Positions 1 to 64,000 of a stretch of DNA of 64,000 nucleotides are shown here, piece by piece. Below the pieces are notes generated by a model. The model made no database searches and was not told the DNA's origin. It saw nothing but the letters and a program-made list of their open reading frames with translations. Source of the DNA: a virus. Lineage: Duplodnaviria; Caudoviricetes. Where the stretch lies: IMG/VR virus record IMGVR_UViG_3300028549_001457, positions 160,001 through 224,000 of that record; one strand, given 5' to 3'. How positions within the stretch are numbered: the first letter of the stretch is position 1; each line of letters opens with the position of its first letter. Made by a program: the position numbers and the translations under genes.

Positions 1-34
1 TAGGTATGTAGAAGATAAGTTCATTCTCCGGAAT

Positions 35-370
35 ATGGCCCGTGTAGTCTTTAGTTTGACAGGTAAAGACGAGTTTGGGAAACCCAAGGAAGGGGCACAC
101 GATAGGCTTTCCGCCTTACTAGATGAGTTCTTTAAGAAAAACTATATGCGTTCTGATGGCTCTAAAATGAGTCGTTGGGAGACAATAGGAGAGTCTTTCT
201 TAGACTACGTTGGAACTAATATCTGGCAAAGAGTCTTTGATATTATTATTTTAGGTGTCCTATGGCTGCTCATAGTCAATCCTGCGGCACGGGCTATCCA
301 AGAGGTTGCAGCTACCTCTGAAAAGCATATGCAATCCGTTGTTGAGAAGGTCCAACCCCCTAAAAAATAG
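35..370 (+). CDS. hypothetical protein with one hydrophobic helix
   Basis: 111 aa ORF; IIILGVLWLLIV segment. Confidence 0.55.
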   Translation: MARVVFSLTGKDEFGKPKEGAHDRLSALLDEFFKKNYMRSDGSKMSRWETIGESFLDYVGTNIWQRVFDIIILGVLWLLIVNPAARAIQEVAATSEKHMQSVVEKVQPPKK

Positions 371-371
371 T

Positions 372-401
372 TGGATTTTTTCATGCGTGGTTCCGTATCT
401 T
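372..401 (+). promoter_or_regulatory. ECF-like promoter TGGATT-N17-CGTATCT
   Basis: member of an 11-site recurring intergenic motif. Confidence 0.5.
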
Positions 402-523
402 GTGTAGCCCCATCATGGGCATTAATATTTATCTATTGTCTAGAAAAGTTTTCTGTATTACTCTGTCTAATGTAATTTATTCAACCCAGCCCAGCCCAGA
501 CCACCGCTCTTAGGAGTCCACAA

Positions 524-1768
524 ATGCATGAAATCCATACTGGTCGTGTCGTTCCAAATAGCCGACTTCTTAAAAAAGCCGCTAGGGTTGCTAAGAAAAA
601 ACTAACCGAGTCTGGACTACTGGTGGGATCCTCTTCTAAGCCTAAGATAACCCCCAAGGAAACCTTAGAGGTCTCTCCTAGAGGTATTTCTATGGTATGC
701 CCAAGGCCTGTGCCTAGAACTCCCCAGTATGTAGCTATGCCCATTGGGGTGGAGGCGCTCTTTATCCCATGGGCGCATGAGGATATCACATTCTCTGCTC
801 GGAAATTTTGTAATACGATTGCAGCCTATCCCGTGCAGCTTACTAGCACCCTAACCAAAATTAATAACTATCAATCCGTGTTTCTCAACTCGACTAAGAC
901 TCTTAGGGCTCCTGCTGGGTGCTTTGTATTCCCGTCTAAACTAACCCCTGCTTTAACCTCAATGATTGATTCTTTTATTGCAGAGGGTGAGTCCACTATT
1001 GAGCAAATTTTGAAGGAAGCTTACTCCACCCGAGACGGTAGGTGTGCAATCCCTGGAGAGGGGGCTATCTTCGTTCCTCGTAGTTCGGCAGACGTTGCTG
1101 ATGTCTTGGATGTCTGTATGCCCAATAGAGTTTATTTGGTGTCCATTACTGGGCCTCAGGCGGGGAATAAGGTCCCCTGTAAAATTGAGCATATGGTAGG
1201 GGATTCCATTAAAGAACGTCTTTTCAAGGCTCCTTTGGACACCCTGACGCTTACTATCGATAAGATTAAGCTGTCTGATTCTATGGCGGCTGTAAAGGCC
1301 TGTGAGATAGCTACCATGGAACGTATCACTACGTATCTATGTGATCCACCGGAATACCTGTTGTTAGATCCAAGCACTCCTGATCCCGAGCCTGAGGATG
1401 CGCCTGACGCTCCTGATGAGGCCCCCGATCAAACTGATGCTGTGGGTGAGGAGGTTCTAGATGCCCCGGAAGAGGAGTTTATTGATGCTCCCGATGCACC
1501 AGGGGATGATTCTGGAGAGGTCTTTGATGATGGGTCTTCTGGTGACTTTGAGGGTCCTGGTGATCGTGAAGATCCCCCCAGTTTTATGGACCCACATACC
1601 GAGAATGCCTATCTACGGGCGCAGGTGGCTCTCTACAAAAAAATTACTGAACAACAAACTGAGATTTATCAGCTAACTAAACGTGTCAATAATGCTAACA
1701 CGGTTCGGGCTGTTGTGGCTAGTTTCATGAAGGTTATGGAAGACCTTCTCAGAGATACCACGGAATGA
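524..1768 (+). CDS. hypothetical protein with acidic low-complexity linker and C-terminal coiled coil
   Basis: 414 aa ORF; stop overlaps next start (ATGA). Confidence 0.7.
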   Translation: MHEIHTGRVVPNSRLLKKAARVAKKKLTESGLLVGSSSKPKITPKETLEVSPRGISMVCPRPVPRTPQYVAMPIGVEALFIPWAHEDITFSARKFCNTIAAYPVQLTSTLTKINNYQSVFLNSTKTLRAPAGCFVFPSKLTPALTSMIDSFIAEGESTIEQILKEAYSTRDGRCAIPGEGAIFVPRSSADVADVLDVCMPNRVYLVSITGPQAGNKVPCKIEHMVGDSIKERLFKAPLDTLTLTIDKIKLSDSMAAVKACEIATMERITTYLCDPPEYLLLDPSTPDPEPEDAPDAPDEAPDQTDAVGEEVLDAPEEEFIDAPDAPGDDSGEVFDDGSSGDFEGPGDREDPPSFMDPHTENAYLRAQVALYKKITEQQTEIYQLTKRVNNANTVRAVVASFMKVMEDLLRDTTE

Positions 1769-2478
1769 CCTGGACCACACCCACCACTGAGCAAATTAGA
1801 ACCCTACGCTTACGGGATGGCCCTAACTTTGTTGTCCCCCAGGAATTTTTATCAAGCCTAATCCTTCATGAATCCGGTGCTATCTATTTTCCTATTTATG
1901 CCCTTGATGGGACCCCTGTAGGCTGGAATGGCCGTGCTCCGGATCAGAAAATCTGGAGTCAGACCCTAACTTCTGAAATTGCCCCCAGATTTACATCTTG
2001 GACACCTCAACTTTCTCGTATTGTATATGCTAGTAGGAGTATTTTTTTAGTGGAGGGGTCCTACGATGCTCTTGCATTAGCTCCTGTAATACCGTGGGTT
2101 ATTAGCACAAACACTTCCAGGGTTCAAAAAGAAATCCTAGAATGGTGTAAAATGTGGAAACTTCATGTGTATACATCTTTTGATTTGGATCTACCCGACC
2201 CAAAAACACAAAAAGCCACGGGGCAAGACGCTACTCAGAAAATCACCCAGGAACTTTATGAGGCTGGTTGTAAAGTTACTCACGTAAGACTGCCATCAGG
2301 AAGCCCCCCAAGAATGGTTTTATCCGCACAAGGTGTTCCCGTCCCAATTCCAGGGATTCACTTAAAAGACCCAGCCCAAGCTTTTGCGGTTATGGGTCCC
2401 GAGTTTCATTCCATGATTCTTAACAAGGTCACATCGGCCTGTAATACTCCAGGAGGGCTTTATGTCCGAAGTTTTTGA
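1765..2478 (+). CDS. DNA primase-like Toprim domain protein
   Basis: FLVEGSYDALAL, FDLD and KDPAQ motifs; G..VGWNGR segment as in DnaG. Confidence 0.65.
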   Translation: MTWTTPTTEQIRTLRLRDGPNFVVPQEFLSSLILHESGAIYFPIYALDGTPVGWNGRAPDQKIWSQTLTSEIAPRFTSWTPQLSRIVYASRSIFLVEGSYDALALAPVIPWVISTNTSRVQKEILEWCKMWKLHVYTSFDLDLPDPKTQKATGQDATQKITQELYEAGCKVTHVRLPSGSPPRMVLSAQGVPVPIPGIHLKDPAQAFAVMGPEFHSMILNKVTSACNTPGGLYVRSF

Positions 2479-3601
2479 ACCATCTGCTGTGCTACCTCCC
2501 ATTAATTTTGAAGGGGCTACGTATCTTGAGTATGACGATGCTCAAGCGGTGGACTCCGATTTTATCCAGGAAGTAAGGGATTCCTTTAAGGCCTGTGAGG
2601 ATATTCAGGAAGAGCTTGTTGGGTTGAGCGATCTGAGGTGTGTTTTCGAGGATAATACCTATCACCTTGATATTCTTGGGGATAAGTATCATTTCCCTGA
2701 AAATGGCCTTGCCTTCACTCAGTATTGCGCGGCTCTCGGTATCCCCGGAGCGTTTGCTCGTAAGAACCCCGGTGCTGATAATATCCAGCTTTTCTCCACG
2801 CATACTGCGCTTAAAACCCAGGTTGCTGAAAAAGAGATCCTGCTCAAGTATCATTACAACGCATCTACCCAAAAGAATGAATTGTGTGCAGTTCTCAAGG
2901 GTACTTTTCAGACCATTAAGAACTCCACAATTTTTGAGGGACTCGTGGATGCCCTTGGGGGCCATGTTGTTGTTGATCGCAATATGTGCAATATTGATCC
3001 CTACGGCGCTAATTATCTGCGTCTTTTGTCGCCCAATTTCCTCCCAACGTCTGATGAAGATAAAATCTTCCTCGCATATGATCTCCAGTTTTCTGAGTGC
3101 GCTGATACTGGAGTGGTGTTGGGTTTAGGGCTGTGGCGCAAGATCTGCTCCAATGGGCTTGCTGTCCCATCAATGGATGGCAAGGAAGCCTATAAGCACC
3201 CCTATAGAGGGTTGGACCCCACGGTTCCCGCCTACATCTTCTCGCGGCTGCTGAAGGAAGTTGTCACGAATGACGCCATTGGGAAACGTCTTGCGACTAG
3301 GCGTGATGAACTCATGCTGGAACAAATGGATCTTCAGACCTCTCTGGAGCGTTTGGCCTATAACGGAACCCCCAATGCCTTCATTGCAATGATTGAGGAG
3401 AAGGTTGCTCAAGATGTTACACGGTCCCAGTGGAATCTTCTAAATGACCTAACTCAAGAAGCACAGGCTATTCCTAATCTTCGTAGGCGCAGAGCTATTG
3501 AGAAGTGTATTGGTCAAACTTTTGGGTTTACTCTAGCGTATGACTCCCCCCATAGTCGTAAGAAGAAAAAGGAAGAGGCTGACGCTACACGCGAAGCCTA
3601 A
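2462..3601 (+). CDS. DUF932-like phage protein
   Basis: GLWRKICSNGL motif typical of the family. Confidence 0.45.
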   Translation: MSEVFEPSAVLPPINFEGATYLEYDDAQAVDSDFIQEVRDSFKACEDIQEELVGLSDLRCVFEDNTYHLDILGDKYHFPENGLAFTQYCAALGIPGAFARKNPGADNIQLFSTHTALKTQVAEKEILLKYHYNASTQKNELCAVLKGTFQTIKNSTIFEGLVDALGGHVVVDRNMCNIDPYGANYLRLLSPNFLPTSDEDKIFLAYDLQFSECADTGVVLGLGLWRKICSNGLAVPSMDGKEAYKHPYRGLDPTVPAYIFSRLLKEVVTNDAIGKRLATRRDELMLEQMDLQTSLERLAYNGTPNAFIAMIEEKVAQDVTRSQWNLLNDLTQEAQAIPNLRRRRAIEKCIGQTFGFTLAYDSPHSRKKKKEEADATREA

Positions 3602-3622
3602 GGTTCTTTTTCTAGTTATTTT

Positions 3623-3648
3623 AAGTGGCCCCACATGGGGCCACTTTT
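3623..3648 (+). terminator. intrinsic terminator
   Basis: aagtggcccc-acat-ggggccactt hairpin followed by T run. Confidence 0.7.
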
Positions 3649-3694
3649 ATATTCTGTATCTCCTATATTGTGACTCTACTTTCGTGGATGGATA

Positions 3695-5125
3695 ATGACT
3701 GATTCTTGGATGACTAAATACAGGCCCACCACATTCTTGGATGTTGTAGGGCAGGATGATACCCTCACCATTCTTAAGGGTATGCTTCGAGGCAAATTTA
3801 TTATCCCATCAATAATCATCGAAGGGTCCTATGGGGTTGGTAAAACTAGTATTGCACGGATTCTAGCTAAAGCACTCCTATGTGAGTCCCCCGATTCTGA
3901 GGGTATGCCCTGTAATATATGTGAATCCTGTAAGGCCTTCACATCGGGGAACAATATTAATTACATTGAACGTGATGCGGCGTCTTCAGGGAAGGTCGCA
4001 GACATTCGAGAACTAGTTAAACTTTGTGCCTACCCAGCTATGGGTTCATCTCGAAGGGTGGTAGTTCTGGATGAGGCCCATAGAGTTACCCCGGAAGGGT
4101 GGAATGCTCTGCTAAAAACCCTTGAAGAATCCGTGCAATATACTGTTTTTATTTTTTGCACTACCGAAGCTGACAAGATTCTAGACTCCATTAAATCAAG
4201 ATCGCGTGATTTTAGGCTAACCCCAATTTCCACCACCCTCATGATCGAACGGATGAAATATGTTCTGAAAACAGAGGGGGTAGGGGATTTTGAAGAAGAC
4301 GCTCTCAGGGCTATAGCAGAAGCGTCTCATGGTCACCTTAGGGACGCATTAAATATCCTAGAACAGGCTCATCTAGCTGAAGGTATCACGCTAGACTGTG
4401 TGACTAGGCTCACGTGTAGGGTAGATACCTCGCGTATTAAAGCTGCCTTGGAAGCCACGTTGCGAGACCCCTCTTTTATGTTAGTAGCCCTCGCAGAATG
4501 GCTACAGTTCATGACACCCTCCGATATTGCTTTATCTATACATGATGTTATTATTAAGCATCAGTTGGCATTACTAAAAGTAGAGCCACACAATATGCTT
4601 GTAGGGTGGGGGGATGTGATTCCCATTATGACTTGGTTATCTATTGCACCCACCCCAACAACCCCCTCTCAACTTCAAAATTTTATGATTCAGTTGGTTT
4701 CCAGGCTTAAAGTATCTCCGCAAAAACAGGACATCACCCAGACTGCTTCTGATAGCGATGTGGTAAGAAAACCCAAGCCAGAAGCTAAGTTAAGGCCTTC
4801 CCCTAGAAGTGTCGTATTAGCTCCCAGGCCAACCCCTCTCCCGCGCCCCGCTGAGACTCCTAGTGTTATCACAAACCCGCCTACACCCATTCCCACACCC
4901 ATTCCCACACCCATTCCTACACCCATTCCTACTCCCATTCCTACTCCCATTCCTACTCCCATTCCTACTCCCATTCCTACTCCCATTCCTACTCCCATTC
5001 CTACTCCCATTCCTACTCCCATTCCTACTCCCATTCCTACTGTAGGGGCACCCTCGGTTGCATCTTTTTTAGCTCAATTTTCTGTACAATCCCCCATTCC
5101 GCAAGTTGGCGATGCTCAGGAGTAA
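3695..5125 (+). CDS. dnaX: DNA polymerase III subunit gamma/tau (clamp loader)
   Basis: [13 protein letters not shown], Walker [11 protein letters not shown]4 zinc site, [21 protein letters not shown]. Confidence 0.9.
4886..5041 (+). repeat. 13 x 12 bp tandem repeat encoding (PIPT)13 in DnaX
   Basis: 2x cccattcccaca, 1x cccattcctaca, 10x cccattcctact. Confidence 0.95.
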
Positions 5126-5128
5126 TTA

Positions 5129-5755
5129 ATGTACGTGGAACGACATAACCCACAGGGGAAGATTTGGATCCCCATTAATATTCATATAACCCATGAGCGA
5201 CTCCAGGTTTTCTTCACTAAATTTGTAGACTGGCTAGATCTCCATGTGACCAAGCCCTGGGCTCTTTTCCTACCCATTAAGGGGTCCAAACTTATCACAG
5301 ATCCCTATGGCTATATTAGCCTAGATGATTTTTCCCCCTCAGATATTAAGCTACTCGACCCAAATAGTTGCCCATATGTCTATCAGATCCCAACAGACCC
5401 AGCTACTAAGCGTATCTGCATGATGGATGACGAGTGGATTAAATTTTTAAAAGCAGAATATGAGACACAGCTTAAAGAAAATTGTGTTTTTTCTCATGGG
5501 GATAATGTAATTTTTAGGGAAACCGTGTATAAAAATCTGCGAGGAGTTTTTCAACATCATCCAGATCCTGAAAATCCTACCTATAGCACGGTGGCTCTAA
5601 ACCTATTTTCCGCGCAATTTATTATAACTCTTCCGTCCCGCTACCTAGAAAAATATGATCTAACCGGGGATAATGATAACAATATTAATAGTCTTGGAAT
5701 GTTCTTTACTTCCGCTGTTCTAAGTGACAGTTCTGAGGTTGAAGCTCTAGATTAG
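5129..5755 (+). CDS. NusG/RfaH-like transcription factor
   Basis: C-terminal KOW-like FSHGDNVIF...LNLFSAQFIITLPSRYLEK; NGN-like PYGYISL. Confidence 0.5.
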   Translation: MYVERHNPQGKIWIPINIHITHERLQVFFTKFVDWLDLHVTKPWALFLPIKGSKLITDPYGYISLDDFSPSDIKLLDPNSCPYVYQIPTDPATKRICMMDDEWIKFLKAEYETQLKENCVFSHGDNVIFRETVYKNLRGVFQHHPDPENPTYSTVALNLFSAQFIITLPSRYLEKYDLTGDNDNNINSLGMFFTSAVLSDSSEVEALD

Positions 5756-5772
5756 TTATAGAAGAGGTATAT

Positions 5773-6351
5773 ATGCGTGAGACGTCTAAATGTCACCTCC
5801 TACGCGCCGCTCGTGGGGATTTTGAAAATTACCTAAATGGAGACATTTTGGATGTTGGCTGCGGCCCTGACCCACTAAAACCTCCCCAAGGCGTTGTTCG
5901 TCCATGGGACTTAACTGATGGTGATGCCTCCTATTTACAAACCATTCCAGATCGATCCTTTGATAGTCTATACTCATCTCATTGTTTAGAGCATCTACCT
6001 GATTTAAAGATAGCTTTAGCCAATTGGGTACGGGTTGTAAAGGATGGGGGGTGGATTTATATTACAATCCCCGATTACACACTCTATGAAAAAGAGCGCT
6101 GGCCCTCTAGATTTAATTCGGATCATAAATGTAGTTTTTCGATATCTAAAACACGAGATGAGGTGGGTAGAGACTCTCATTTCAACATTAAAAATGATTT
6201 GGACCCAATTATGGTTGAATTGGGCTGTAGGTTGGTTCGTGTAGAACTTGAGGATGTAAATTATAATTATGGACTCCCAGAAACAGATCAAACAATTGGA
6301 AAAGCTCTAGCGCAAATTTGCTGTATTTGGTTTAAGAAACATGGGTTTTGA
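5773..6351 (+). CDS. class I SAM-dependent methyltransferase
   Basis: ILDVGCG motif I; FDSLYSSHCLEHL; VKDGG. Confidence 0.85.
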   Translation: MRETSKCHLLRAARGDFENYLNGDILDVGCGPDPLKPPQGVVRPWDLTDGDASYLQTIPDRSFDSLYSSHCLEHLPDLKIALANWVRVVKDGGWIYITIPDYTLYEKERWPSRFNSDHKCSFSISKTRDEVGRDSHFNIKNDLDPIMVELGCRLVRVELEDVNYNYGLPETDQTIGKALAQICCIWFKKHGF

Positions 6352-6379
6352 TGAATCCATGGGTTTGTTTATCGTAGGC

Positions 6380-6408
6380 TGGATCTTTTGTGTGAACCCC
6401 TCGTATCT
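6380..6408 (+). promoter_or_regulatory. ECF-like promoter TGGATC-N16-CGTATCT
   Basis: recurring motif 20 nt before a start codon. Confidence 0.6.
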
Positions 6409-6427
6409 AGTGTAGAGGGGTTAACAC

Positions 6428-7075
6428 ATGCGCCTATTTATTTACTTCTGGATTCTTAGCATCTCGATGTTGGTAGCATCAGCCCCCGCCCAGCATTGGG
6501 TTGAGGTGAAGGCCACTCCTTCGTTTATCCTTTCGGGTAGAGTTCAATGGCATATTGCCAATGCAGCAGGGCATAACATCGATTATTGTGATGACCTGGA
6601 TACGTTTAATATGTTCTCCCCTACTATTTGGCTTACAGGGCTTCGAGCATCTGAGCCTTTGAGGGACATTGAGTTTGACCTTCGAACGTCCACCGACACC
6701 TTTAATAGACCCATTAATAAAACAACCTTGTTCCTGGACACTAGCTCCCTTCGAGAGAATCGTAGCTACTCATTTAGGATTGTCTCAAAAACAATTTCGG
6801 TTGAAGTCCATGCTAGAGTTGGTCAGCAATATGGTATTATTGGGCGTATTTCAGACTCGGTATACCCATACGCAAACTCGTATGCTTTTGAAATGTCCCT
6901 GGGTATATATAACTCTAAGCCCTCCTGGGTGCTTAGAGTTGATGAAACAGCTTTCCCCAAGCATTATGCATACGCGGTCATGCTCATGGTTACTGCCATG
7001 AATCGCTATACAGACCCCCAGCGTAATCAAGATCAGTGCAACCCATTCTACTATGTAAAAAACACAGCATTCTAA
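6428..7075 (+). CDS. hypothetical protein with signal peptide
   Basis: 215 aa ORF with hydrophobic N-terminus ending ASA. Confidence 0.6.
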   Translation: MRLFIYFWILSISMLVASAPAQHWVEVKATPSFILSGRVQWHIANAAGHNIDYCDDLDTFNMFSPTIWLTGLRASEPLRDIEFDLRTSTDTFNRPINKTTLFLDTSSLRENRSYSFRIVSKTISVEVHARVGQQYGIIGRISDSVYPYANSYAFEMSLGIYNSKPSWVLRVDETAFPKHYAYAVMLMVTAMNRYTDPQRNQDQCNPFYYVKNTAF

Positions 7076-7085
7076 TGGAGAATTA

Positions 7086-7601
7086 ATGGTACGGTATGGT
7101 TTTATTGGGGGGATGAGGGTTGGTAAAGATACGGCTGCAGATTTTCTTAAGCAGACAGCTCCAGGCCCCACTCTGAAATTTGCAGATCCTTTGTATCAGA
7201 TTCAGGAGGCAATTTACAAGATTTCCAGACTTACCCCTCCTGAGGGGGGTCGGGACCGAGGATTACTCCAGTTTATTGGGACTGATTGGGGGCGTAAAAC
7301 TATTAATCCCGACATTTGGATTAATGTCATGCAAGCCACCCTTAGTGAGATTCCTAAAGGTGCCAATATTTACCTGACTGATGTAAGATTTCCCAATGAG
7401 TTCCGGCTTCTAGATCAGTTTGGGATTCTGAAAATCAAGATTAAAAGGCCTCTAGAAGATCGCATCCTTTATGGTGCTACAAATCTCACACATGAGTCTG
7501 AAACCGCCCTGGACCATATCCCTGATTCAGAGTATGACTCTGTGATTGAAAATAATGGTACACTGGATGAGTTCTATGCTAAACTGAAAGCTCTCCTGTA
7601 A
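7086..7601 (+). CDS. deoxynucleoside monophosphate kinase
   Basis: GGMRVGKDT P-loop, FADPL, LLQFIGTDWGR, TDVRFPNE, HESE. Confidence 0.85.
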   Translation: MVRYGFIGGMRVGKDTAADFLKQTAPGPTLKFADPLYQIQEAIYKISRLTPPEGGRDRGLLQFIGTDWGRKTINPDIWINVMQATLSEIPKGANIYLTDVRFPNEFRLLDQFGILKIKIKRPLEDRILYGATNLTHESETALDHIPDSEYDSVIENNGTLDEFYAKLKALL

Positions 7602-7623
7602 GCCTTAGCCTAAAGGTATCCGA

Positions 7624-8016
7624 ATGACACTTCATGAATCTCATGGGATTCTACACTATGGGGATCGTAAGTTAATTGTATCTGTAGACCCTCAACTGGC
7701 TTTATTTTACAGATCCCTCATCCCTAAGTATAAGAATGTTGCTGGTCAACGGTATGCTCCGCATATCTCCGTTGTACGAAATGAGGTCCCACCTAATATG
7801 AACCTATGGGGTAAATATGAGGGTGAGCGCATCTTATTCTTGTATGACCCAATTATTCAAAATGATACCCTTTATTATTGGTTAAATGTCTTCTCGGTTC
7901 GATTGGAAGTTATTAGGGTCGAGTTAGGTCTCCCCGTGACTAGCCCCTACACCAAACCTCCCGATGGTTTTCTTAAGTGTTTTCATACAACTCTCGGCAA
8001 CTGCAAATCTCTTTAA
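7624..8016 (+). CDS. 2H phosphoesterase family protein
   Basis: two HxS/T motifs: PHISVV and FHTTLG. Confidence 0.6.
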   Translation: MTLHESHGILHYGDRKLIVSVDPQLALFYRSLIPKYKNVAGQRYAPHISVVRNEVPPNMNLWGKYEGERILFLYDPIIQNDTLYYWLNVFSVRLEVIRVELGLPVTSPYTKPPDGFLKCFHTTLGNCKSL

Positions 8017-8047
8017 ACAGAGAGTTGAAACCCCGGAGGACGCCCCC

Positions 8048-8248
8048 ATGGGATTGCCAAATGATTTTATTGAAGAATTCCTTCCACCAGCTAGCGGCGT
8101 CTCCATTTTGGGGCACTCACTTTCAAGTCTCTCTAAGAGAGAACTCCAAGCTACAATTGTCTTTCTGATTGCCGAAGTGGAAGAAAAGAAAACTATTATT
8201 AACCGTTACCCAACATACCAGCTACCACGTAGTAAACGCGGAAACTAA
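8048..8248 (+). CDS. hypothetical protein
   Basis: ATG at 8048 after GGAGG, within ORF 7964..8248. Confidence 0.45.
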   Translation: MGLPNDFIEEFLPPASGVSILGHSLSSLSKRELQATIVFLIAEVEEKKTIINRYPTYQLPRSKRGN

Positions 8249-8322
8249 AACTACCAGAAACACCTACACCAAACGGTCCTCCAACAAACCCTTTTGATGT
8301 AGGTGTTTCTGGGGTATACCTT

Positions 8323-9087
8323 TTGCAAATTTTAAGCTTTAGCCCATCTAGGGGTCCAATTGGGTCTACGGTTACTCTCATAGGTGACTTCCAGATTGTA
8401 TGGAAGTCTTCCTGGAATGCCTCTACCTATTATAATGCTAATGACGTGGTGGCCCATCTAGGCACCTACTATATTGCTCGTCATGCTCATTCAAACTTAA
8501 ACCCTATGGGTTTATTTGGGTGGGACCTATTATACCCCCGTCTGTCGTTTAAACTAGGCGTGACTCAAATTGACCCAGCATCTTTAGTTATACTAGATTC
8601 TAATACCGTCCAGGTGACTATCCCCACGGGTGCTGTTTCAGGTAAATTTACTGTTGCAAGAAACCTATCCACGTATACCACGCCCTCAGATTTTAAACTC
8701 GTTTTTGAGCCGCATATTGCGTATGTCCAGGTACATACCAGCAATCCTATTGAGGCTCTGGCTTTTAACCAAAGTATTCTCCCATATGAAGAAGTAGCCC
8801 CCCATCCAGTTGACGGTCTTTCTACATCACCAACGGGGCAAACTTACACAATTAACTTCCCTAATTATTGCAAAATAGGGGGGAGTAACTTTGGCAATAT
8901 CGCTAGTGTTGTCATTAATGGGTCCCCAACTAGGTTTGTAGTGCATAATCACGAACAGATCACAGCTTCAATAGAAGTTCCGTATATCACCAGTGTTATT
9001 ATTAAAACCACTAGTGGAATAATAGCGGATCATCATAACTTAGGCTATGGAATATTTTCATATGGGTTGAATGGATATGGCTACTAA
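8323..9087 (+). CDS. IPT/TIG-domain protein with CBM5/12-like insert, probably virion associated
   Basis: FSPSRGPIGSTVTLIG; WNASTYYNANDVVAHLGTYY; IGGSNFG. Confidence 0.6.
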   Translation: MQILSFSPSRGPIGSTVTLIGDFQIVWKSSWNASTYYNANDVVAHLGTYYIARHAHSNLNPMGLFGWDLLYPRLSFKLGVTQIDPASLVILDSNTVQVTIPTGAVSGKFTVARNLSTYTTPSDFKLVFEPHIAYVQVHTSNPIEALAFNQSILPYEEVAPHPVDGLSTSPTGQTYTINFPNYCKIGGSNFGNIASVVINGSPTRFVVHNHEQITASIEVPYITSVIIKTTSGIIADHHNLGYGIFSYGLNGYGY

Positions 9088-11803
9088 TACAACTAAGCTT
9101 AACTTAGCTCGTCCAGCGCAGGGGACTATTCCCTGGGATACACTCATCAACACTAATTTTACCCTCATTGATGATGAGGCTACAAGAATTGATCTTGTTA
9201 AAGCTCCGATCCACTCCCCTGAGCTTACTGGAACCCCTCTATCTGTGACTCCAACTCAAGATGATAGTTCTACAAAAATAGCTACAACGGAATTTTACGC
9301 TGGGCAAGCTGGCTCAGTAGCGCCTCTTATGGATGGGCTAGCTGCGGTAGGCACATCGCTACGGCACTCCAGGGAGGATCACCGCCATCCCACGGATACT
9401 TCTCTAGCCTCCCTGGAATCCCCTAGTTTCTCGGGGGTTCCTACCGCACCCACACCTTCCACGGTTAATAATTCAACAGCCATAGCAACCACGGCATTTG
9501 TTAAGGCTCAGGGATACCTAACGGAGGTTACGCTTTCTGGGGATATCACAGGGACGGGACTCCCCACGATATCCACCACGTTAGCTGATACGGGGGTCCC
9601 AGCGGGGACCTATTCAACGGTTACGGTGGATTCTAAGGGGAGAGTTCTATTTGGGTCATCGCCTACTACACTGGCAGGGTATGGTATTTCCGATGCTCAA
9701 CCTTTGAATTCTAGCCTATCAGCTATAGCAACCCTCACGGGAACTACAGGGGTGCTGAGAAAAACACTGGCTGATACGTGGGAGCTTGACTCAACCGTCT
9801 TAACGGGCATTCTGGTTACTTCCCCTCTTATAGCTACGGGCACTACAACGCCTACTTTAGAGATTCCTCCAGCATCTCCTGGGGTTGATGGTTTCATGAC
9901 TGGGGTGTATGCAACCAAATTAGAGGGGATTGCTGAGGGGGCTACTGCCAATGTTGGAACAGTTACCTCCGTTTCTGGGTCTGGCTTGGTCAATGGGATC
10001 ACCCTGACTGGGAACATAACTTCTTCGGGGACTTTGACTCTAGGGGGTGCTCTTACTGGGTTTGCCCCAACAACCCGGAGAATTAATACTACACTACCCC
10101 TAACTGGAGGCGGCAACCTTTCCAGTGATTTAACGCTAACTATGCCTGCCGCCACTACCCTGGTCTCAGGGTATATGACCGCAGAGCAAGCTACTAAGTT
10201 GGAGGGGGTGTCCAATAATGCTACTAATTATACGCACCCCCTGACCCATCCACCCTCAATTATTGCTCAGGATTCGTCAAATCTATTTGTTACCGCTGAG
10301 GAAAAATCTATCTGGAATACCCAGATTTCTTCGATTACCGCTACCCCACCTATTTATCGCACAACAGGGACCTCCCCTACTATATCGATGCCTCCTGCAT
10401 CAGATGGCGTTAATGGATACATGACTGCTGGGTATGCGTCAAAACTGGATGGTATCTCAGCATATGCTAGGCCAGGTACTGTTACCTCAGTAGATACGGC
10501 TGCTGCAACTAATGGGGTGACTACTAGTTGGTCTAATATATCCATTGCCCCAAGACTCTCGATAGGCTTGGGGGAAATTACCCCTACCTCTATCGAGACA
10601 GGCTCTGGAACCTTCTCTGGAACTGTGTCGGCCCCTCTTTTTGATGCCGCCACGCTGAATCTAGGAACGGCAACCGCCTCAGCTATAAACCTAGGAACTG
10701 CTGCAAGCACCCAGACAATCAACATTGGTACAGGTTCAGGTGCAACTACCATTAATATTGGTGGAGCTGGAGATACTGTAGCTATAGCAGGAACTTTAAC
10801 TACAGTAAATACAACTAACACCAATATTTTGGACAAGCTAGTTACGTTAAATAAAGGAGGGGGTGCAGCTTCTGGTTCGGCCACTGGTATTGAAATAGAA
10901 GAGAATGCTGCTATTACAGGTTATCTACGATCCTCTGGGGATCGAACTGGCTTTGAGTTTAAAGCTCCTGCTACCGCAGGGGTAGCTACGCTAACACCTG
11001 GGTCCTCTGAAGTCTCCATTTGGCACTCTGGTAATCTATCCAATCTAAATCAGTTAACCAATGGCCCCGGCTACATCACTGCTTCTGCTTCAATTACTGG
11101 AAATGCTGCTACTGCTACTCACCTTGTTATGAATGCGGTAGCCGCGTCAACTGATCTAAATAGCTATACAACAGCGGGTCTCTACCATTGTCCAGCCAAT
11201 GCAACCGCTGCCACTCTCACAAATTGCCCAACTGCCAACGCCTTTGGGATGCTGGTCGCAAATGCCTCAGGAGCGTCTCAATTTCTTTGGGAATACCCCA
11301 CTGCTGCAACGTCTAAATATTGGATGCGTAGCCTATACAACTCCACCTGGGGACCCTGGACTCGCATCCTAAAAGAAGACTCTTCAACCTATGCTATATC
11401 TATTTCAGGTAATGCTGCTACAGATACTACTAGGGCTGCCGTAGCACAAACAATGTATATTGGTACTACAGCAGTAGCTATCAATAGAGCTAGTGCAGCG
11501 TTAACATTAGCTGGAGTTGATTTTTCAGATGCTGTAACTGGAACATCATTTAATAGTATCACTGGATTAGCTTCTGTAGCACCAGTAATAGATGGAACTG
11601 CTACAGTAGGAACATCAACATTAGCAGCTAGACAAGATCATAAACATCCCACGGATACTACTAGGGCTGCGCTTTCGGGAGCTGCTTTCACCGGACAGGT
11701 TACCATACCATCTGCTGGACTTAAACTAAAAGATAGCTCCACAGGCTACTATGTTCTGACCATGGTGAATGGGATTCTTACACAAACTTACAGTGCTACC
11801 TAA
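9071..11803 (+). CDS. tail fibre-like protein
   Basis: 910 aa G/S/T/A-rich; STKIATT, MDGLAAVGTSLRHSREDHRHPTD and GTYSTVTVDSKGRV...PTTLAGYGI fibre repeats. Confidence 0.75.
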   Translation: MDMATNTTKLNLARPAQGTIPWDTLINTNFTLIDDEATRIDLVKAPIHSPELTGTPLSVTPTQDDSSTKIATTEFYAGQAGSVAPLMDGLAAVGTSLRHSREDHRHPTDTSLASLESPSFSGVPTAPTPSTVNNSTAIATTAFVKAQGYLTEVTLSGDITGTGLPTISTTLADTGVPAGTYSTVTVDSKGRVLFGSSPTTLAGYGISDAQPLNSSLSAIATLTGTTGVLRKTLADTWELDSTVLTGILVTSPLIATGTTTPTLEIPPASPGVDGFMTGVYATKLEGIAEGATANVGTVTSVSGSGLVNGITLTGNITSSGTLTLGGALTGFAPTTRRINTTLPLTGGGNLSSDLTLTMPAATTLVSGYMTAEQATKLEGVSNNATNYTHPLTHPPSIIAQDSSNLFVTAEEKSIWNTQISSITATPPIYRTTGTSPTISMPPASDGVNGYMTAGYASKLDGISAYARPGTVTSVDTAAATNGVTTSWSNISIAPRLSIGLGEITPTSIETGSGTFSGTVSAPLFDAATLNLGTATASAINLGTAASTQTINIGTGSGATTINIGGAGDTVAIAGTLTTVNTTNTNILDKLVTLNKGGGAASGSATGIEIEENAAITGYLRSSGDRTGFEFKAPATAGVATLTPGSSEVSIWHSGNLSNLNQLTNGPGYITASASITGNAATATHLVMNAVAASTDLNSYTTAGLYHCPANATAATLTNCPTANAFGMLVANASGASQFLWEYPTAATSKYWMRSLYNSTWGPWTRILKEDSSTYAISISGNAATDTTRAAVAQTMYIGTTAVAINRASAALTLAGVDFSDAVTGTSFNSITGLASVAPVIDGTATVGTSTLAARQDHKHPTDTTRAALSGAAFTGQVTIPSAGLKLKDSSTGYYVLTMVNGILTQTYSAT

Positions 11804-11810
11804 AATATTC

Positions 11811-11839
11811 TGAACTTCTAAGAAAACCCACCCGTATCT
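11811..11839 (+). promoter_or_regulatory. ECF-like promoter TGAACT-N16-CGTATCT
   Basis: recurring motif upstream of the RNA gene array. Confidence 0.6.
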
Positions 11840-11875
11840 CTAGGTAGCCTGTTAGAGGGACTCAAAACTTTCCTC

Positions 11876-11904
11876 TTGACATGCGCCCCCACCTGCGCTA
11901 GTCT
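11876..11904 (+). promoter_or_regulatory. sigma70-like promoter TTGACA-N17-TAGTCT
   Basis: consensus -35 and 17 nt spacer. Confidence 0.5.
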
Positions 11905-12261
11905 GGTTGGGTAGCAGAAACCAAACTTTTTCTTTATATACAGCACTACCACAGGAGCTTCACTTCAATGTCTACTTGGTCCTTACTATCCTCGATGCCT
12001 CGGCAATCCGCCAAGGCCGAGGTGTGCTCACGCCCAGAACAGGGTTGTGGCAAAGGATATCGTAGCCATACGTCTTCCAGCGCGACCCCCTTTATTAATA
12101 GCACCTTCGCACTGAACCTTGACGCCCCCTCCCCGCCCTAACCGCAGACCCATTGGTACCCTTGATAAGGGCTGCGGAACACCGAAAGGGACCGCAGCCC
12201 TTTCTCTTTGTTACACTCAAAGGTCAGTCTCACGGGAACGACCTCAGATCCTAGAAAATAT

Positions 12262-12351
12262 GGAAGATCGGCAGAGTTGGAGTGCTGCACTGGTTTGCTA
12301 AACCAGCGACTTGAAAGAGTTGAAAGGGTTCGATTCCCTTATCTTCCGCCA
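12262..12351 (+). tRNA. tRNA-Ser(GCT)
   Basis: cloverleaf, long V arm, GCCA end. Confidence 0.9.
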
Positions 12352-12734
12352 ATCGGTTCAGGAGTGTAATGTGGGTCCCCCCACGTTGTCTCAAACGCTA
12401 CCTGACTAAGCTGAAGGGCGACCTCCCTTTGGACCACCTCCATTAGGCTCACGGGCCTATCACAGATCCTAGACAACTAAATAATAGATATAATAAGCCA
12501 ACCCCCTCCCGTTCTTATGGGCGGGAGGGGAGAGACTTTGAGGTAATTGATACTCAAGTCGATAATTGGTCTAGCATTTTTTGACATACTTTGAGAGCTA
12601 GGATACTCGACAGATCAACTTTCGGTGGAGCATACTCCATGGAGCATCATCGGTATCAACGGGACTTAGGTGACAATATAAATGTAAAAGACCGCTCTGG
12701 AGCAACCCCACAGAGTAATACTCGGGGTTACTAT

Positions 12735-12814
12735 AGCAGTGAGCGCAAAGTGGTCGAGCGACCTGTCCTTCAAACAGGTTATTCTAGCGGGTTCAAGTCC
12801 CGTCACTGCTACCA
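12735..12814 (+). tRNA. tRNA-Glu(TTC)
   Basis: cctgt-cc ttc aa-acagg arm; ACCA end. Confidence 0.85.
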
Positions 12815-12816
12815 AT

Positions 12817-12891
12817 GACTCCATCTTCTAACGGCTAGGAAAACTGGTTCTCATCCAGTAAATAGGGGTTCAATTCCCCTTGGGGTTACCA
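12817..12891 (+). tRNA. tRNA-Glu(CTC)
   Basis: actgg-tt ctc at-ccagt arm; ACCA end. Confidence 0.85.
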
Positions 12892-12892
12892 T

Positions 12893-12969
12893 CGGTGTGA
12901 AAGTGAGTCTGGTCCACGGCTCGCCCCGGAAGCGAGAGATCGTCGGTTCAAATCCGACCACACCGACCA
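12893..12969 (+). tRNA. tRNA-Pro(CGG)
   Basis: ctcgc-cc cgg aa-gcgag arm; ACCA end. Confidence 0.85.
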
Positions 12970-12981
12970 AAATTTAAACAA

Positions 12982-13066
12982 TGTCGAGCGCACCTCACTG
13001 GACGGGGTATTGGTCTGTAACACCAGCGTTGGAAACAGCAACAGGGTTCGATCCCTGGCTAGGCAA
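12982..13066 (+). pseudogene. degenerate tRNA-Tyr(GTA)
   Basis: similar to tRNA at 17895 but acceptor mismatch and no CCA. Confidence 0.6.
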
Positions 13067-13080
13067 GGAGGGCAAAATAT

Positions 13081-13175
13081 CGCGGGGTAGAGGAGCCTGG
13101 AGTCCTCATGAGTCTCATAAACTCGAAAAAGGGTCACAAACCCTGTCGCTGGTTCAAATCCAGCCCCCGCTTCCA
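13081..13175 (+). tRNA. tRNA-Met(CAT), initiator-like, with long variable arm (copy 1)
   Basis: C1:U72 mismatch; 22 nt V region with agggt/accct hairpin; TCCA end. Confidence 0.8.
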
Positions 13176-13180
13176 ACAAT

Positions 13181-13270
13181 CGGCGCGTAGCCTTGTAAGC
13201 CGTAAGTAGTTGGTTCAAATCCAACCGAACCCGAAAGGGTTTAACCTCCTCCTCAACTATCTCTGAAGGT
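13181..13270 (+). pseudogene. probable Y-RNA remnant (permuted T arm plus GAAA-capped acceptor stem)
   Basis: gttgg-ttcaaat-ccaac then gaaccc-gaaa-gggttt; 3' caactatct-ctgaagg resembles neighbouring Y-like 3' ends. Confidence 0.4.
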
Positions 13271-13277
13271 TTCATTT

Positions 13278-13351
13278 GGTTCCATAGTTTAACGGTAAAA
13301 TGTTGGCTTGTCACGCCAATGTCAGGGGTTCAACTCCCCTTGGAACCGCCA
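13278..13351 (+). tRNA. tRNA-Asp(GTC)
   Basis: cloverleaf; GCCA end. Confidence 0.9.
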
Positions 13352-13353
13352 AT

Positions 13354-13493
13354 AAGTCTTTCAGTAGCAACATTTGAGATACTTCGCCTGTAAAGCGGGA
13401 TGTCGTGAGTTCGAGTCTCACCAGGGGGCAACCTCTGTAGCTCAGTTGGATAGAGCGCCTAAACCTCTCGGATGGCCTTTCTCTGAAAGATTT
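13354..13493 (+). ncRNA. YrlA-like Y RNA 1 (permuted tRNA domain, acceptor capped by GCAA)
   Basis: outer stem gtctttcag/ctgaaagat, TAG, inner stem catttgag/ctcggatg, ATACTTC, then anticodon arm, T arm, acceptor, D arm. Confidence 0.75.
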
Positions 13494-13500
13494 CTTTTTA

Positions 13501-13652
13501 AACCTTGCAATAGCTAGACAAGCCTTACTTCGCCCGTTAAGCGCGTAAAGCGGTGGTTCGACTCCATCATCCGGCACCAGAACAACCCATGCCGGATTAG
13601 CCCAGTGGTAGAGGCACGTAAAATTCGGCTAGTCAATTTTCTTTGCAAGGTT
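13501..13652 (+). ncRNA. YrlA-like Y RNA 2 (permuted tRNA domain with internal ACCA)
   Basis: outer stem aaccttgcaa/ttgcaaggtt, TAG, gacaagcc/ggctagtc, TTACTTC; atccggc-ACCA-11 nt-gccggat. Confidence 0.75.
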
Positions 13653-13659
13653 CCAATAT

Positions 13660-13737
13660 GGAAGGTGAGCTAGTGTGGTCATTCAGCGAAGGACTGAAAA
13701 TCCTTAGAAATCGGTTCGATTCCGTTACCTTCCACCA
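13660..13737 (+). tRNA. tRNA-Phe(GAA)
   Basis: aagga-ct gaa aa-tcctt arm; ACCA end. Confidence 0.9.
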
Positions 13738-13884
13738 ATTTCCAGTAGTAAGAAGCAGGATACTTCGATTCAGCTCACGCTGAAGTTTCTTGGTTCGATT
13801 CCAAGATTCCCCGCCAAGTTTAATCTCTGGGGAATTGCCTAATGGTTAGGCGATCAAGCCCTTCTTTAAGTTTCTCTGGGAGTT
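13737..13884 (+). ncRNA. YrlA-like Y RNA 3 (permuted tRNA domain with internal GCCA)
   Basis: outer stem aatttccag/ctgggagtt, TAG, agaag..gg/cccttct, ATACTTC; attcccc-GCCA-12 nt-ggggaat. Confidence 0.75.
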
Positions 13885-13918
13885 TTATACGGTTTCTTCT
13901 TTCATAGAAGGAGCCACC

Positions 13919-14470
13919 ATGACACTCAAGCAAGTCGGTATCGCAGTAGGGGCCGTAATTATTTTAGCTGCCGCTGGGTATGGGATCTATAAGGGGAATA
14001 TAAATGCCCTCACTGACCAACAGCAGATTGAACTAGCCTTCAATAAACTCTTGGCTAACTCACCTTCTACGGTTAAAATTCTTGGTGCGGTAGATATCAC
14101 TAAGATATCTAATGAAAAGCTTAAGGGCTCTGATCTAGGTCAGACTGCCATTTATGCAGATGGGTCATTTACAATAAAAATAGATGTGGAAGATGTCAAA
14201 AGATGCTATGATAGGTTAGAACCAGTCCTAGCCCATGAAATTTTCCATGTATGGCAAGCAACTGTTAAGTCAACTCCAGAACAGTTCATTGAAATGGTTA
14301 ATCGTGAGAAAGCCACCACGGACTGGTCCCATAGGACGTTTGAGATTGAAGCTGTAGCATGGGAAAACGTAATACGAAAAGAACTTCTTGAAGCTAACCC
14401 TAAAGAATTCTCAGGGATGCCCGAGACTCGGGAACTGACAAATGCAAGATATAAAGCTTTGAAGAATTAA
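13919..14470 (+). CDS. putative zinc metallopeptidase with N-terminal membrane anchor
   Basis: LAHEIFHVWQ (HExxH) and downstream FEIEA. Confidence 0.6.
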   Translation: MTLKQVGIAVGAVIILAAAGYGIYKGNINALTDQQQIELAFNKLLANSPSTVKILGAVDITKISNEKLKGSDLGQTAIYADGSFTIKIDVEDVKRCYDRLEPVLAHEIFHVWQATVKSTPEQFIEMVNREKATTDWSHRTFEIEAVAWENVIRKELLEANPKEFSGMPETRELTNARYKALKN

Positions 14471-14524
14471 AATCATTCCCGCTTAGCTCAGTGGTTAAAG
14501 CGAATGACTGGTTTAAGAAACTAA

Positions 14525-14599
14525 GGACTGGTAGCTCAGAGGAAGAGCGCAACCCTGTTAAGGTTGATGTCGAGATATCGTAATTCTCCCAGTTCGCCA
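14525..14599 (+). tRNA. tRNA-Asn(GTT)
   Basis: caacc-ct gtt aa-ggttg arm; atypical T loop atcgtaa; GCCA end. Confidence 0.8.
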
Positions 14600-14661
14600 A
14601 TCATGACCATTCCTGGGACGCCTAGTGGTCTGGCAGTAAGTCCGAGAGTGGGAGCCAATCT

Positions 14662-14736
14662 TTTCTCAAGTAGCTAGGAGTAGCGTTACTTCGCTTTTGG
14701 TGCAAAAAACACGCGATCCACTTTTCTCTTGAGAAA
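14662..14736 (+). ncRNA. minimal Y-like RNA 4 (scaffold with a single short hairpin)
   Basis: tttctcaag/cttgagaaa, TAG, gga..gcg/cgc..tcc, TTACTTC, TTTTCT. Confidence 0.6.
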
Positions 14737-14786
14737 GTTTTTCTGTATCTTGTATGTCTCCCACTAAACTGGGAGTGGATTGAAAT

Positions 14787-14862
14787 GGGCCGGAAGATTT
14801 AATGGGAAATCGCTGCCCTTGCACGGCGGAGAATGTCGGTTCGATCCCGATGCGGTCCACCA
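14787..14862 (+). tRNA. tRNA-Ala(TGC)
   Basis: G3:U70; ctgcc-ct tgc ac-ggcgg arm; ACCA end. Confidence 0.85.
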
Positions 14863-14869
14863 ATTTTTA

Positions 14870-15204
14870 GGTAAACCTGGACATCGCTGGCTAACCACCA
14901 GAGGAAAGTCGGGACTCCACAGAGCAACAAGCCAGCTAACTACTGGGCAGGGCAACCTGACGGAAAGTGCAACAGAAAGCAAACCGCCGATGGCCCGAAA
15001 GGGATCAGGTAAGGGTGAAAGGGTGGAGTAAGAGCCCACCGCTGGACTGGTAACAGGACAGGCATGGTAAACCCCTTGTGGAGCAAGGCAAACAGAGGAT
15101 GATGACCCTGCTCGGGTAGTCTTCGGGTTGCTGCTAGAGGCCAACAGTGATGCTGGTCCCAGAGGAATGATGTCACACGACAGAATCCCGCTTATGGTTC
15201 ACCT
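14870..15204 (+). ncRNA. rnpB: RNase P RNA (type A-like)
   Basis: GAGGAAAGTCGGGA and ACAGAATCCCGCTTA form a compensated P4; GGAAAGTGCAACAGAAA, GGTAAACCCC and GAGCAAGGC conserved regions. Confidence 0.95.
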
Positions 15205-15286
15205 ATAATAAATTCGGGCTGGCCTCATGGAGAGGTCGGGGTAACGAGGGCATGCACTCCCTCCCCGCTCGGAAATTCAAAACAAT

Positions 15287-15381
15287 AGCGGGGTAGAGGA
15301 GCCTGGAGTCCTCATGAGTCTCATAAACTCGAAAAAGGGTCACAAACCCTGTCGCTGGTTCAAATCCAGCCCCCGCCTCCA
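15287..15381 (+). tRNA. tRNA-Met(CAT), initiator-like, with long variable arm (copy 2)
   Basis: identical to 13081 copy except positions 1 and 72 (A1:C72). Confidence 0.8.
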
Positions 15382-15414
15382 TTTTTTAAATCGGATGCTG
15401 AGCATCCCCATAAA

Positions 15415-15488
15415 CGGTGCGTATCTCAAAGGAAGAGTGCTGGTCTGTGATACCAGTTATGAGAGTTCGAGTCTCTCCGCACCTGCCA
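15415..15488 (+). tRNA. tRNA-His(GTG)
   Basis: ctggt-ct gtg at-accag arm; lacks the G-1:C73 pair. Confidence 0.7.
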
Positions 15489-15494
15489 ATCCAA

Positions 15495-15570
15495 GGGTCC
15501 TTAACTCAATGGCTAGAGTACTCGCCTCTTAAGCGATAGGTTCCGGGTTCAAATCCCGGAGGACCCACCA
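15495..15570 (+). tRNA. tRNA-Lys(CTT)
   Basis: cloverleaf; ACCA end. Confidence 0.9.
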
Positions 15571-15577
15571 ATCTTAT

Positions 15578-15654
15578 GCCAGCAAAGCCAACTCGGTGGA
15601 GGCGCAGGATTCATATCCCTGATAGGGCCAGTTCGAAACTGGCTGCTGGTACCA
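15578..15654 (+). tRNA. tRNA with CAT anticodon (elongator Met or Ile2)
   Basis: cagga-tt cat at-ccctg arm; ACCA end. Confidence 0.8.
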
Positions 15655-15661
15655 ATATGTC

Positions 15662-15690
15662 TGGATCTTTTACTGGAATCGAGCGTATCT
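15662..15690 (+). promoter_or_regulatory. ECF-like promoter TGGATC-N16-CGTATCT
   Basis: recurring motif. Confidence 0.6.
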
Positions 15691-15696
15691 AGTGGC

Positions 15697-16047
15697 ATGG
15701 AGCTTCAAATGATGACACCTATCCAACAGCAACGACAGCATGAGCGGCGAGAACGGATTCTAACCCTTATGAGGAGTATGGTTTTGGCTAGTGAAAACTC
15801 TAAGAGCCTTATGCGGCACGTTCCCATCCCTAAGGCTGACATTACAGAACTCTCTATTCATCTTCGCGGCTTTTTTAATGCTTTGGACGAGGATCTCGAT
15901 GAATCCGAAGCTCAGGCATCTTCAGCTTTGGCGGGGGATCTTCGAGAAGTTCTCGCCAAACATGGCTACTCAAGTGGCCCCACGGCTTCGAGTTCCCACC
16001 CTGGTTATGATGACTTCCGTAGAGAGGGTGGACGTTTTGGGGATTAG
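15697..16047 (+). CDS. hypothetical protein
   Basis: ORF directly after promoter motif. Confidence 0.55.
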   Translation: MELQMMTPIQQQRQHERRERILTLMRSMVLASENSKSLMRHVPIPKADITELSIHLRGFFNALDEDLDESEAQASSALAGDLREVLAKHGYSSGPTASSSHPGYDDFRREGGRFGD

Positions 16048-16078
16048 GTGCTAACATCTCCTTTTCCTGGAGGCCTAC

Positions 16079-16348
16079 ATGGTCACAGATGATGAGATGT
16101 ATGACACCCTACGAGCGTTGCTTAATACGGGATTTAACTCACCTGTAAGGATATCTAAGAAAGTTAGCCTCCCCCTAGATTTGGTGGAGGAAGCTCTTGA
16201 ACTGGCTTTGGATAGGGGACTGGTAGTATCCACCCCTGGCTTGAGGGACTTCATGCTCAATTCCTCTGGGGAGTTGATGATCCACAATGATTCCCTACGG
16301 AAAATCGTGGAGTTTGAATCTCAAGCCTTCAACCAGGATTCTTGGTAA
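16079..16348 (+). CDS. hypothetical protein, possible winged helix
   Basis: GGAGG RBS; ISKKVSLPLDLVEEALE. Confidence 0.55.
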   Translation: MVTDDEMYDTLRALLNTGFNSPVRISKKVSLPLDLVEEALELALDRGLVVSTPGLRDFMLNSSGELMIHNDSLRKIVEFESQAFNQDSW

Positions 16349-16351
16349 TAG

Positions 16352-16428
16352 CTGCACGTAGCCCAATTGGAAGAGGCACAAGGTTCAAATTCTTGTCAGT
16401 GTGGGTTCGACCCCCTCCGTGCGGACCA
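16352..16428 (+). tRNA. tRNA-Leu(CAA), short variable loop
   Basis: caagg-tt caa at-tcttg arm; ACCA end. Confidence 0.8.
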
Positions 16429-16433
16429 AAAAT

Positions 16434-16511
16434 GCCGATGTGATGAAACTGGCTTGACATCTCATACTCAAAATATGGGTCTTGGGGGTTCGAATCCCTC
16501 CATCGGCACCA
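16434..16511 (+). tRNA. tRNA-Leu(CAA), short variable loop
   Basis: tcata-ct caa aa-tatgg arm; ACCA end. Confidence 0.8.
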
Positions 16512-16516
16512 ATCTA

Positions 16517-16593
16517 GCCCCCATGGACAAATGGCAAAGTCGCTCGGTTCAGATCCGAGAGTTCTCCCAGTTCGAGTCTGGGTGGGGGTACCA
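16517..16593 (+). tRNA. tRNA-Leu(CAG), short variable loop
   Basis: ctcgg-tt cag at-ccgag arm; ACCA end. Confidence 0.8.
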
Positions 16594-16638
16594 AAAATTA
16601 GTTCGAATCTACTATTCTTAACTCGTAACTAAGACAAT

Positions 16639-16712
16639 TGGGATGTAGGCTAATGGCAAACCAGGAGGTTTTGATCCTCCCTTTCCCCGTTCGAGTCGGG
16701 GCATCCTAACCA
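16639..16712 (+). tRNA. tRNA-Gln(TTG)
   Basis: cloverleaf; ACCA end. Confidence 0.9.
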
Positions 16713-16721
16713 ATCTTTGAC

Positions 16722-16810
16722 AGGCGTGTGATGTATGGCTGCATAGGCGGTCTTATAAACCGCTAGCAGATTAGCTCCTTGTTCCAGTTCGACTCTGGAC
16801 ACGCCTACCA
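16722..16810 (+). tRNA. tRNA-Ile(TAT) with long variable arm
   Basis: gcggt-ct tat aa-accgc arm; ACCA end. Confidence 0.8.
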
Positions 16811-16842
16811 AATGTTAACGAAGTGTGTTATAATTTAATCAT

Positions 16843-16920
16843 CGGCCACTAGCGCAGTCTGGTTAGCGCACTAGCTTTGGGAGCTAGGGGTCCTCAGTTC
16901 GAATCTGAGGTGGCCGACCA
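16843..16920 (+). tRNA. tRNA-Pro(TGG)
   Basis: cloverleaf; ACCA end. Confidence 0.9.
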
Positions 16921-16972
16921 TTACATGATGTAAGGAAGACACACAGGGTATTTCCTTTATAAGGAGGCTTAC

Positions 16973-17530
16973 ATGCCTACGTGTCTTAATTGTGGGGTAT
17001 CATTTCCTAATAGAATTGTGATTGACGGTATGGATCGGGTTATTAATACTCGAAAGTATTGTTTAATCTGTTCTCCCTACAAGTGTCGTAATACCGTTAG
17101 GATACACCTTAAAAAAGTTCCAAAGTGTTCAATTTGTGGTGAGGAAAACCCATCCAGATTCTACGGTAAAAAGTTTACACGGTGTGGGAAGTGTCATAAT
17201 GATTACACGATGGCAAAAGCTAGAGAGAAAAGGTTATATGCTACTACAAAATTGGGTGGGAAATGTGCAGTCTGTGGGTTCAATTATTTTAATGAAGCAT
17301 TAGCAATTCATCACCTGGATCCTAGTCTTAAAGACGATAACTTTAAAAATATGTCTGGTTGGTGCTTTTCTAGAATAGATAAAGAGATTGAACACTGCAT
17401 TTTACTCTGCATGAATTGCCACACAGGGTATCATACGGGGCATATAATACTTCCAGACTATACTAACATTTCTGAAGGATTTAATGGTTGCGGAGGTTCA
17501 AATCCTCTCACCCCGACCAATCTTCACTAA
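16973..17530 (+). CDS. HNH endonuclease with Cys-rich N-terminus
   Basis: GGKCAVCG...IHHLDP...CILLCMNCHTGYH; 3' end overlaps a tRNA-Pro 3' fragment. Confidence 0.85.
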   Translation: MPTCLNCGVSFPNRIVIDGMDRVINTRKYCLICSPYKCRNTVRIHLKKVPKCSICGEENPSRFYGKKFTRCGKCHNDYTMAKAREKRLYATTKLGGKCAVCGFNYFNEALAIHHLDPSLKDDNFKNMSGWCFSRIDKEIEHCILLCMNCHTGYHTGHIILPDYTNISEGFNGCGGSNPLTPTNLH

Positions 17531-17570
17531 AGACTCTCCTTTAGTAAATGTCTTTAGTTGAGGTTTCAAA

Positions 17571-17786
17571 ATGGTTGCAAGAGCATTGAGTGTTGATTTC
17601 AGATACCCAAGAGTGGGTGCTAGACTTCTCGTTTATGGGTCTGGGTTTAATCCTGATCGTGTTGGGATCTACCAGGGGAATACGGATACTGGGGACTTAA
17701 TTCTGGACATGGATACTCGAAATATGTTGCCAGATGAGATGAAACTTTTCGTTCTTCCTAAGTATAGTCCCTTTAAGGTTCTTTAA
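17571..17786 (+). CDS. hypothetical protein
   Basis: 71 aa ORF with GAGG RBS. Confidence 0.5.
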   Translation: MVARALSVDFRYPRVGARLLVYGSGFNPDRVGIYQGNTDTGDLILDMDTRNMLPDEMKLFVLPKYSPFKVL

Positions 17787-17795
17787 TTCATTAAT

Positions 17796-17887
17796 GCGCG
17801 TGTGCCCAAATCTTGGCAAAGGGGCAGGACTGAGATTCCTGTGTGCCGAAAGGCCGACTGTGGGTTCGATCCCCATCACGCGCACCA
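17796..17887 (+). tRNA. tRNA-Leu(GAG)
   Basis: cagga-ct gag at-tcctg arm; long V arm; ACCA end. Confidence 0.9.
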
Positions 17888-17894
17888 ATACAAT

Positions 17895-17981
17895 GCCGAG
17901 AGCGCCTCACTGGACGGGGCACCAGTCTGTAAAACTGGCACTCGCAAGGGTTAGTGGGTTCGATTCCCACTCTCGGCACCA
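17895..17981 (+). tRNA. tRNA-Tyr(GTA)
   Basis: ccagt-ct gta aa-actgg arm; ACCA end. Confidence 0.85.
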
Positions 17982-17988
17982 ATACAAT

Positions 17989-18080
17989 GCGTTAGCCGCA
18001 GAGACGGTGGACTGCATCCGGCTGTAACCCGGAATGGGGGAGACCCCGCACTGGAGGTTCGAATCCTCTCTAACGCACCA
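17989..18080 (+). tRNA. tRNA-Tyr(GTA)
   Basis: tccgg-ct gta ac-ccgga arm; ACCA end. Confidence 0.85.
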
Positions 18081-18087
18081 ATTCAAT

Positions 18088-18166
18088 ATCCCCGTAGCTC
18101 AGCCCGGATTAGAGCGCAAGTTTGCGAAACTTGAGGTCGCTGGTTCAAACCCAGTCGGGGATACCA
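18088..18166 (+). tRNA. tRNA-Arg(GCG)
   Basis: caagt-tt gcg aa-acttg arm; ACCA end. Confidence 0.85.
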
Positions 18167-18172
18167 ATCAAT

Positions 18173-18247
18173 GCCGACCTAGCTTAACGGAAGAGCTTTA
18201 GTCTTCGAAACTAACAAGTCCCGGTTCAAATCCGGGGGTCGGTACCA
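18173..18247 (+). tRNA. tRNA-Arg(TCG)
   Basis: ttagt-ct tcg aa-actaa arm; ACCA end. Confidence 0.85.
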
Positions 18248-18251
18248 ATAC

Positions 18252-18328
18252 CGGAATGTAGCGCAGCCTGATAGCGCACTGCCTTGGGGTGGCAGGGGCC
18301 GTGAGTTTAAATCTCACCATTCCGACCA
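18252..18328 (+). tRNA. tRNA-Pro(GGG)
   Basis: ctgcc-tt ggg gt-ggcag arm; ACCA end. Confidence 0.85.
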
Positions 18329-18369
18329 ATCGAATTTGCAGCCTAGGTGAGGTTGTTGATTCCCAGAGT

Positions 18370-18455
18370 GTGTAGGTGGCAGAATGGTTTATGCAACAGG
18401 TTGTGATCCTGTGGACGAAAGTCCTATGCGGGTTCGAGTCCCGTCCTACACCCCA
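18370..18455 (+). tRNA. tRNA-His(GTG) with long variable arm
   Basis: acagg-tt gtg at-cctgt arm; ggac-gaaa-gtcc V arm; C73-CCA. Confidence 0.85.
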
Positions 18456-18459
18456 ACAA

Positions 18460-18534
18460 CGCGCATGTGACCCGAGTGGCTAGGGCTAGGTCTGATCCTG
18501 CGGGTTGGGAGTTCAAGTCTCCTCGGACACCCCA
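18460..18534 (+). pseudogene. degenerate or chimeric tRNA
   Basis: D and T arms and CCA present, but acceptor strands do not pair. Confidence 0.5.
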
Positions 18535-18538
18535 TCAT

Positions 18539-18615
18539 GTTCCGTATGCCGAAGTAGTCGAGGCGGTGCTCTGCAAAAGCACTCTTAGTCGGGGCGGGTC
18601 CGACACGGAACTCCA
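18539..18615 (+). tRNA. tRNA-Cys(GCA) with atypical T loop
   Basis: gtgct-ct gca aa-agcac arm; U73; T loop ggcgggt. Confidence 0.8.
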
Positions 18616-18812
18616 TATTTAGTGTCCCATACCAGAATATCAACTTTTAGTTGGTCTAAGGTTATACATGATTTGGAATGTTTTTTCATATTTCATGGAT
18701 GGGCTGGTAGTAGAGATACCCAGTTCTGCACTCAAGGCTGAAACCACCTGTGGGGTAGTAGTGCAACGCAATCCTTACATTGTAGGTTCAACTCCTACCA
18801 AGATATTTCTAT

Positions 18813-18887
18813 GCGGGTGTAACTCAGTGGTAGAGTGCGACCTTGCCAAGGTCGAAGTCGAGGGTTCAAATCCCTTCACCCGCTCCA
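18813..18887 (+). tRNA. tRNA-Gly(GCC)
   Basis: canonical cloverleaf; TCCA end. Confidence 0.95.
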
Positions 18888-18916
18888 ATTTATTCCCTCT
18901 TTTATTAGAGGTGTAG

Positions 18917-20257
18917 ATGCTTAAGGTTTCCAGGATTCTTTCAACTGACGGTGCATCCAAAGAATCTCTTCTTGAGACTGGCCATACGCTACTTCGTGAA
19001 GATTACGATAGACTCATAAGTGAAATTAAACCTCTTCCCCATGAGGTTTTCTATGTTGGTGATATTGAGATTATTCGTAATCCAACGGGTGCTGACTATA
19101 GAGGTATGGCAAATGAAATCAGATCTGAGATTGGAAATGACTTCTCGGGGGATCCGCTGTTAAGATATACCCTTGATAGTTTCGGCAATCGTTGGATCTG
19201 GAAAGCAACAGAGGGTCTTCACAACCAGATCGAGCCTTTAATCTCTCAAAGGGAGCGTGTAGAGGTCGGTCAGAGTCTAGGGATTCCCTCCCATTCTAGT
19301 TTAATTAGGGATGCCGTGAGAGCCAAGAAGCAGATTCCTTTAGATGTGCAGGCTCAGTATCCAAATTACGCTGAATACTTCCCCAGGACTGCTATGCTTA
19401 AGGTTTCCAAGCTCCTAGAGGACCCCACAGAGTCTCCTGCGTTCCAAGCGTGGTTCGCTGGCTCCAAGGTTGTAGATGCCGCTGGGAAGCCTGCCAGGGT
19501 CTTTCACGGCACTGACAAAAAGTTCAATTCTTTTAATCTCAATAAAACCACGCAGGGTATTATTTGGTTTACCTCTGACAAGGCCTCAGTAGAGGCTGGT
19601 GACGTAGGCGCACAGGGTCGTGGGGTCATTATGGAACTCTACGCCTGCATTAAGAATCCCGCTGGATGGAAAGAATACGATCAGTATGGTTTGGGGGAAT
19701 TAAAAGCTAGGGGTTTTGATGGTGCAATTCTTCCCGAGAAGGATGGCTCCTTTACTGGGTTTGTCTTCCACCCACATCAGCTTAAGTCTGTAGCCAATAA
19801 AGGGAAGTGGGATCCAAAAAGTCATTACTTGACTGCTTCATATATCCCTAGAACGCTCACGAATTTTAAATCAGATGAGACAAACGGTGCAGCCTGTGAC
19901 ATATTCAAAGGCTTTTATCCAAAGTATGAGCTTGGGAAGGCTATTGCGTTAACGCGAAGTGAGTTATCAAAGCGTGGTTTTAATCTTACACCATTAGAAG
20001 ATGTTAAACCACTTTTGGACTCTCTTACACCAGCGCCAGTTAAGCCTGTTGTGGCGCAGCAGCCTCAGTTATTTTCTAATGAAGAGATGCGATACTCATC
20101 TGAGATCGATCCAAATACGCCTTACTATGTAGTAGATATTAAGACGGGCGAGATTGTTGGGAAATACATCTATAAGAATCGCAATAGAGCCCGTGCTTTT
20201 AAGGATCGTAAAGATCAAGAGTATGGCGCTGTGCGGTATGTTTGTAAGCTAGGTTAA
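18917..20257 (+). CDS. MLKVS-tagged multidomain protein with ART-like polyvalent-protein domain
   Basis: starts MLKVSRIL; internal MLKVSKLL; AFQAWFAGSKVVDAAGKPARVFHGT motif. Confidence 0.6.
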   Translation: MLKVSRILSTDGASKESLLETGHTLLREDYDRLISEIKPLPHEVFYVGDIEIIRNPTGADYRGMANEIRSEIGNDFSGDPLLRYTLDSFGNRWIWKATEGLHNQIEPLISQRERVEVGQSLGIPSHSSLIRDAVRAKKQIPLDVQAQYPNYAEYFPRTAMLKVSKLLEDPTESPAFQAWFAGSKVVDAAGKPARVFHGTDKKFNSFNLNKTTQGIIWFTSDKASVEAGDVGAQGRGVIMELYACIKNPAGWKEYDQYGLGELKARGFDGAILPEKDGSFTGFVFHPHQLKSVANKGKWDPKSHYLTASYIPRTLTNFKSDETNGAACDIFKGFYPKYELGKAIALTRSELSKRGFNLTPLEDVKPLLDSLTPAPVKPVVAQQPQLFSNEEMRYSSEIDPNTPYYVVDIKTGEIVGKYIYKNRNRARAFKDRKDQEYGAVRYVCKLG

Positions 20258-20262
20258 TACCT

Positions 20263-20341
20263 GGGAGTGAGTGCCAATGGATGGCAGACGGTCTCCAAAA
20301 CCGTTGTTTTAGTGCAGGTTCGACTCCTGTCTCTCCCGCCA
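20263..20341 (+). tRNA. tRNA-Trp(CCA)
   Basis: acggt-ct cca aa-accgt arm; GCCA end. Confidence 0.85.
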
Positions 20342-20346
20342 TTTAT

Positions 20347-20421
20347 GGTCCCATCGTCCAATGGCCTTGGCCTCCTCCCGATTAGCGGAAGATCACGGTT
20401 CGAGTCCGTGTGGGGCTACCA
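20347..20421 (+). pseudogene. degenerate tRNA, anticodon arm unresolved
   Basis: acceptor, T arm and ACCA intact; anticodon stem mismatched. Confidence 0.55.
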
Positions 20422-20444
20422 ATTATTGTTTGTATTACAGTCAT

Positions 20445-20520
20445 GCGCCCGTAGCTCAATTGGCAGAGCATTCGGCTTTTAACCGAAGGGTTACCAGTTC
20501 AAGTCTGGTCGGGCGCACCA
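20445..20520 (+). tRNA. tRNA-Lys(TTT)
   Basis: canonical cloverleaf. Confidence 0.95.
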
Positions 20521-20523
20521 AAT

Positions 20524-20601
20524 CCTCGCATAGCTCAGTCTGGTATGAGCGAACGCCTGATAAGCGTTAGGTCAGTGGTTCAAATCCACTTGCGAGGACC
20601 A
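20524..20601 (+). tRNA. tRNA-Ile(GAT)
   Basis: canonical cloverleaf. Confidence 0.95.
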
Positions 20602-20706
20602 ATAACTAAGAGGGTCCAGAAGACCCTCTTTATTCCCTACCTTACCACGCCACGCCTTGCATTACCGCACCACGCCGTGTGTAATCTAGATACAAACTAA
20701 TTAATT

Positions 20707-20782
20707 GGGGCCTTAGCTCATATGGGAGAGCGCTTCCTCGGCATGGAAGAGGTGACGGGTTCGACTCCCGTAGGTTCCACCA
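20707..20782 (+). tRNA. tRNA-Ala(GGC)
   Basis: G3:U70; canonical cloverleaf. Confidence 0.9.
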
Positions 20783-20872
20783 ATGACCCGGCTGCGACCC
20801 ACACAAAGGATACAGCGCTATTGCTGCGCTGTATTTCGGGCAGGGAGGCCGGGTTTATAGAATTTCATTTAC

Positions 20873-20948
20873 GGGTCTGACGCCTCAATGGGGAGGCACT
20901 CCCCTCGCACGGGAGATTAGGCGGGTTCGATCCCCGTCAGATCCACCA
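20873..20948 (+). tRNA. tRNA-Ala(CGC)
   Basis: G3:U70; ctccc-ct cgc ac-gggag arm. Confidence 0.85.
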
Positions 20949-20978
20949 TCAATACCCGTATAATTTAAAAGGTGATCC

Positions 20979-21196
20979 ATGATCTCCATAAAGAGTTTAG
21001 TTGATAAAGGTAAAAAGGTCCGTTTTTCTTGGTATCGGGATGGGGATATGTGGTATGTCACAGATTGTGGGTTTGAGTTCCCAGTCCCCTTTCCGAGGTA
21101 GGGACCGCCCTGCTTAAGTCTGAAGACAAAGCCATTCTTTTTATGAGATATATCCGCAAGCATGTGGATCTTTTAGAATCGGCTAAGACTCACTAA
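20979..21196 (+). pseudogene. small phage gene interrupted by a one-base frameshift
   Basis: MISIKSLV...FPVPF hits TAG; the -1 frame continues SEVGTALLKSEDKAILFMRYIRKH to TAA. Confidence 0.5.
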
Positions 21197-21228
21197 AAAT
21201 CTTCCTGTATGTTTATAGGAGGATTTCC

Positions 21229-22152
21229 ATGAAGCATGTGCTTGATAAACTTCAGGGTAAGAAGGTTTTAGTTCTTGGCGACTTAATGCTAGATGAATAC
21301 GTCTATGGGGAAGTCACTCGAATAAGCCCAGAGGCTCCCGTCCCTATTGTTCGCGTGTTGCGCCGAGTCTACTCATTAGGTGGTGCTGCTAATGTAGCTG
21401 CTGGTCTTGCCGCGCTCGGCGCTAATCCCACTCTAATTGGTATCTGTCAATTTGATAAAGCGGGTTTACAGTTAAAAGCCATGCTTGAAGAACATGGGAT
21501 TGAGCATACCCTGGTAACTTCACATAAGCCCACTACTGTAAAGACAAGGGTTATAGGTCATCAGCAGCAAATGTTGCGTATTGATGAGGAGGACACATTT
21601 CCTCATGGGGACTCCCTCAATCGTAGGGTTCGTGAGGGTATTTTAGCAGCTTTAAAGGGGTCACCATGTGCAGTAATTGTTTCGGATTATGCAAAAGGTG
21701 TTGTTAACCAAGAGGTTCTTGGGCTTATTCGATGTTGCGGGGTTCCTTGGGTGGTTGACCCCAAGCCAATTCATAAGGAATTTTATCGGGGGGCAACAGC
21801 CTTAACTCCTAATATGAGTGAAATGTTGGGTATGTGTGGGAAGGGTCCTTTAGAGCAGGAAGGTCATTATTTAATTGATGAGTTAGGGCTAAAGGGATTG
21901 CTCATAACTAGGGGTGAGCATGGCATGTTGGTTTGTGAAGGGGGTTCTAGTCACAGTATTCCCACAGTAGCGCAAGAGGTTTTTGATGTTAGCGGTGCAG
22001 GTGATACTGTTATTGCAACGTTTAGTGCAGCATTGGGTGTGGGAGCTTCCTGGATTGAGGCCGCTAAACTTGCCAATGTTGCAGCAGGAATTGCTGTAGG
22101 TAAGCTGGGAACCTCTACGGTATCCAGGGACGAACTCTTAGCACGTTTATAG
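21229..22152 (+). CDS. rfaE1: D-glycero-beta-D-manno-heptose-7-phosphate kinase (HldE kinase domain, PfkB family)
   Basis: GDLMLDEYVYGEVTRISPEAPVP, SDYAKG, TPN, DVSGAGDTVIA. Confidence 0.9.
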   Translation: MKHVLDKLQGKKVLVLGDLMLDEYVYGEVTRISPEAPVPIVRVLRRVYSLGGAANVAAGLAALGANPTLIGICQFDKAGLQLKAMLEEHGIEHTLVTSHKPTTVKTRVIGHQQQMLRIDEEDTFPHGDSLNRRVREGILAALKGSPCAVIVSDYAKGVVNQEVLGLIRCCGVPWVVDPKPIHKEFYRGATALTPNMSEMLGMCGKGPLEQEGHYLIDELGLKGLLITRGEHGMLVCEGGSSHSIPTVAQEVFDVSGAGDTVIATFSAALGVGASWIEAAKLANVAAGIAVGKLGTSTVSRDELLARL

Positions 22153-22218
22153 GTAGTATTCATGCAGTTCTTACGAATCAGTTGCCCTGGAGAACTCTAC
22201 CGCAATTATTAATTCCAT

Positions 22219-22293
22219 TGGGATGTAGGCTAATTGGTAAACCGACAGACTCTGAATCTGTCTTTCTCCGTTCAAATCGGAGCATCCCAACCA
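22219..22293 (+). tRNA. tRNA-Gln(CTG)
   Basis: canonical cloverleaf. Confidence 0.9.
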
Positions 22294-22336
22294 AAGTATT
22301 TCCTTTTTAGGAAGTCATCCTAAATTAGACCCTATA

Positions 22337-22525
22337 TTGATGAGGCAGATCATGGATCAAGCTTTGTTAGTAGAGGTTATCAAGTATATAACGGCGTATT
22401 CTGACTCGCTACATGCTGAACGGGTTTCTCTCCTAAAAACTGAGAACATGGGTGGGGTTCAATTAATACGTGAACGAATCAAGCAAGTTGAATATGTTTT
22501 GGAGCAGCTTAAAGCTCTCAAATAA
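22337..22525 (+). CDS. hypothetical protein
   Basis: 62 aa coiled-coil-like ORF. Confidence 0.45.
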   Translation: MMRQIMDQALLVEVIKYITAYSDSLHAERVSLLKTENMGGVQLIRERIKQVEYVLEQLKALK

Positions 22526-22563
22526 CTTTGTTGTATCTCTAATAAGCTGTTTGTGGAGATATT

Positions 22564-22860
22564 TTGAGCGAATCTTGGACAACCAAACTAAAGATCCCCA
22601 GGTCCTTTTTTACGGATGGACCTACTCTGTTGCTAAACGGAGAGTCTGTATCTGTTAGTCACGATACAGACTCGCAGAGTTCTGCCATTTGTTTAAAGGA
22701 TACTCTCGGGAGACATCTATGGGTGTATTTTGTTTTTAAAGCTGGAGACGATGGGTTTGTATCTATGTTTGACCGCACTTTCTCTAATATGGGTGCGGAG
22801 TGGATGGTCCCGGCAATTAAAAAAGCTTGGAAGAAGTCAATAATGCCTGAGCACACTTGA
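22564..22860 (+). CDS. hypothetical protein
   Basis: 98 aa ORF, TTG start after GGAG. Confidence 0.45.
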   Translation: MSESWTTKLKIPRSFFTDGPTLLLNGESVSVSHDTDSQSSAICLKDTLGRHLWVYFVFKAGDDGFVSMFDRTFSNMGAEWMVPAIKKAWKKSIMPEHT

Positions 22861-22886
22861 ATTTTAGATTCTTTATGTAATACCTT

Positions 22887-22982
22887 GGAGGTGTTAACCG
22901 AAATTGGTATCGGCCCAGTCTTGAAAACTGGTCGGGGCATGAGTAATGTCCTGTGCAGGTTCGACCCCTGTCACCTCCGCCA
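22887..22982 (+). tRNA. tRNA-Ser(TGA)
   Basis: ccagt-ct tga aa-actgg arm; long V arm; GCCA end. Confidence 0.9.
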
Positions 22983-22984
22983 AA

Positions 22985-23025
22985 AACCCACAGAAATAGC
23001 TGTAATAGGGTTTCTGTGGGTCTTC
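22985..23025. terminator. bidirectional hairpin terminator between convergent units
   Basis: acccacagaaa/tttctgtgggt stem. Confidence 0.6.
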
Positions 23026-23036
23026 TCTAAAGGTCT

Positions 23037-23498
23037 CTAGGTTGCTGAACCCTGTTCATGTTTGACAATGGCTTCTATGAGTGCCCGGAGCACTCCATTC
23101 TTGTATGCGAAATATGGGACGTTGTTCCAGTCATCTTTTTCAGCACGGGCTAACATTTCAGTCATATAGGATTTAGCCTTAGCCTTTATCTGCGAGAGTC
23201 TAAGAATACCAAAACCAGGGTCATCTACTGACCCTGTCTTGGTCTCCTGCTTCTTAAGTTTCCTGTTAATTGCATTTTCACAAGTCTTACGGGTTCTTTC
23301 TCCGTAAACCTTCATTGCATCACACTTATAGCCTGCGCCCAGGAGATCAATACGGTATTGCTTACCGTTTATTGCAGTGAACATATCCGAACTAATGGTT
23401 AATTTACTTGTTCTGATCATTCTAGTATTCCTCTCGGCCATACCCCCGGCCTTCGTCTCTATCGGCGCACCTGTCGCACTGGTAGCCTCTGCGAACAT
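23037..23498 (-). CDS. hypothetical protein (true start may be downstream)
   Basis: ORF track; minus-strand pair with next gene. Confidence 0.55.
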   Translation of the reverse strand: MFAEATSATGAPIETKAGGMAERNTRMIRTSKLTISSDMFTAINGKQYRIDLLGAGYKCDAMKVYGERTRKTCENAINRKLKKQETKTGSVDDPGFGILRLSQIKAKAKSYMTEMLARAEKDDWNNVPYFAYKNGVLRALIEAIVKHEQGSAT

Positions 23499-23892
23499 CT
23501 CCCGCTGTTAACGAGTTTTCTTTTCCGCATGTTGGGCATGGGTATACTCGATCTCCAGCCCTGAGGGAACTATTCCCGCCTGGATCTGCAAAGTCATCAT
23601 CATCATCCCAGTCACGGGGAGACTCATCCTCATCTCCATACAGGTGCCAAATAGATCCTTGCTTACGGAAATCGTGTTTTACATATCGGTTTCCGTTGGG
23701 AAATGTTACTGCCTCCCCGTCCTGGACCATCTGGTCTACTTCGTAGAGTGCGTCCCCAATAGCTGATACAAGGGTCTGATAGTCATCTGATAGAACCCCT
23801 TTCTTTTGGAGAAGTCCAGTTAGGAGTGTCGTAAGGGAGTCCGTCATGGACTTTTTAGTAGACCCACTCAGAATTTTGCTTATTTTAAGCAT
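23422..23892 (-). CDS. MLKIS-tagged hypothetical protein with C-terminal zinc ribbon
   Basis: MLKISKILS start after GAGGTG; CPTCG...CDRC. Confidence 0.65.
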   Translation of the reverse strand: MLKISKILSGSTKKSMTDSLTTLLTGLLQKKGVLSDDYQTLVSAIGDALYEVDQMVQDGEAVTFPNGNRYVKHDFRKQGSIWHLYGDEDESPRDWDDDDDFADPGGNSSLRAGDRVYPCPTCGKENSLTAGDVRRGYQCDRCADRDEGRGYGREEY

Positions 23893-23934
23893 ACACACCT
23901 CTTAACTAAAGAGTTCTTTTAAAAAGGGGTCTTC

Positions 23935-24663
23935 GTGATGATTCTTAAACTGGTTATATTAATAAGTCTTTCTTTTACAGTTATTAGTTGCTACTCCCCT
24001 GAAGACTCTTCAAATATATCTGTGTATTCTGCACAAGTGGCACCCCCGAAAGAGCCAGAGCAAATGGTTATGAAGGCCCAGATGGTGCCCAAGAAACACC
24101 TTAAGCGTGTAGTGACCCCTCGTGTAGAGAGCCATGCCTCTGAGCCCATTCCAGTTCACGCCCGACATCCTGATCATTTTTATAGAGGTATCCCCGCTAC
24201 TGTATCAATAACCTTTGGCGATGCTCTAGTTAAGAAGGTGGGGACGTTGGAACAAACCGATTTAATCCCTCAAGCGGTAGCATACTCGATAGTCCTTCAG
24301 GGTGATCCAGTGGATCAATTCATTATAACTCCTCAACAGCAAGTTATTGAGGCACCTACTGCGGGGATCCCTTCATCAACCGCATATTTTAGCGTGACCC
24401 CTCTAAGTCGAGGGCAGAAAAAACTTACATACTTCGTTAAGGCTCAATTGGAGCTGAATACCCCAGGTATAGGTCTTCCTGAGTTGCATCGGGATATCTT
24501 GGTTGAGGTTAATAAACAATCTGTCTATGTATCTATTAAAACCTTTCTACGTGAACACAGTGGGAAGTTTCTATCAGCAGTTGGGGCCGCAGTTGGCGCT
24601 TGGTTAGTTGTGTTGCTCAAGAAATTGTGGAATAAGAAGAAATCTTTTACTAGAGGTAATTAG
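23935..24663 (+). CDS. putative lipoprotein or membrane protein
   Basis: signal peptide ending VISC; C-terminal TM helix. Confidence 0.6.
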   Translation: MMILKLVILISLSFTVISCYSPEDSSNISVYSAQVAPPKEPEQMVMKAQMVPKKHLKRVVTPRVESHASEPIPVHARHPDHFYRGIPATVSITFGDALVKKVGTLEQTDLIPQAVAYSIVLQGDPVDQFIITPQQQVIEAPTAGIPSSTAYFSVTPLSRGQKKLTYFVKAQLELNTPGIGLPELHRDILVEVNKQSVYVSIKTFLREHSGKFLSAVGAAVGAWLVVLLKKLWNKKKSFTRGN

Positions 24664-24664
24664 T

Positions 24665-25039
24665 ATGTTAAAAGTTTCCAGACTTTTATCCCATATAGCT
24701 CTACGCGATCCGTCCTGGATTAACGGTCCTGATACTGGGTCTGGCTGGGAATACCCAACTGAGAACTTTACAGCGGATGTGGCCATCTTGCTACCAGATG
24801 GGAGTTCTAAAGAATTCCCACTTGCAGGTACTTGTTGGTATACTCCAGATGAAGATTTTGAGTATACGTTAGACACCCCCTCCTTATCCATATACAATGA
24901 GCTTGGGAAAACAGTTTGGGAAGAGAATCTATGTGACGAACAGATTCGAGAACAGGTAGACCTCCCTAGTTGGGAATCGCAGTTTGCGTCAGCTCATGAA
25001 CCCGATTATGATGATGCTGGCACTTGGGGGGATTTCTAA
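24665..25039 (+). CDS. MLKVS-tagged acidic hypothetical protein
   Basis: ATG 24665 after AGAGG; MLKVSRLLS. Confidence 0.65.
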   Translation: MLKVSRLLSHIALRDPSWINGPDTGSGWEYPTENFTADVAILLPDGSSKEFPLAGTCWYTPDEDFEYTLDTPSLSIYNELGKTVWEENLCDEQIREQVDLPSWESQFASAHEPDYDDAGTWGDF

Positions 25040-25055
25040 ATCCCTCGTTAGTTAT

Positions 25056-25131
25056 GGGGTGATAACATCAATGGTAGATGGCTTCCTTTACACGGAAGAG
25101 GCTGGGGGTTCAAATCCCTCTCATCCCACCA
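25056..25131 (+). tRNA. tRNA-Val(TAC)
   Basis: cttcc-tt tac ac-ggaag arm; ACCA end. Confidence 0.9.
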
Positions 25132-25218
25132 GATTTTACTAGTACTGCTATAGATGTAAGCAACAATTTTGCTTATATATCAATATTCTTGTTGGTATGT
25201 ATTCTCAGGAGGCATTAC

Positions 25219-25845
25219 ATGCAAGCAGGGTTGACAGATATTACGTTTATTCTAGACCGTAGTGGGTCCATGTCACGGATCAAAGCGGATACCGAGGGCG
25301 GCTTTAATACTTTCCTTGAAGAACAAAAAAAGGTAGATGGCGAATGCACAGTCAATCTCTATCAGTTCGATAATAAGTATGAAGTTGTTTACGAGGATAC
25401 CCCGCTAGCTGCGGCCCCCCCTCTCGTGCTCATTCCCAGAGGGAATACTGCTCTTCTCGATGCAATTGGTCGCACAGTTGAAGCTAGAGGCGCTAGATAT
25501 ACCGAAATGGATGAAGACAAACGTCCCGAGCATGTCATATTTGTTATTATGACTGATGGGGAAGAAAACGCCAGCCAGGAATATACTCTGGATACCATTA
25601 AGAGTATGCTTGAGCATCAGCAGGAGGTCTATGGTTGGACCGTTATTTATCTGGGAGCCAATCAGGACGCCATTAAGGTTGGAGGTCACTTAGGCATTGC
25701 TAAGGGTAGTTCCATGACCTATGATGCCTGTTCCGTGGGGGCAACCTATTCTGTTGTGTCCGATAGCGTATTGAAGGTGCGTTCTATGGGGACTAGTGTG
25801 TCGTTTTCAGATAGCCAGCGTGATGCGGCTAACGGTAAAGTTTAA
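25219..25845 (+). CDS. von Willebrand factor A domain protein
   Basis: ILDRSGSM MIDAS, TALLDAIG, IMTDGEENAS; ATG after AGGAGG. Confidence 0.85.
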   Translation: MQAGLTDITFILDRSGSMSRIKADTEGGFNTFLEEQKKVDGECTVNLYQFDNKYEVVYEDTPLAAAPPLVLIPRGNTALLDAIGRTVEARGARYTEMDEDKRPEHVIFVIMTDGEENASQEYTLDTIKSMLEHQQEVYGWTVIYLGANQDAIKVGGHLGIAKGSSMTYDACSVGATYSVVSDSVLKVRSMGTSVSFSDSQRDAANGKV

Positions 25846-25863
25846 CCCCTAGCTGAAATCACA

Positions 25864-26032
25864 CCGTGGGGTTATCAGGTGTGTCCCACCTGGAGTGTTT
25901 TACATTGTAATGCACCGAAGCGAGAACAGTCCATACAGTTTGTGTGGTTTAAACAGGGTGGCTGTTTTCGCAGGATGAAGTTTTTGATGAAGGCTTGTGC
26001 AGTCAGGTAGGAGCAAAACCCCTGGTAAACGG
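25864..26032 (+). ncRNA. rod-shaped RNA with internal bubble, 6S-like candidate
   Basis: nested pairings ccgt/acgg, ttatcagg/cctggtaa, tgcac/gtgca, gcgagaacagt/gctgttttcgc. Confidence 0.4.
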
Positions 26033-26135
26033 CAAGACTTAGTCAAGAATGCGGCTCCCTCCTAGTGTTATATATCCAGACCACTAGGGCTGTAGGTGCA
26101 AAGACGGGGTCCCCCCTTTTGCATCATCCGCATAT

Positions 26136-26222
26136 GGTAGAGTGGCCAGTGGTCGGCAAACTGTTTCGAAAACAGTCGCTCCTGTAAGGGGGTTGTAGGT
26201 TCGAATCCTATCTCTACCGCCA
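26136..26222 (+). tRNA. tRNA-Ser(CGA)
   Basis: actgt-tt cga aa-acagt arm; GCCA end. Confidence 0.9.
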
Positions 26223-26281
26223 AAGCTATTTCTAGCTTCTTTGATTTAACTTTCGGTATTACTATTATTGCTGGAGTACAA

Positions 26282-26803
26282 ATGAGTTGGACACTCTTCC
26301 TTGATCTTGATGGCGTCATTGCTGACTTTGATGGCCGTGTAGCTCAGATGGTTGGGCACTTCCCCGCTGAGCGAGAAGAAGTCAGGGAGTGTATGCGAAC
26401 CCCTTACTTTTTTAAAAATCTGGAGCCCCTCCCAGGTGCTCTTGCTGCGGTTGATGAACTAGAACGTTTGATCCCCGGTCAGCTAAGAATTCTCTCTGCT
26501 GTTCCCCATTCGGACCCCTCTCTCGCAGGTGTTGCAAGGGTTGAAAAAGTGGCGTGGCTAGAAGAGCATTTACCATGGCTAGCTAGTACCGCTCTTATTG
26601 TTGGGTCTAAAGCTGGGGTAGGATCTCCCGAATCTTTACTCGTTGACGATCATCCAGAATGGAATGGTGCCGCTGAGTTTGGTGGGGAGGTTATCACCTT
26701 TACGGGTCCCGAATCATGGGGTCTTGTCACTAAGATTGTAAAGGATCGGCTGAGCACTCAAACTGACTCTGCTAAGTTAGCTAGATTAGTCAAGGATGCC
26801 TGA
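26282..26803 (+). CDS. 5'(3')-deoxyribonucleotidase (HAD, NT5C family)
   Basis: FLDLDGVIADF, FFKNLEPLPGA, EKVAWL, LLVDD. Confidence 0.85.
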   Translation: MSWTLFLDLDGVIADFDGRVAQMVGHFPAEREEVRECMRTPYFFKNLEPLPGALAAVDELERLIPGQLRILSAVPHSDPSLAGVARVEKVAWLEEHLPWLASTALIVGSKAGVGSPESLLVDDHPEWNGAAEFGGEVITFTGPESWGLVTKIVKDRLSTQTDSAKLARLVKDA

Positions 26804-26839
26804 CCTCAAATAATAAATACAATACTCAAGGACGATACA

Positions 26840-27025
26840 ATGCTTTATTATAAACACTTAAAAACAGGTGCTATATACCGATACCTAGCTACTGGAGTAG
26901 ATTGCACTAACATACGAGAAGGTGCTCTGGTAGTTATCTATTGTCCAGACGATGACGAACACACTATTTACGTTAGGGAAGAGTCTGAGTTCTATGAGAA
27001 GTTCATGTGTCTTTCGGAGGTTTAG
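26840..27025 (+). CDS. DUF1653-like small protein
   Basis: YKHLKTGAIY...VVIY...IYVREESEFYEKF. Confidence 0.6.
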   Translation: MLYYKHLKTGAIYRYLATGVDCTNIREGALVVIYCPDDDEHTIYVREESEFYEKFMCLSEV

Positions 27026-27276
27026 TGAATCCCCTTCTACCAGAATTAGACCTATTACAAATGTTTAAAACAGACTCTGGGTATGCGTATCATTTTTTTA
27101 CAACCTCAGATGATGGCAGCTCTTTTAGAGGGCATTCCGAGAAAGATCTGAGAGATCTCTTTTCAGATTGTTGTTTTAAGGTATCTGTGGGACCTAAAAG
27201 AACTACGTTTTTCTTTAAACCTACTACAAGTATTGAAACGATGTTTTATTTCAGACATAAGTTAAATACATTATAA
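27007..27276 (+). CDS. hypothetical protein
   Basis: ORF track. Confidence 0.4.
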   Translation: MSFGGLVNPLLPELDLLQMFKTDSGYAYHFFTTSDDGSSFRGHSEKDLRDLFSDCCFKVSVGPKRTTFFFKPTTSIETMFYFRHKLNTL

Positions 27277-27287
27277 TGTCTTTTATA

Positions 27288-27375
27288 GGAAGGTAATCCG
27301 GTCTGGGACTGGCCTCGCCTGGAAAGCGAGTGGATGTGTTAAAGCATTACGATTCGATTTCGTTGCCTTCCGCCA
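27288..27375 (+). tRNA. tRNA-Ser(GGA)
   Basis: ctcgc-ct gga aa-gcgag arm; GCCA end. Confidence 0.85.
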
Positions 27376-27438
27376 AAAAATACTTGAGAGATTCTGGGGT
27401 CACAAATCAAACTAAAAATCGGCATACAAGAGGCATCC

Positions 27439-28293
27439 ATGCTAAAAGTGTCTAAGTTGTTAACTTCAGATTATAGGGGGTGGAAATCTTGGATTTTTGG
27501 GGAATACTGGCTACACGAAAGTGGCGAAGCTGAGTTTGCTGATGGGGATACTGGGGATCGTGGGCACGAGCAGATTGCCGTGGAGAATATCTTTAACCAC
27601 TTCTCAACCCAGCTTGAAAATGCTTTCATTAAATACTTTCAAAAAGTAAAGGAAAAATACCCCGAGGAATACCCTGGGGCTATCGAAGGTTATAGCAACT
27701 TCTTTAGAGGAACTGATCCGGATGATTTTACGTTAGATAATGCTGAAATGTCGGATCTTTACTATAATTATCATATCCCCGTGACTGTTGGGGAGGAAGC
27801 TTTTCCGCCTGGGCAGTGGGACGAGTTTAACAAGGATATCCGGCTGTTTTACTCTAAGTATTTTAAAGCCGCCCATGTGATTAATAATAACTTTAGTGTT
27901 TGGCAGTTAACTCCTAGGATGATAAACGCCATGCAGGATTTCGTTCTTGAGAAAGCAGATGAAAACGGACTAGACGCAGAAAACCCTCTCCCAGGTTCTA
28001 TATGCGTTGATGAAATTAGCACAAATAGGTATGCCGAACTGGATACCACAGAATTCCTGATGGCAAAACACGCTAATCAAATATTCCAAGTTGTGGGTAA
28101 GACTGCTGCAATTAGAAAAACTCCCGCACAGAAACAAGCCCTGGATGCCTATAATAGGGCGGTAGCTAACCAGGACAGATATATGGGGTCCGTTTTTGTA
28201 ACCCCACAGGGGTCCAAAGAACATGATCTTGCAGTTGAAAAAGCATACCAAGCCTGTATAGCTCTAGGGATGACCTACGAACATGGTCTATAG
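27439..28293 (+). CDS. MLKVS-tagged hypothetical protein
   Basis: MLKVSKLLT; GEYWL...FADGDTGDRGHEQIA. Confidence 0.7.
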   Translation: MLKVSKLLTSDYRGWKSWIFGEYWLHESGEAEFADGDTGDRGHEQIAVENIFNHFSTQLENAFIKYFQKVKEKYPEEYPGAIEGYSNFFRGTDPDDFTLDNAEMSDLYYNYHIPVTVGEEAFPPGQWDEFNKDIRLFYSKYFKAAHVINNNFSVWQLTPRMINAMQDFVLEKADENGLDAENPLPGSICVDEISTNRYAELDTTEFLMAKHANQIFQVVGKTAAIRKTPAQKQALDAYNRAVANQDRYMGSVFVTPQGSKEHDLAVEKAYQACIALGMTYEHGL

Positions 28294-28309
28294 GCTCTGA
28301 TTTATTAGG

Positions 28310-28681
28310 TTGCCTTTCTATAGAGACGTTTTTAGGAGAAGCCAAGCTATGCTTATAGAGTCCCCTCAGGTGATTGTTTACGCATCTTCTTGGTTGCAGA
28401 CCGCTTTACTTGGTGCTTTAGGCACGGCCTTTGGGTCTCTTCTTATATGGATTGGGCTCAGGTTAGTTACTAAAGTTGACGCATTCCAGGTTCAAGTTGA
28501 GGGTATCAAAAAAGATCTCACCGACAATTACCGCAGAAAAGAGGATTGTAAGCACTGTGATCCCACTACTGCAGTTGTAAAAAATCTATCTACAGATGTT
28601 GAACAACTGGTAACTGATTTAGCAGCCCTAAAAAAACTGACAGGCCCTGAAACGCTAGTTGCGTCTCACTCCAACTCCTAA
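28310..28681 (+). CDS. hypothetical membrane protein with coiled coil
   Basis: TM helix ALLGALGTAFGSLLIWIG. Confidence 0.5.
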   Translation: MPFYRDVFRRSQAMLIESPQVIVYASSWLQTALLGALGTAFGSLLIWIGLRLVTKVDAFQVQVEGIKKDLTDNYRRKEDCKHCDPTTAVVKNLSTDVEQLVTDLAALKKLTGPETLVASHSNS

Positions 28682-28736
28682 AGGCTCAGTTTCCCCACCT
28701 AAGCAGTGGTGAGTAAATTTAAAAACAGATAAACAT

Positions 28737-28811
28737 GCGCCAGTAGCTCAGCGGAAGAGCGAGGTCCTCCTAAGGCCTAGGTCGGGGATTCAAATTCCTC
28801 CTGGCGTACCA
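28737..28811 (+). tRNA. tRNA-Arg(CCT)
   Basis: aggtc-ct cct aa-ggcct arm; ACCA end. Confidence 0.9.
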
Positions 28812-29095
28812 ATACTTATATGTATCTTTTAGGGAGAGGTTTTTTTATGGCCCAGCATCTGTGGGAATATTGTAATCATTGTAATGCCCGTGTGGTCATC
28901 TGCGGGACTTGTGGTAATAATACCTGTAATGGTGGTCATGGAACGCTTTTGGATGGGTCTGACTGCCCCGATTGTAAATCCGCGTATTGGCTCTATGAGA
29001 CTGATTTTAGATTGCATAATTAGGTATGCTCATGGAATTGTTTACGTGAACCGTCAATTTTGAGCACCCAAACCCAATCTAAAAGGATTAATGTC

Positions 29096-29756
29096 ATGGA
29101 TATTATTGTAGAAATACGTGCCGCAGAAGGCGGCGATGATGCTGTTTTATTGGTTCGAGACCAATTAAAGGCCTATCTTCGGAGGGCTGAGCGGAGGGGA
29201 CTTTGAGACCGAGATTCTAGAGGAAACTTCGGGTTTTGTGTCCTTCTTGGTAAAAGAAGATCCATCCCAAGAATTCTTTAATGAAGCTGGTGGTCAACGG
29301 TGGCAACATATTAGTCCAACTGACAAAAATAAGCGCGTTCATACTTCAACTGTTACCGTTGCTGTTTTAGCATTACAGCATTCCTCAGTCTACCTCAATC
29401 CCAACGATGTGGAGATTCAAACCACCCGAGGATCAGGCCCTGGCGGTCAAAACAGGAATAAAGTAGAATCCTGTGTCTTGGCTATACATAGGCCCACAGG
29501 ACTCTCTGTAAGAATTGACGGGCGCTCCCAACTTCATAATAAGAAGGTGGCGTTAGAAGTCCTTGCAACTCGTTTAGAGGCCGCTCATGCTGCTTCCCAG
29601 CATCAAGCCTTAAGTAAGCACAGACGAGATCAAGTCGGTTCGGGCCAGCGTGGGGATAAGGTCAAGACTTATCGAGTGCGTGATAACACTGTAACGGATC
29701 ACCGGACGGGGCAGAAATGGAACCTGGATAAGTGGTTAAATGGCTTCTGGGACTAA
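29096..29756 (+). CDS. class I peptide chain release factor, 219 aa via programmed +1 frameshift at CTT TGA (29201-29206)
   Basis: EIRAAEGGDDA upstream of the stop; +1 frame gives HISPTDKNKRVHTS, GSGPGGQNRNKVES, VKTY...VTDHR; SD-like GGAGGGGA directly before CTT TGA. Confidence 0.85.
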
Positions 29757-29760
29757 ATTC

Positions 29761-29789
29761 TGTATCTCAGGTGGATTCCTCCCGTATCT
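29761..29789 (+). promoter_or_regulatory. ECF-like promoter TGTATC-N16-CGTATCT
   Basis: recurring motif. Confidence 0.5.
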
Positions 29790-29807
29790 AGACACATAGG
29801 AGCTATT

Positions 29808-30248
29808 ATGAACTTTGCTGACTTTTATAAACTGGCCGAGGCTACCGGGGAGGTTGAATATCCCGAACCTAACTTGAGTACTCGTCGCGGTTTGTCCACT
29901 GATGAATATCTTAAGTTGAAGAACTCCCTCTCGATCCCTGAGAAAGGGTTTTTTGAAATAACGTGGCGCACGGGCGGTATTTCGGGAGGGTCTTGCTGGG
30001 ATGAGGGGGATCGTGATCCTCACTATCACGTTTCGGGGGATATTGAACCTAGGTTCACCACATTGGATGCGTTTCTTCTCAAGGTTTGCCCAAATCTATC
30101 GTTTATCATTTACAAGAAAATTGATGATTTGTTTGAGATTCGTGAGTATTCCGAGTATGAATACTATGGGAACTCAACTAATTACGTAAGTAAGAGTATA
30201 AATATCAAGGGGTTGTATGATATTCTCGTCGAGTATAACCAACTCTAA
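29808..30248 (+). CDS. hypothetical protein
   Basis: AGGAG RBS; TWRTGGISGGSCW motif. Confidence 0.7.
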   Translation: MNFADFYKLAEATGEVEYPEPNLSTRRGLSTDEYLKLKNSLSIPEKGFFEITWRTGGISGGSCWDEGDRDPHYHVSGDIEPRFTTLDAFLLKVCPNLSFIIYKKIDDLFEIREYSEYEYYGNSTNYVSKSINIKGLYDILVEYNQL

Positions 30249-30645
30249 GGTTCTTTTTTTAGTGGGTCTTCCTGGAAGCGGGAAGACCCACTATATTGAG
30301 TCCCATTTTGAGGAGCTACGCGATTACACCGTCTTGGACGATACTTCCCATAGCTTCAACAAAGAATCCTTGGTGGGGACTATTCAAAACCATCCTTTGA
30401 TTGTTATTGCGGACCCTTTTCTTTGTCGGGGTATTTTTCGAGAAGCAGCTAAGAGACTCTTTGCTAATTTTGAACAAACCTGGATCTTTTTTGAGAATTC
30501 CCCTGAAATTTGTTTTGCAAATGTAGCCTATAGAAATGATGGTAGACACGTAAGTGAGTCATTCATCAAGTCATTGTCTAGGGAGTATGAAATTCCTACG
30601 GATGCTTTTGTTGTAGCAGTTGTTTCTGGTGAGGCTTCAGCATGA
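30217..30645 (+). CDS. P-loop kinase (AAA_33/PNK-like)
   Basis: VGLPGSGKT Walker A. Confidence 0.65.
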   Translation: MIFSSSITNSKVLFLVGLPGSGKTHYIESHFEELRDYTVLDDTSHSFNKESLVGTIQNHPLIVIADPFLCRGIFREAAKRLFANFEQTWIFFENSPEICFANVAYRNDGRHVSESFIKSLSREYEIPTDAFVVAVVSGEASA

Positions 30646-31034
30646 ATTTTAGTGACTCAATCCGTGACTGGCCTGAGGATTTTGCCCATGAAAATGGTAT
30701 ATACCTCTGCACTTGCTCTATCTGTAGCCATACTTTCACGGGGCATAAACGTAGGGTTATTTGTAAAGTCTGCCAACAAGATCGCCCCAAGTCTGCTTTG
30801 CCAAGCCCCCTCCCCTGCCCGTTTTGTGGGGTGGTCCCCAAAGTTTTCCCGGTAGACCCCAGGACCGAGGGGGACGCTTGGGGTGCCGTTCGTTGCCTTA
30901 ACCCTGAGTGTGTCGCAAAGCCTATTGTCAGAGATGGTGAGGCTATTGTAGACACTCGTGGCAGTGACGCCTATAAAACCGCTGCAATTCTTAGATGGAA
31001 TACCCGTTGGAGTTCGGCATGGACACTCTCTTAG
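30642..31034 (+). CDS. zinc-finger protein, Lar-like C-terminal domain
   Basis: CSIC..CKVC and PLPCPFCG...AILRWNTR. Confidence 0.55.
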   Translation: MNFSDSIRDWPEDFAHENGIYLCTCSICSHTFTGHKRRVICKVCQQDRPKSALPSPLPCPFCGVVPKVFPVDPRTEGDAWGAVRCLNPECVAKPIVRDGEAIVDTRGSDAYKTAAILRWNTRWSSAWTLS

Positions 31035-31229
31035 AACGCTATATGTGTTTGCGGTGTAGACGCGATAGATTTAGCACTCCCGGCCCACACCGTTGTGGGG
31101 GGATGTTTATTAAACATTTTCGTAAAAGGGTTTGGGGAGACGTTTTCCCCAATGGATTTTTTAAGAGAATCTCTCAGCCCTATTGGGGTGCTTAGATTTC
31201 TTTTTAGGGTAGAAGAGGATATTATACTC

Positions 31230-32375
31230 ATGCTAAAGGTTTCACGATTGTTAAGAGCTACAACCCCGGAGATATCCTCTAAGTTTCCTCCTCAATTAAT
31301 TACCTTACTTCGTAAGCTGAATTCTTTTGGTGAGTTTTATCTCGTTGGGGGCTGCATCCGTGATGCGCTTCTTGGTAGAACGCCTAAAGACTTTGATGTT
31401 ATGGTTGTGGCTCCCTCCCCGCAAGAGCTTGAAAAGATCCTCCCCGTGAAGCAAGTCGGAGCCGCCTTTCCTGTATATCTATATGATACTGAGGACCCAG
31501 AGTTAGGCATTATTGAATTCGCCTATGCCCGTAAAGAGACAAAAACAGGGATTGGGTATAAGGGTTTTGATTTTGAGGTCGTTTCAGATGTTAAAGAGGA
31601 CCTAGCTAGACGCGATCTAACTATAAATGCTCTCGCCTGGAACCCTACTGCAGGACTTGTATCTTTTGATGATAGGGCTATGGATGATGTGCAGACTAAT
31701 ACTCTTAGGCATGTCACGGAAGCTTTTGCGGAAGACCCTCTTCGTGTATTGAGAGCAGCTAGATTTTCAGCACAACTCCCAGGTGATTGGAAAGTGGACC
31801 CCGAGACTATCAAATTAATGAATAGTCTCCAGGGTGAGTTGCCTTCTTTAGCATTGGATAGGATTCGAATTGAGCTAGAAAAATCTCTCAGGGCAGCAAA
31901 ACCAGGGAACTTCTTTCAGGTACTACATCAAGCTGATTGCATGAGTTATTGGTTCCCAGAGTTGGAGTCAAATCTCCCAGCGTTAATTAATTTGGTAAAT
32001 AAGTCTGCAAAATCAGTTAGCTTAATTGAGATGTATTGCCTATTAGCCCAGACAATGCAATCTAATGGTGACGTAAAGACTTTTTGTAAACGGCTTTCTC
32101 TTGCATGGGATCGGGAAATGGCGCTGTGGCGTAATATCCACGCCTGCTCTTTTACCTCCCCTAAAGATTTCTTGATGGTGTATAAAGGTGGGCGTCAAGG
32201 AAGGCTCCCATTTGATAGTATTTACAGACTTTTAGAGATTAATGGGGATACTTCAAGCCAAACCTCCCTTAAGAAAGCGGTGGCTGCTCTTCAAAATCTA
32301 AAGCTCCAAGAGGTCCCACCGTCCGAAATTCCTGCTTTGATGCTTAAAACAGTTTCTTCAGCGTTAGGGATGTGA
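31230..32375 (+). CDS. cca: CCA-adding tRNA nucleotidyltransferase, MLKVS-tagged
   Basis: YLVGGCIRDALLG..PKDFD, FAYARKE, EDLARRDLTINA, EDPLRVLRAARF, ERI-like DRIRIELEK. Confidence 0.9.
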   Translation: MLKVSRLLRATTPEISSKFPPQLITLLRKLNSFGEFYLVGGCIRDALLGRTPKDFDVMVVAPSPQELEKILPVKQVGAAFPVYLYDTEDPELGIIEFAYARKETKTGIGYKGFDFEVVSDVKEDLARRDLTINALAWNPTAGLVSFDDRAMDDVQTNTLRHVTEAFAEDPLRVLRAARFSAQLPGDWKVDPETIKLMNSLQGELPSLALDRIRIELEKSLRAAKPGNFFQVLHQADCMSYWFPELESNLPALINLVNKSAKSVSLIEMYCLLAQTMQSNGDVKTFCKRLSLAWDREMALWRNIHACSFTSPKDFLMVYKGGRQGRLPFDSIYRLLEINGDTSSQTSLKKAVAALQNLKLQEVPPSEIPALMLKTVSSALGM

Positions 32376-32376
32376 C

Positions 32377-32772
32377 ATGCCCGATTTTAACCTGGGGGTC
32401 CCAGATATTGATGAGGACCACCGCAAACTTTTTGAATCGTTTACACATCTAAGTAGCCCTGAGGTTTATCGTGATACTGTTCTTAGGGTTCAAGCCGTGG
32501 GGGACTTTATAGACTACGCAACCTCTCATTTAGGTCGTGAGGAACAGCTCATGCGTAAACTAAAATACCCAGGCTATTCAGAACATAGGTCTTCTCACAG
32601 AGACTTACAGGACGCTTTCACTGCCCTTGTGCGTGATGTCCTTAAAGGTGTTTTGGAACAACGAGAGGCTATTAATAAGTTGCAGAGTATCTTCCTTGAA
32701 CATACTCTTACGGTAGATTCCTTATTTGCCCAGTGGATGCTCACAAAAATACCTAATAGGTCCCGTAGCTGA
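32377..32772 (+). CDS. bacteriohemerythrin
   Basis: GVPDIDEDHRKL, HLGREEQLM..YP.Y.EHR.SH, HT..VD. Confidence 0.85.
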   Translation: MPDFNLGVPDIDEDHRKLFESFTHLSSPEVYRDTVLRVQAVGDFIDYATSHLGREEQLMRKLKYPGYSEHRSSHRDLQDAFTALVRDVLKGVLEQREAINKLQSIFLEHTLTVDSLFAQWMLTKIPNRSRS

Positions 32773-32834
32773 GTGGATTTAGCACCCGTCTTCTAAACGG
32801 GTTTACGTCAGTTCGAATCTGACCGGGACCACCA
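32759..32834 (+). tRNA. tRNA-Arg(TCT)
   Basis: cccgt-ct tct aa-acggg arm; overlaps hemerythrin 3' end. Confidence 0.9.
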
Positions 32835-32836
32835 GT

Positions 32837-32910
32837 GCCGATATAGCTCAATGGTAGAGTTCTGGTTTCGTAAACCAGAGATATGGGTTCAATTCCCTTT
32901 ATCGGCTCCA
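32837..32910 (+). tRNA. tRNA-Thr(CGT)
   Basis: ctggt-tt cgt aa-accag arm; TCCA end. Confidence 0.85.
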
Positions 32911-32933
32911 CTTTCCTTTAGGTAGGACAGGTT

Positions 32934-33401
32934 ATGCTAAAAGTATCTAGAATTCTATCTGCCACAGTCTTCTATCATGGGAGGGGCCTAACCCGCCCAT
33001 ATACTGGCAAGTATATATTCTTGACCGCAGATCCGGCCTATGCTTCCGGGTATTCAGATGGTAAGACAATCCAAGTCTATAAGCTTAAAATTCATGAAAA
33101 TGAATTGTTTTCACTGCGAAAGGCTGGGGATCTATCTGCTTTAACCACTGCCATGAACAACCCGGAAGCCACCCAATCTATAATGAAAGCCTCTTCTCAT
33201 GGTGAAATGGACTGGGCAGCTTACTCTAATATAGCTAGTGATGACCATGATGATGGTGAAAGTCTTTTAAAATCTTTAGGGTTTAAAGGGATTTGGTTAA
33301 GCGAACGCACCGGGATTAACTCAATCCTTCTTTTCGACCAAAATGATGCTGATTATGTTAAAGATATTCCTGCAGTTTTTAGAAAGCCAATGGACACATA
33401 G
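32934..33401 (+). CDS. MLKVS-tagged protein, possible ART-like fold
   Basis: MLKVSRILSA then VFYHG...IFLT.D..YA..Y. Confidence 0.6.
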   Translation: MLKVSRILSATVFYHGRGLTRPYTGKYIFLTADPAYASGYSDGKTIQVYKLKIHENELFSLRKAGDLSALTTAMNNPEATQSIMKASSHGEMDWAAYSNIASDDHDDGESLLKSLGFKGIWLSERTGINSILLFDQNDADYVKDIPAVFRKPMDT

Positions 33402-33469
33402 CTCAGTCTGGTATGAGCGCTTGCTCGACACGCAAGAGGTCAGTGGTTCGAATCCACTTGTGTCCACCA
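33392..33469 (+). tRNA. tRNA-Val(GAC)
   Basis: cttgc-tc gac ac-gcaag arm; ACCA end. Confidence 0.9.
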
Positions 33470-33530
33470 GTAGTTTTCCCTTTTATATACACAGTGCGGT
33501 TCACTCCTACTGGCAATATAAGGGTCTCAA

Positions 33531-33857
33531 ATGCATGCTAAGCGACTTGCACAAATGGATCTGTGGTATTCAGGTGAGTCAGGCATAGCCCCCAGTTATG
33601 ATAGAATTAGAAAGTATCTCATACAGAAACGTGGTCCAGCCTGTTCTGAATGTGATTGGATTGGTCAAAACCCTTTTACTGGTAGGTATATAATTGAGGT
33701 AGATCATATAGATGGTAATCGTAAGAATAACCATCCCAGCAATCTTAGACTTCTTTGCCCAAACTGTCATGCTATGACTCAGAATTATAAGGCCCTTAAT
33801 CGTGCAGGTGAACGTGATTCTTACGGAGTATCTAGAGTGCTTGTTGAGGACTGGTGA
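33531..33857 (+). CDS. HNH endonuclease
   Basis: CSEC...EVDHIDGNRKNNHPSNLRLLCPNCHA. Confidence 0.9.
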   Translation: MHAKRLAQMDLWYSGESGIAPSYDRIRKYLIQKRGPACSECDWIGQNPFTGRYIIEVDHIDGNRKNNHPSNLRLLCPNCHAMTQNYKALNRAGERDSYGVSRVLVEDW

Positions 33858-33860
33858 GTT

Positions 33861-34043
33861 ATGCTGAGAGTCTCGCAGATACTTGTAGCGTATATTGCAG
33901 AAGTGCCTGGGCACACAGATAGTAAAGGTGAAGCTGCCCCCTTTGTTATTCGCTCTCACGAGACGGATAAGATTTTAAGTAGCCACCCCACAAGGGAAGA
34001 GGCTAAAAAACATCTCAAGCAGATGCATATATTTGGGGACTGA
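33861..34043 (+). CDS. MLRVS-tagged small protein
   Basis: MLRVSQILVA; GK-like DKILSSHPTREEAKKHLKQMH motif. Confidence 0.6.
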   Translation: MLRVSQILVAYIAEVPGHTDSKGEAAPFVIRSHETDKILSSHPTREEAKKHLKQMHIFGD

Positions 34044-34048
34044 TTTTT

Positions 34049-34076
34049 TGGATTTTAAAAAAATCAGTCCGTATCT
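34049..34076 (+). promoter_or_regulatory. ECF-like promoter TGGATT-N15-CGTATCT
   Basis: recurring motif. Confidence 0.5.
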
Positions 34077-34102
34077 ATACTGTTGGTCTTCTTCGAGTTC
34101 TC

Positions 34103-34330
34103 ATGTCAAGAATCAAAGCTCCTCTCAGAACCTTAAATGGGTATCTGTGTGTGTATCTGCCAGATCACCCATGTGCTATGACTTCCCTGAATTGGATGGG
34201 GTATATATATGAGCATATTGTAATTGCTGAGGAGTTTCTAAAACGAAAATTAACTCCCACAGAAGTGGTCCATCACCTTGATAGTAAGCCTCCACGAGGC
34301 TATTGGTCTAAGCATTCCTCCGCTGTATAA
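34103..34330 (+). pseudogene. truncated HNH endonuclease
   Basis: GYIYEHIVIAE..L.RKL...EVVHHLD, then loses the motif. Confidence 0.6.
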
Positions 34331-34338
34331 CTCTTATT

Positions 34339-34428
34339 GCTCCTGTAACTCAGCGTTCAGAGTCCCCGGCTCATAACCGGGTCGCCCTAAGAAGGTTTAC
34401 GCAGGTTAGAATCCTGCCGGGAGCACCA
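34339..34428 (+). tRNA. tRNA-Met(CAT) with long variable arm
   Basis: cccgg-ct cat aa-ccggg arm; 19 nt V region; ACCA end. Confidence 0.8.
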
Positions 34429-34458
34429 AATTTTCCTTTAATCTAGGAGCATTCTAAT

Positions 34459-34764
34459 ATGCAAGAAGTTACTACCGCAAACGATTTCACAGCCCTCACA
34501 GCCTCCAGTAAAGTCCTAGTAGACTTCTGGGCTCCCTGGTGTGGACCCTGTAAGGCGCTCTCCCCTACACTGGAAGGGCTCGAAGGAGCCTATCCAGATG
34601 TTAAGTTTGTCAAGGTGAATATTGATACGGAGGAAGGTCAGACTATATCATCTAAGTTTGGTATCCAGAGTATTCCTACGGTAATTTACTTCGAAGGTGG
34701 GCGTAAGGTTGGGCATGTGATGGGAAATGTCCCCTCTGCCAAGATTCGTTCCCTTCTTGATTAA
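34459..34764 (+). CDS. trxA: thioredoxin
   Basis: VDFWAPWCGPCK; IQSIPT. Confidence 0.95.
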   Translation: MQEVTTANDFTALTASSKVLVDFWAPWCGPCKALSPTLEGLEGAYPDVKFVKVNIDTEEGQTISSKFGIQSIPTVIYFEGGRKVGHVMGNVPSAKIRSLLD

Positions 34765-34782
34765 CCTCTTTCCGGAGAGATC

Positions 34783-35193
34783 GTGATGTATTCTAAAATG
34801 AATGTCCTGGACTTTAATTCTAAGCTATACGAGGACTTCCCTAAATTTTTTAATGATAATTTCTGGGGGGTTGAGTGCAGCCCAGGTTGGTTCAATATAA
34901 TTTACACCATGTGTGAACGCTTGAGTCTGCTAGAGCACTTGCCCGAAGACTTCTCAATTACCCAGATTAAAGAAAAATTTGGTGACTTGAGAGTCTACAC
35001 ATCTGCAAACACAATCTTTATTAATAGTATCATTAGTGATGCTGAGAAGCAGTCCGCAGTAGTGTGCGAGATTTGTGGGGCAACCCCAGCGGGGCATTCG
35101 ACCATTAATGGGTATCTTCGGACTCTTTGTGATACGTGTCATAAAGCCAAGGTGCAGGAGAGACGTACCCAAGAAGAAGCCTGGGCTAGGTAA
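34783..35193 (+). CDS. conserved phage hypothetical protein
   Basis: EC.PGW...QIKEKFGDLRVY...CEICG...TLCDTC. Confidence 0.65.
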   Translation: MMYSKMNVLDFNSKLYEDFPKFFNDNFWGVECSPGWFNIIYTMCERLSLLEHLPEDFSITQIKEKFGDLRVYTSANTIFINSIISDAEKQSAVVCEICGATPAGHSTINGYLRTLCDTCHKAKVQERRTQEEAWAR

Positions 35194-35528
35194 TGGCTTT
35201 TAATGTAGTTAAGTCAAAGTGGTCTAAAAAAGATAAGGCCCTAGCTCACCAGTCTCTGCTTGCAATACTGCGTCCAGCCCAATCCGTAGTTTTCGCGCAG
35301 ACTCCAACAAATGAGTATAGTTGGCAGATTCTCCTATTAGACTCTTCTTCTCCAGAAGCTAATGTTATAGATATATCCCACGCTGTGGCCTGTGTTCTAG
35401 GTAGAAGGTTTGGTGGGTCTACCCTTCTGGGTGTTACTTACGACAGTCCCCATATTCTGCTAGCTGAACTCCAAGAAGTTCTGGGTTTTTCCGAACCTTT
35501 TTTATTGGGCACCTTTATATGGCTTTGA
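35193..35528 (+). CDS. hypothetical protein
   Basis: translationally coupled ORF. Confidence 0.5.
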   Translation: MAFNVVKSKWSKKDKALAHQSLLAILRPAQSVVFAQTPTNEYSWQILLLDSSSPEANVIDISHAVACVLGRRFGGSTLLGVTYDSPHILLAELQEVLGFSEPFLLGTFIWL

Positions 35529-35779
35529 TTGAAAAAGAAACAGCCACTCATCGAATTCAAATTGAATTTAATGAAGAGGGTATGGTTGATAGTAAAGAAT
35601 TTTTAGACTCGATTACTAGCCTTGGTCTACTTATTCGTCCCCGTGAGACTAAAATTAAGGCCGGAAATAACTTTAGGATTGTAATGCAAGCTCACTCAGG
35701 GTATTCCGCCGAAGATTTCTTTGAAGAACACCGGGAATTTATGGACTCGTTTTCTGGTGGTCCTTCTAGCGAGAATTAA
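35519..35779 (+). CDS. hypothetical protein
   Basis: translationally coupled ORF. Confidence 0.5.
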   Translation: MALIEKETATHRIQIEFNEEGMVDSKEFLDSITSLGLLIRPRETKIKAGNNFRIVMQAHSGYSAEDFFEEHREFMDSFSGGPSSEN

Positions 35780-35780
35780 T

Positions 35781-36017
35781 ATGACTAACTCCCCTAGCTA
35801 TAAACATAATTTCCATGATTGTATTTTTCTAGATGAACATGCAAATGAACCTTGCTGGGGCACCGTTCATTTAGTTGATGTTGATGATATCTGTAATGAA
35901 TATGGCGATGTTGTTGATGAAGCCCTTTATTATGCGTGTGAAGGTCACGCAGAGTTTTTTCCAATGAGTCTTCTACACCCACCCCCCGGTAAATATATTC
36001 CTGAGAATTCAGATTGA
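35781..36017 (+). CDS. hypothetical acidic protein
   Basis: ATG right after previous stop. Confidence 0.45.
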   Translation: MTNSPSYKHNFHDCIFLDEHANEPCWGTVHLVDVDDICNEYGDVVDEALYYACEGHAEFFPMSLLHPPPGKYIPENSD

Positions 36018-36052
36018 CCTTTGTTACGTGTATCTGTTACAATTATACTTCT

Positions 36053-36134
36053 GCGGGTGTTCCCTAATGGTATGGGATCAGCCTTCCAAGCTGACGCGCA
36101 AGCATTGAGGGTTCGAGTCCCTTCACCCGCTCCA
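36053..36134 (+). tRNA. tRNA-Gly(TCC) with enlarged variable region
   Basis: tcagc-ct tcc aa-gctga arm; 12 nt V region; TCCA end. Confidence 0.85.
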
Positions 36135-36155
36135 ATATTTCCTCTAGGATGACCC

Positions 36156-36770
36156 ATGCGCTTATATACTAGCCAAAGTCTAGAGGTCATAAGTCTTCTC
36201 AAACAATATAAGATTTACTTCCCCACCTATGAGAAAGCCGATATGCTTCAAGGTGACGGGATGGAGTGGTTTGAATACCTCTACCATTGGATGATGGAGC
36301 AATATAATAAGCGGAAGGGTCACGAGTTTTCCTCGGCTCCGGTTTGGTGGTATACTGATAAAAAAGAGGCCCAGCGGAACTTTCTTAGAGAAGATCACCA
36401 ATTAGGGTATGAAGAAAGGGATTCTACCGCTACTGTTTTGATTAAGGCGGAGGTTCCCGATAAATGGGTTCTTTTACATGATTCTGAGCGATGGTATTGC
36501 CCTCTGAATAATGCGTCCTGTGGTTGGGGCGCACACCCCTTGTTCTCATCTAATACTTGGACCCCTGAATTTGACGTTCTTTGGGATAAGCTGCATAATC
36601 TCTATGAGAATAATCAAGAAGCTAAGGAAGAAACCTGGAAAGAAATTTTTAATATCTCAAAAGATGGTCATCAGAATCTTCATGCTGTGACTCCATTTAT
36701 TGATCTTTACTGGATTGAAGCAAAAAAAGTTCCCGATGAAAATTATGCTAGACTTGAGCAGGAAATGTGA
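36156..36770 (+). CDS. DUF3841-like protein
   Basis: Y.WMMEQ...PVWWY...VLL.D...W..PLN...W.EIF. Confidence 0.6.
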   Translation: MRLYTSQSLEVISLLKQYKIYFPTYEKADMLQGDGMEWFEYLYHWMMEQYNKRKGHEFSSAPVWWYTDKKEAQRNFLREDHQLGYEERDSTATVLIKAEVPDKWVLLHDSERWYCPLNNASCGWGAHPLFSSNTWTPEFDVLWDKLHNLYENNQEAKEETWKEIFNISKDGHQNLHAVTPFIDLYWIEAKKVPDENYARLEQEM

Positions 36771-36785
36771 TACACTCTTTTTGTC

Positions 36786-36858
36786 GCCACTTTAGCTCAT
36801 CTGGTAGAGCACAGCTTCGGTAAAGCTGAGGTAGTCAGTTCAAGTCTGACAAGTGGCT
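36786..36858 (+). tRNA. tRNA-Thr(GGT), no encoded CCA
   Basis: cagct-tc ggt aa-agctg arm; 3' end overlapped by antisense HNH gene. Confidence 0.85.
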
Positions 36859-37628
36859 AACTTCCTGATCGCACACCGTTTTGACTGCATTAATACAGCA
36901 CGAACTGCATGTCTACTATTAAATTTGAGGATACTAGCTATTTTTTCATATGTGTATCCCTTTTCCCTAAGGTTTTGAATGGCTTGTTTTTGTTTTGAAC
37001 AAAAGCAAAATAAACAAAGCCCCTCATGTTGCTTCCTGCGTATATTTCCACAGCTAGCGCATCCTGTTTTTTGCGGACTTCGGCTCGGGTATGGTTCTAA
37101 TGGGGTCATACTAGGGTGCTCTTTGTGCCATTTACGTTCTTCCTTCATGTGGCAGGAATTGCAAAGGCATACTAGGTTATCTATTTCATGCGAGTGACTA
37201 TACATCCATGGCGTTTTATGGTGAATCGCGGGAGTCCAGGAGGGGCCTTCCGTGACCCTGGACACTCCACAGCCTTGACACGTATAATTATCTCGTTGCA
37301 GACAGAGCTTACGCTGTGATTTCCAAGTTAAACCGTTTGAGTCAGAACAAAATCGCCCCCTTGAATAATACCTATGCCCACCCTTCCACTGTAAATTTTC
37401 CGATCCAGACTTAAAAGTCGGGTGCCCTTTATGGGATGCTTTCGCACACTTTAGGCATAGATGGGCATTGCAGGCGTTCCATCGCTTGACATATTTTATA
37501 TCTCCACATAAATTGCAAATACGTTGGAAAGATCGCTGTGCAGCGTCATTGCATTTCTTTGAACAATATTTCCTTGCCTTAGTTTTTGCTTCAAATTCTT
37601 TTTCACATGTGATACATACTGTCAACAT
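36840..37628 (-). CDS. HNH endonuclease with zinc-finger repeats
   Basis: RDNYTCQGCG...IHHKTPW...NLVCLCNSCH. Confidence 0.85.
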   Translation of the reverse strand: MLTVCITCEKEFEAKTKARKYCSKKCNDAAQRSFQRICNLCGDIKYVKRWNACNAHLCLKCAKASHKGHPTFKSGSENLQWKGGHRYYSRGRFCSDSNGLTWKSQRKLCLQRDNYTCQGCGVSRVTEGPSWTPAIHHKTPWMYSHSHEIDNLVCLCNSCHMKEERKWHKEHPSMTPLEPYPSRSPQKTGCASCGNIRRKQHEGLCLFCFCSKQKQAIQNLREKGYTYEKIASILKFNSRHAVRAVLMQSKRCAIRKLATCQT

Positions 37629-37923
37629 TTTGGAGCCCCTCTAAAGGGAACTCCATGCTTACCGAAGAATATCTTTGGAATGTAGATGCTTGTATGATAT
37701 ACTCTTTAGTTAGAAGCCCTCAAAGCCTCTACACACCTAATCTCATAATGGAGTAGTTATGAACTACGAAACAGATATTTCCTTTACCTCGGATTCTTTT
37801 TCGAGTGGGCCACCTGGAATGTTTCCAGAAATCCTCCGAACCCCACATAAAATCTATGACATTACGGACCTTTTCAAGGGTTTTGTCGAAATAGATGCTC
37901 CCGAGTTACAATTTTAAGTTTCC

Positions 37924-37952
37924 TGGATATTTTAGAAATACCATCCGTATCT
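37924..37952 (+). promoter_or_regulatory. ECF-like promoter TGGATA-N16-CGTATCT
   Basis: recurring motif. Confidence 0.55.
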
Positions 37953-38029
37953 TACCTTGTTGGCCCCGATGGTTCGACTCCCACTGGGGCCAGTTTCTTT
38001 GAAAATGCTATATTGCATAGAATGATACT

Positions 38030-38331
38030 GCGCTCATGGCGGAATCGGTAGACGCCTTGGACTTCACGTAAGTATTACATGTAGAGCACTTAGTAGGAAA
38101 CTGCTGATGTGAATCCCATCAAATTCGGTGAATACCCCAAGTGGACAACGCCGAGCCAAGCCTGGAGACAGGAAGGTGTAGAGACTAGACGGTGGGGGCC
38201 TAAGGATACTAAATATCTATGGTCAAGGCATAGTCCAGCGCACAACAGGAAACTGGCCATAGCAATATGGAGTGTGATGAAAATCCAATGCCCGTAAGGG
38301 CGTCCCGGTTCGAGTCCGGGTGGGCGCACCA
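38030..38331 (+). tRNA. tRNA-Leu(TAA) split by a group I intron
   Basis: exons 38030-38064 and 38280-38331 rejoin as ttgga-ct taa aa-tccaa; long V arm; ACCA end. Confidence 0.9.
38065..38279 (+). mobile_element. group I self-splicing intron (215 nt, no ORF)
   Basis: P AAATTCGGTGAA, Q AACGCCGAGCCAAG, R GTAGAGACTAGACGG, S AAGGCATAGTCC; 5' exon ends in T, intron ends in G. Confidence 0.9.
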
Positions 38332-38673
38332 AATCTTCCGAGTATTCTCATGAGGGACTAACTATGAAAATCTGGAAAATTATTTTATGTAGTCTCTTGT
38401 CGCTGGGCATTCAAGCCTGCCAGCCAACGTTTATTCTGGAAGATACCTACCAGCAGCAAGAGATTAAAACGGGGAAACGCTAGTCAAACGGGAAGAAAGC
38501 AGTCACCTGAGTCCATTGCAAAGACGGTTGCGTTCCATACGGGAAGAAAACGCTCACCGGAAACAGGTAAACGCATATCTGAGACTAAAATGCGAAAACA
38601 TATGTTTTGGGGGTCTTAACAGTTTACAAACGGTAGATTCCCTGTTAGGATACTTATTGGAAAGGAGACTAAA

Positions 38674-39216
38674 ATGGGACACTCAAAAAGATTTCAGAAC
38701 AGAAACACGGTTTTAGCTTTATCGTGTCATTTCATCCCAATGGCTGAAATTTCACGCAGAAAAGCAATCAAGGCCATCGTCACTCGTAAGGCTGACATCA
38801 TCACTAATCCTAAGACGCTGGAGACTTCTTCTTGGATTGAGCCTGGACAACCTATTAAGATGATTATCTATAAGATGGTTTCCAAGTCTCCCGGAGAGCC
38901 CCGTTTGCACTCAGGCAACAAGGGCCTAAAGGCGATTATTCGTCGTGACGGTCATAGGTGTTGCTATTGTGGGGCTAAGCTAAAGGGTACCAACTGCACC
39001 GTGGACCACATTGTCCCACGAAGTAAGGGCGGTCAAACTAACTGGAAAAACCTCGTGGCTTGTTGTTTCCGATGCAACCAGATGAAGGGCAGCAAGCTTC
39101 TGGAAGAAAGCGGTATGACCTTACTCCGTAGGCCTACCACCCCCACCATGGTTCTCATGGAGCGCTTCCATAAGTTGGTTGATTTTGATATGTTTGAAAA
39201 AACATACGCAGACTGA
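38674..39216 (+). CDS. HNH endonuclease (McrA-like); start probably 38739
   Basis: IRRDGHRCCYCG...TVDHIVPRSKGGQTNWKNLVACCFRCNQMKG. Confidence 0.9.
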   Translation: MGHSKRFQNRNTVLALSCHFIPMAEISRRKAIKAIVTRKADIITNPKTLETSSWIEPGQPIKMIIYKMVSKSPGEPRLHSGNKGLKAIIRRDGHRCCYCGAKLKGTNCTVDHIVPRSKGGQTNWKNLVACCFRCNQMKGSKLLEESGMTLLRRPTTPTMVLMERFHKLVDFDMFEKTYAD

Positions 39217-39234
39217 TTTTACGGCACATTTTTC

Positions 39235-39263
39235 TGAACCTTTTTGAAATTTGTGCCGTATCT
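39235..39263 (+). promoter_or_regulatory. ECF-like promoter TGAACC-N16-CGTATCT
   Basis: recurring motif upstream of a long noncoding tract. Confidence 0.6.
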
Positions 39264-39331
39264 TAAACTAGTCCCCTGAGGGGGCGTTGAATCCTTGAAA
39301 ATTTGGCAACATATTTAAGTAAACTAACTAT

Positions 39332-39660
39332 GGCCTGACTAGGCACTTCGGTGCCGTAGCGCTCCAGCGTTGGTCGGGCCTCCAATCAAAACCCCGTCCT
39401 AGTAGCTTCCTAGGCTGTAATTCAAACGGCCATGAGGGGCAGTAACCCTTCGTGCAGTAAAGAGTCTCCTGGAGGCATTAACCTCTAAGGTCTGAATAGA
39501 ACGCGGCTTTTAGCTGTGAATCCAGTGAGCCAAACTGGTAGAATGAGTAGTTGCGACACTCCGGGGAATCATCAAACCCAAGGGGCAGTAAGTCAAAATG
39601 GGTTACTTCGAGAGCCTTCACAAGCTCACCATATGCAAAGACACCCACTGACGATTCCCT
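39332..39660 (+). ncRNA. large unassigned structured RNA candidate
   Basis: ORF-free; ggcctgact/ggtcgggcc and ggcac-ttcg-gtgcc stems; repeated GGGGCAGTAA. Confidence 0.45.
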
Positions 39661-39844
39661 CCCCTTGGTTTTTATAACCTAATTAACTTAGGAGGCTTAT
39701 ATGCCTGACTCAACTGGTTACTGGGGCGATGACGATGACAACAAGGTTCTTGATGCCATCGATGACGAATTTGATCGCTACGAGCGAGAAAATCCTGACG
39801 AAGATTAATTAGTCTGTATTGTTTTTATATATGATGGAGCAAGC

Positions 39845-40240
39845 ATGAATTTTACTGCAAATACCCTTTCCGAAATCTGCACGATGACTGCAACCTCGCT
39901 AAAGATTGTGTTTCCGGATCAGGATTGGACTGTGCTTCCCGAAATAAGTCCTGATAAGGGGCAAGTGGGTCTTTTCATCGCTACAATGAAGCCAGGGACC
40001 GAAAATGTTGTGGTTTCTCGTCCCATGGTTAGTATTCTGACCCCTTGGGAACTCAACAAGCATGAATTGCTTGTTGAGCTTGTGGGTGCGTTCCAGAAGG
40101 AACTCAGCGCACTAAATACCCCTGCTAGCGAAGAGGCCGCAGGAAGCCCACCCAATCCCCTGGTTCCCAGGGAATTTGTTGAGGGGGCTCCTAAGCGAAA
40201 GGGTAGGCCAGTAGGTTCAAAGAATACCCCAAAATCTTAA
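39845..40240 (+). CDS. hypothetical protein with C-terminal AT-hook-like motif
   Basis: KRKGRPVGSKN. Confidence 0.6.
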   Translation: MNFTANTLSEICTMTATSLKIVFPDQDWTVLPEISPDKGQVGLFIATMKPGTENVVVSRPMVSILTPWELNKHELLVELVGAFQKELSALNTPASEEAAGSPPNPLVPREFVEGAPKRKGRPVGSKNTPKS

Positions 40241-40293
40241 CTCATCAAACCGTGGGGGGAGTCATGACCCCCCCAGCCTCTTACCTGTAGTAT

Positions 40294-40669
40294 GGGGGTG
40301 CCATGGTTTTGACAGGTTGTTTATTTGAAGAGTAGTGCAGGTAGGGGTGGGCTGGCCCCTTTAATAAGCCCAAAAGCTATAACTGCCGAAGACACAATGC
40401 TTCTTCAGGCTGCGTAAGCAGCAACCTCTTAGTGAGCGTTTGGTAACTAAGTTGTATGTTCTTCAGAGGGTGGATTCGTCCTACTGATGGGGGATAACAG
40501 ACTGGACTCCGGTGACGCTTTCCTAGCCTGAGTTAAGAGCGTAGAGAGCAAGTCCTTGAATAGGGTTAGCCCAACTCCCTATAGAGGTCACGAAAAATGG
40601 GCTAAACCTGTGAATGAATTACCTTTAGAGGCTTCTTGGACATCGGTTCGATTCCGATCACCTCCACCA
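40294..40669 (+). ncRNA. ssrA: tmRNA, tag peptide (A)AEDTMLLQAA
   Basis: G3:U70 acceptor, TTGAC D-like loop, ATAACT-GCC resume site (40385-40417), T arm and ACCA. Confidence 0.95.
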
Positions 40670-40694
40670 TTTGGGTTTAACCGCCCACGGGGAA

Positions 40695-40842
40695 TGCTAG
40701 TGCCCCGCCGTAGTCACGATGTACCCCTAACAGTGGAAACACTGGGCCTGGAAGCGAGTCCCTTCGGAAAAGCTACTAACTGAGAATAAATCCTACTGTA
40801 ACCAATCAGGTGGACGAAAACAGTCACCCTGTAGCACTAGCA
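40695..40842 (+). ncRNA. unassigned structured RNA candidate
   Basis: closing stem tgctagtgc/gcactagca, cagtg-gaaa-cactg hairpin, T run after. Confidence 0.4.
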
Positions 40843-40981
40843 ACCTTTTTTATGTCTCCCGTAAAGGGAGTGGATTGAAACAAGCACGTTTCTTCGTGTT
40901 ACCCTATATGTGGGTTTCGGGGGATTGCCGTGGGCGGCACAGCACCGCAACGAGTAAGGCTGCGTTAGTGCCTTTTATTAA

Positions 40982-41056
40982 GCCGTAGTAGCTCAGGGGT
41001 AGAGCCCTGGTTTTGTAAACCAGTTGTCGGGGGTTCAAATCCCTCCTACGGCTCCA
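40982..41056 (+). tRNA. tRNA-Thr(TGT)
   Basis: canonical cloverleaf; TCCA end. Confidence 0.9.
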
Positions 41057-41071
41057 AGTTTAAGGACACAA

Positions 41072-41509
41072 ATGAAAACCATCATAGCAGGGTCCAGGGA
41101 AATTGAAGATTACTCTCTAGTAGAAGCCGCTGTCGCTCAATCTGGTTTTACCATTACAGAAGTAGTTTCTGGAACCGCTAGGGGTGTAGATAGATTAGGT
41201 GAAGAGTGGGCTGCGCGACACGGGGTTCCAGTCAAGCGTTTCCCAGCTAACTGGGATGCTTACAAGAAAGAGGCTGGTTTTATTCGTAATGAAGAAATGG
41301 GTCTTTATGCGGAAGCTCTTGTAGCGGTTACAAATGGTTCCAGAGGAACCCAGCATATGATCGACTATGCAACAAAACGTGGGCTAAAGGTTTTTATTTT
41401 TGAAGATCCCACACCGTCATTAATCGCTGCTTTTAACGCAAGTCCAGAAGCGAAAAAATCGTTGCTAAATGCTAACATACACATCCGAAGATCGTCTGAC
41501 TTTGAATGA
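41072..41509 (+). CDS. YspA/DUF2493-like SLOG family protein
   Basis: IIAGSR, VSGTARGVD, AGFIRNEEM, SRGTQHMI. Confidence 0.8.
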   Translation: MKTIIAGSREIEDYSLVEAAVAQSGFTITEVVSGTARGVDRLGEEWAARHGVPVKRFPANWDAYKKEAGFIRNEEMGLYAEALVAVTNGSRGTQHMIDYATKRGLKVFIFEDPTPSLIAAFNASPEAKKSLLNANIHIRRSSDFE

Positions 41510-41788
41510 GGCTGTCATGAACGCACCCACTGAAAGTCCTCCTGCTTAGGTCAAATTGACCAAGTTGGAGGTGCCAAATGGCGCTAAGTGCAAAGCACAG
41601 TAAGTCTGTGCAGAAGATGTCCACCGAGCAGTTGCAGTCGGTGGTCCAGGCTGGGACCCTTCTTTCCGCAGCGGCGAAGGCCGAGTTGCAGAAGCGGGGG
41701 GTGTCAGTCAGGAAAAAGTAGGTCTGGATCGGTAAGCCGGGGGCCGAGTAATTCCCCGGCAGTTTTACGGATGGAGGATTAATTTCCT

Positions 41789-41998
41789 ATGAAGTGCGTA
41801 CAGAATACCGTTACAAAGGAAATCCGGCGCGTGAGTGAAGATCGCGCCCTTGAATTGACCCAGAAGGATTGGGCCTTTGTTTCCAAGGAAACTTGGAAGA
41901 AGGGGGAAGGGACTTCCTGGGTGAAGAACACCACCCCTGCTAATCCGATGTCGGAGAGCAAGAAGCATCGAATTTCCAAAAAGAATGCTAGGGGGTAA
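41789..41998 (+). CDS. small basic hypothetical protein
   Basis: GGAGG RBS; MKCVQNT. Confidence 0.5.
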   Translation: MKCVQNTVTKEIRRVSEDRALELTQKDWAFVSKETWKKGEGTSWVKNTTPANPMSESKKHRISKKNARG

Positions 41999-42011
41999 TA
42001 GTTACTAGGGC

Positions 42012-42040
42012 TGGATTTATCGGGAATTTCTACCGTATCT
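42012..42040 (+). promoter_or_regulatory. ECF-like promoter TGGATT-N16-CGTATCT
   Basis: recurring motif. Confidence 0.6.
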
Positions 42041-42227
42041 TTCATTGAGGAGACTCGCATGAAAAACGGTAGTCATTCACGCCATACTTATCCCTACGAT
42101 AAGTCGCTTCCTGTTGAACTGGCGCATCAAACAGCAGGGCATCCAGCGCAAAAGCAGACCATGAAAAAGCTGCAAAAGCGTAAGGCAAGGCAGCATACTA
42201 AATTGGTCTGTAAGGAAGTTGAGTAAT

Positions 42228-42301
42228 GCGGGTGTAACTCAGTGGTAGAGTGCTAGCTTCCAAGCTGGAAGTCGAGGGTTCAAATCCCTTCACCCGCTCC
42301 A
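42228..42301 (+). tRNA. tRNA-Gly body with 6 nt anticodon loop (ttccaa)
   Basis: identical to Gly(GCC) at 18813 outside the anticodon arm; ctagc-ttccaa-gctgg. Confidence 0.7.
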
Positions 42302-42322
42302 TAACCTCTTTCACGGTGCAAG

Positions 42323-42586
42323 ATGTCTACGTGTTCCTACAATTATGTTTGTTTCTCTTGCCGCACACACTATCGTCGGAAGGCGTGGGGGGGTGGGACT
42401 GCAATTTGTGGGATATGCCAGAAGCCCTGTGTTTGTGTGGGTCATAAGTGGCGTGTGCCACCTAAGACAGACCTGAAAGCTTGGGATATCATGCTTGAAA
42501 AGTTCAGGCATTGCCTTCCAGCCGAGATCCTAGTAGGTAAATTAGAGCAAAACACACCCGGTACGCCTCTGGTTCGTAAGAATTAA
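42323..42586 (+). CDS. zinc-ribbon hypothetical protein
   Basis: VCFSCR...CGICQKPC...KWRVPPK. Confidence 0.6.
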   Translation: MSTCSYNYVCFSCRTHYRRKAWGGGTAICGICQKPCVCVGHKWRVPPKTDLKAWDIMLEKFRHCLPAEILVGKLEQNTPGTPLVRKN

Positions 42587-42731
42587 GCGCACCATCTGAC
42601 CTGGATTTACAGGCCCCCTCGGGATGCGGGTGATAGGCTGGGACAACCGGAAAGGGGTAGGTAGGCAAGTGGCTTAAGACGCTTGTTTATTGCGGCCCTC
42701 CAATGGAGTAGATAACGTAGGGCTCCTCAAT

Positions 42732-42818
42732 GCGAATGTGGCGTAACTGGTAGCCGCCCAGGTCTTAGAAGCCTGTGTCCGAAAGGGCGTGTCGGTTCGA
42801 TTCCGACCATTCGCACCA
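42732..42818 (+). tRNA. tRNA-Leu(TAG)
   Basis: caggt-ct tag aa-gcctg arm; long V arm; ACCA end. Confidence 0.9.
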
Positions 42819-42856
42819 ATCTTGTTTAGGAGATATCCTTTTAGGTAGAGGATATC

Positions 42857-43159
42857 ATGATTCACACTACTTCCCTAACAATCCATCATGATGCAGCGGG
42901 TCTGGTAAAACCTGTGCAGTCAAAATATGTTCTCATTCAGGTTATGCTGAAAGGTGCCAATATAGACCTGACGGGCTTGATCGAGCGTGAGAATGGTGGT
43001 TATGTAGGTAAAGTTAGCGTTATGGGTAAGACTATTGAATCTGAGTGGGAAGTTAGTCTTAAGTCAGCTCATAGCGGTCTTCAAAAAAGTGCTCAAAAAT
43101 TCATTGATAAACTGGGTTTGCGTGAGAAGCAGCACGAACATGAGTTTGCTCACGCTTAA
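42857..43159 (+). CDS. hypothetical protein
   Basis: AGAGG RBS. Confidence 0.55.
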   Translation: MIHTTSLTIHHDAAGLVKPVQSKYVLIQVMLKGANIDLTGLIERENGGYVGKVSVMGKTIESEWEVSLKSAHSGLQKSAQKFIDKLGLREKQHEHEFAHA

Positions 43160-43160
43160 A

Positions 43161-43301
43161 TAAAACACACGGGAATGCGTAGCTACGATGCGGTAATACC
43201 CCGTTGATCTGCATAACCTGTATCAGGGAATCTCACCTCAAGCGTGACTGATCTGTGTGCCTCGGGAGAGGCCAACATGAGGAAGGTGGGAGTGTGTTTT
43301 T
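43161..43301 (+). ncRNA. unassigned structured RNA candidate
   Basis: closing stem aaaacacac/gtgtgtttt with several internal hairpins. Confidence 0.4.
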
Positions 43302-43557
43302 ATTAGTTGTATCTGTAGCATGGGAGGCCTTATGGCTAAGGTTGATTATAGACTGGCATTGGAAAATGCTCATAAATCTCTCGCCCAGGATGAGTTTTTT
43401 AGGAGACTGAGCAAGATGGGTCCCGAGGAGCAGTCCGAGTTTCTGAAGAAATTGTCGGTTCCCGATGACGCAGTTATTGAAGTTGGAGAAGAATCCTAAT
43501 TTTTTCTTTTAATGAAATTAATTCCTGGTATCTCTCTTAGGTAAGATCCTTGACAAT

Positions 43558-43773
43558 TTGTCCAGTAGCGAGTATCCGGTTACTTCGTTAATATGACTCA
43601 GTGTTATATTTACCTTGGATGTAAGGTCCCGAAGGAACCACCTGAAGGTAGGGGGGTTAGCGTAAAAACTAACCTTGAGATACATGAGTAACTTCCCTCA
43701 TGGCATCTCTTATCGGGTGGGCATCCCACAGATGCTTAAAAAGTGAACCCCGTATACGTTAATCTCTGGACAG
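43558..43773 (+). ncRNA. Y-like RNA 5 with large multi-hairpin payload
   Basis: tgtccag/ctggaca, TAG, gtatccgg/ccgtatac, TTACTTC; about 170 nt insert. Confidence 0.65.
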
Positions 43774-43779
43774 CACTTT

Positions 43780-43837
43780 CACGGTAGCAAGTAAAGAGTT
43801 CCTTCGGCTATGAAACTCTATACAACAAACCTCCGTG
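43780..43837 (+). ncRNA. minimal Y-like RNA 6
   Basis: cacgg/ccgtg, TAG, gta..gagtt/aactc..tac, TTCCTTC variant. Confidence 0.5.
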
Positions 43838-43845
43838 TTCTTTCC

Positions 43846-43876
43846 GGCCCCTCCTACTCCGAGGGGCTTTTTCTTT
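43846..43876 (+). terminator. intrinsic terminator after Y-like RNAs 5 and 6
   Basis: gcccctc/gaggggc stem plus T run. Confidence 0.75.
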
Positions 43877-44086
43877 AGGTGAGGAACTGTCATGTACATA
43901 ACATCTACACAGTATTCAACTTATTTGGATTCTTACGAAAAGCAGGGCCACCTAATACAAGGCAACCCTTTGGGGAGACTCTTCTGTTCTGATTTTAATA
44001 TATCAGATCCTGACCTCTTTCGAGAAAACGATAATAAGGTGGCCGCAGCCTTAATCAGAAAAAGATATGTAGCCTAAAAAATTTTC

Positions 44087-44115
44087 TGGACTTTTGAATA
44101 ACTTTCTGCGTATTA
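44087..44115 (+). promoter_or_regulatory. ECF-like promoter TGGACT-N16-CGTATTA of the Ro60 gene
   Basis: recurring motif variant. Confidence 0.55.
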
Positions 44116-44190
44116 TATCTATGGCGACCAAATAGATGGTCCCCGCATCTCCCTGGCGCACTAGGGTAGCACATAGAAGGACGGTGCCCC

Positions 44191-45657
44191 ATGGCTCGTT
44201 TCGCTAAGACGGAAGTCTCTACTGTTAACACTCCTACTACTGTTAACTTGGCTGGAGGGGAAGCTTTTGCTATGTCCCCTAAGCTTGAGTTTGCTTCGGC
44301 GCTGTTGACTTGCTTCACCACGGATACTTATTACAAGTCCGGTGAGGGTCAGGTTAGTCGCATTGCCGATTTGTCCAAGACTGTTGACCCTTTGTTTGCA
44401 GCAAAGGCAGCTATCTTTACTCGTAAGAAGAATGGCCTCCGGTCTGTAAGCCACATTGTGGCCGGGGAACTCTCTCAGCGTGTGGATATCAAGGGCTTGG
44501 AGTGGACTCGTAAGTTCTACGAGCGGGTTGTCAATCGTCCTGATGACATCACCGAGACTCTTGCATATATCAAGTCCACGAGTGGTCAGAACCTCCGTAA
44601 GTTGAGCAACGCTATGAAGAAGGGTTTCGGCGCGGCTCTCGGTAAGTTTGATTCTTATCAGCTTGCCAAGTATCGTGGAGAGGGTAAGGATCTGAATCTG
44701 TATGATGCGGTCAATTTGCTGCACCCTAAGGCTACTGCTGCATTGACCGAGCTGATGACCGGGACTCTTAAGCCAGCCGAAACTTGGGAGACCAAGCTTA
44801 CTCAGGCTGGTCAGAAGGCATCTTCGGATACCGAGAAGGCCGAAATGAAGGGTCAGGCATGGCGTGAGCTTTTGACTGCTAACAAGCTGGGCTTCATGGC
44901 TTGCATCCGCAATCTTCGCAACATTGCGGAACAGGCTCCTGATGTAATGCCTTTGGCTCTGGAGTTCATTACGGACCCTCATCAGGTTAAGAAGTCCCTG
45001 ATGTTCCCCTTCCAGATTTATACTGCTACCGAAGCAATTCGTGGCACTAAGGCTGATACCCGTGAGGTTAAGCTGGCTCTGGAAAAGGCGATGGAGTTGA
45101 GCCTTGTCAATGTTCCCAAGTTTTCAGGTAAGACCCTGATTGCTGTTGATACCAGTGGATCTATGGCTGGTCGCCCCGTTCAGATTGCTGCGTTGTTTGC
45201 GGCTGTGCTGTTTAAGTCTAACGATGCAGACGTTCTGCGTTTTGCTTCGGGCGCTACCTACCTGGACCTCCACCCAGCGGATAGTCTTACCACGCTCACC
45301 GAGAAGATTCACCGCGCTTCCGGGGGTGGGACCGATTTCCACAGTATCTTCGAAACTGCTAATAAGGTCTATGACCGAATTATCATCCTTTCGGACATGC
45401 AAGCTTGGGTAACTCGTCAGGTTAGTTCTTATTGCGCTGGGACCCCTCATGCCGCACATAAGGCTTACAAGCAGAAATTTGGAGCGGATCCTCGGATCTT
45501 CTCTTTCGATCTGACGGGTCAGGGGACCCTCCAGTTCCCCGAGAGCAAGGTTTTCGCTTTGGCGGGTTTTAGTGACGCCGTTTTGAAGACCATGCAGAAC
45601 CTCGAAATGGACCCTAATGCCCTCGTGCATGAAATCGAGTCTATTAGCTTGACCTGA
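44191..45657 (+). CDS. rsr: Ro60/Rsr RNA-binding protein (TROVE plus vWA domains)
   Basis: NLAGGEAF, DPLFAAKAAIFTR...LRSVSH, YQLAKY, TWET, IRNLRN, PF; DTSGSM, GGGTDF, IILSDMQ. Confidence 0.9.
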   Translation: MARFAKTEVSTVNTPTTVNLAGGEAFAMSPKLEFASALLTCFTTDTYYKSGEGQVSRIADLSKTVDPLFAAKAAIFTRKKNGLRSVSHIVAGELSQRVDIKGLEWTRKFYERVVNRPDDITETLAYIKSTSGQNLRKLSNAMKKGFGAALGKFDSYQLAKYRGEGKDLNLYDAVNLLHPKATAALTELMTGTLKPAETWETKLTQAGQKASSDTEKAEMKGQAWRELLTANKLGFMACIRNLRNIAEQAPDVMPLALEFITDPHQVKKSLMFPFQIYTATEAIRGTKADTREVKLALEKAMELSLVNVPKFSGKTLIAVDTSGSMAGRPVQIAALFAAVLFKSNDADVLRFASGATYLDLHPADSLTTLTEKIHRASGGGTDFHSIFETANKVYDRIIILSDMQAWVTRQVSSYCAGTPHAAHKAYKQKFGADPRIFSFDLTGQGTLQFPESKVFALAGFSDAVLKTMQNLEMDPNALVHEIESISLT

Positions 45658-45674
45658 CAACTCAGGTCATTCCC

Positions 45675-45703
45675 AAAAAGCCCCTTTCATCGGGGGCTTT
45701 TTT
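45675..45703 (+). terminator. intrinsic terminator
   Basis: aaaaagcccc-tttcatc-gggggcttttt. Confidence 0.8.
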
Positions 45704-45761
45704 ATTGCTTTTATTTAGAGGGGTTCTTATCTAACGATACTTAAATACATGAGACCTAAAT

Positions 45762-46253
45762 ATGCTTCTTAAATGGTTTTTCCTCTTGCACATAGTATTT
45801 CTACTCCCTATGTATAGCCAAGAGCTAACTGATCCCGAGGCCAAGGTCGCGGCAGTTAGTATCATATCTACCTTTACAACATGGCCCACGTATAAATGTG
45901 GGGAGCTTAGGGTTGGTTTTGTAGGGTCACCCTCTAAGTATTTTATGGATGCAATTGGTTCTAGATCTAAAAAGTATCCCGTAAAGTGGATACCGCTTCG
46001 ATGGAGTGAGGTTGATGCTGCAAAAATTGATGTTTTATATGTTTGTGATGATATTTTCTTTCCACAGGTAGTTCCACCGGGTGTCTTAACTATTTCGGAT
46101 GCACCCCTGTTTGCTGAACGTGGGGGTATGGTTCATATTTTTCTAAACGAACATCAACACCTTAGGTTATCTATTAATCTACGAGTAGTCTTAAAGAGTG
46201 GGCTTAAAATTGACTCAAAAGTCCTTAAACTGGCTAAAATTGTTGAGATATAA
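45762..46253 (+). CDS. YfiR family (DUF4154) periplasmic regulator
   Basis: signal peptide; FTTWP, VLTISD...FAERGGMV.I...INL......GLKIDSKVLKLA. Confidence 0.8.
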   Translation: MLLKWFFLLHIVFLLPMYSQELTDPEAKVAAVSIISTFTTWPTYKCGELRVGFVGSPSKYFMDAIGSRSKKYPVKWIPLRWSEVDAAKIDVLYVCDDIFFPQVVPPGVLTISDAPLFAERGGMVHIFLNEHQHLRLSINLRVVLKSGLKIDSKVLKLAKIVEI

Positions 46254-46258
46254 CCTAT

Positions 46259-47740
46259 ATGGCAATTAAGATTAGAAGTATCAAATATCAAGTTACTGCT
46301 GCGGTGGCTACGTCAGCTATTGCCTCAGCCTGCGTAACTCTCCTGTCATTTTATGGGTATACCTATTATACGGTTCGAAAGAATCTAATCCAAGATACCC
46401 AGTCTCAAGCCTCCGTTACAGTTAAAAACTTAGAGGCCTCGCTTATCTTTAACGATACTAAAGATGCCACGGACACACTATCCGCACTAAGTGAAAACCC
46501 AAGTATAAAGAGAGCTATTATTTATAAGAATGGGGCCGTATTTGCTAAGTTCCCTGAAGATCTTCATGTTCAGGATGGCCTCATAAACCACAAACCATAC
46601 TATTTTGACAAACACCTTGAAACTTGCACAAGTATACGTTTAGGTGAACGAGATAAAGCTGAACTACATCTTTCAGTATCCCTAGATACACTTAATTCAC
46701 GCCTAAACCTAGCGATGTTAACCCTGTTAAGTTTATCCGTAGTCTCCACTTTTATAGCTAGCTATTTGGCATACAGAGCTGCTAAAGCTATGATCACACC
46801 TATTCTTGTTTTAGCGGAGACTGCAAACTACGTTAAAACTACACAAGATTATAGTATTAGAGTTCCTGAGTCCAGGCACTCCCACGAAGTTACCCTTCTT
46901 GAGGTATCTTGCAATAATCTATTTGAAGAACTCCAAAGAAGAGAGACACATATTTCTAGTCAAAGAGGTCTTCTAGAGACGCTTGTGCAAGAGAGGACCG
47001 TTGAGTTAGAAGCTGCCAAACTAAAAGCTGAATTTGCGTCTAAAACTAAGTCATCCTTCCTTGCAAATATGAGTCATGAACTAAGAACCCCATTAACATC
47101 TATTATGATGTATTCTGAAATTGTTAAAGAAGACCTTGAATCTGGTAGTATTACACAGTCAAGTATTAAGGACGTAGATAAGGTCATTGCAGCTAGTGAG
47201 CACCTGCTTAGTCTAATTGATGATATTTTAGATCTAGCTAAAGTGGAGACAGGTAAGTTTGAACTTTACCTTGAAGATACCACCTTAGGGGATCTTCTGG
47301 AAGAAGTTACGAGTCAGGCTACTGTTTTAATGGAAGTAAATGATAACACGTTTACAGTTCATAATAACGCAACACCAAATTTGAGTTTATATACAGATGG
47401 TAAGCGAGTTAAGCAAATACTGTTAAATTTATTAAGCAATGCTGCAAAGTTTACTCATTCTGGATCAGTATCGCTGGTAATCCAAGATGTTGATAGTTCA
47501 ATACTCTTTACAGTATTGGATACAGGGATAGGGATGAGTGAAGAACAAGCTATACGTGTATGGGGTGAATTTGAGCAGGCTGACCAAGCTACTTCAAAGA
47601 AATTTGGGGGGACTGGGTTAGGGCTCTCTTTAACTAAAAAATTCACAGAAATGCTTGGTGGATCCATTGTTTTACAATCTACTTTAACGGTAGGCTCCTC
47701 GTTTACCGTGGCGCTCCCTCTCAGGAGTGCTTATGTGTAA
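46259..47740 (+). CDS. membrane sensor histidine kinase (periplasmic sensor, HAMP, HisKA, HATPase)
   Basis: two TM helices; FLANMSHELRTPL, QILLNLLSNAAKFT, DTGIG, GGTGLGL. Confidence 0.95.
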   Translation: MAIKIRSIKYQVTAAVATSAIASACVTLLSFYGYTYYTVRKNLIQDTQSQASVTVKNLEASLIFNDTKDATDTLSALSENPSIKRAIIYKNGAVFAKFPEDLHVQDGLINHKPYYFDKHLETCTSIRLGERDKAELHLSVSLDTLNSRLNLAMLTLLSLSVVSTFIASYLAYRAAKAMITPILVLAETANYVKTTQDYSIRVPESRHSHEVTLLEVSCNNLFEELQRRETHISSQRGLLETLVQERTVELEAAKLKAEFASKTKSSFLANMSHELRTPLTSIMMYSEIVKEDLESGSITQSSIKDVDKVIAASEHLLSLIDDILDLAKVETGKFELYLEDTTLGDLLEEVTSQATVLMEVNDNTFTVHNNATPNLSLYTDGKRVKQILLNLLSNAAKFTHSGSVSLVIQDVDSSILFTVLDTGIGMSEEQAIRVWGEFEQADQATSKKFGGTGLGLSLTKKFTEMLGGSIVLQSTLTVGSSFTVALPLRSAYV

Positions 47741-48089
47741 TGTATTACTAGTTGAAGATAACGCGGTTAATACCGAGTGTTTTGAGCGGGTGTTAACGCA
47801 AGATGGGCATAAAGTTCAATCAGCTCAATCTGGTGAAGAGGCGCTAGATAAATTTGTTAGGGACACGTTTGATTTAATCCTAATGGATATTGGGCTCCCT
47901 GGGATTGATGGCTTTGAGACTACACAACGAATAAGATCTATGGGGTTTTTAGGTCCAGTGATAGCAATAACTGCATATACTTCGAATGAAGTTAGAGCTA
48001 AAGCCACCCATGTAGGGTGTACATGTTTCAGATCTAAACCGATTTCCCTCAAGGATCTCCGGGCAATCGTTAAGAATTACTTTCAATGA
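47727..48089 (+). CDS. single-domain CheY-like response regulator
   Basis: VLLVEDN, DLILMDIGLPGIDG, IAITA, KP. Confidence 0.9.
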   Translation: MLMCNVLLVEDNAVNTECFERVLTQDGHKVQSAQSGEEALDKFVRDTFDLILMDIGLPGIDGFETTQRIRSMGFLGPVIAITAYTSNEVRAKATHVGCTCFRSKPISLKDLRAIVKNYFQ

Positions 48090-48116
48090 AGCTTGTCTTT
48101 TTGAAGAGGTCCTACC

Positions 48117-49751
48117 TTGGCTACAAATGAGAATGCGCTCTCGTCCCCATCTGGTTTGATTGCTTTTACAGTCCACCAGCCAATTCCATCTGGGTATCTA
48201 AATTCTGTAAATACATGTATTACTACATTAGATACGGCGAAGCATAATCGTGGGACCGCTTTATTGGCTGCGGATGAACTTCACTATGGTAAATTCACGG
48301 CAACGGATTCATTTTCAGTATCACATCCAACATCTACCTCTACCGTTATTATTAATAGTATAGCTGGGCAGGTATCTTCGTTAGACTTAACAAAAGATGG
48401 TGCTGTCCGTGGGGCTATTCAAGTTGATTCATTAGGGGACTCCACTAACTGGGCTTCCTATGCTGCATTTACGGGGTCTTTTATTGATTTCCCTATCTCA
48501 GTGGCTAACACTTCCGGAGGGGCCATCACTTTAGTTAGACCCCTAAGTGGGTCATCCGCCTCTTTTACGGGCAACCTAGCAGCAGGCTCATTTGATGCCG
48601 CCACGCTGAATCTAGGGACATCTTTAGCTTCAACCATTAATATGGGGACTGCCGCAGGTACCCAGATTATCAATATAGGCACTGGTTCTGGCGTTACCTC
48701 CATTAACCTTGGGGGTGCCGGGGATACTGTCAACGTGGCGGGGACTCTAACCTACATCAATACCACTAACTTAACGGTTACAGATAAACTAATAACCCTC
48801 AATAAGGGTGGCTTGGTATCATCTGGGGACGCCTGTGGCCTTGAAGTTGAAGAGAATAACTTACCAGAGGGTTTCTTAAAAGTAGGGAATGTAAGGAATT
48901 CGTGGCTTCTTAAAGCTCCTGGGAGACCTGGGACGTTCTCGTTTACTCCTGGGGACTCTGCATTTAACTCAGAAATACGTTCGACAGCAACCGCTGCAAG
49001 ATCTTTTACGTTGCCAGATACATCCGGAACTCTTGCTCTTACGTCTGATATTGCTTCTGCGGTGGGTGGTTTGTCTCTGAATGGTATTAATGACGTCACT
49101 ATAGCCTCCCCTGCCACGGGTGAACTACTGATGAAGAGTTCTGGTGATTGGGTTAATGCTAATATATCCGAGATTCCACTTACAGGATACTCAGTAGGGT
49201 CGAACACCCTCCTGGCAGCTACAGATACCTTTGGGTCAGCTTTTGGTAAACTCCAGGGGCAGATAACGGCCCGTATGACATCCGTATCCGTAACCGCCCC
49301 CCTTGTTAGGAGTGTGTCTGCGGGAGAGGCTGCGGGAGGTTCATATCTAACCTACAGTTTATCTATGCCTGCTGCAACCGTGGCAGGTGCTGGGCATATG
49401 ACAGCAACCCAAGTAACTGATTTGTCTAACTGTGTGTCTAAACTGGCAGGTATTTCCGCTGGGGCCTCGGTTTCAACGGTTACTGGGACCGCTCCTATCT
49501 CAGTTGTAAACAATACAACTACCCCAGCTATCTCGATTGCCAAGGCAACATCAACCACTGCCGGGTATTTATCCGCTGCTGACTGGAACACGTTTAATAA
49601 CAAACAAAATGCATTAGGTGGCAACTCATATGTCCCCATTGATGCAAATAGTCGTGCGGATCTTCCTGCCAATGGTTTAAGATTTGGTGTAGCGGGATCT
49701 TATTACAGTCTTAACATTGTAAATGGTATCTTAATTCAGACAGCCCTTTAA
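48117..49751 (+). CDS. tail fibre-like protein, paralogous segment shared with 9071..11803
   Basis: shared FDAATLNLGT...INIGTGSG...GGAGDTV...DKL.TLNKGG block; similar C-terminus. Confidence 0.65.
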   Translation: MATNENALSSPSGLIAFTVHQPIPSGYLNSVNTCITTLDTAKHNRGTALLAADELHYGKFTATDSFSVSHPTSTSTVIINSIAGQVSSLDLTKDGAVRGAIQVDSLGDSTNWASYAAFTGSFIDFPISVANTSGGAITLVRPLSGSSASFTGNLAAGSFDAATLNLGTSLASTINMGTAAGTQIINIGTGSGVTSINLGGAGDTVNVAGTLTYINTTNLTVTDKLITLNKGGLVSSGDACGLEVEENNLPEGFLKVGNVRNSWLLKAPGRPGTFSFTPGDSAFNSEIRSTATAARSFTLPDTSGTLALTSDIASAVGGLSLNGINDVTIASPATGELLMKSSGDWVNANISEIPLTGYSVGSNTLLAATDTFGSAFGKLQGQITARMTSVSVTAPLVRSVSAGEAAGGSYLTYSLSMPAATVAGAGHMTATQVTDLSNCVSKLAGISAGASVSTVTGTAPISVVNNTTTPAISIAKATSTTAGYLSAADWNTFNNKQNALGGNSYVPIDANSRADLPANGLRFGVAGSYYSLNIVNGILIQTAL

Positions 49752-49771
49752 GGTCTGAGCCATAAGGTCCC

Positions 49772-50422
49772 ATGGATACCCACACCCACAAATTTATATC
49801 AAACTTGGCACTGGATCTAACTTTATTTGAAACAATGGAGTTAGCCCCATCCCCTGTGGTGTGGGAATCCATAAGTGTTGATGAAGACCTGGAAACTGAG
49901 ACTGAGAGAGTTTTTCATTTTCAGGCTCAGGGACATGCCAGCCTGGGGGCTTGGCTTACAAAAGCCTACCTGGGGGTCCCGTCTAAAAGTCTTAAAACAC
50001 CCCCAGATGGTCAGCTAGAGCTGGCCTGGGAGGGGATAGGGAGACTCCTAACATCTTTTACTAGGTCAATTCTAGTTCCAACGGCTGAGCTAGAAGTATC
50101 CATAAATTCGTCAATCACATCAGCCTATTCTGCGAGGAGGCTCGTAGCCTATATTGGATCTGACGCAGATTTGTTAAATAAAATGAGGTTTAGGGTGGCA
50201 TTAAATACCTATATGTATGTGTATTCTATGATGCTTATGTATCGTAATCACCCCACTTTTGCAGATAAAGTCGCATCCCATCGACTTGACAAAATTGCAA
50301 TCCAGACAAAACGTGTAATTGAAGCGTCTTTCCTGAGAGGGGCCGCTTTTGATATACTTGAACAGGCTATGACACTAGCTGGGGCTAGCTTCAATCAACT
50401 TTTACAGCGAACTCAAAAGTGA
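49772..50422 (+). CDS. hypothetical protein
   Basis: 216 aa ORF. Confidence 0.6.
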   Translation: MDTHTHKFISNLALDLTLFETMELAPSPVVWESISVDEDLETETERVFHFQAQGHASLGAWLTKAYLGVPSKSLKTPPDGQLELAWEGIGRLLTSFTRSILVPTAELEVSINSSITSAYSARRLVAYIGSDADLLNKMRFRVALNTYMYVYSMMLMYRNHPTFADKVASHRLDKIAIQTKRVIEASFLRGAAFDILEQAMTLAGASFNQLLQRTQK

Positions 50423-50466
50423 CTTTTAAACTTTTCTTTTAAGAGTGGGGTCTTGAGGGACCCCAC

Positions 50467-50495
50467 TGAATTTTTGACAGATGCATAGCGTATTT
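50467..50495 (+). promoter_or_regulatory. ECF-like promoter TGAATT-N16-CGTATTT
   Basis: recurring motif variant. Confidence 0.5.
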
Positions 50496-50533
50496 AAATT
50501 TACGGCCAAGCGCCACTAACCAAAGGAGGACTC

Positions 50534-51136
50534 GTGCTATTTAGATCTCGCACGACCATCGAGGCTAACCACGCCCAAACCGCACGACAACCAAGGCTGG
50601 GGATTAGGAGGAACCAGCTAATCAAGAAAGCTTTCTCACTTAGAAAGTGGGTCATCAGAAGTTGTTCTACCCTGGGGGTTCTCAGTGTATTGGGGGGAAT
50701 CCTGATGGTAGGTCTGTATATCCATCACCTAAAAGCAGAGAGCCAAAGGCTCCGGGGGCACATTTCATATCTTCAACAGGTAGGGGATGATAATGCAAAA
50801 ATTGCAAACTGGTTCAACAAGGCGTTTTCAAAGACCCGAATTACCGCGTATGTCCCCTATCTAGGTGGAATTAATGGCGGCGGGAAAAATTACGCAAATG
50901 GCGAACCCGTATTACCGCTGGCAGCTTCAAGACAAGCACTTAAAAATGGGTCTGTTGCCATGGGGGACTATGTTATTTTGATTGGGCAAATCAAGGACAA
51001 AAAAGGTCCTTCTATTGAGAACCATTCATTTGACATCCATGTCCCAGATGCTGAAACAGCAGCACTAATTGGAAATAGACCATATTTCTATTCAAAGGTT
51101 GCACCAGGGGGATTCCCAATACATAGAACCCCCTAA
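50534..51136 (+). CDS. membrane-anchored 3D (MltA-like) domain protein
   Basis: TM helix; RITAY, LAAS, IKDKKG...FDIHV...A..IG. Confidence 0.5.
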   Translation: MLFRSRTTIEANHAQTARQPRLGIRRNQLIKKAFSLRKWVIRSCSTLGVLSVLGGILMVGLYIHHLKAESQRLRGHISYLQQVGDDNAKIANWFNKAFSKTRITAYVPYLGGINGGGKNYANGEPVLPLAASRQALKNGSVAMGDYVILIGQIKDKKGPSIENHSFDIHVPDAETAALIGNRPYFYSKVAPGGFPIHRTP

Positions 51137-51137
51137 T

Positions 51138-51167
51138 AAAAATAGGCCGCTCTCGCGGCCTATTTTT
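51138..51167 (+). terminator. intrinsic terminator
   Basis: aaaataggccgc-tctc-gcggcctatttt. Confidence 0.8.
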
Positions 51168-51189
51168 ATTTTTATATAGGGGAACTATT

Positions 51190-52311
51190 GTGGCTAAAAT
51201 ATCTGCAGACCAAGTTGAGTTTAACCAACTGTATAACTCGGTAGGACAGCCTGGAACGGTGTTCGGAACGTCTATGGACCATAGCATTAAGAGTCCATTT
51301 GCTCGTATTAACTCGCTAACTGGAGGCCCCTCTGATGCGTCCTCTGTAGGTGCTTCTTATTCTTTACAGGCTTTCTGCAACAGAAGTTCTTGCTATGCTA
51401 ATGAATATGTCACTGTATCGCTTATCGCAACCAGCAAGGTTGTAGTACCCTTTGACGTAGACTTATCTTCTGATCTAATTATGACTCTAAATGGGGTCCC
51501 TTGGGGGTTCTCATATACTAAATCATGGGTAAACAACAGTGCCACCATACAGTTTAGATCGCCAGATACTGCGGGTCTTTACAAGATTGCTTTTACAACC
51601 GCATTTGAAATACAGACTTCAACTGCGGTTGCAACTATACGAGTCTCATCCTCACTTCTAAATGACTTTGTGTTAACCTCGTTAACTAAACTGTTTCTTG
51701 ATAGTCAGGACGTAACTGTTATTTGTGTTACAGCCCAGAGTCGTGGAACTGGTCTCCCCATAACAACTTTTGGGAATAATTCTTCGTTGACCACAGCCCA
51801 AGTGGTTAACATAGTTCCCCCAGTATCTAATGATATGCAGGTTGTCTCACTTGCAGGCCCTACCCCTCCATCGCTTCCTCTGGTAGACCCCTGGTTCTCT
51901 TTCTCACTTGACGCATCCTGCACAAACTTTGAGGGAATTACCGCTGAAGTGGCCTTTAAGGATGCTTTGGGGGTGCCTCAATGGAGAATGCCTGTCAGTC
52001 TCCCAGCTAATCAGACTTCCATATCCATGACGTTCCCCTTCCCGGATTGGGAGGATCAATATACTTTGCTCCTTGGACTCATTAAGGACGTTGGCTGGGT
52101 AGAAGGCACATTTGAGTTAACGTTTGACCATTCACATGGCCTAGGATTTCCTGTTACAGTATCTAAGTTTAGTGTATCTGCAGCAGACTCATCAAACCAA
52201 CCCATTTCGTTCACTAATTTAGATACAAATACTCCTATTGACGCTCTATTTCCAATTGTATGGGTTCAGGGCTCAACCTACTTAGTGTTCTGGGCTGATG
52301 AGGATATTTAA
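51190..52311 (+). CDS. hypothetical beta-rich protein, probably structural
   Basis: 373 aa S/T/V-rich. Confidence 0.6.
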   Translation: MAKISADQVEFNQLYNSVGQPGTVFGTSMDHSIKSPFARINSLTGGPSDASSVGASYSLQAFCNRSSCYANEYVTVSLIATSKVVVPFDVDLSSDLIMTLNGVPWGFSYTKSWVNNSATIQFRSPDTAGLYKIAFTTAFEIQTSTAVATIRVSSSLLNDFVLTSLTKLFLDSQDVTVICVTAQSRGTGLPITTFGNNSSLTTAQVVNIVPPVSNDMQVVSLAGPTPPSLPLVDPWFSFSLDASCTNFEGITAEVAFKDALGVPQWRMPVSLPANQTSISMTFPFPDWEDQYTLLLGLIKDVGWVEGTFELTFDHSHGLGFPVTVSKFSVSAADSSNQPISFTNLDTNTPIDALFPIVWVQGSTYLVFWADEDI

Positions 52312-53238
52312 ATGGCAACTTATAGATTAGGTGCAAGTATCTCTGGTACCGCTATTCCCTTCATTACTGGAACCGAGTTTCAGTTTGAGTCGAACCATAC
52401 TCTTCAATTGCAAGTAGCCTGCACCCCTACGCACCCTGGGACAATTGGATGGTTCCCAGGGATTACTGCTTCTGGGTATTGTCTTCCGGGGGCAGCGCTA
52501 CCTACCTGCAGTTTGACAATCCTAAATAATAATCTTGAACCTATCCCTAATTTACCCCTCCCAGAAGTTTCTCTTATTGAGGATCCTCTATATGGGCGCT
52601 TTACACTCGGGTATGCCGACACCACGTTGAGAACGCTGTCAGTAGCGTCTCTAGGCTCTGGGGTATACCAAATCACGGGGACTCTTCCACAAGCTCCTAC
52701 ATGGGTTAGACTAAGGGTTACGGTGTATGAGAATACGTTTGAGCTACCTCTCTGGCCAGTGGGTTGCCCGGTATACCTTCTAGAATCTCTGCCAACTTTA
52801 ACGGGTGCTCCCTATAGCTCTGATTCATTTATATCCAACCTTGTATTAACTCCATATTTATCCAAGTTCCCTCACACTCAATCCTGTGTTAAAAGTGCTG
52901 GATGCACCCCTAGTTTTATGGACTTGAGTGATCCCGTTGACCCAGCTTCATTTTTTATTCAAACGGCGATTCCTAGATCCCGTTATAATGCCATAACCCT
53001 GAAGGAAGGGGGGGCTACAAAGTGCTTCCTGGAGCCAGTGTGGGACCCAGCTACTTCATCGTATGCTCTGTCAGTGCTCTCAGGCCTCCAAGAAACTATT
53101 GGAGACGATACTCTGTCTCTAGGGATAACTGCCTCAGCTCCTATCTTATATATCCAGGGTTCCGCTATATCAAATGCGTTTGATACAACCCCTGATGCTA
53201 CCCATTTGGGTTGGTCTTCGAATATTTTCTTTGGATAA
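52312..53238 (+). CDS. hypothetical beta-rich protein, probably structural
   Basis: 308 aa, abuts previous gene. Confidence 0.6.
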   Translation: MATYRLGASISGTAIPFITGTEFQFESNHTLQLQVACTPTHPGTIGWFPGITASGYCLPGAALPTCSLTILNNNLEPIPNLPLPEVSLIEDPLYGRFTLGYADTTLRTLSVASLGSGVYQITGTLPQAPTWVRLRVTVYENTFELPLWPVGCPVYLLESLPTLTGAPYSSDSFISNLVLTPYLSKFPHTQSCVKSAGCTPSFMDLSDPVDPASFFIQTAIPRSRYNAITLKEGGATKCFLEPVWDPATSSYALSVLSGLQETIGDDTLSLGITASAPILYIQGSAISNAFDTTPDATHLGWSSNIFFG

Positions 53239-53260
53239 TATATAGACTTGGTATATTATA

Positions 53261-53443
53261 ATGAACTCGCAGCGGCAGTTGGTTCACGACCTACGAAATG
53301 CGCTCACTACATCGTCTTTTGCGATAGATTTTTTATTATCCGTGGATTTCTCAGACGCTAAGAATGTTGAACAGGCAATTAAAGCTCTTGATAGGTCTAC
53401 CCAAGAGGCTATTGGGTTAGTTAAAAAATTACGCATTGAATAA
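53261..53443 (+). CDS. stand-alone HisKA-like (H-box) mini protein
   Basis: QLVHDLRNALT resembles kinase H box; two helices only. Confidence 0.5.
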   Translation: MNSQRQLVHDLRNALTTSSFAIDFLLSVDFSDAKNVEQAIKALDRSTQEAIGLVKKLRIE

Positions 53444-53461
53444 TGTTGTGTAATAGTTTTA

Positions 53462-54490
53462 TTGCTGTATTATCATATACATGAGTGGAGTTCGACTATG
53501 GCGGATGCTATTTCTTTTGACGAGAGTTTCTGGGTTGAAGAAATAGACCCCACAGACCCCGAATCGCTAAGTTCAGTTTCTGTGGATTATACACCAGCTT
53601 TCAATTTAGGGGTGTGTTTTAAAGACAACTTTGAGGTTTACTTAAAGTATCTAGCATTGTTGGATCCCCTTGAGGCAGACCTCCTTATCCTTTATTACTA
53701 TTGTGATAAGAAGGTTAAGGAAATAGCCAAGATTCTGAAGACTACACCTGTTAAAGTGTCAGGACTCATTAGTCAGGCTGAACAGCGTCTAGCTCTGTTA
53801 TTGCACATTAATTTACTCCTTACAACATCTGTTTTACAAGAGATAAACAAAGTAATAACTGCTGAGTATGATAGAGTTATCTTCAGGACCTTTCTGCGTG
53901 AGGTATCCCGCAGGCGCACCTCCCATGTTTTGGGATTGACATTTCACCAAGTTAGTTCCTCAATTAAACGTATCGTGGAAACTCTCTCTAAGAGTGAGTT
54001 GTCGCTTGAATTAAGGGATCTTATTAAGATTATATCCCCTAGTGTGGCATCCCCCCGAGAAACTCGCCAATTAGACCCTTCGGAGCGGGTTTGTGTTTTT
54101 GATGTTATCAGTTGCCCTCAACAAGTCTACGCTATTAGCACCCTCGCAAATCCTAAATTATCCTTGGGTAACTTTGGGGATTCCAGCACATCTCTTCTCC
54201 AAGAGTTCTCTGAGTTAGCTAACCAAGCATCCTATTTTTCAGTTAATCAAGCTATCCTGGCGCATCAACTTGGGGACTCTTCCGTAGATCTATGGGATTA
54301 CCTAGTGCCATCATTCATATCTAGACTTATTAGTGCCGATCAATTTGCGTATGTAACGCTCACAGAATCCGTTGAAATCCCTATTAATCCAGCTAAAACT
54401 GTTGTTTCTATCGTTAAGAAATCCCCTCCTCAAAAGGCCAGAAAAATAACCGTATCAAGACACTCCAAGGAAGTTTCCGCAGTAGTATAG
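53462..54490 (+). CDS. sigma-70 region 4-like HTH protein
   Basis: LDPLEADLLILYYYCDKKVKEIAKILKTTPVKVSGLISQAEQRL plus a second similar HTH. Confidence 0.6.
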   Translation: MLYYHIHEWSSTMADAISFDESFWVEEIDPTDPESLSSVSVDYTPAFNLGVCFKDNFEVYLKYLALLDPLEADLLILYYYCDKKVKEIAKILKTTPVKVSGLISQAEQRLALLLHINLLLTTSVLQEINKVITAEYDRVIFRTFLREVSRRRTSHVLGLTFHQVSSSIKRIVETLSKSELSLELRDLIKIISPSVASPRETRQLDPSERVCVFDVISCPQQVYAISTLANPKLSLGNFGDSSTSLLQEFSELANQASYFSVNQAILAHQLGDSSVDLWDYLVPSFISRLISADQFAYVTLTESVEIPINPAKTVVSIVKKSPPQKARKITVSRHSKEVSAVV

Positions 54491-54587
54491 ATTTCTTTTT
54501 AGTGAAGGCTTTAAATCCTTCCAACTGCCTAAATTTCCTTATCTAGAGTGTGGTCCTGAGTACCAGGAGTCTTGACACGAGGCCTTT

Positions 54588-54989
54588 ATGAAATTCTCTA
54601 ATGACATTATTGAGATCCCTAAGACTAGTCTCAGCCCAAATTTACGGGCAGAGATTATGTGCAATCCAGATTCCATCAATGGATTAGTGTCAGCTCATAC
54701 ATCTTCTGCGGTGGCTCAGGAGTTAGGTAATTTTGCTAGACACCTATCCAGTAAGGCAAAGTCATTTTTATCTAGAATGGGGCTCCGACGAATCACCGCG
54801 TCACTTTTTGTGAGTGCCGCTACAAACGAATATTGGGGCTTCAACAACGAGGGGAACCTCTGTCGTATGGTTGGCGATGGTGCAGATGGCGCATTTGCTG
54901 ATGGTACTATTGATGCTTTTGACCCTAAGATCCACTCCGACCTTGCAAGTGCCTACAGCATGGGTCGCCTTGAAGCTTCTCTATACTAA
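54588..54989 (+). CDS. hypothetical protein
   Basis: GAGG RBS. Confidence 0.55.
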   Translation: MKFSNDIIEIPKTSLSPNLRAEIMCNPDSINGLVSAHTSSAVAQELGNFARHLSSKAKSFLSRMGLRRITASLFVSAATNEYWGFNNEGNLCRMVGDGADGAFADGTIDAFDPKIHSDLASAYSMGRLEASLY

Positions 54990-55022
54990 TCCTTTAAATA
55001 GACACTTTAGGAAGGTCCCCCC

Positions 55023-58000
55023 ATGAGTAAAACAGAAGTAGTTCTCGCTTTTTCCCAACTTCCTGAGGACTGCCAGAACCCATTCAAGAGCCTCTACCCT
55101 GAGATTGTCCCTGAGACCCCTGTAGCTATTGTTATAGACCCAGAAGGTCGATCTCTTGACTTTACCGTGGGTGCTCGTGAAATGACCTTCGGCCCTTCAA
55201 ATGAGAACTACTCAGTATTCTTACAGGGTTGCTATAGGATGCTATTTTCAGCAGCCCAAAAACAGGGTTGGATGAATCAGTTTCCCACAGACGGTCCAGC
55301 AGCTACGGTTGCTGAAGAGGCCGCTCCCGTGGTAGCGTCCTCCCCTGCTCCACCAGCCCCTAAGCAGGCTTCTAATGTCGATATGGAAGCTAGGGTTGCC
55401 GCTCTGACAGCCAAACTTGCGAGTCTACCTAAGAGTCCCGAGGTAGAATCTATGAAGGCTAAACTAGCCTCTGTGTCAGGTAAGGTTAAAACTGCCTCCT
55501 CTGACCCCAGCCCCAAACCAGAGGACAAACTGTATGTTCGCCCTCTTGATTTTGTTAATACGCTACGAGATGACTGGAACTCCTGGGCCGATGAGCATGG
55601 TGGGCAGGAGTCTATGAATAAGCAGGGGGGAATTGATATCCTCGCAAAACATCAGGCTTCCAAGGAAGCCTCTGAGCAATTTGGGTTTACCCATGAAGCT
55701 TCTGCCCCTTGGGTAAACCCTAAGGGTCTACTAGTAGCTGATGATAGCAAGCTGGTAGCACAACTTCGAGTCAGGACCGCTGGCCTTACCACAGACTCCA
55801 ACGTTAACGGTGAGGCTCAGCTAATGGGGACTACCGAAAATCCCGTGCAAGATGTCGCAAACGGGTCCGTAAAGGAGGTGGCTACCGCGAAGTCTGCGAG
55901 TAGCCTGGACTTTCGACCTGACGTCACTACTTCTTCGGTAAAAAAAGCATACTCACCCGTAATAGCTCAGGCTGTCAATAAGTATGTTGCTGAACATGCT
56001 GGGTCCGAGGTTACTCTCCCCGAGTTAAAACAGCAGGTTAAAAGCATTACGTCCTCCTGGAAGGAAATGCTACACTACATGCAGGATTTCAGTCTCTTAA
56101 AGGCTGTTGGAACTGATAGGGTTGTTATTCTTAATCGTGACTTGGTGGCCGACTTACAAGTTCTTCCCACTAAAATGGCCGCTGCCAAGACCGCAGAGAG
56201 TTTTTATGCTAGAGTTTGGGTCAAACCGGATGGATCTCTTGTTGAAGTTAAAGGTTCTGTTAATGATGGGGTTTATCATTCCACCGTTGCCTTAGAACAG
56301 GGGTTTAATACTCAGGAAGATGCTTTTCTGGCTGGCTGGGTTAGGGCTGGATTCGTGTTTGGAACCAATGGATACATGGAGTTTAATGCAGATAAACTGC
56401 GTGATGCTCAAGTTCATGCGCTTCAAACTCATTTTAGTTTGAATGGTGCCACTGAGGTGACATTAGAAGACTACAGAGGTGGGACTTCTAGTGTATACAT
56501 TAAGGATTTCTATGAAATGAATGCACAAGCCTGTGTTAAGGAAGTTACCCGAAGAAATGCGTATGCGTCCGTGAAAAAAGCCCGTAACTGTAATGCCGAG
56601 CCTGTCACGACTACATTTGGAACTTTCCCAATTCGTATAGATTGTCCCGCTGGGTGCAAGGTCTCAGGGGTAGACCCCCAGGGGAATGCCTGGGAGAGCA
56701 TTCAGAGTGTTGATTATGGTGAGATCATCGATACCGTTGGTGGAGACGGTGAAGCCATTGACGTCTTCCTAGGGCCTGATACTAACGCACCATGGGTATT
56801 TATTGTAAACCAGACTAAATATGATGATTCCCAGGATAAGGTTGTCCCCGATGAAATTAAAGTTGGGTTAGGCTTCTGGTCATTAGAAGATGCTAGGGAT
56901 GCCTATTTAAGCATGTTTGAGAATGGATGGACTAACTATGACTCAAACATAGTCACTACCTCCACTGATTCACTGCGTGAGTGGCTTGAGTCTACCCATG
57001 GGGCTAAGAATGTAACTGCGGATGACTTTACGCTTACCACAGGAACCCCTGAAGTAGTTCAACCAACTCCTGTTGTGGCTCCGGAAGTTTTCAGAAGTAT
57101 CAGCAATGCCCCTATTACTTCTTACGTGGCCTCCGTTGATCATGACATCCCTGCACCTCATCAGGCTGATGTTCTCACCATGTTCCAAGACCCCTCTGTT
57201 AGGCCCATGGATGCTACTTCGGCTAAGGTTGCCACCTTGTTTGCTAAACAGACTGTGGATCATACCAGAGGTCATCAGGCCAGTTTTGATGCCCATACTC
57301 GCGCCTCAATTGAATCTGCTGTTAAGGTTTCCGTGGAGTCTCATAAGGCTAATTTGACTCCTGCTCGGACTTCTTCTAGTCGGATTGCTGAGATTATTAC
57401 CGCTGAACTCAATCTAGGGTATAGCCCTGAAGAGTGCGATCATAGGGCTTCTTTGGTGAGCTACTTTGGGTCCGATCAAAAGACCTTTAGGCGCACCCTG
57501 GCTAAATTGGCTGGTATTGCAGGGAATCTGGTGTTGCAGCCTAACTTCATTAAGAATTCCTGCACGGTTACCCATGCCGCTTTAAATGGTCAGCATAAAG
57601 CTACTAGGTCCAAGACCCCCTATCATGCAGTGGCTTCTACATCTGCTTGCGCTGGATGCACCAATTATAAGTGCAATTCACAAGGTGTTAAACATTGTGC
57701 TCTTTACAGTAAGCCCATAGTTGCGTCTGTTGAAGAAATGCATAAATTAGCCAATTCTGTCTGGGGTGTTTCCCAGGAAGCTATGACTCCTACTGGATTG
57801 AGTAAGAGGGCCGCTGCACACCTTGCGTCAAAGAATTCTACGGCTTCCAAGTCTCCACTCCCCACTATAACGGCTGCAGTTGATTTTGGGGATGGGGCAG
57901 AGAGTCGCCCAAGCCCTTCTTTGAAGGCATCGATTCCAACAGCTTCAGTAGCACCCAAGACATATATTGTAGCGGCTTTATCACAGGGTCAGACCCCCGC

Positions 58001-58952
58001 TAGAATTGCCGAAATCCTAGACAGATCTACTGTCCATAGTGCTTCGTTTAAGGAAGCTGCCATGGCTGAGTTGAACGCTCAGAAGGGTCTAATGGGCTTC
58101 CTAACTGTTATGCCTCATTTTGCTGGGTCGTGCAGTGTCACTCATGGGAAACATTTTGCGGCAAATGCTAAGGATAAACGCAAGTTTCCATTCCATTCTG
58201 TAACCAAGATTGCTGCTTGCTCAAAGTGTCAGAATTGCGTTAAGAATGTCTCCGGTGGGGAGCGTTGCTCTCTTTATGGAAAACCTTTGGTATCCACCCT
58301 AGCTGATATGAAGCTGGTTGCAGCGACTGCCTTCCCTGCAATGATTCCCAAGTTGGCCGCTGCCACTAAGGAAGATTTAGCCAAGGAAGCTCTTCCGTAT
58401 CTAGCTCAGAGTATTGGTGTCTCCGAGGATCACCCCTCCCTCAAGGCTTTTAACATGCCTTCTGAAAAGGTTGAACCAGAGGAAACGGAACTAGAGAATG
58501 CTGCGGTAGAAACTGAGAAGGATGTTGTTGAGGGCACTTCCAAGAATGTAATGGATATTGCAATGGAAGCCTCCAAACCTAAGACTCAGGATCTCGAAGC
58601 CATTACAACCAAGATTAAGGAAGCTTTCGTAGCTAAGAAGACCCCACAGCAAGTCTATGACAGTATGAAGATAGCTTTCAGAGCTGCCGATAGGCCTCAA
58701 CTGCAACGTTTAGTTAGTAGAATTGCTGGGCAGACCAATCTAACTCAGAGTCAATCATCTGCAAATGGTGAAGTCTATACCGAAATAACTACAAATGACA
58801 ATGTTTTTGGTGATACCCTTAAGCAATTAGCCGAAGAGCAAATAGCTAAAGAACAGCCCACCTTGACTGATGGGATCGTAGATATCAATGAAATGTCGGT
58901 TCAGTCAGATACCCCTGAAGAATTCGGCATCCTGCAAGATTACATTAGGTAG
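55023..58952 (+). CDS. large multidomain protein with inorganic pyrophosphatase-like domain and two Cys-rich repeats
   Basis: DYGEI.DTVGGDGEAIDVFLGP...DEIKV.LGF; repeated CxxCxxC...CxLYxKP. Confidence 0.65.
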   Translation: MSKTEVVLAFSQLPEDCQNPFKSLYPEIVPETPVAIVIDPEGRSLDFTVGAREMTFGPSNENYSVFLQGCYRMLFSAAQKQGWMNQFPTDGPAATVAEEAAPVVASSPAPPAPKQASNVDMEARVAALTAKLASLPKSPEVESMKAKLASVSGKVKTASSDPSPKPEDKLYVRPLDFVNTLRDDWNSWADEHGGQESMNKQGGIDILAKHQASKEASEQFGFTHEASAPWVNPKGLLVADDSKLVAQLRVRTAGLTTDSNVNGEAQLMGTTENPVQDVANGSVKEVATAKSASSLDFRPDVTTSSVKKAYSPVIAQAVNKYVAEHAGSEVTLPELKQQVKSITSSWKEMLHYMQDFSLLKAVGTDRVVILNRDLVADLQVLPTKMAAAKTAESFYARVWVKPDGSLVEVKGSVNDGVYHSTVALEQGFNTQEDAFLAGWVRAGFVFGTNGYMEFNADKLRDAQVHALQTHFSLNGATEVTLEDYRGGTSSVYIKDFYEMNAQACVKEVTRRNAYASVKKARNCNAEPVTTTFGTFPIRIDCPAGCKVSGVDPQGNAWESIQSVDYGEIIDTVGGDGEAIDVFLGPDTNAPWVFIVNQTKYDDSQDKVVPDEIKVGLGFWSLEDARDAYLSMFENGWTNYDSNIVTTSTDSLREWLESTHGAKNVTADDFTLTTGTPEVVQPTPVVAPEVFRSISNAPITSYVASVDHDIPAPHQADVLTMFQDPSVRPMDATSAKVATLFAKQTVDHTRGHQASFDAHTRASIESAVKVSVESHKANLTPARTSSSRIAEIITAELNLGYSPEECDHRASLVSYFGSDQKTFRRTLAKLAGIAGNLVLQPNFIKNSCTVTHAALNGQHKATRSKTPYHAVASTSACAGCTNYKCNSQGVKHCALYSKPIVASVEEMHKLANSVWGVSQEAMTPTGLSKRAAAHLASKNSTASKSPLPTITAAVDFGDGAESRPSPSLKASIPTASVAPKTYIVAALSQGQTPARIAEILDRSTVHSASFKEAAMAELNAQKGLMGFLTVMPHFAGSCSVTHGKHFAANAKDKRKFPFHSVTKIAACSKCQNCVKNVSGGERCSLYGKPLVSTLADMKLVAATAFPAMIPKLAAATKEDLAKEALPYLAQSIGVSEDHPSLKAFNMPSEKVEPEETELENAAVETEKDVVEGTSKNVMDIAMEASKPKTQDLEAITTKIKEAFVAKKTPQQVYDSMKIAFRAADRPQLQRLVSRIAGQTNLTQSQSSANGEVYTEITTNDNVFGDTLKQLAEEQIAKEQPTLTDGIVDINEMSVQSDTPEEFGILQDYIR

Positions 58953-58970
58953 CCCTCCGTAAGGACTCAA

Positions 58971-59690
58971 ATGGATGACCCGGCTCTTCCTCAATCGTCT
59001 CTCTCTAGAGTGCTGCCATTAGCTTTAAACGGCCCCTCTAGAGAGAGCTATTCTTCTGCCCCAGGAGTTTCTTTATCTGGGATACCCCCAGCTTCCTCAC
59101 AACCCCCCGAGGTTCATACAAAGTATGCCCTTCCGGATATTGTTGGGTTCCAAGCGTTATTAGATGACCCGAGTGCTGATATCAAGGATCTCCATGCTCA
59201 GTTAACTCGAATGATGGGGGTAATGGCCCTCATTCTAATGCAAGAAGCTGCTGCTAAGGCCCCGTCTTTTAATAGAGCCCAGACGGGATCCAGAGCGGTG
59301 GAAGCTCTTCGCGCTCTATCCATGACGCTGCAAGAGCGTGAAAAATCCCTCTATAAAGATCGGCTCGACTTTGATAGCCCTCGCTTGCAAGCCTTTATTG
59401 ATGCTCTTTGGGACCTCATTGAGAATGTCATGAAGGATTGTGGTTTCTCGGAAGATCAAGTTAATAATTTCTTTCTCGTTCTGCAAAGTAGACTACCTGC
59501 ATTTGAAGAGAAACAAAAGAAGTTTGTTAACTCAGTTTCTTTTAATGCTTCAAAACACGGTGCGGGTATTGAGCGTTCGGAAGATGCAAATCTCATGAAT
59601 AAAAAACGCGAAAAGGCTATTAAGCATGAAGACCTTGAAGGCGTTGCCATTAAGATTCCGCCCCTCCCCACCGCCGATGATCACGCCTAG
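58971..59690 (+). CDS. hypothetical helical protein
   Basis: 239 aa ORF upstream of ligase and terminase. Confidence 0.6.
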   Translation: MDDPALPQSSLSRVLPLALNGPSRESYSSAPGVSLSGIPPASSQPPEVHTKYALPDIVGFQALLDDPSADIKDLHAQLTRMMGVMALILMQEAAAKAPSFNRAQTGSRAVEALRALSMTLQEREKSLYKDRLDFDSPRLQAFIDALWDLIENVMKDCGFSEDQVNNFFLVLQSRLPAFEEKQKKFVNSVSFNASKHGAGIERSEDANLMNKKREKAIKHEDLEGVAIKIPPLPTADDHA

Positions 59691-59699
59691 GTAAAGTGT

Positions 59700-60377
59700 A
59701 TGTTAAGAGTGTCTCGCCTGTTTTTAGCTGATTCTAACCCAAGATATAAGTATCCTAGAACGTTTCATATTCCGGGGAGCCCTGGGGCTACCTCAGATGA
59801 TAAAATATTAAGTAGTATGGATCATTTTAAAGGACAAGAGGTCGTAATAACTGAGAAAATGGATGGGGAAAATACAACCATTTACCCTGACTATTTGCAT
59901 TCTCGATCACTAGATAGTAATAACCATCCCTCAAGGAATTGGGTGAAACGACTCCAGAGTGAGATTGGTTATAAGATACCTGATGGAATGCGGATCTGTG
60001 GGGAGAATGTTTTCGCCCAGCATTCACTCGGGTATGATAAGCTTCCCAGTTATTTCTTAGTGTTTAGTGTATGGGAGGGAGATACGTGTTTGTCCTGGGA
60101 TGACACGGTTCTAATTTGCAATGAACTCAATTTAAAAACAGTTCCAATTCTCTATAAAGGACCCTTTGTGGAGGATAACCTAGAGAAGAAATTTTTCTCG
60201 GGGACCTCTTCTTTTGGGGGTGGGCAGGAGGGTTTTGTAGTTAGGTTGGCTAGGGCGTTTAACCGTGCGGAATTCTCAAAAGCACTCGCTAAATGGGTGC
60301 GGCCAAATCATGTCCAAACTGAGACACACTGGACACAACAGCCAATAGTTCCTAATAAGCTAGAAGAGGGGGACTAG
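59700..60377 (+). CDS. ATP-dependent RNA ligase (Rnl2-like), MLRVS-tagged
   Basis: KYPRTFH, EKMDGEN motif I, GEN, FLVF, EGFVVR, KWVR. Confidence 0.85.
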   Translation: MLRVSRLFLADSNPRYKYPRTFHIPGSPGATSDDKILSSMDHFKGQEVVITEKMDGENTTIYPDYLHSRSLDSNNHPSRNWVKRLQSEIGYKIPDGMRICGENVFAQHSLGYDKLPSYFLVFSVWEGDTCLSWDDTVLICNELNLKTVPILYKGPFVEDNLEKKFFSGTSSFGGGQEGFVVRLARAFNRAEFSKALAKWVRPNHVQTETHWTQQPIVPNKLEEGD

Positions 60378-60424
60378 GTTTTCCTTTTAGTGATGCCCCT
60401 GGAGCATCCAAATGGAGTTCATAA

Positions 60425-63400
60425 ATGTCTTTACTTGCTAATTCACTAAATAAGCGTGTTAAGCGTAATCTGGTTTCAATTTTAGACTTTGCAGAAGCAG
60501 CGTGGGGGCCTCAAATTGAGCTAACCCCGGCACAAAGATTCTCGGTCAAGTTAATTTATAAGATACCCTTGGATGACAAGGCAAAAGTCATCCGAGTATG
60601 GGATAAGTTCAAAGAGAACTTGCTCTACACCCTTACTGAGACTGAATATCGAAAATATTTAAACGAAGAAGTTGGTAGATTAAATCTCACCCATGATATG
60701 GCTCACATAGAGGGTAACTTCAGCACTTTCATTCGCTGTTGGGGCAGGAGGTCGGGCAAAACGTGCCTACATTCCACGCTAATTAATACACACGATAATG
60801 GACTAGTTAAAATAAGTGATCTTTGGCCTCTAGAGGATAAGGTTAAGGATAACTATATGCCTCTAATTTCCCCGACTTTTGTCATGACTGATCGAGGATG
60901 GAAACAGGCTACTGAGATTTACTACGGAGGGGTTAAGAAACTCTTAAAACTGAAGCTAAGCAACGGAATCTCAGTGGAGCCTTCCCCAGAACATAAATTC
61001 AGGACCCTTGATCTTGAAGGGGCCTATGTCTGGAAATTGGCTGGGGATTTCGTGGTGGGGGATACGTTTTGTTTACTGGCTGAAACACCTATAAGTGAAG
61101 CTCCCACTTCTAAGGACACACTAGAATCAGCTCTTTTCCTTGGGATGCTCTATGGGGATGGTTGGTGGGGTGATGAGTATTCCCTGGGTTTATGCAGTCA
61201 TAAATCTGAGTGGGGGTTGGTTAACTTTGTGGATAGTTTTTTAACAACGCATGAACTTTCTCACCGTAAAAGTGTCTACACAACAAATAGCAACGTATGG
61301 GCTTGGACTATCCATGCATCTTCAGGAAGACCCTTCAAAAGGACGTGGGGTCTCACGTCATACCAGGAGAGTCAAAAAAGAGTTTCTGAAAAAATATTGG
61401 CCTTTCCCCCTGAAGCCCGTAAAGCCTTCCTCTCAGGATTGCTTGCAACAGATGGGCATGTAACTAAAGATTTAGGTCATTTTGAAATTACCCTAAAGCC
61501 TAAAGGCCTCATCGAGGATATTCAGCAGTTATTTCTCTCATTAGGTGTGCATTCAACCATCCACCAGAAAGTTGTAAAGCCTAAGCCAGGGAACCAGGGT
61601 GGAACCTATTGGAAACTTACCACGGTAGGCGCAAACACAAATAAGCTTCTGGACATCTTTAAGTATTGCCCACTAAAGCGTAAGACAGAAGAGCTATTGA
61701 CCAAGCAAGCCAAGCATTCTTATAAGTCTTCTTTCGGCGCTTACGACAATCTGCTGCCTAGATTCGAACGTATTTTCTCACAGCATTCCTTCGGCTATCA
61801 CACTGATCGCACCAAGTCATTTAAAATCACCCCTAAGGGCTTCAATGATTACTATGCCTATTATCAAAAATATCTTGAAGTCTATGCTCATGCACATACA
61901 CTGAGTGCTAGTGACCTCCTTCATTTCCAAAAAGCTAATAACCGCAGAACTACAGGGCTTGAGATTGGCAGAGCTATTTCTAAGGCTATTGCTGATTATA
62001 GGAAGGATTCTCAAGACTCTCAGATTGGACAATCACTTCCTTCACCGGAGTTTACTAAAGAACTGGAAGAACTTAAGTGGATTTTTGATACAATAATCCC
62101 GCTTGAGATTGTCTCCATTGAAGAGTCCGAGGGAGAAGTTTACGACTTACATGTTCCTGATGGGAACACCTACCTAGCAAATGGTATAGTTTCTCATAAT
62201 TCTGAGATCACCGCATTGGATATGGCATATGGGATCTACTTACTCCTTGAGAAGTATAACCCCCATGATTATTACCATATGCCACCCAACACCGAAATCT
62301 TTATCCCTGTGCTGGGAACCTCTCAGGATTCATCTAAACGAACTTTCCGCAAAGTTCGCAATATGTTGTCAAGCTCTGGATACTTCACAAACTACTGCAA
62401 CAAAGAAGATCTGCAGGAACTATTCTGTAAAATATACACACCGTTCCAGCGTGAGCAAAATGCACAGTTCCCGTCTATTATTGTTCAAGCGTTCCCTCTA
62501 TCTGAATCCCAGGTTCGTGGCCCTGCATCTTACAGGTCTGTTTGCGATGAGATCGCTCACTGGCCGCATAGGGGTGCGGTATCAGATCTAGAGGTGCTGA
62601 AGGCTATTGAACCTTCGTTAGCCACATTTAAAACTTCAGAAGACTCCCACTCTGAAGCTATGATTTTCCTGATCTCTAACGCGGGGGTGCGCTCGGGCCA
62701 GTTCTTTGAAATGATTGAAAAGGCTAAAAAAGAGGGGGATAATGCATCAGCCATTGTGTATCAGGCACCTACCTGCGAATTAAACCCTACACGAATTAGT
62801 TCTCATGAACTTTTAGCTTACTTCAATAGGTATGGTGACACCGCTTACCGTACCGAGTATCAGTCTGAATTTGTGGATTCGATCTCTCAGTGGCTCTCCA
62901 TGGAAGAGTTAAATGAGATGTTCAATCAATCCAGATCCAATAATACTATTAGACAGAATAACCCCACACTTGCATACCAGTATTTCCCTAAAGCTATCTG
63001 GCCTCAATACTTTTATGGTTTCGACTTGGGGTTGAAGAATGACGCTGCTGCGGTAGCTATTTGCCATTGGGAAACTAATGAGTTGCTGGCAACCCGTAAA
63101 TTGGTCTTTGATTATGTAGATCGTAGAAAAGCTGGAGAAGGCCAGTATGCACATAAGAAAGAGCTAACCGGGGATGATATCGTTGAATGGCTCTACCAGT
63201 TATCTCAAGTATACCCCATTGCAGATGGTGTTTATGACCAATGGTCTGGGACTCTTTTTGGGCAAATGTTAGCCAAAAAGGGCATTAAGGGCCTTAGAAT
63301 GGAATCTTTCACTGAGTCAACCAATTCCCTCGTATACCTATCCTTTCGTGCATTATCATTAAATCAAGAGCTAAATATCCCCACGCTTAACAATAAAGAT

Positions 63401-63718
63401 CTTGAGAACGAAATTCAGCTTCTGCAATGTGAGTTGCGTCCTGGGAATCGAATTAAGGTTGAGGCCCCCCACGGAGACGAATACCACGATGATAGAGCTG
63501 ACGCTATCGCAAGAGCTTGCTGGGTGGCCATGGGCTTCCTAGAGTCACGAGGGTCAGGAAAGGCTCCAGCTCAGCAGGTAACTCGTATGGGGACCGTCTC
63601 GGGTAACCCTGGGTATATGACCGACAGGGGTGCAGTTTCTCGCTACCGAGCAAGTGCCGCTAGTGACCCTAGATCCTTTGCTCGGATGATGGCTATCAAG
63701 CAGAGTAAGAAGAGATAA
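60425..63718 (+). CDS. large terminase subunit with intein
   Basis: WGRRSGKT Walker A, CDEIAH Walker B, GFDLG RNase H-like motif, HDDRADA. Confidence 0.85.
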   Translation: MSLLANSLNKRVKRNLVSILDFAEAAWGPQIELTPAQRFSVKLIYKIPLDDKAKVIRVWDKFKENLLYTLTETEYRKYLNEEVGRLNLTHDMAHIEGNFSTFIRCWGRRSGKTCLHSTLINTHDNGLVKISDLWPLEDKVKDNYMPLISPTFVMTDRGWKQATEIYYGGVKKLLKLKLSNGISVEPSPEHKFRTLDLEGAYVWKLAGDFVVGDTFCLLAETPISEAPTSKDTLESALFLGMLYGDGWWGDEYSLGLCSHKSEWGLVNFVDSFLTTHELSHRKSVYTTNSNVWAWTIHASSGRPFKRTWGLTSYQESQKRVSEKILAFPPEARKAFLSGLLATDGHVTKDLGHFEITLKPKGLIEDIQQLFLSLGVHSTIHQKVVKPKPGNQGGTYWKLTTVGANTNKLLDIFKYCPLKRKTEELLTKQAKHSYKSSFGAYDNLLPRFERIFSQHSFGYHTDRTKSFKITPKGFNDYYAYYQKYLEVYAHAHTLSASDLLHFQKANNRRTTGLEIGRAISKAIADYRKDSQDSQIGQSLPSPEFTKELEELKWIFDTIIPLEIVSIEESEGEVYDLHVPDGNTYLANGIVSHNSEITALDMAYGIYLLLEKYNPHDYYHMPPNTEIFIPVLGTSQDSSKRTFRKVRNMLSSSGYFTNYCNKEDLQELFCKIYTPFQREQNAQFPSIIVQAFPLSESQVRGPASYRSVCDEIAHWPHRGAVSDLEVLKAIEPSLATFKTSEDSHSEAMIFLISNAGVRSGQFFEMIEKAKKEGDNASAIVYQAPTCELNPTRISSHELLAYFNRYGDTAYRTEYQSEFVDSISQWLSMEELNEMFNQSRSNNTIRQNNPTLAYQYFPKAIWPQYFYGFDLGLKNDAAAVAICHWETNELLATRKLVFDYVDRRKAGEGQYAHKKELTGDDIVEWLYQLSQVYPIADGVYDQWSGTLFGQMLAKKGIKGLRMESFTESTNSLVYLSFRALSLNQELNIPTLNNKDLENEIQLLQCELRPGNRIKVEAPHGDEYHDDRADAIARACWVAMGFLESRGSGKAPAQQVTRMGTVSGNPGYMTDRGAVSRYRASAASDPRSFARMMAIKQSKKR
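60764..62200 (+). mobile_element. intein (479 aa) with LAGLIDADG homing endonuclease
   Basis: N-terminal C after SGKT; PEH block B; LGMLYGDG and LSGLLATDG; C-terminal YDLHV...NGIVSHN followed by S. Confidence 0.9.
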
Positions 63719-63720
63719 TC

Positions 63721-64000
63721 ATGGCGAACTGTGTGGCTGGGGGCACGTATATCATAACAGAGTCAGGATTCCATAAATTGAAGGATCTTTGGCCAGAGGA
63801 ACTTCCGCTTATTCCTGACACACTCCACACATTTCCCAAGCCTGTTAAAATAGCGACTGATTTGGGGCCTGGGGACGCTACCGAAATGTACTATGGAGGT
63901 CCCAGAAAAGTTCTTGTTATAAGCTTTTCAAGTGGGATAACTCTGTCCATGACGCCAGAGCACATCCTGAAAGTACCTTCTATTACAGAGGACCTCCATG
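63721..64000 (+). CDS. partial ORF beginning with an intein/Hint domain at residue 4
   Basis: MAN-CVAGGTYIITESG...EMYYGG...LSMTPEHIL; runs off the window end. Confidence 0.75.
   Translation, partial: MANCVAGGTYIITESGFHKLKDLWPEELPLIPDTLHTFPKPVKIATDLGPGDATEMYYGGPRKVLVISFSSGITLSMTPEHILKVPSITEDLH

What the first reader, a model, noticed from the sequence alone, without database searches (positions are those of the whole stretch)
39332..39660. About 330 nt unassigned structured RNA with repeated GCAGTAA motifs and a Y-like 3' module
ORF-free tract with its own promoter (39235), a UUCG-capped branched 5' domain, GGGGCAGTAA twice (39436, 39582) and GTGCAGTAA (39452). The last copy is followed by atgg, TTACTTC (39603), a hairpin and ccat, echoing the Y scaffold. 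Large ncRNAs such as GOLLD and ROOL occur in phage tRNA arrays, but I cannot match this one. It may be a new class or a multivalent Ro scaffold.
Basis: partly seen in the sequence, partly recalled or inferred. Interest (0 to 1): 0.65.

Follow-up and report, generated by a model that had tools for sequence, protein, structure and literature searches.

The report
Composite phage RNA locus ending in Y-RNA
The ORF-free tract is real, but it looks like three structured RNA modules, not one new giant RNA: the last ~95 bases are a small "Y RNA" of the kind that partners the phage's own Ro60 protein, and the first two modules remain unexplained.

Summary
The window is part of a 279-kb uncultured jumbo phage with about 44 tRNA genes, RNase P RNA, tmRNA and a Ro60 gene. 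The gap 39217-39700 has no credible ORF and no Rfam family. The proposed promoter at 39235 is not supported.

The tract folds into three separately closed domains:
- D1 (39332-39384) is a three-way junction ending in UCCA+AUC, like this phage's tRNAs.
- D2 (39392-39566) is a multi-hairpin domain of unknown role.
- D3 (39575-39671) carries the same "handle" as six other RNAs in this genome. Three of these are tRNA-mimicking YrlA-type Y RNAs, and two lie beside Ro60.

A covariance model built only from the three YrlA-type paralogues finds D3 end to end (19.4 bits, E about 0.004). That score is above those of the two Ro60-adjacent RNAs. The same model finds Ro60-adjacent RNAs in three other phages.

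D3 is therefore most likely a minimal, tRNA-less Y RNA, a new member of a known kind. The other two GCAGUAA copies do not fit the handle, so "multivalent Ro scaffold" and "one 330-nt new class" are unsupported.

No orthologues could be fetched, so D1 and D2 stay open.

The parts
39220..39260 (+). Long hairpin just after the HNH stop codon (9-bp stem UACGGCACA/UGUGCCGUA). It is a flanking element, possibly a terminator or processing site for the upstream unit.
   Evidence: z -7.45, 0 of 200 shuffles; no promoter match
39293..39305 (+). 13-nt element CCTTGAAAATTTG. The only other copy in the 279-kb genome (CCTTGACAATTTG) lies directly upstream of the long Y-like RNA beside Ro60 (43548). It is a candidate shared promoter or 5' processing signal.
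   Evidence: 2 matches in the genome, none on the other strand
39332..39384 (+). D1: three-way junction. It has a 10-bp acceptor-like stem, a GGCAC-UUCG-GUGCC hairpin and a GCGC-UCCA-GCGU hairpin, followed by U-CCA and then AUC. Nearly all of this phage's tRNA genes have the same 3' context.
   Evidence: z -3.26; tRNA trailers; pair probabilities about 1.0; ARAGORN and Rfam do not call it a tRNA
39392..39566 (+). D2: multi-hairpin domain closed by CCCCG/CGGGG. It contains hairpins 39398-39416 (loop UAGCUUC), 39413-39431, 39432-39453 (loop CAGUAA) and 39522-39538, plus the second GCAGUAA at 39454. Its function is unknown.
   Evidence: closing helix and hairpins at probability 0.8-1.0; whole-domain z only -1.4; no handle-model or Rfam match
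39575..39671 (+). D3: minimal Y-like RNA. P1 is 39578-39585 with 39661-39668. C39586 is bulged, and AG 39587-88 pairs with CU 39659-60. P2 is 39592-39603 with 39643-39652. UACUUCG lies at 39604-39610 and the body hairpin at 39612-39627. The U-rich tail runs from 39669.
   Evidence: model R1, 19.4 bits, E 0.0038, model positions 1-154; descriptor: 7 loci in the genome against 0.06-0.34 in simulations
39436..39460 (+). Two upstream GCAGUAA copies. GGGGCAGUAA lies in the loop of hairpin 39432-39453, and GUGCAGUAAAGAGU follows directly 3' of that hairpin. They repeat the sequence of D3's handle core but do not have its fold.
   Evidence: no model hit; alternative pairing with the D3 3' strand costs +10 kcal/mol

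Best explanation
The tract is a composite non-coding RNA locus of three modules on the + strand, probably made as one precursor and cut up, as is known for bacterial Y RNAs and tRNAs.

The 3' module D3 (about 39576-39673, ~95 nt) is a minimal Y RNA. Its 5' and 3' ends pair in an 8-bp stem. This is followed by a bulged pyrimidine, a 2-bp AG:CU step, a 3-nt loop, a second helix and the invariant UACUUCG. That is the handle carried by this phage's tRNA-mimicking YrlA-type RNAs and by the two Y-like RNAs beside its Ro60 gene. In D3 the tRNA-like body is replaced by a 33-nt stretch containing one small hairpin. By inference, D3 docks on the phage Ro60 protein, which is encoded 4.5 kb downstream on the same strand. 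There it would act as an alternative adaptor or gate, like YrlB and Yrn2 in bacteria.

D1 is a tRNA-like CCA minihelix. It most plausibly serves as a processing signal for RNase P and the tRNA 3'-end machinery, or as a tRNA mimic. D2 is a structured spacer or RNA of unknown function.

What is shown: the folds, the motif positions, the match to the family model, and the link between that family and Ro60 genes in other phages. What is inferred: transcription, processing, Ro60 binding, and any role of D1 or D2.
For: - Family: six other RNAs in this genome share one handle, at 13354-13492, 13500-13653, 13738-13886, 14660-14738, 43557-43778 and 43776-43840.
- Link to YrlA: the first of these matches Rfam YrlA locally (43.6 bits, E 2e-8).
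- Descriptor search: YAG..A-N9-12-U.CUUCG, plus CU, plus a closing helix finds exactly these six and D3 in 279 kb, all on the + strand. Simulated genomes give 0.34 hits, or 0.06 with a helix of 7 bp or more.
- Covariance model R1, built from the three YrlA-type paralogues only, ranks as follows across the window on both strands: 14660 (31.5 bits), then D3 (19.4 bits, E 0.0038, aligned end to end), then the two Ro60-adjacent RNAs (15.9 and 14.3 bits). Noise starts at about E 0.1.
- Covariation: across the six aligned paralogues including D3, 93% of cells pair, against 66% in shuffles (0 of 500). P1 has changes on both sides in 9 of 9 pairs, and P2 in 6 of 7.
- Ro60 link in other phages: R1 finds RNAs lying beside Ro60 homologues in three other phage records. 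One of them shares UAG-N7-UUACUUCG.
- Ro60 gene: TROVE and vWA domains are confirmed at 44191-45654.
- Precedent: species with a YrlA also have a second Y RNA, and Y RNAs are processed from precursors that include tRNAs (PMC4201824).
- D1: it ends in UCCA+AUC like the phage's tRNAs.
Against: - D3's model score is modest and the calibration is rough.
- The bulged base is C in D3 but U in all six paralogues.
- A plain sequence profile of the handle finds D3 only at E 4.3.
- The canonical YrlA/Ro motif GNCGAAN0-1G is absent from D3. It is also absent from this phage's own YrlA-type RNAs.
- An 8-bp GC-rich stem followed by a U run could simply be a terminator.
- The paralogue alignment used for covariation was fitted to the model.
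- No orthologue of the tract could be obtained, so there is no independent conservation or covariation for D1, D2 or D3.
- There are no expression data.
- D2's fold is not better than shuffles (z -1.4).
Confidence: 0.6

Rival explanations
1. The whole ~340-370 nt is one mature RNA: a large Y-type RNA or a multivalent Ro60 scaffold. In this reading the 3' handle tethers the CCA minihelix and the D2 hairpins, with their extra CAGUAA loops, to Ro60.
For: Three GCAGUAA copies cluster within 150 nt, and the 11-mer AGGGGCAGUAA is repeated. A unique 13-nt upstream element is shared with the Ro60-adjacent long-plus-short Y-like tandem, which suggests parallel transcription units. AGUAAAGAGU is shared between 39456 and the short Ro60-adjacent RNA. 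If 39290-39302 is included, a long-range helix between 39306-39317 and 39544-39554 is predicted to enclose D1 and D2.
Against: The handle model gives no match anywhere in 39332-39575 at E<=10. The upstream copies sit in a hairpin loop and a 3' tail, not in the helix-bulge-helix geometry. D3's terminal stem closes D3 alone with probability 0.75-1.0. Pairing the upstream copy with the 3' strand costs +10 kcal/mol. The long-range helix vanishes when the 5' boundary moves by 10 nt.
Confidence: 0.15
2. The tract is an ordinary intergenic spacer. D3's stem plus U run is an intrinsic terminator for the HNH/tRNA-Leu unit, and the motif resemblances to the Y-like RNAs are chance.
For: Whole-tract z-scores are weak. 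No homologue was found in any collection searched. The terminal stem is followed by UUUUU.
Against: The descriptor and the model single out D3 among 279 kb and 64 kb respectively. A 75-nt 'loop' is atypical for a terminator, and the terminator scan does not call it. The same stem-plus-U-tail arrangement ends the bona fide YrlA-type paralogues.
Confidence: 0.12
3. The tract is the 5' leader of the downstream 35-aa and 131-aa genes and acts in cis. For example, AGCUUCCUA (39404-39412) could mask the ribosome-binding site UAGGAGGCU (39689-39697).
For: A 9-bp complementarity is predicted when the fold is extended to 39700. A strong RBS and ATG lie at 39690-39703.
Against: Any CUUCCU is complementary to a Shine-Dalgarno sequence. 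That segment is already in a local hairpin. A U-run stem lies between it and the RBS. No riboswitch or leader family matches. The 131-aa protein has only one distant homologue, and its upstream DNA could not be fetched.
Confidence: 0.08

Closest known systems
Second bacterial Y RNAs that accompany YrlA/Yrn1: YrlB (S. Typhimurium, M. smegmatis) and Yrn2 (D. radiodurans); Chen et al. 2014, PMC4201824
   Same: D3 is a small RNA whose 5' and 3' ends form a long stem with an internal loop or bulge. It is encoded on the same strand as Ro60, a few kb away. It coexists with tRNA-mimicking Y RNAs and lies in a cluster that includes tRNAs, where polycistronic precursors are documented.
   Different: There is no detectable sequence relation. 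D3 uses this phage lineage's handle (Y-AG...UACUUCG) and not GNCGAAN0-1G. It lies 4.5 kb from Ro60, whereas the paper reports YrlA-type RNAs mostly within 4 kb of Ro60 and the two Salmonella RNAs within 2 kb. Binding is untested.
YrlA, Rfam RF02553 (tRNA-mimicking Y RNA)
   Same: D3 has the same order of elements in the handle: terminal stem P1, asymmetric internal loop, P2, then a YUAC element (consensus seen; D3 alignment).
   Different: D3 has no T arm, acceptor-like hairpin or D arm, and gives no RF02553 match even at E<=10.
tRNA and tRNA-like minihelices (for D1)
   Same: D1 has a 7-10 bp acceptor-like stem, a discriminator base and an encoded CCA. Its AUC trailer is the same as that of most tRNA genes of this phage.
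   Different: D1 is only 53 nt. Its two hairpins have tetraloops, and it has no anticodon, D or T loops. ARAGORN and Rfam do not call it.
EGFOA RNA, Rfam RF02955 (small RNAs of large gene-free regions that form oligomers; bioRxiv 10.64898/2026.07.01.735769)
   Same: It is the only Rfam model with any score here (39376-39488). Exact matches to the conserved single-stranded blocks CCGUCCUAGU and GUAAAG occur in the right order. It has a similar habitat, in long ORF-free regions.
   Different: The score is 13.8 bits against a cut-off of 37.7, with E = 7. Most of the model's helices are not formed, so this is not a member.
GOLLD, ROOL and other large ncRNAs of phage tRNA arrays
   Same: The setting is the same: a phage island of tRNA and ncRNA genes.
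   Different: There is no Rfam match at any threshold tried. The tract resolves into smaller modules.

Membership tests
This phage's handle-bearing Y-like RNA family (model R1; includes the YrlA-type RNAs at 13354-13886 and the Ro60-adjacent RNAs) | Terminal helix P1 formed by the RNA's own 5' and 3' ends | tested here: met
   CCAAGGGG/CCCCUUGG, 8 bp, probability 0.75-1.0. It aligns to the model's P1. P1 covaries across paralogues in 9 of 9 pairs.
This phage's handle-bearing Y-like RNA family (model R1; includes the YrlA-type RNAs at 13354-13886 and the Ro60-adjacent RNAs) | One bulged pyrimidine, then AG paired to the CU that directly precedes the P1 3' strand, then a 3-nt loop | tested here: met
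   C39586 is bulged, AG 39587-88 pairs with CU 39659-60, and UAA follows. The dot-bracket pattern is the same as in the paralogues at 13354, 13738 and 14656. The bulge is C in D3 and U in all six others.
This phage's handle-bearing Y-like RNA family (model R1; includes the YrlA-type RNAs at 13354-13886 and the Ro60-adjacent RNAs) | Second helix P2 followed directly by the invariant UACUUCG | tested here: met
   GUCA...UGGGU pairs with ACCCA.UGAC, followed by UACUUCG at 39604-39610. The spacer is 3 nt longer than in most paralogues.
This phage's handle-bearing Y-like RNA family (model R1; includes the YrlA-type RNAs at 13354-13886 and the Ro60-adjacent RNAs) | Significant score with a model built without the candidate | tested here: met
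   19.4 bits, E 0.0038 over 64 kb on both strands with filters off; best non-family hit E 0.097. The calibration is rough.
YrlA (Rfam RF02553; Chen et al. 2014) | tRNA-like domain (T arm, acceptor-like hairpin, D arm) | tested here: not met
   No RF02553 or tRNA match in 39150-39750 at E<=10. In the R1 alignment the 94 body positions are replaced by 33 nt.
YrlA (Rfam RF02553; Chen et al. 2014) | 5' motif GNCGAAN0-1G | tested here: not met
   D3 reads GGGGCAGUAAG. The phage's own YrlA-type RNAs read CAGUAGCAA or similar at this place.
Y RNAs in general (Ro60 partners) | Encoded near a Ro60/Rsr gene on the same strand | tested here: met
   Ro60 (TROVE plus vWA) lies at 44191-45654 on the + strand, 4.5 kb downstream of D3.
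Y RNAs in general (Ro60 partners) | Physical binding to Ro60 | not testable with these tools
   Needs pull-down or gel-shift experiments.
EGFOA (RF02955) | Score at or above the gathering cut-off, with the model's helices formed | tested here: not met
   13.8 bits against 37.7; many non-canonical pairs are flagged.
tRNA (for D1) | Cloverleaf with a 7-nt anticodon loop and a T loop | tested here: not met
   Not called by ARAGORN or Rfam. Only the acceptor stem, discriminator and CCA are present.

The most novel reading that the evidence does not exclude
The whole ~340-370-nt stretch is one functional RNA of a new architecture. A Y-type handle at the 3' end would dock on phage Ro60 and present a tRNA-like CCA minihelix and a 175-nt multi-hairpin domain with extra CAGUAA loops. 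The payload could be a built-in substrate mimic, a decoy or an assembly scaffold.
Probability: 0.12. Interest if true: 0.7.

Novelty: new member of a known kind. Interest (0 to 1): 0.4.

Why it matters
Y RNAs are the obligate partners of Ro60, but what their variable bodies do is still unclear, and phage versions are barely studied. This phage appears to carry at least seven RNAs with one shared handle:
- three tRNA mimics and a short one inside the tRNA array;
- two beside Ro60;
- D3, a minimal version with almost no body.

Such a graded natural series would be a convenient system for defining what Ro60 recognises and what the body adds. D1 and D2, just upstream, are still unassigned structured RNA and may be worth a look once orthologues are available. 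As it stands the finding extends a known system rather than revealing a new one.

Tried and rejected
Searches for homologues of the tract all came back empty:
- blastn against 50,697 phage records.
- A viral-contig scan with the double GCAGTAA motif gave 88 loci. All were chance hits by blastn and nhmmer.
- nhmmer of D1, D2 and D3 against 1.8 Mb of fetched loci.
- BLAST against the two nearest GenBank relatives, Tunturiibacter phage Tunturi_5 and LR745208.1, plus two further large IMG/VR records. The best hit lies inside a protein gene.

Searches for synteny anchors:
- The neighbouring proteins (HNH, 131-aa ORF), Ro60, the terminase and the portal found no close relative in viral contigs or genome contigs.
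- The SLOG-type protein is too widespread to serve as an anchor.
- The only close relative reached is SESF01029638.1 (portal 66% identical). It gave just the portal stretch, because the record is not held for further reading.
The contigs of the 48%-identical homologue of the 131-aa ORF and of portal homologues P0003-P0008 therefore could not be read.
The last one searched genome contigs for the Y RNA stretch shared with another phage and found nothing.

Ideas considered and rejected:
- Hammerhead or another small ribozyme for D1: the core does not fit and there is no Rfam hit.
- tRNA or anticodon-loop decoys for the D2 hairpins: position 33 is A in all three 7-nt loops.
- EGFOA membership.
- A recurrent AAUCA..AAACCC linker: it is as frequent on the opposite strand.
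- A sigma-70 reading of the shared 13-nt element: there is no usable -10 at either copy.
- A small protein in the gap.

Full report
**Context.** The window is bases 160001-224000 of a 278,785-bp IMG/VR virus record, estimated 95% complete. It carries 43 tRNA genes called by ARAGORN plus one of undetermined anticodon, a tmRNA (40294-40669), RNase P RNA (14868-15209) and a group I intron (38066-38259), all on the + strand. The target lies in the gap 39217-39700. Upstream is an HNH endonuclease gene (38674-39216; Pfam HNH). Downstream are a 35-aa ORF with a strong ribosome-binding site (39701), a 131-aa ORF and the tmRNA. A Ro60 gene with TROVE and vWA domains lies at 44191-45654 on the same strand.

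**Checking the observation.**
- GCAGTAA occurs 10 times in the 64-kb window on both strands, and three of these fall within 150 nt here.
- The 11-mer AGGGGCAGTAA is repeated at 39434 and 39580.
- The gap has only short ORFs (56 aa or less), none with a family match.
- Rfam gives nothing at gathering score. With the most permissive search it gives only EGFOA at 13.8 bits against a cut-off of 37.7.
- The claimed promoter at 39235 is not found by the consensus scan. It lies within a very stable hairpin, 39220-39260 (z -7.45).
- Folding of the whole tract is only modestly better than shuffled controls: z -1.8 for 39332-39660 and -2.05 for 39303-39675. The opposite strand is no better (z -1.2).

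**Anatomy.** All folds, whatever the boundaries, give three separately closed domains.
- D1, 39332-39384, is a three-way junction. It has a 10-bp stem, a UUCG-capped 5-bp hairpin and a 4-bp hairpin (z -3.26, 0 of 200 shuffles). It is followed by U-CCA and then AUC.
  - Nearly every tRNA gene of this phage ends in an encoded NCCA followed by AU, most often AUC.
  - D1 therefore has the 3' context of a tRNA gene, but it has no anticodon, D or T loops.
- D2, 39392-39566, is closed by CCCCG/CGGGG (probability 0.92-0.98). It holds several well-predicted hairpins, one of which (39432-39453) has CAGUAA as its loop. As a whole it is not better than shuffles (z -1.4).
- D3, 39575-39671, is closed by CCAAGGGG/CCCCUUGG and followed by UUUUUAUA.

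**What D3 is.** The 3' motif UACUUCG led to a family inside this genome.
- UACUUCG is enriched in the window: 15 copies against 4.7 expected, 13 of them on the + strand.
- AGTA-N13-TACTTCG occurs four times in the genome, at 13363, 13744, 39587 and 43564.
- Reading the flanks shows six other RNAs with one shared architecture. In order, each has:
  - a terminal helix P1 made by the 5' and 3' ends;
  - one bulged pyrimidine;
  - AG paired with the CU that directly precedes the 3' strand of P1;
  - a 3-nt loop;
  - a second helix P2;
  - the invariant UACUUCG;
  - a variable body;
  - a pyrimidine-rich 3' loop;
  - a U-rich tail.
- Three of these RNAs (13354-13492, 13500-13653, 13738-13886) have a permuted tRNA-like body with a T arm, an acceptor-like hairpin and a D arm. 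The first matches Rfam YrlA locally (43.6 bits, E 2e-8).
- One RNA (14660-14738) is short. Two (43557-43778 and 43776-43840) lie just upstream of Ro60.

**Objective tests of D3's membership.**
1. Descriptor search. The descriptor is YAG..A, 9-12 nt, U.CUUCG, then within 280 nt a CU followed by the complement of the bases that precede YAG.
   - It finds exactly seven loci in the 279-kb genome on both strands: the six above and D3.
   - Genomes simulated from the dinucleotide composition give 0.34 hits on average, or 0.06 for helices of 7 bp or more. D3's helix is 8 bp.
2. Covariance model. R1 was built from the three YrlA-type paralogues alone. Their consensus structure already shows compensatory changes in P1 and P2. 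It was run with filters off over the whole window.
   - After the three training sequences it ranks 14660-14738 (31.5 bits, E 3e-6).
   - Next comes D3 at 39575-39671 (19.4 bits, E 0.0038). It is aligned from model position 1 to 154, with the tRNA-like body replaced by 33 nt.
   - The two Ro60-adjacent RNAs follow (15.9 and 14.3 bits).
   - The first unrelated hit is at E 0.097.
3. Covariation. On the six matches aligned to the model, 93% of pair cells are standard pairs, against 66% after shuffling (0 of 500) and at most 52% with slid partners.
   - All nine P1 pairs and six of seven P2 pairs change on both sides.
   - The alignment was fitted to the model, so this leans towards the structure.
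4. Link to Ro60. The family is tied to Ro60 beyond this genome.
   - Four of 44 other phage records searched encode a Ro60 homologue.
   - R1 and Rfam YrlA find RNAs beside the Ro60 gene in three of them.
   - In one, the two RNAs just upstream of Ro60 read GUGUAG-N7-UUACUUCG, so the UACUUCG element is shared across phages.
   - The full-length YrlA alignment of another shows the family's order of elements: P1, 5' loop AUGCu, P2, CUAc. The phage handle maps onto this order.

**Caveats on D3.**
- A plain sequence profile of the 5' handle finds D3 only at E 4.3. This is because D3's spacer is 3 nt longer and its bulge is C, not U.
- The canonical GNCGAAN0-1G motif of YrlA (PMC4201824) is absent from D3. 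It is also absent from this phage's own YrlA-type RNAs.
- The model's E-value calibration is rough.

For these reasons D3 is not filed under Rfam YrlA, whose defining tRNA-like domain it lacks. I file it instead as a minimal Y-like RNA of this phage's handle family.

This matches published biology. Every characterised species has a second Y RNA besides the tRNA-like one (YrlB, Yrn2). Y RNAs are also processed from polycistronic precursors that can include tRNAs (PMC4201824).

**The other two GCAGUAA copies.** They repeat the sequence of D3's handle core (GGGGCAGUAA). One sits in a hairpin loop and the other directly 3' of that hairpin. Neither has the helix-bulge-helix geometry, and R1 gives no match in 39332-39575 at E<=10. 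The upstream copy could in principle pair with D3's 3' strand, but that fold is 10 kcal/mol worse. The repeat may be a trace of a local duplication. I cannot assign it a role, and 'multivalent Ro scaffold' is not supported.

**Transcription unit.** No sigma-70-type promoter is called. However, the 13-mer CCTTGAMAATTTG occurs only twice in the genome. One copy is at 39293, 39 nt upstream of D1. The other is at 43548, immediately upstream of the long Y-like RNA beside Ro60. The two loci also share a layout: the element, then a long RNA, then a short handle RNA, then a U-rich end. The element may be a promoter for a non-sigma-70 polymerase or a processing signal. This is an inference. Whether D1, D2 and D3 are one precursor or one mature RNA cannot be decided from sequence.

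**Comparative evidence.** This is the main gap. No homologue of the tract was found in the phage collection, in 1.8 Mb of fetched loci, or in the nearest GenBank relatives, whose portals are only 35-38% identical. Closer relatives exist, with portals 52-81% identical. Only one was reachable, SESF01029638.1, and only around its portal gene. D1 and D2 therefore have no evolutionary support for or against.

**Verdict.**
- It is not supported as a single new large RNA or a multivalent scaffold.
- The best-supported reading is a composite ncRNA locus whose 3' module is a new, minimal member of the Ro60/Y RNA system in a phage that has at least seven such RNAs.
- Interest is moderate.

Noticed in passing
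window 13354-13492, 13500-13653, 13738-13886: Three tandem YrlA-type Y RNAs with a permuted tRNA-like body (T arm, acceptor-like hairpin, D arm) sit inside the tRNA array, directly after tRNA-Asp and tRNA-Phe and about 30 kb from the Ro60 gene. None reaches the Rfam gathering score. The first gets 43.6 bits locally.
   Followed up: partly
window 14660-14738: A short handle RNA with no tRNA-like body lies between tRNA-Asn and tRNA-Ala. It scores 31.5 bits (E 3e-6) with the model built from the three YrlA-type paralogues.
   Followed up: partly
window 14600-14658: A segment after tRNA-Asn has a canonical-looking D arm (GCCUAGUGGUCUGGC) and ends in GCCA+AUC. It looks like a tRNA fragment or tRNA-like piece. 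It shares the 11-mer GGCAGUAAGUC with D3, probably by chance.
   Followed up: no
window 39220-39260: A very stable hairpin (z -7.45) lies right after the HNH stop codon. It is followed by only a weak U tract, so its role as a terminator or processing site is unclear.
   Followed up: no
window 39293-39305 and 43548-43560: The element CCTTGAMAATTTG is unique to these two places in 279 kb. Both copies are upstream of a 'long RNA plus short handle RNA' pair.
   Followed up: partly
window 12893-12969: A 7-bp Watson-Crick stem is followed by A-CCA-AA right after tRNA-Glu and is not called by ARAGORN. It may be another unannotated tRNA-like gene.
   Followed up: no
window 39404-39412 and 39689-39697: AGCUUCCUA in D2 and the ribosome-binding site UAGGAGGCU of the 35-aa ORF are complementary over 9 bp. 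This may well be chance.
   Followed up: no
L177 9542-9819 (-), L178 6979-7122 (+), L180 7969-8111 (-): Other IMG/VR phages with Ro60 homologues (29-35% identical) carry YrlA-like RNAs right beside the gene. The L177 pair shares GUGUAG-N7-UUACUUCG with this phage. The other two use the canonical CCGAAUGC motif.
   Followed up: partly

What the first reader, a model, noticed from the sequence alone, without database searches (positions are those of the whole stretch)
43558..43876. Tandem long and minimal Y-like RNAs with a shared terminator
RNA 5 replaces the tRNA mimic with about 170 nt of hairpins (ggtccc-gaag-gaacc, acct-gaa-ggt, ggttag/ctaacc, catgag/ctcatg, gcatct/agatgc). RNA 6 has almost no payload. 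The paired layout parallels Salmonella yrlA/yrlB next to rsr. The RNA 5 payload is a candidate new effector domain.
Basis: partly seen in the sequence, partly recalled or inferred. Interest (0 to 1): 0.7.

Follow-up and report, generated by a model that had tools for sequence, protein, structure and literature searches.

The report
Two phage Y-like RNAs beside Ro60
Just upstream of a huge phage's Ro60 gene lie two small RNA genes carrying the docking "handle" typical of this phage group's Ro60 partner RNAs: one is a bare hairpin, the other carries a ~160-nt body that is not tRNA-like, a little-described variant of a known RNA-protein system.

Summary
A covariance model built only from 61 Y-type scaffolds beside TROVE/Ro60 genes in other contigs finds exactly seven matches in the window. 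All are on the + strand, and there are no others in the 279-kb phage genome. They include RNA 5 (43560-43771, E 3e-5) and RNA 6 (43779-43838, E 4e-5). An intrinsic terminator follows (43846-43876), and the Ro60 gene starts at 44191.

RNA 6 is a minimal hairpin. RNA 5 has about 160 nt of hairpins where the sister RNAs carry a tRNA-like core, and no tRNA or Rfam family matches it.

Long non-tRNA Y RNAs recur beside the closest Ro60 homologues. Their bodies diverge fast: only one relative (L037) is clearly alignable to RNA 5.

An RNA-library contig from a ~90%-identical relative spans exactly the RNA 5 unit. Outside one remodelled hairpin, its eight substitutions all fall at predicted unpaired positions. 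The contig is circularly permuted, which remains unexplained.

Binding to Ro60 and an effector role for the payload remain inferences. Phage Ro60 with upstream Y RNAs is already published, and this scan has reported the same handle family in at least eight other genomes. I class it as a new variant of a known kind, of moderate interest.

The parts
43513..43533 (+). Upstream motif TGAAATT-N-GTATCT, also present at 39245-39263 ahead of another ncRNA unit. A candidate phage promoter, untested.
   Evidence: 2 matches in the window, 0 expected in shuffles. The sigma-70 scan does not call a promoter here.
43546..43560 (+). Leader motif ATCCTTGACAATTTG abutting the RNA 5 stem. A near-identical copy lies at 39291-39305. 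A-U-rich versions sit in front of Y scaffolds in relatives.
43558..43773 (+). RNA 5, a long Y-like RNA. It has a closing stem (43558-65 / 43766-73), an internal loop (UAGCGA 43566-71 / GUUAAUCU 43758-65), a second helix (43572-81 / 43746-57) and ACUUCG (43582-87).
   Evidence: R2 hit 43560-43771, 29.7 bits, E 2.8e-5. Fold z -3.7. An RNA-library contig covers 43555-43777.
43588..43745 (+). RNA 5 payload, a multi-hairpin, non-tRNA body. The best-supported hairpins are 43590-43610, 43653-43676, 43683-43702 and 43721-43735. The most conserved block is about 43710-43752.
   Evidence: No tRNA or Rfam match. No second copy in the genome.
43779..43838 (+). RNA 6, a minimal Y-like RNA made of the scaffold plus a 13-nt loop.
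   Evidence: R2 hit, 29.0 bits, E 4.2e-5. R1 gave E 0.007. Fold.
43846..43876 (+). Intrinsic terminator shared by RNA 5 and RNA 6: GGCCCCUC-loop-GAGGGGCU followed by UUUUCUUU.
   Evidence: Terminators likewise follow the last Y RNA in L034, L058, L061, L062 and L003.
44191..45657 (+). Phage Ro60 homologue with TROVE and vWA domains, 488 aa. The presumed protein partner.
   Evidence: Pfam TROVE 1.3e-16 and vWA_Ro60 2e-7. Matches solved phage phiLo Ro60 9KOP/9L5Y at 7e-20 and Deinococcus Rsr 2NVO at 3e-8.

Best explanation
RNA 5 and RNA 6 are two of seven Y-type noncoding RNAs encoded by this ~279-kb phage. They are the pair placed directly upstream of its Ro60 (TROVE-vWA) gene. They are probably made from one transcript that ends at the shared terminator and is then cut into two RNAs.

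Each RNA has the clade's conserved handle. This is a closing stem formed by the 5' and 3' ends, an asymmetric internal loop (5'-N-AG-Y-R-A opposite 3'-A-U-rich-YCU), and a second helix ending in GGUUMCUUCG. I infer that this handle docks on the Ro60 ring.

RNA 6 is handle only. It would act like the small YrlB/Yrn2-type Y RNAs, occupying or gating Ro60.

RNA 5 carries a ~160-nt multi-hairpin body in the position where sister RNAs, including three in the same phage, carry a tRNA-like module. By analogy with Deinococcus Rsr-Y RNA-PNPase and with Thermus phage phiLo Ro60-Yrl-PNPase, that body most likely positions Ro60 next to a partner or substrate other than the one addressed by the tRNA mimics.

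Shown here: the scaffold, its covariation, its tie to Ro60 genes, the absence of a tRNA module, and the recurrence of long non-tRNA versions. Inferred: Ro60 binding, co-transcription and processing, and any effector role of the payload.
For: (1) Model R2 was built only from 61 external scaffolds. It finds 7 hits in the window, all on the + strand, including RNA 5 and RNA 6 (E 3e-5 and 4e-5), and none elsewhere in the genome.

(2) Both scaffold helices covary. 90% of cells are paired against 60% in shuffles. There are 238 double-change cells against 75. Register slides drop pairing to 40-52%.

(3) The scaffold travels with Ro60. Nineteen IMG/VR loci were fetched by a pure DNA pattern. The 9 with a genuine scaffold (7 confirmed by R2, 2 judged from the sequence) all encode a TROVE protein of 28-43% identity. 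The 10 other matches do not.

(4) The same scaffold encloses YrlA-type tRNA-like cores recognised by Rfam RF02553. This holds in this phage (13397-13462, E 5e-8) and in relatives.

(5) Long non-tRNA versions sit upstream of the closest Ro60 homologues: L034 (166 nt), L037 (231), L058 (235) and L061 (196). Minimal-plus-long pairs occur in L061, L062 and L003.

(6) The payload of RNA 5 is collinear with that of L037 (z 5.0, 0 of 200 shuffles).

(7) A 214-nt contig from an RNA library covers only 43555-43777. Of its 10 listed substitutions, 8 lie outside hairpin 43609-36, and all 8 fall at MFE-unpaired positions where 66% of bases are paired (about 2e-4 by chance). The scaffold ends are unchanged.

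(8) Published precedent exists. Phage Ro60 binds two upstream Y-like RNAs and host PNPase (PMC12135203). Y RNAs lie near Ro60 in 22 phages (PMC4201824).
Against: - No binding data exist.
- The published Ro60-contact motif GNCGAAN0-1G is absent from both RNAs, and Rfam YrlA does not match them.
- Payload sequences of most long relatives show no significant similarity to RNA 5, and I could not derive a shared payload structure. A specific conserved effector site is therefore unproven.
- The RNA evidence is one low-depth contig (about 5x) from a relative, in a library that could contain DNA.
- No sigma-70 promoter is called.
- Four of the seven scaffolds lie about 30 kb from the Ro60 gene, inside the tRNA array.
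Confidence: 0.65

Rival explanations
1. RNA 5 is a genuine Ro60-binding Y RNA, but its body has no specific partner. It would be a fast-evolving expansion, or the decayed remnant of a tRNA-like module, and only the handle matters. RNA 5 would then act as a sponge or gate for Ro60, as RNA 6 does.
For: Payloads differ greatly in length (109-234 nt) and sequence among close relatives. Most pairs are not significantly similar. One hairpin (43609-36) is largely deleted in a ~90%-identical relative. No consensus payload fold emerged.
Against: In the close relative the substitutions avoid predicted helices. The block at about 43710-43752 is conserved in two further relatives (the X2 contig and L037). 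The long form is kept next to Ro60 across a clade whose Ro60 proteins are only 58-74% identical. No T-arm or D-arm remnant is detectable.
Confidence: 0.2
2. RNA 5 matures into a covalently closed circle, with the ends of the closing stem ligated. It would act as an exonuclease-resistant form: a decoy, a store, or a long-lived Ro60 partner.
For: The RNA-library contig is circularly permuted. Record positions 1-188 match 43579-43777 and positions 189-214 match 43555-43580. It starts where it ends, and no flanking sequence is attached, at about 5x depth. The genome encodes two Rnl2-type RNA ligases, and a relative has RtcB next to Ro60 (L062).
Against: This rests on one contig, and the shorter side of the joint is only 26 nt. 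The tool did not list it as a joint. Two tandem near-identical copies in that relative's DNA would give the same graph, and tandem Y arrays are common in this family. This genome has no RtcB. I found no report of circular Y RNAs.
Confidence: 0.1
3. The shared handle is not a Ro60 site. It would be a processing or structural cassette of the phage tRNA island, recognised by an RNase or another protein, and it sits near Ro60 only through synteny.
For: Four of the seven scaffolds lie among tRNA genes about 30 kb upstream of Ro60. A-U-rich spacers flank them, like processing sites.
Against: The link with TROVE is 9 of 9 in loci fetched by RNA pattern alone, across 28-43% protein identity. The scaffold encloses YrlA-type cores, a family defined by Ro60 binding. 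A permuted copy of the handle sits in the Ro60 mRNA leader.
Confidence: 0.05

Closest known systems
Bacterial and phage YrlA Y RNAs (Chen et al. 2014, PMC4201824; Rfam RF02553)
   Same: Encoded on the same strand within 2 kb of a Ro60 ortholog. The 5' and 3' ends form a stem with a conserved loop. The design is modular: handle plus body. Sister RNAs in this phage and in relatives carry the YrlA T-arm/D-arm core.
   Different: RNA 5 and RNA 6 have no tRNA-like core, no GNCGAAN0-1G motif and no Rfam match. The handle motif here is N-AG-Y-R-A ... GGUUMCUUCG ... A-U-rich-YCU.
YrlB (Salmonella, M. smegmatis) and Deinococcus Yrn2
   Same: A second, small Y RNA next to the main one. [quoted passage not shown] RNA 6 fits this description.
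   Different: No sequence similarity was tested or expected. Salmonella YrlB carries GNCGAAN0-1G; RNA 6 does not.
Thermus phage phiLo Ro60 with Yrl1/Yrl2 (PMC12135203; PDB 9KOP, 9L5Y)
   Same: A phage Ro60 with two Y-like RNAs directly upstream. They are not described as tRNA-like and form complexes with Ro60 and host PNPase. The window's Ro60 matches the phiLo protein at E 7e-20.
   Different: Yrl1 and Yrl2 were defined by a CGAA motif in a large bulge, which is absent here. Nothing like the ~160-nt body of RNA 5 is described. This phage has seven Y-like RNAs.
Handle-sharing Y-like RNA families beside phage Ro60-like genes reported earlier in this scan (for example e1-5364825, e1-5365538, e1-5406221)
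   Same: A closing stem plus a CAGCAA-type box, with many members per phage, some carrying large non-tRNA bodies.
   Different: These are unchecked AI notes on other genomes. No sequence look-alike of RNA 5 is indexed.

Membership tests
Y RNA (Ro60 partner RNA, bacterial/phage type) | Encoded near (<2 kb) and on the same strand as a Ro60/TROVE gene | tested here: met
   RNA 5 ends 418 nt and RNA 6 ends 353 nt upstream of the TROVE-vWA gene, on the same strand.
Y RNA (Ro60 partner RNA, bacterial/phage type) | 5' and 3' ends pair into a stem carrying a conserved loop or bulge, the Ro60 site | tested here: met
   Full-length matches to the externally trained model R2. Both helices covary in 61 sequences.
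Y RNA (Ro60 partner RNA, bacterial/phage type) | Physically bound and stabilised by Ro60 | not testable with these tools
   Indirect evidence only: the 9 of 9 co-occurrence of scaffold and TROVE.
Y RNA (Ro60 partner RNA, bacterial/phage type) | Accumulates as a discrete small RNA | tested here: inconclusive
   One 214-nt contig of an RNA library from a ~90% relative is bounded at 43555 and 43777. Depth is about 5, and DNA carry-over is not excluded. There are no data for RNA 6.
YrlA (Rfam RF02553) | tRNA-like domain with T and D arms | tested here: not met
   No tRNA or YrlA match at E<=10. ARAGORN is negative even at a relaxed setting. As positive controls, 13397-13462 in this window and five relatives do match.
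YrlA / YrlB (Chen et al. 2014) | GNCGAAN0-1G motif near the 5' end | tested here: not met
   Read directly from the sequence. RNA 5 has UAGCGAGUAUCCGGUUACUUCG and RNA 6 has UAGCAAGUAAAGAGUUCCUUCG, and neither contains G-N-C-G-A-A. The Rfam alignment places GGCGAAUGC where this clade has GGUUMCUUC.
YrlB / Yrn2-type small Y RNA | [quoted passage not shown] | tested here: met
   This applies to RNA 6 only: a 60-nt hairpin with loop CCUUCGGCUAUGA, 6 nt after RNA 5.
phiLo-type phage Yrl RNAs | Two RNAs upstream of phage Ro60, with a CGAA motif in a large internal bulge | tested here: inconclusive
   The layout is met. The CGAA motif is absent from the internal loop: the only CGAA in RNA 5 (43630-33) lies in a payload hairpin that changes in the relative.

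The most novel reading that the evidence does not exclude
RNA 5 represents a distinct class of Ro60 partner RNA in huge phages. Its large non-tRNA body would recruit a partner other than those addressed by the tRNA mimics, and it would be matured into a covalently closed circle. That would be the first circular Y RNA and would tie phage RNA ligases to Ro60 biology.
Probability: 0.12. Interest if true: 0.8.

Novelty: new variant of a known kind. Interest (0 to 1): 0.55.

Why it matters
Y RNAs are thought to work as adaptors. A constant handle docks on Ro60, and a variable module chooses the partner, such as PNPase. In bacteria the only well-described module is a tRNA mimic.

This phage offers seven handles with different bodies in one genome. 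They range from a bare hairpin (RNA 6) through tRNA mimics to a large non-tRNA body (RNA 5) placed right at the Ro60 gene. That is a natural panel for asking what the module does.

If the RNA 5 body binds its own partner, it widens the known repertoire of Ro60 particles. It would also hint at what huge phages, which carry their own tRNAs, tmRNA and RNase P RNA, do to host or phage RNA during infection.

If the body is neutral, the case still refines the definition of the Ro60-docking handle, which differs from the published GNCGAA motif.

Tried and rejected
- **Rfam matches.** Rfam at gathering score and at E<=10 on 7 kb and on 341 nt gave nothing for RNA 5 or RNA 6 beyond terminator look-alikes.
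- **tRNA remnants.** ARAGORN, default and relaxed, found none.
- **5S rRNA or loop-E resemblance.** I suspected this by eye (CCACCUG, GAGUAGG). No Rfam 5S hit appeared, so I dropped it.
- **GGUCCCGAAGG at 43625-35 as a metazoan-type Ro site.** Rejected. It lies in the payload and is altered in the close relative.
- **Payload alignments.** MAFFT and RNAalifold on 5 long RNAs, and on the W5/L037 pair, gave no usable payload consensus.
- **BLAST of the payload against the genome.** No second copy.
- **Closest-relative searches.** IMG/VR search with the single protein found nothing. An exact 28-nt pattern from RNA 5 found nothing. Contigs of P0003, P0006 and P0020 have no DNA on hand. Relatives cannot be drawn for virus records.
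- **Sigma-70 promoter scan.** None upstream of RNA 5.
- **Coding reading of 43593-43691.** Rejected, because the relative carries a 1-nt deletion inside it.
- **Review PMC10870794.** Not held.
- **DNA runs X2, X3 and X5.** They show only identical or near-identical sequence and no joint. Parts without cover in X9 are not evidence of absence.

Full report
**Setting.** The window is bases 160001-224000 of a 278,785-bp IMG/VR virus record estimated 95% complete. It holds 44 tRNA genes, a tmRNA, an RNase P RNA and a group I intron, all on the + strand. At 44191-45657 it holds a 488-aa protein with TROVE and Ro60-type vWA domains. This protein matches the solved Ro60 of Thermus phage phiLo (9KOP/9L5Y, E 7e-20) and Deinococcus Rsr (2NVO, E 3e-8). 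The finding covers the 392-nt ORF-poor gap between a 59-aa ORF (43320-43499) and a 61-aa ORF (43892-44077) upstream of that gene.

**What the relatives show.** I fetched DNA around Ro60 homologues from metagenomes, IMG/VR and public assemblies. Upstream of nearly all of them lie one to several RNAs of one design:
- a closing stem made from the two ends;
- on the 5' strand, a box N-AG-Y-R-A;
- a second helix ending in GGUUMCUUCG;
- a variable body;
- on the way back, an A-U-rich stretch ending in YCU, then the other strand of the closing stem.

Many bodies are tRNA-like. Rfam's YrlA model matches them full-length, though below its gathering score (E 1e-6 to 0.02).

**An independent model.** I aligned 20 minimal examples from external loci (A3). 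RNAalifold recovered the two helices with compensatory changes at all 12 pairs. Model R1 was built from this alignment and collected 61 scaffolds from 40 external loci (A4).

On A4, 90.2% of cells are paired against 60.2% in shuffles. There are 238 double-change cells against 75. Sliding the register by 1-3 columns drops pairing to 40-52%.

Model R2 was rebuilt from A4 with no window sequence in it. It finds exactly seven matches in the 64-kb window, all on the + strand:

| Position | E-value |
|---|---|
| 14665-14733 | 1e-12 |
| 13359-13488 | 1.7e-6 |
| 13740-13881 | 3e-6 |
| 39580-39665 | 6e-6 |
| RNA 5, 43560-43771 (29.7 bits) | 2.8e-5 |
| RNA 6, 43779-43838 (29.0 bits) | 4.2e-5 |
| 13505-13648 | 8.6e-5 |

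The whole genome adds none. Inside 13359-13488, Rfam YrlA matches the tRNA-like core (43.6 bits, E 5e-8). The same handle therefore encloses a curated Y-RNA module in this very phage.

**Is the handle tied to Ro60?** A pure DNA pattern, TAGCRAG-N5-10-GGTTACTTCG, pulled 19 IMG/VR stretches. Nine had a genuine scaffold: seven were confirmed by R2 and two (L039, L046) I judged from the sequence. All nine encode a TROVE protein in the fetched locus, at 28-43% identity to the window's. None of the ten other matches, most of them apparent chance matches in coding sequence, does. This is the strongest indirect evidence that the handle is a Ro60 element.

**RNA 6.** It is 60 nt, with stem CACGG/CCGUG, box UAGCAA, helix AAAGAGUU/AACUCU and loop CCUUCGGCUAUGA. 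It is the shortest of the seven. [quoted passage not shown]

**RNA 5.** The handle spans 43558-43587 and 43746-43773. Between its two halves lie about 160 nt that fold into several hairpins (MFE -72.8 kcal/mol, z -3.7). Nothing tRNA-like is present, no Rfam family matches and there is no second copy in the genome.

Among 113 scaffolds scored by R2, 68 have a T-loop, 38 are minimal and 7 have longer non-tRNA bodies. The long non-tRNA form is concentrated in the window's own Ro60 clade (tree):
- L034: 74% Ro60 identity, 166 nt, in a syntenic locus;
- L037: 71%, 231 nt;
- L058: 71%, 235 nt;
- L061: 196 nt, in the sister group;
- L062, and the 635-kb phage LR745206 (L003), also carry a minimal RNA followed by a long one and a terminator.

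So the "long plus minimal plus terminator" layout next to Ro60 recurs, in either order.

**Is the payload conserved?** Only partly. Local alignment of payloads against shuffles gives RNA 5 vs L037 z 5.0 (0 of 200 shuffles) and L034 vs L037 z 3.9. Most other pairs are not significant. The RNA 5/L037 alignment is collinear along the whole body. Its best block is near the 3' junction: GAUGCUUAAAAAGUGAACCCC against GAUG-UUAACAGGUGCAACCC. I could not derive a shared payload structure from so few, so divergent sequences.

**Public runs.** The stretch occurs in microbial-mat DNA runs and, in part, in lake-water runs. Laying contigs of four runs gave two useful things.

First, a contig in DNA run X2 shares only 43716-43752 (1 mismatch) and then continues ACCACACAAATCTCTGG. 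This is another RNA 5-type 3' end with a different second-helix strand. The block at about 43710-43752 is therefore the most conserved part of the body.

Second, a 214-nt contig from a freshwater metatranscriptome (X9, depth about 5) matches 43555-43777 and nothing beyond. It shows 10 listed substitutions and short deletions. The handle, the first hairpin (43555-43610) and the last 68 nt are unchanged.
- Hairpin 43609-36 is largely remodelled.
- The remaining 8 substitutions all fall at MFE-unpaired positions, with pairing probability at most 0.48 and mostly about 0. Since 66% of positions are paired, this is about 2e-4 by chance.
- A 1-nt deletion at 43675 rules out the 32-aa ORF 43593-43691.

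This supports selection on the fold and hints at a discrete RNA whose ends match the prediction. It is one low-depth contig from a relative, and RNA libraries can contain DNA.

**An unexplained feature.** That RNA contig is circularly permuted. Record positions 1-188 match 43579-43777 and positions 189-214 match 43555-43580. The contig ends where it begins and joins ...GGACAGCACU to AAUUUGUCCAG....

It could be a covalently closed RNA. The ends sit side by side at the base of the closing stem. The genome has two Rnl2-type ligases and no RtcB. A relative has RtcB beside Ro60. It could equally reflect two tandem near-identical copies in that relative, or an assembly effect. The shorter side is only 26 nt and the tool did not list it as a joint. 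I found no paper on circular Y RNAs. I cannot decide between these readings with the calls allowed.

**Comparison with what is known.** Y RNAs near Ro60 were reported in 254 bacteria and 22 phages, "at least one" per species with a tRNA-like domain and a GNCGAAN0-1G motif (PMC4201824). Thermus phage phiLo Ro60 binds two upstream Y-like RNAs and host PNPase (PMC12135203). Jumbo phages are known to carry TROVE proteins (PMC7824862).

RNA 5 and RNA 6 meet the positional and architectural criteria. They fail two sequence criteria of YrlA: there is no tRNA-like core and no GNCGAA motif. In the Rfam alignment, GGCGAAUGC sits where this clade has GGUUMCUUC.

They are therefore best filed as Y-type RNAs with a clade-specific handle. 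RNA 6 is of the YrlB kind and RNA 5 has a non-tRNA body not described in the papers I could search. This scan has already reported the same handle family beside phage Ro60-like genes in at least eight other genomes, one with "large non-tRNA payloads". Those are unchecked notes, and none shares sequence with RNA 5.

**Mechanism, with status.** The handle docks on Ro60 (inferred from co-occurrence and from YrlA cores sharing the handle). RNA 6 occupies or gates the ring (by analogy). RNA 5's body brings in or excludes a partner or substrate different from that of the tRNA mimics (inferred; the weakest step). The two RNAs are co-transcribed and cut apart (inferred from the 6-nt spacing, the single terminator, and the M. 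smegmatis precedent).

**Verdict.** This is a new variant of a known kind, with interest 0.55.

Noticed in passing
window 44150-44190 (also L004, L006-L012, L034, L037, L058-L060 just before the TROVE start): The Ro60 mRNA leader looks like a circularly permuted copy of the Y handle: AUCUC-CCCU-[loop]-AGGG-UAGCAC, then the ribosome-binding site GAAGGA. The stem covaries between loci (CCCU/AGGG, CCCC/GGGG, CCCUUG/CAAGGG, CCCUC/GAGGG) while both flanking motifs are kept. This suggests Ro60 binds its own leader to control translation.
   Followed up: partly
window 43555-43777, RNA run X9: A 214-nt contig of a freshwater metatranscriptome is circularly permuted relative to RNA 5: the 3' end at 43777 is joined to the 5' end at 43555. 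It could be a circular RNA, tandem copies in a relative, or an assembly effect. Unresolved.
   Followed up: partly
window 14665-14733: This is the best-scoring Y scaffold of the genome (57 bits, E 1e-12). It is a minimal form between tRNA-Asn and tRNA-Ala/RNase P RNA. With it the phage has seven Y-like RNAs, not six.
   Followed up: partly
window 39245-39305 and 43513-43560: Two ncRNA units share a two-part upstream sequence: TGAAATT-N-GTATCT, then ATCCTTGAMAATTTG right at the RNA start. It may be a phage-specific promoter plus leader. The sigma-70 scan does not call it.
   Followed up: partly
window 39580-39665: A Y scaffold (E 6e-6) forms the 3' end of the ~330-nt structured RNA at 39.3 kb. 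Part of that RNA (CCAGTGAGCCAAACTGG...) is also conserved in L034 at about 1080-1130.
   Followed up: no
window 45762-48089; L034 4550-6098; L062 5738-9366: Ro60 is followed by a histidine kinase and a single-domain response regulator in the window, L034 and L062. L062 also has RtcB in between. This synteny holds across 63-74% Ro60 identity.
   Followed up: no
contig of P0020 (no DNA on hand): A close Ro60 homologue (65% identity) is directly followed by type I-C CRISPR genes (Cas5d, Csd1, Cas7).
   Followed up: no
window 43320-43499; L034 2472-2645: A small ORF (59 aa; 57 aa in L034) with visibly similar sequence precedes the long Y RNA in both phages. It has no Pfam match.
   Followed up: no
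window 42228-42301: ARAGORN reports a tRNA with an undetermined anticodon (a 6-nt loop), while Rfam scores it as a good tRNA at 62 bits.
   Followed up: no
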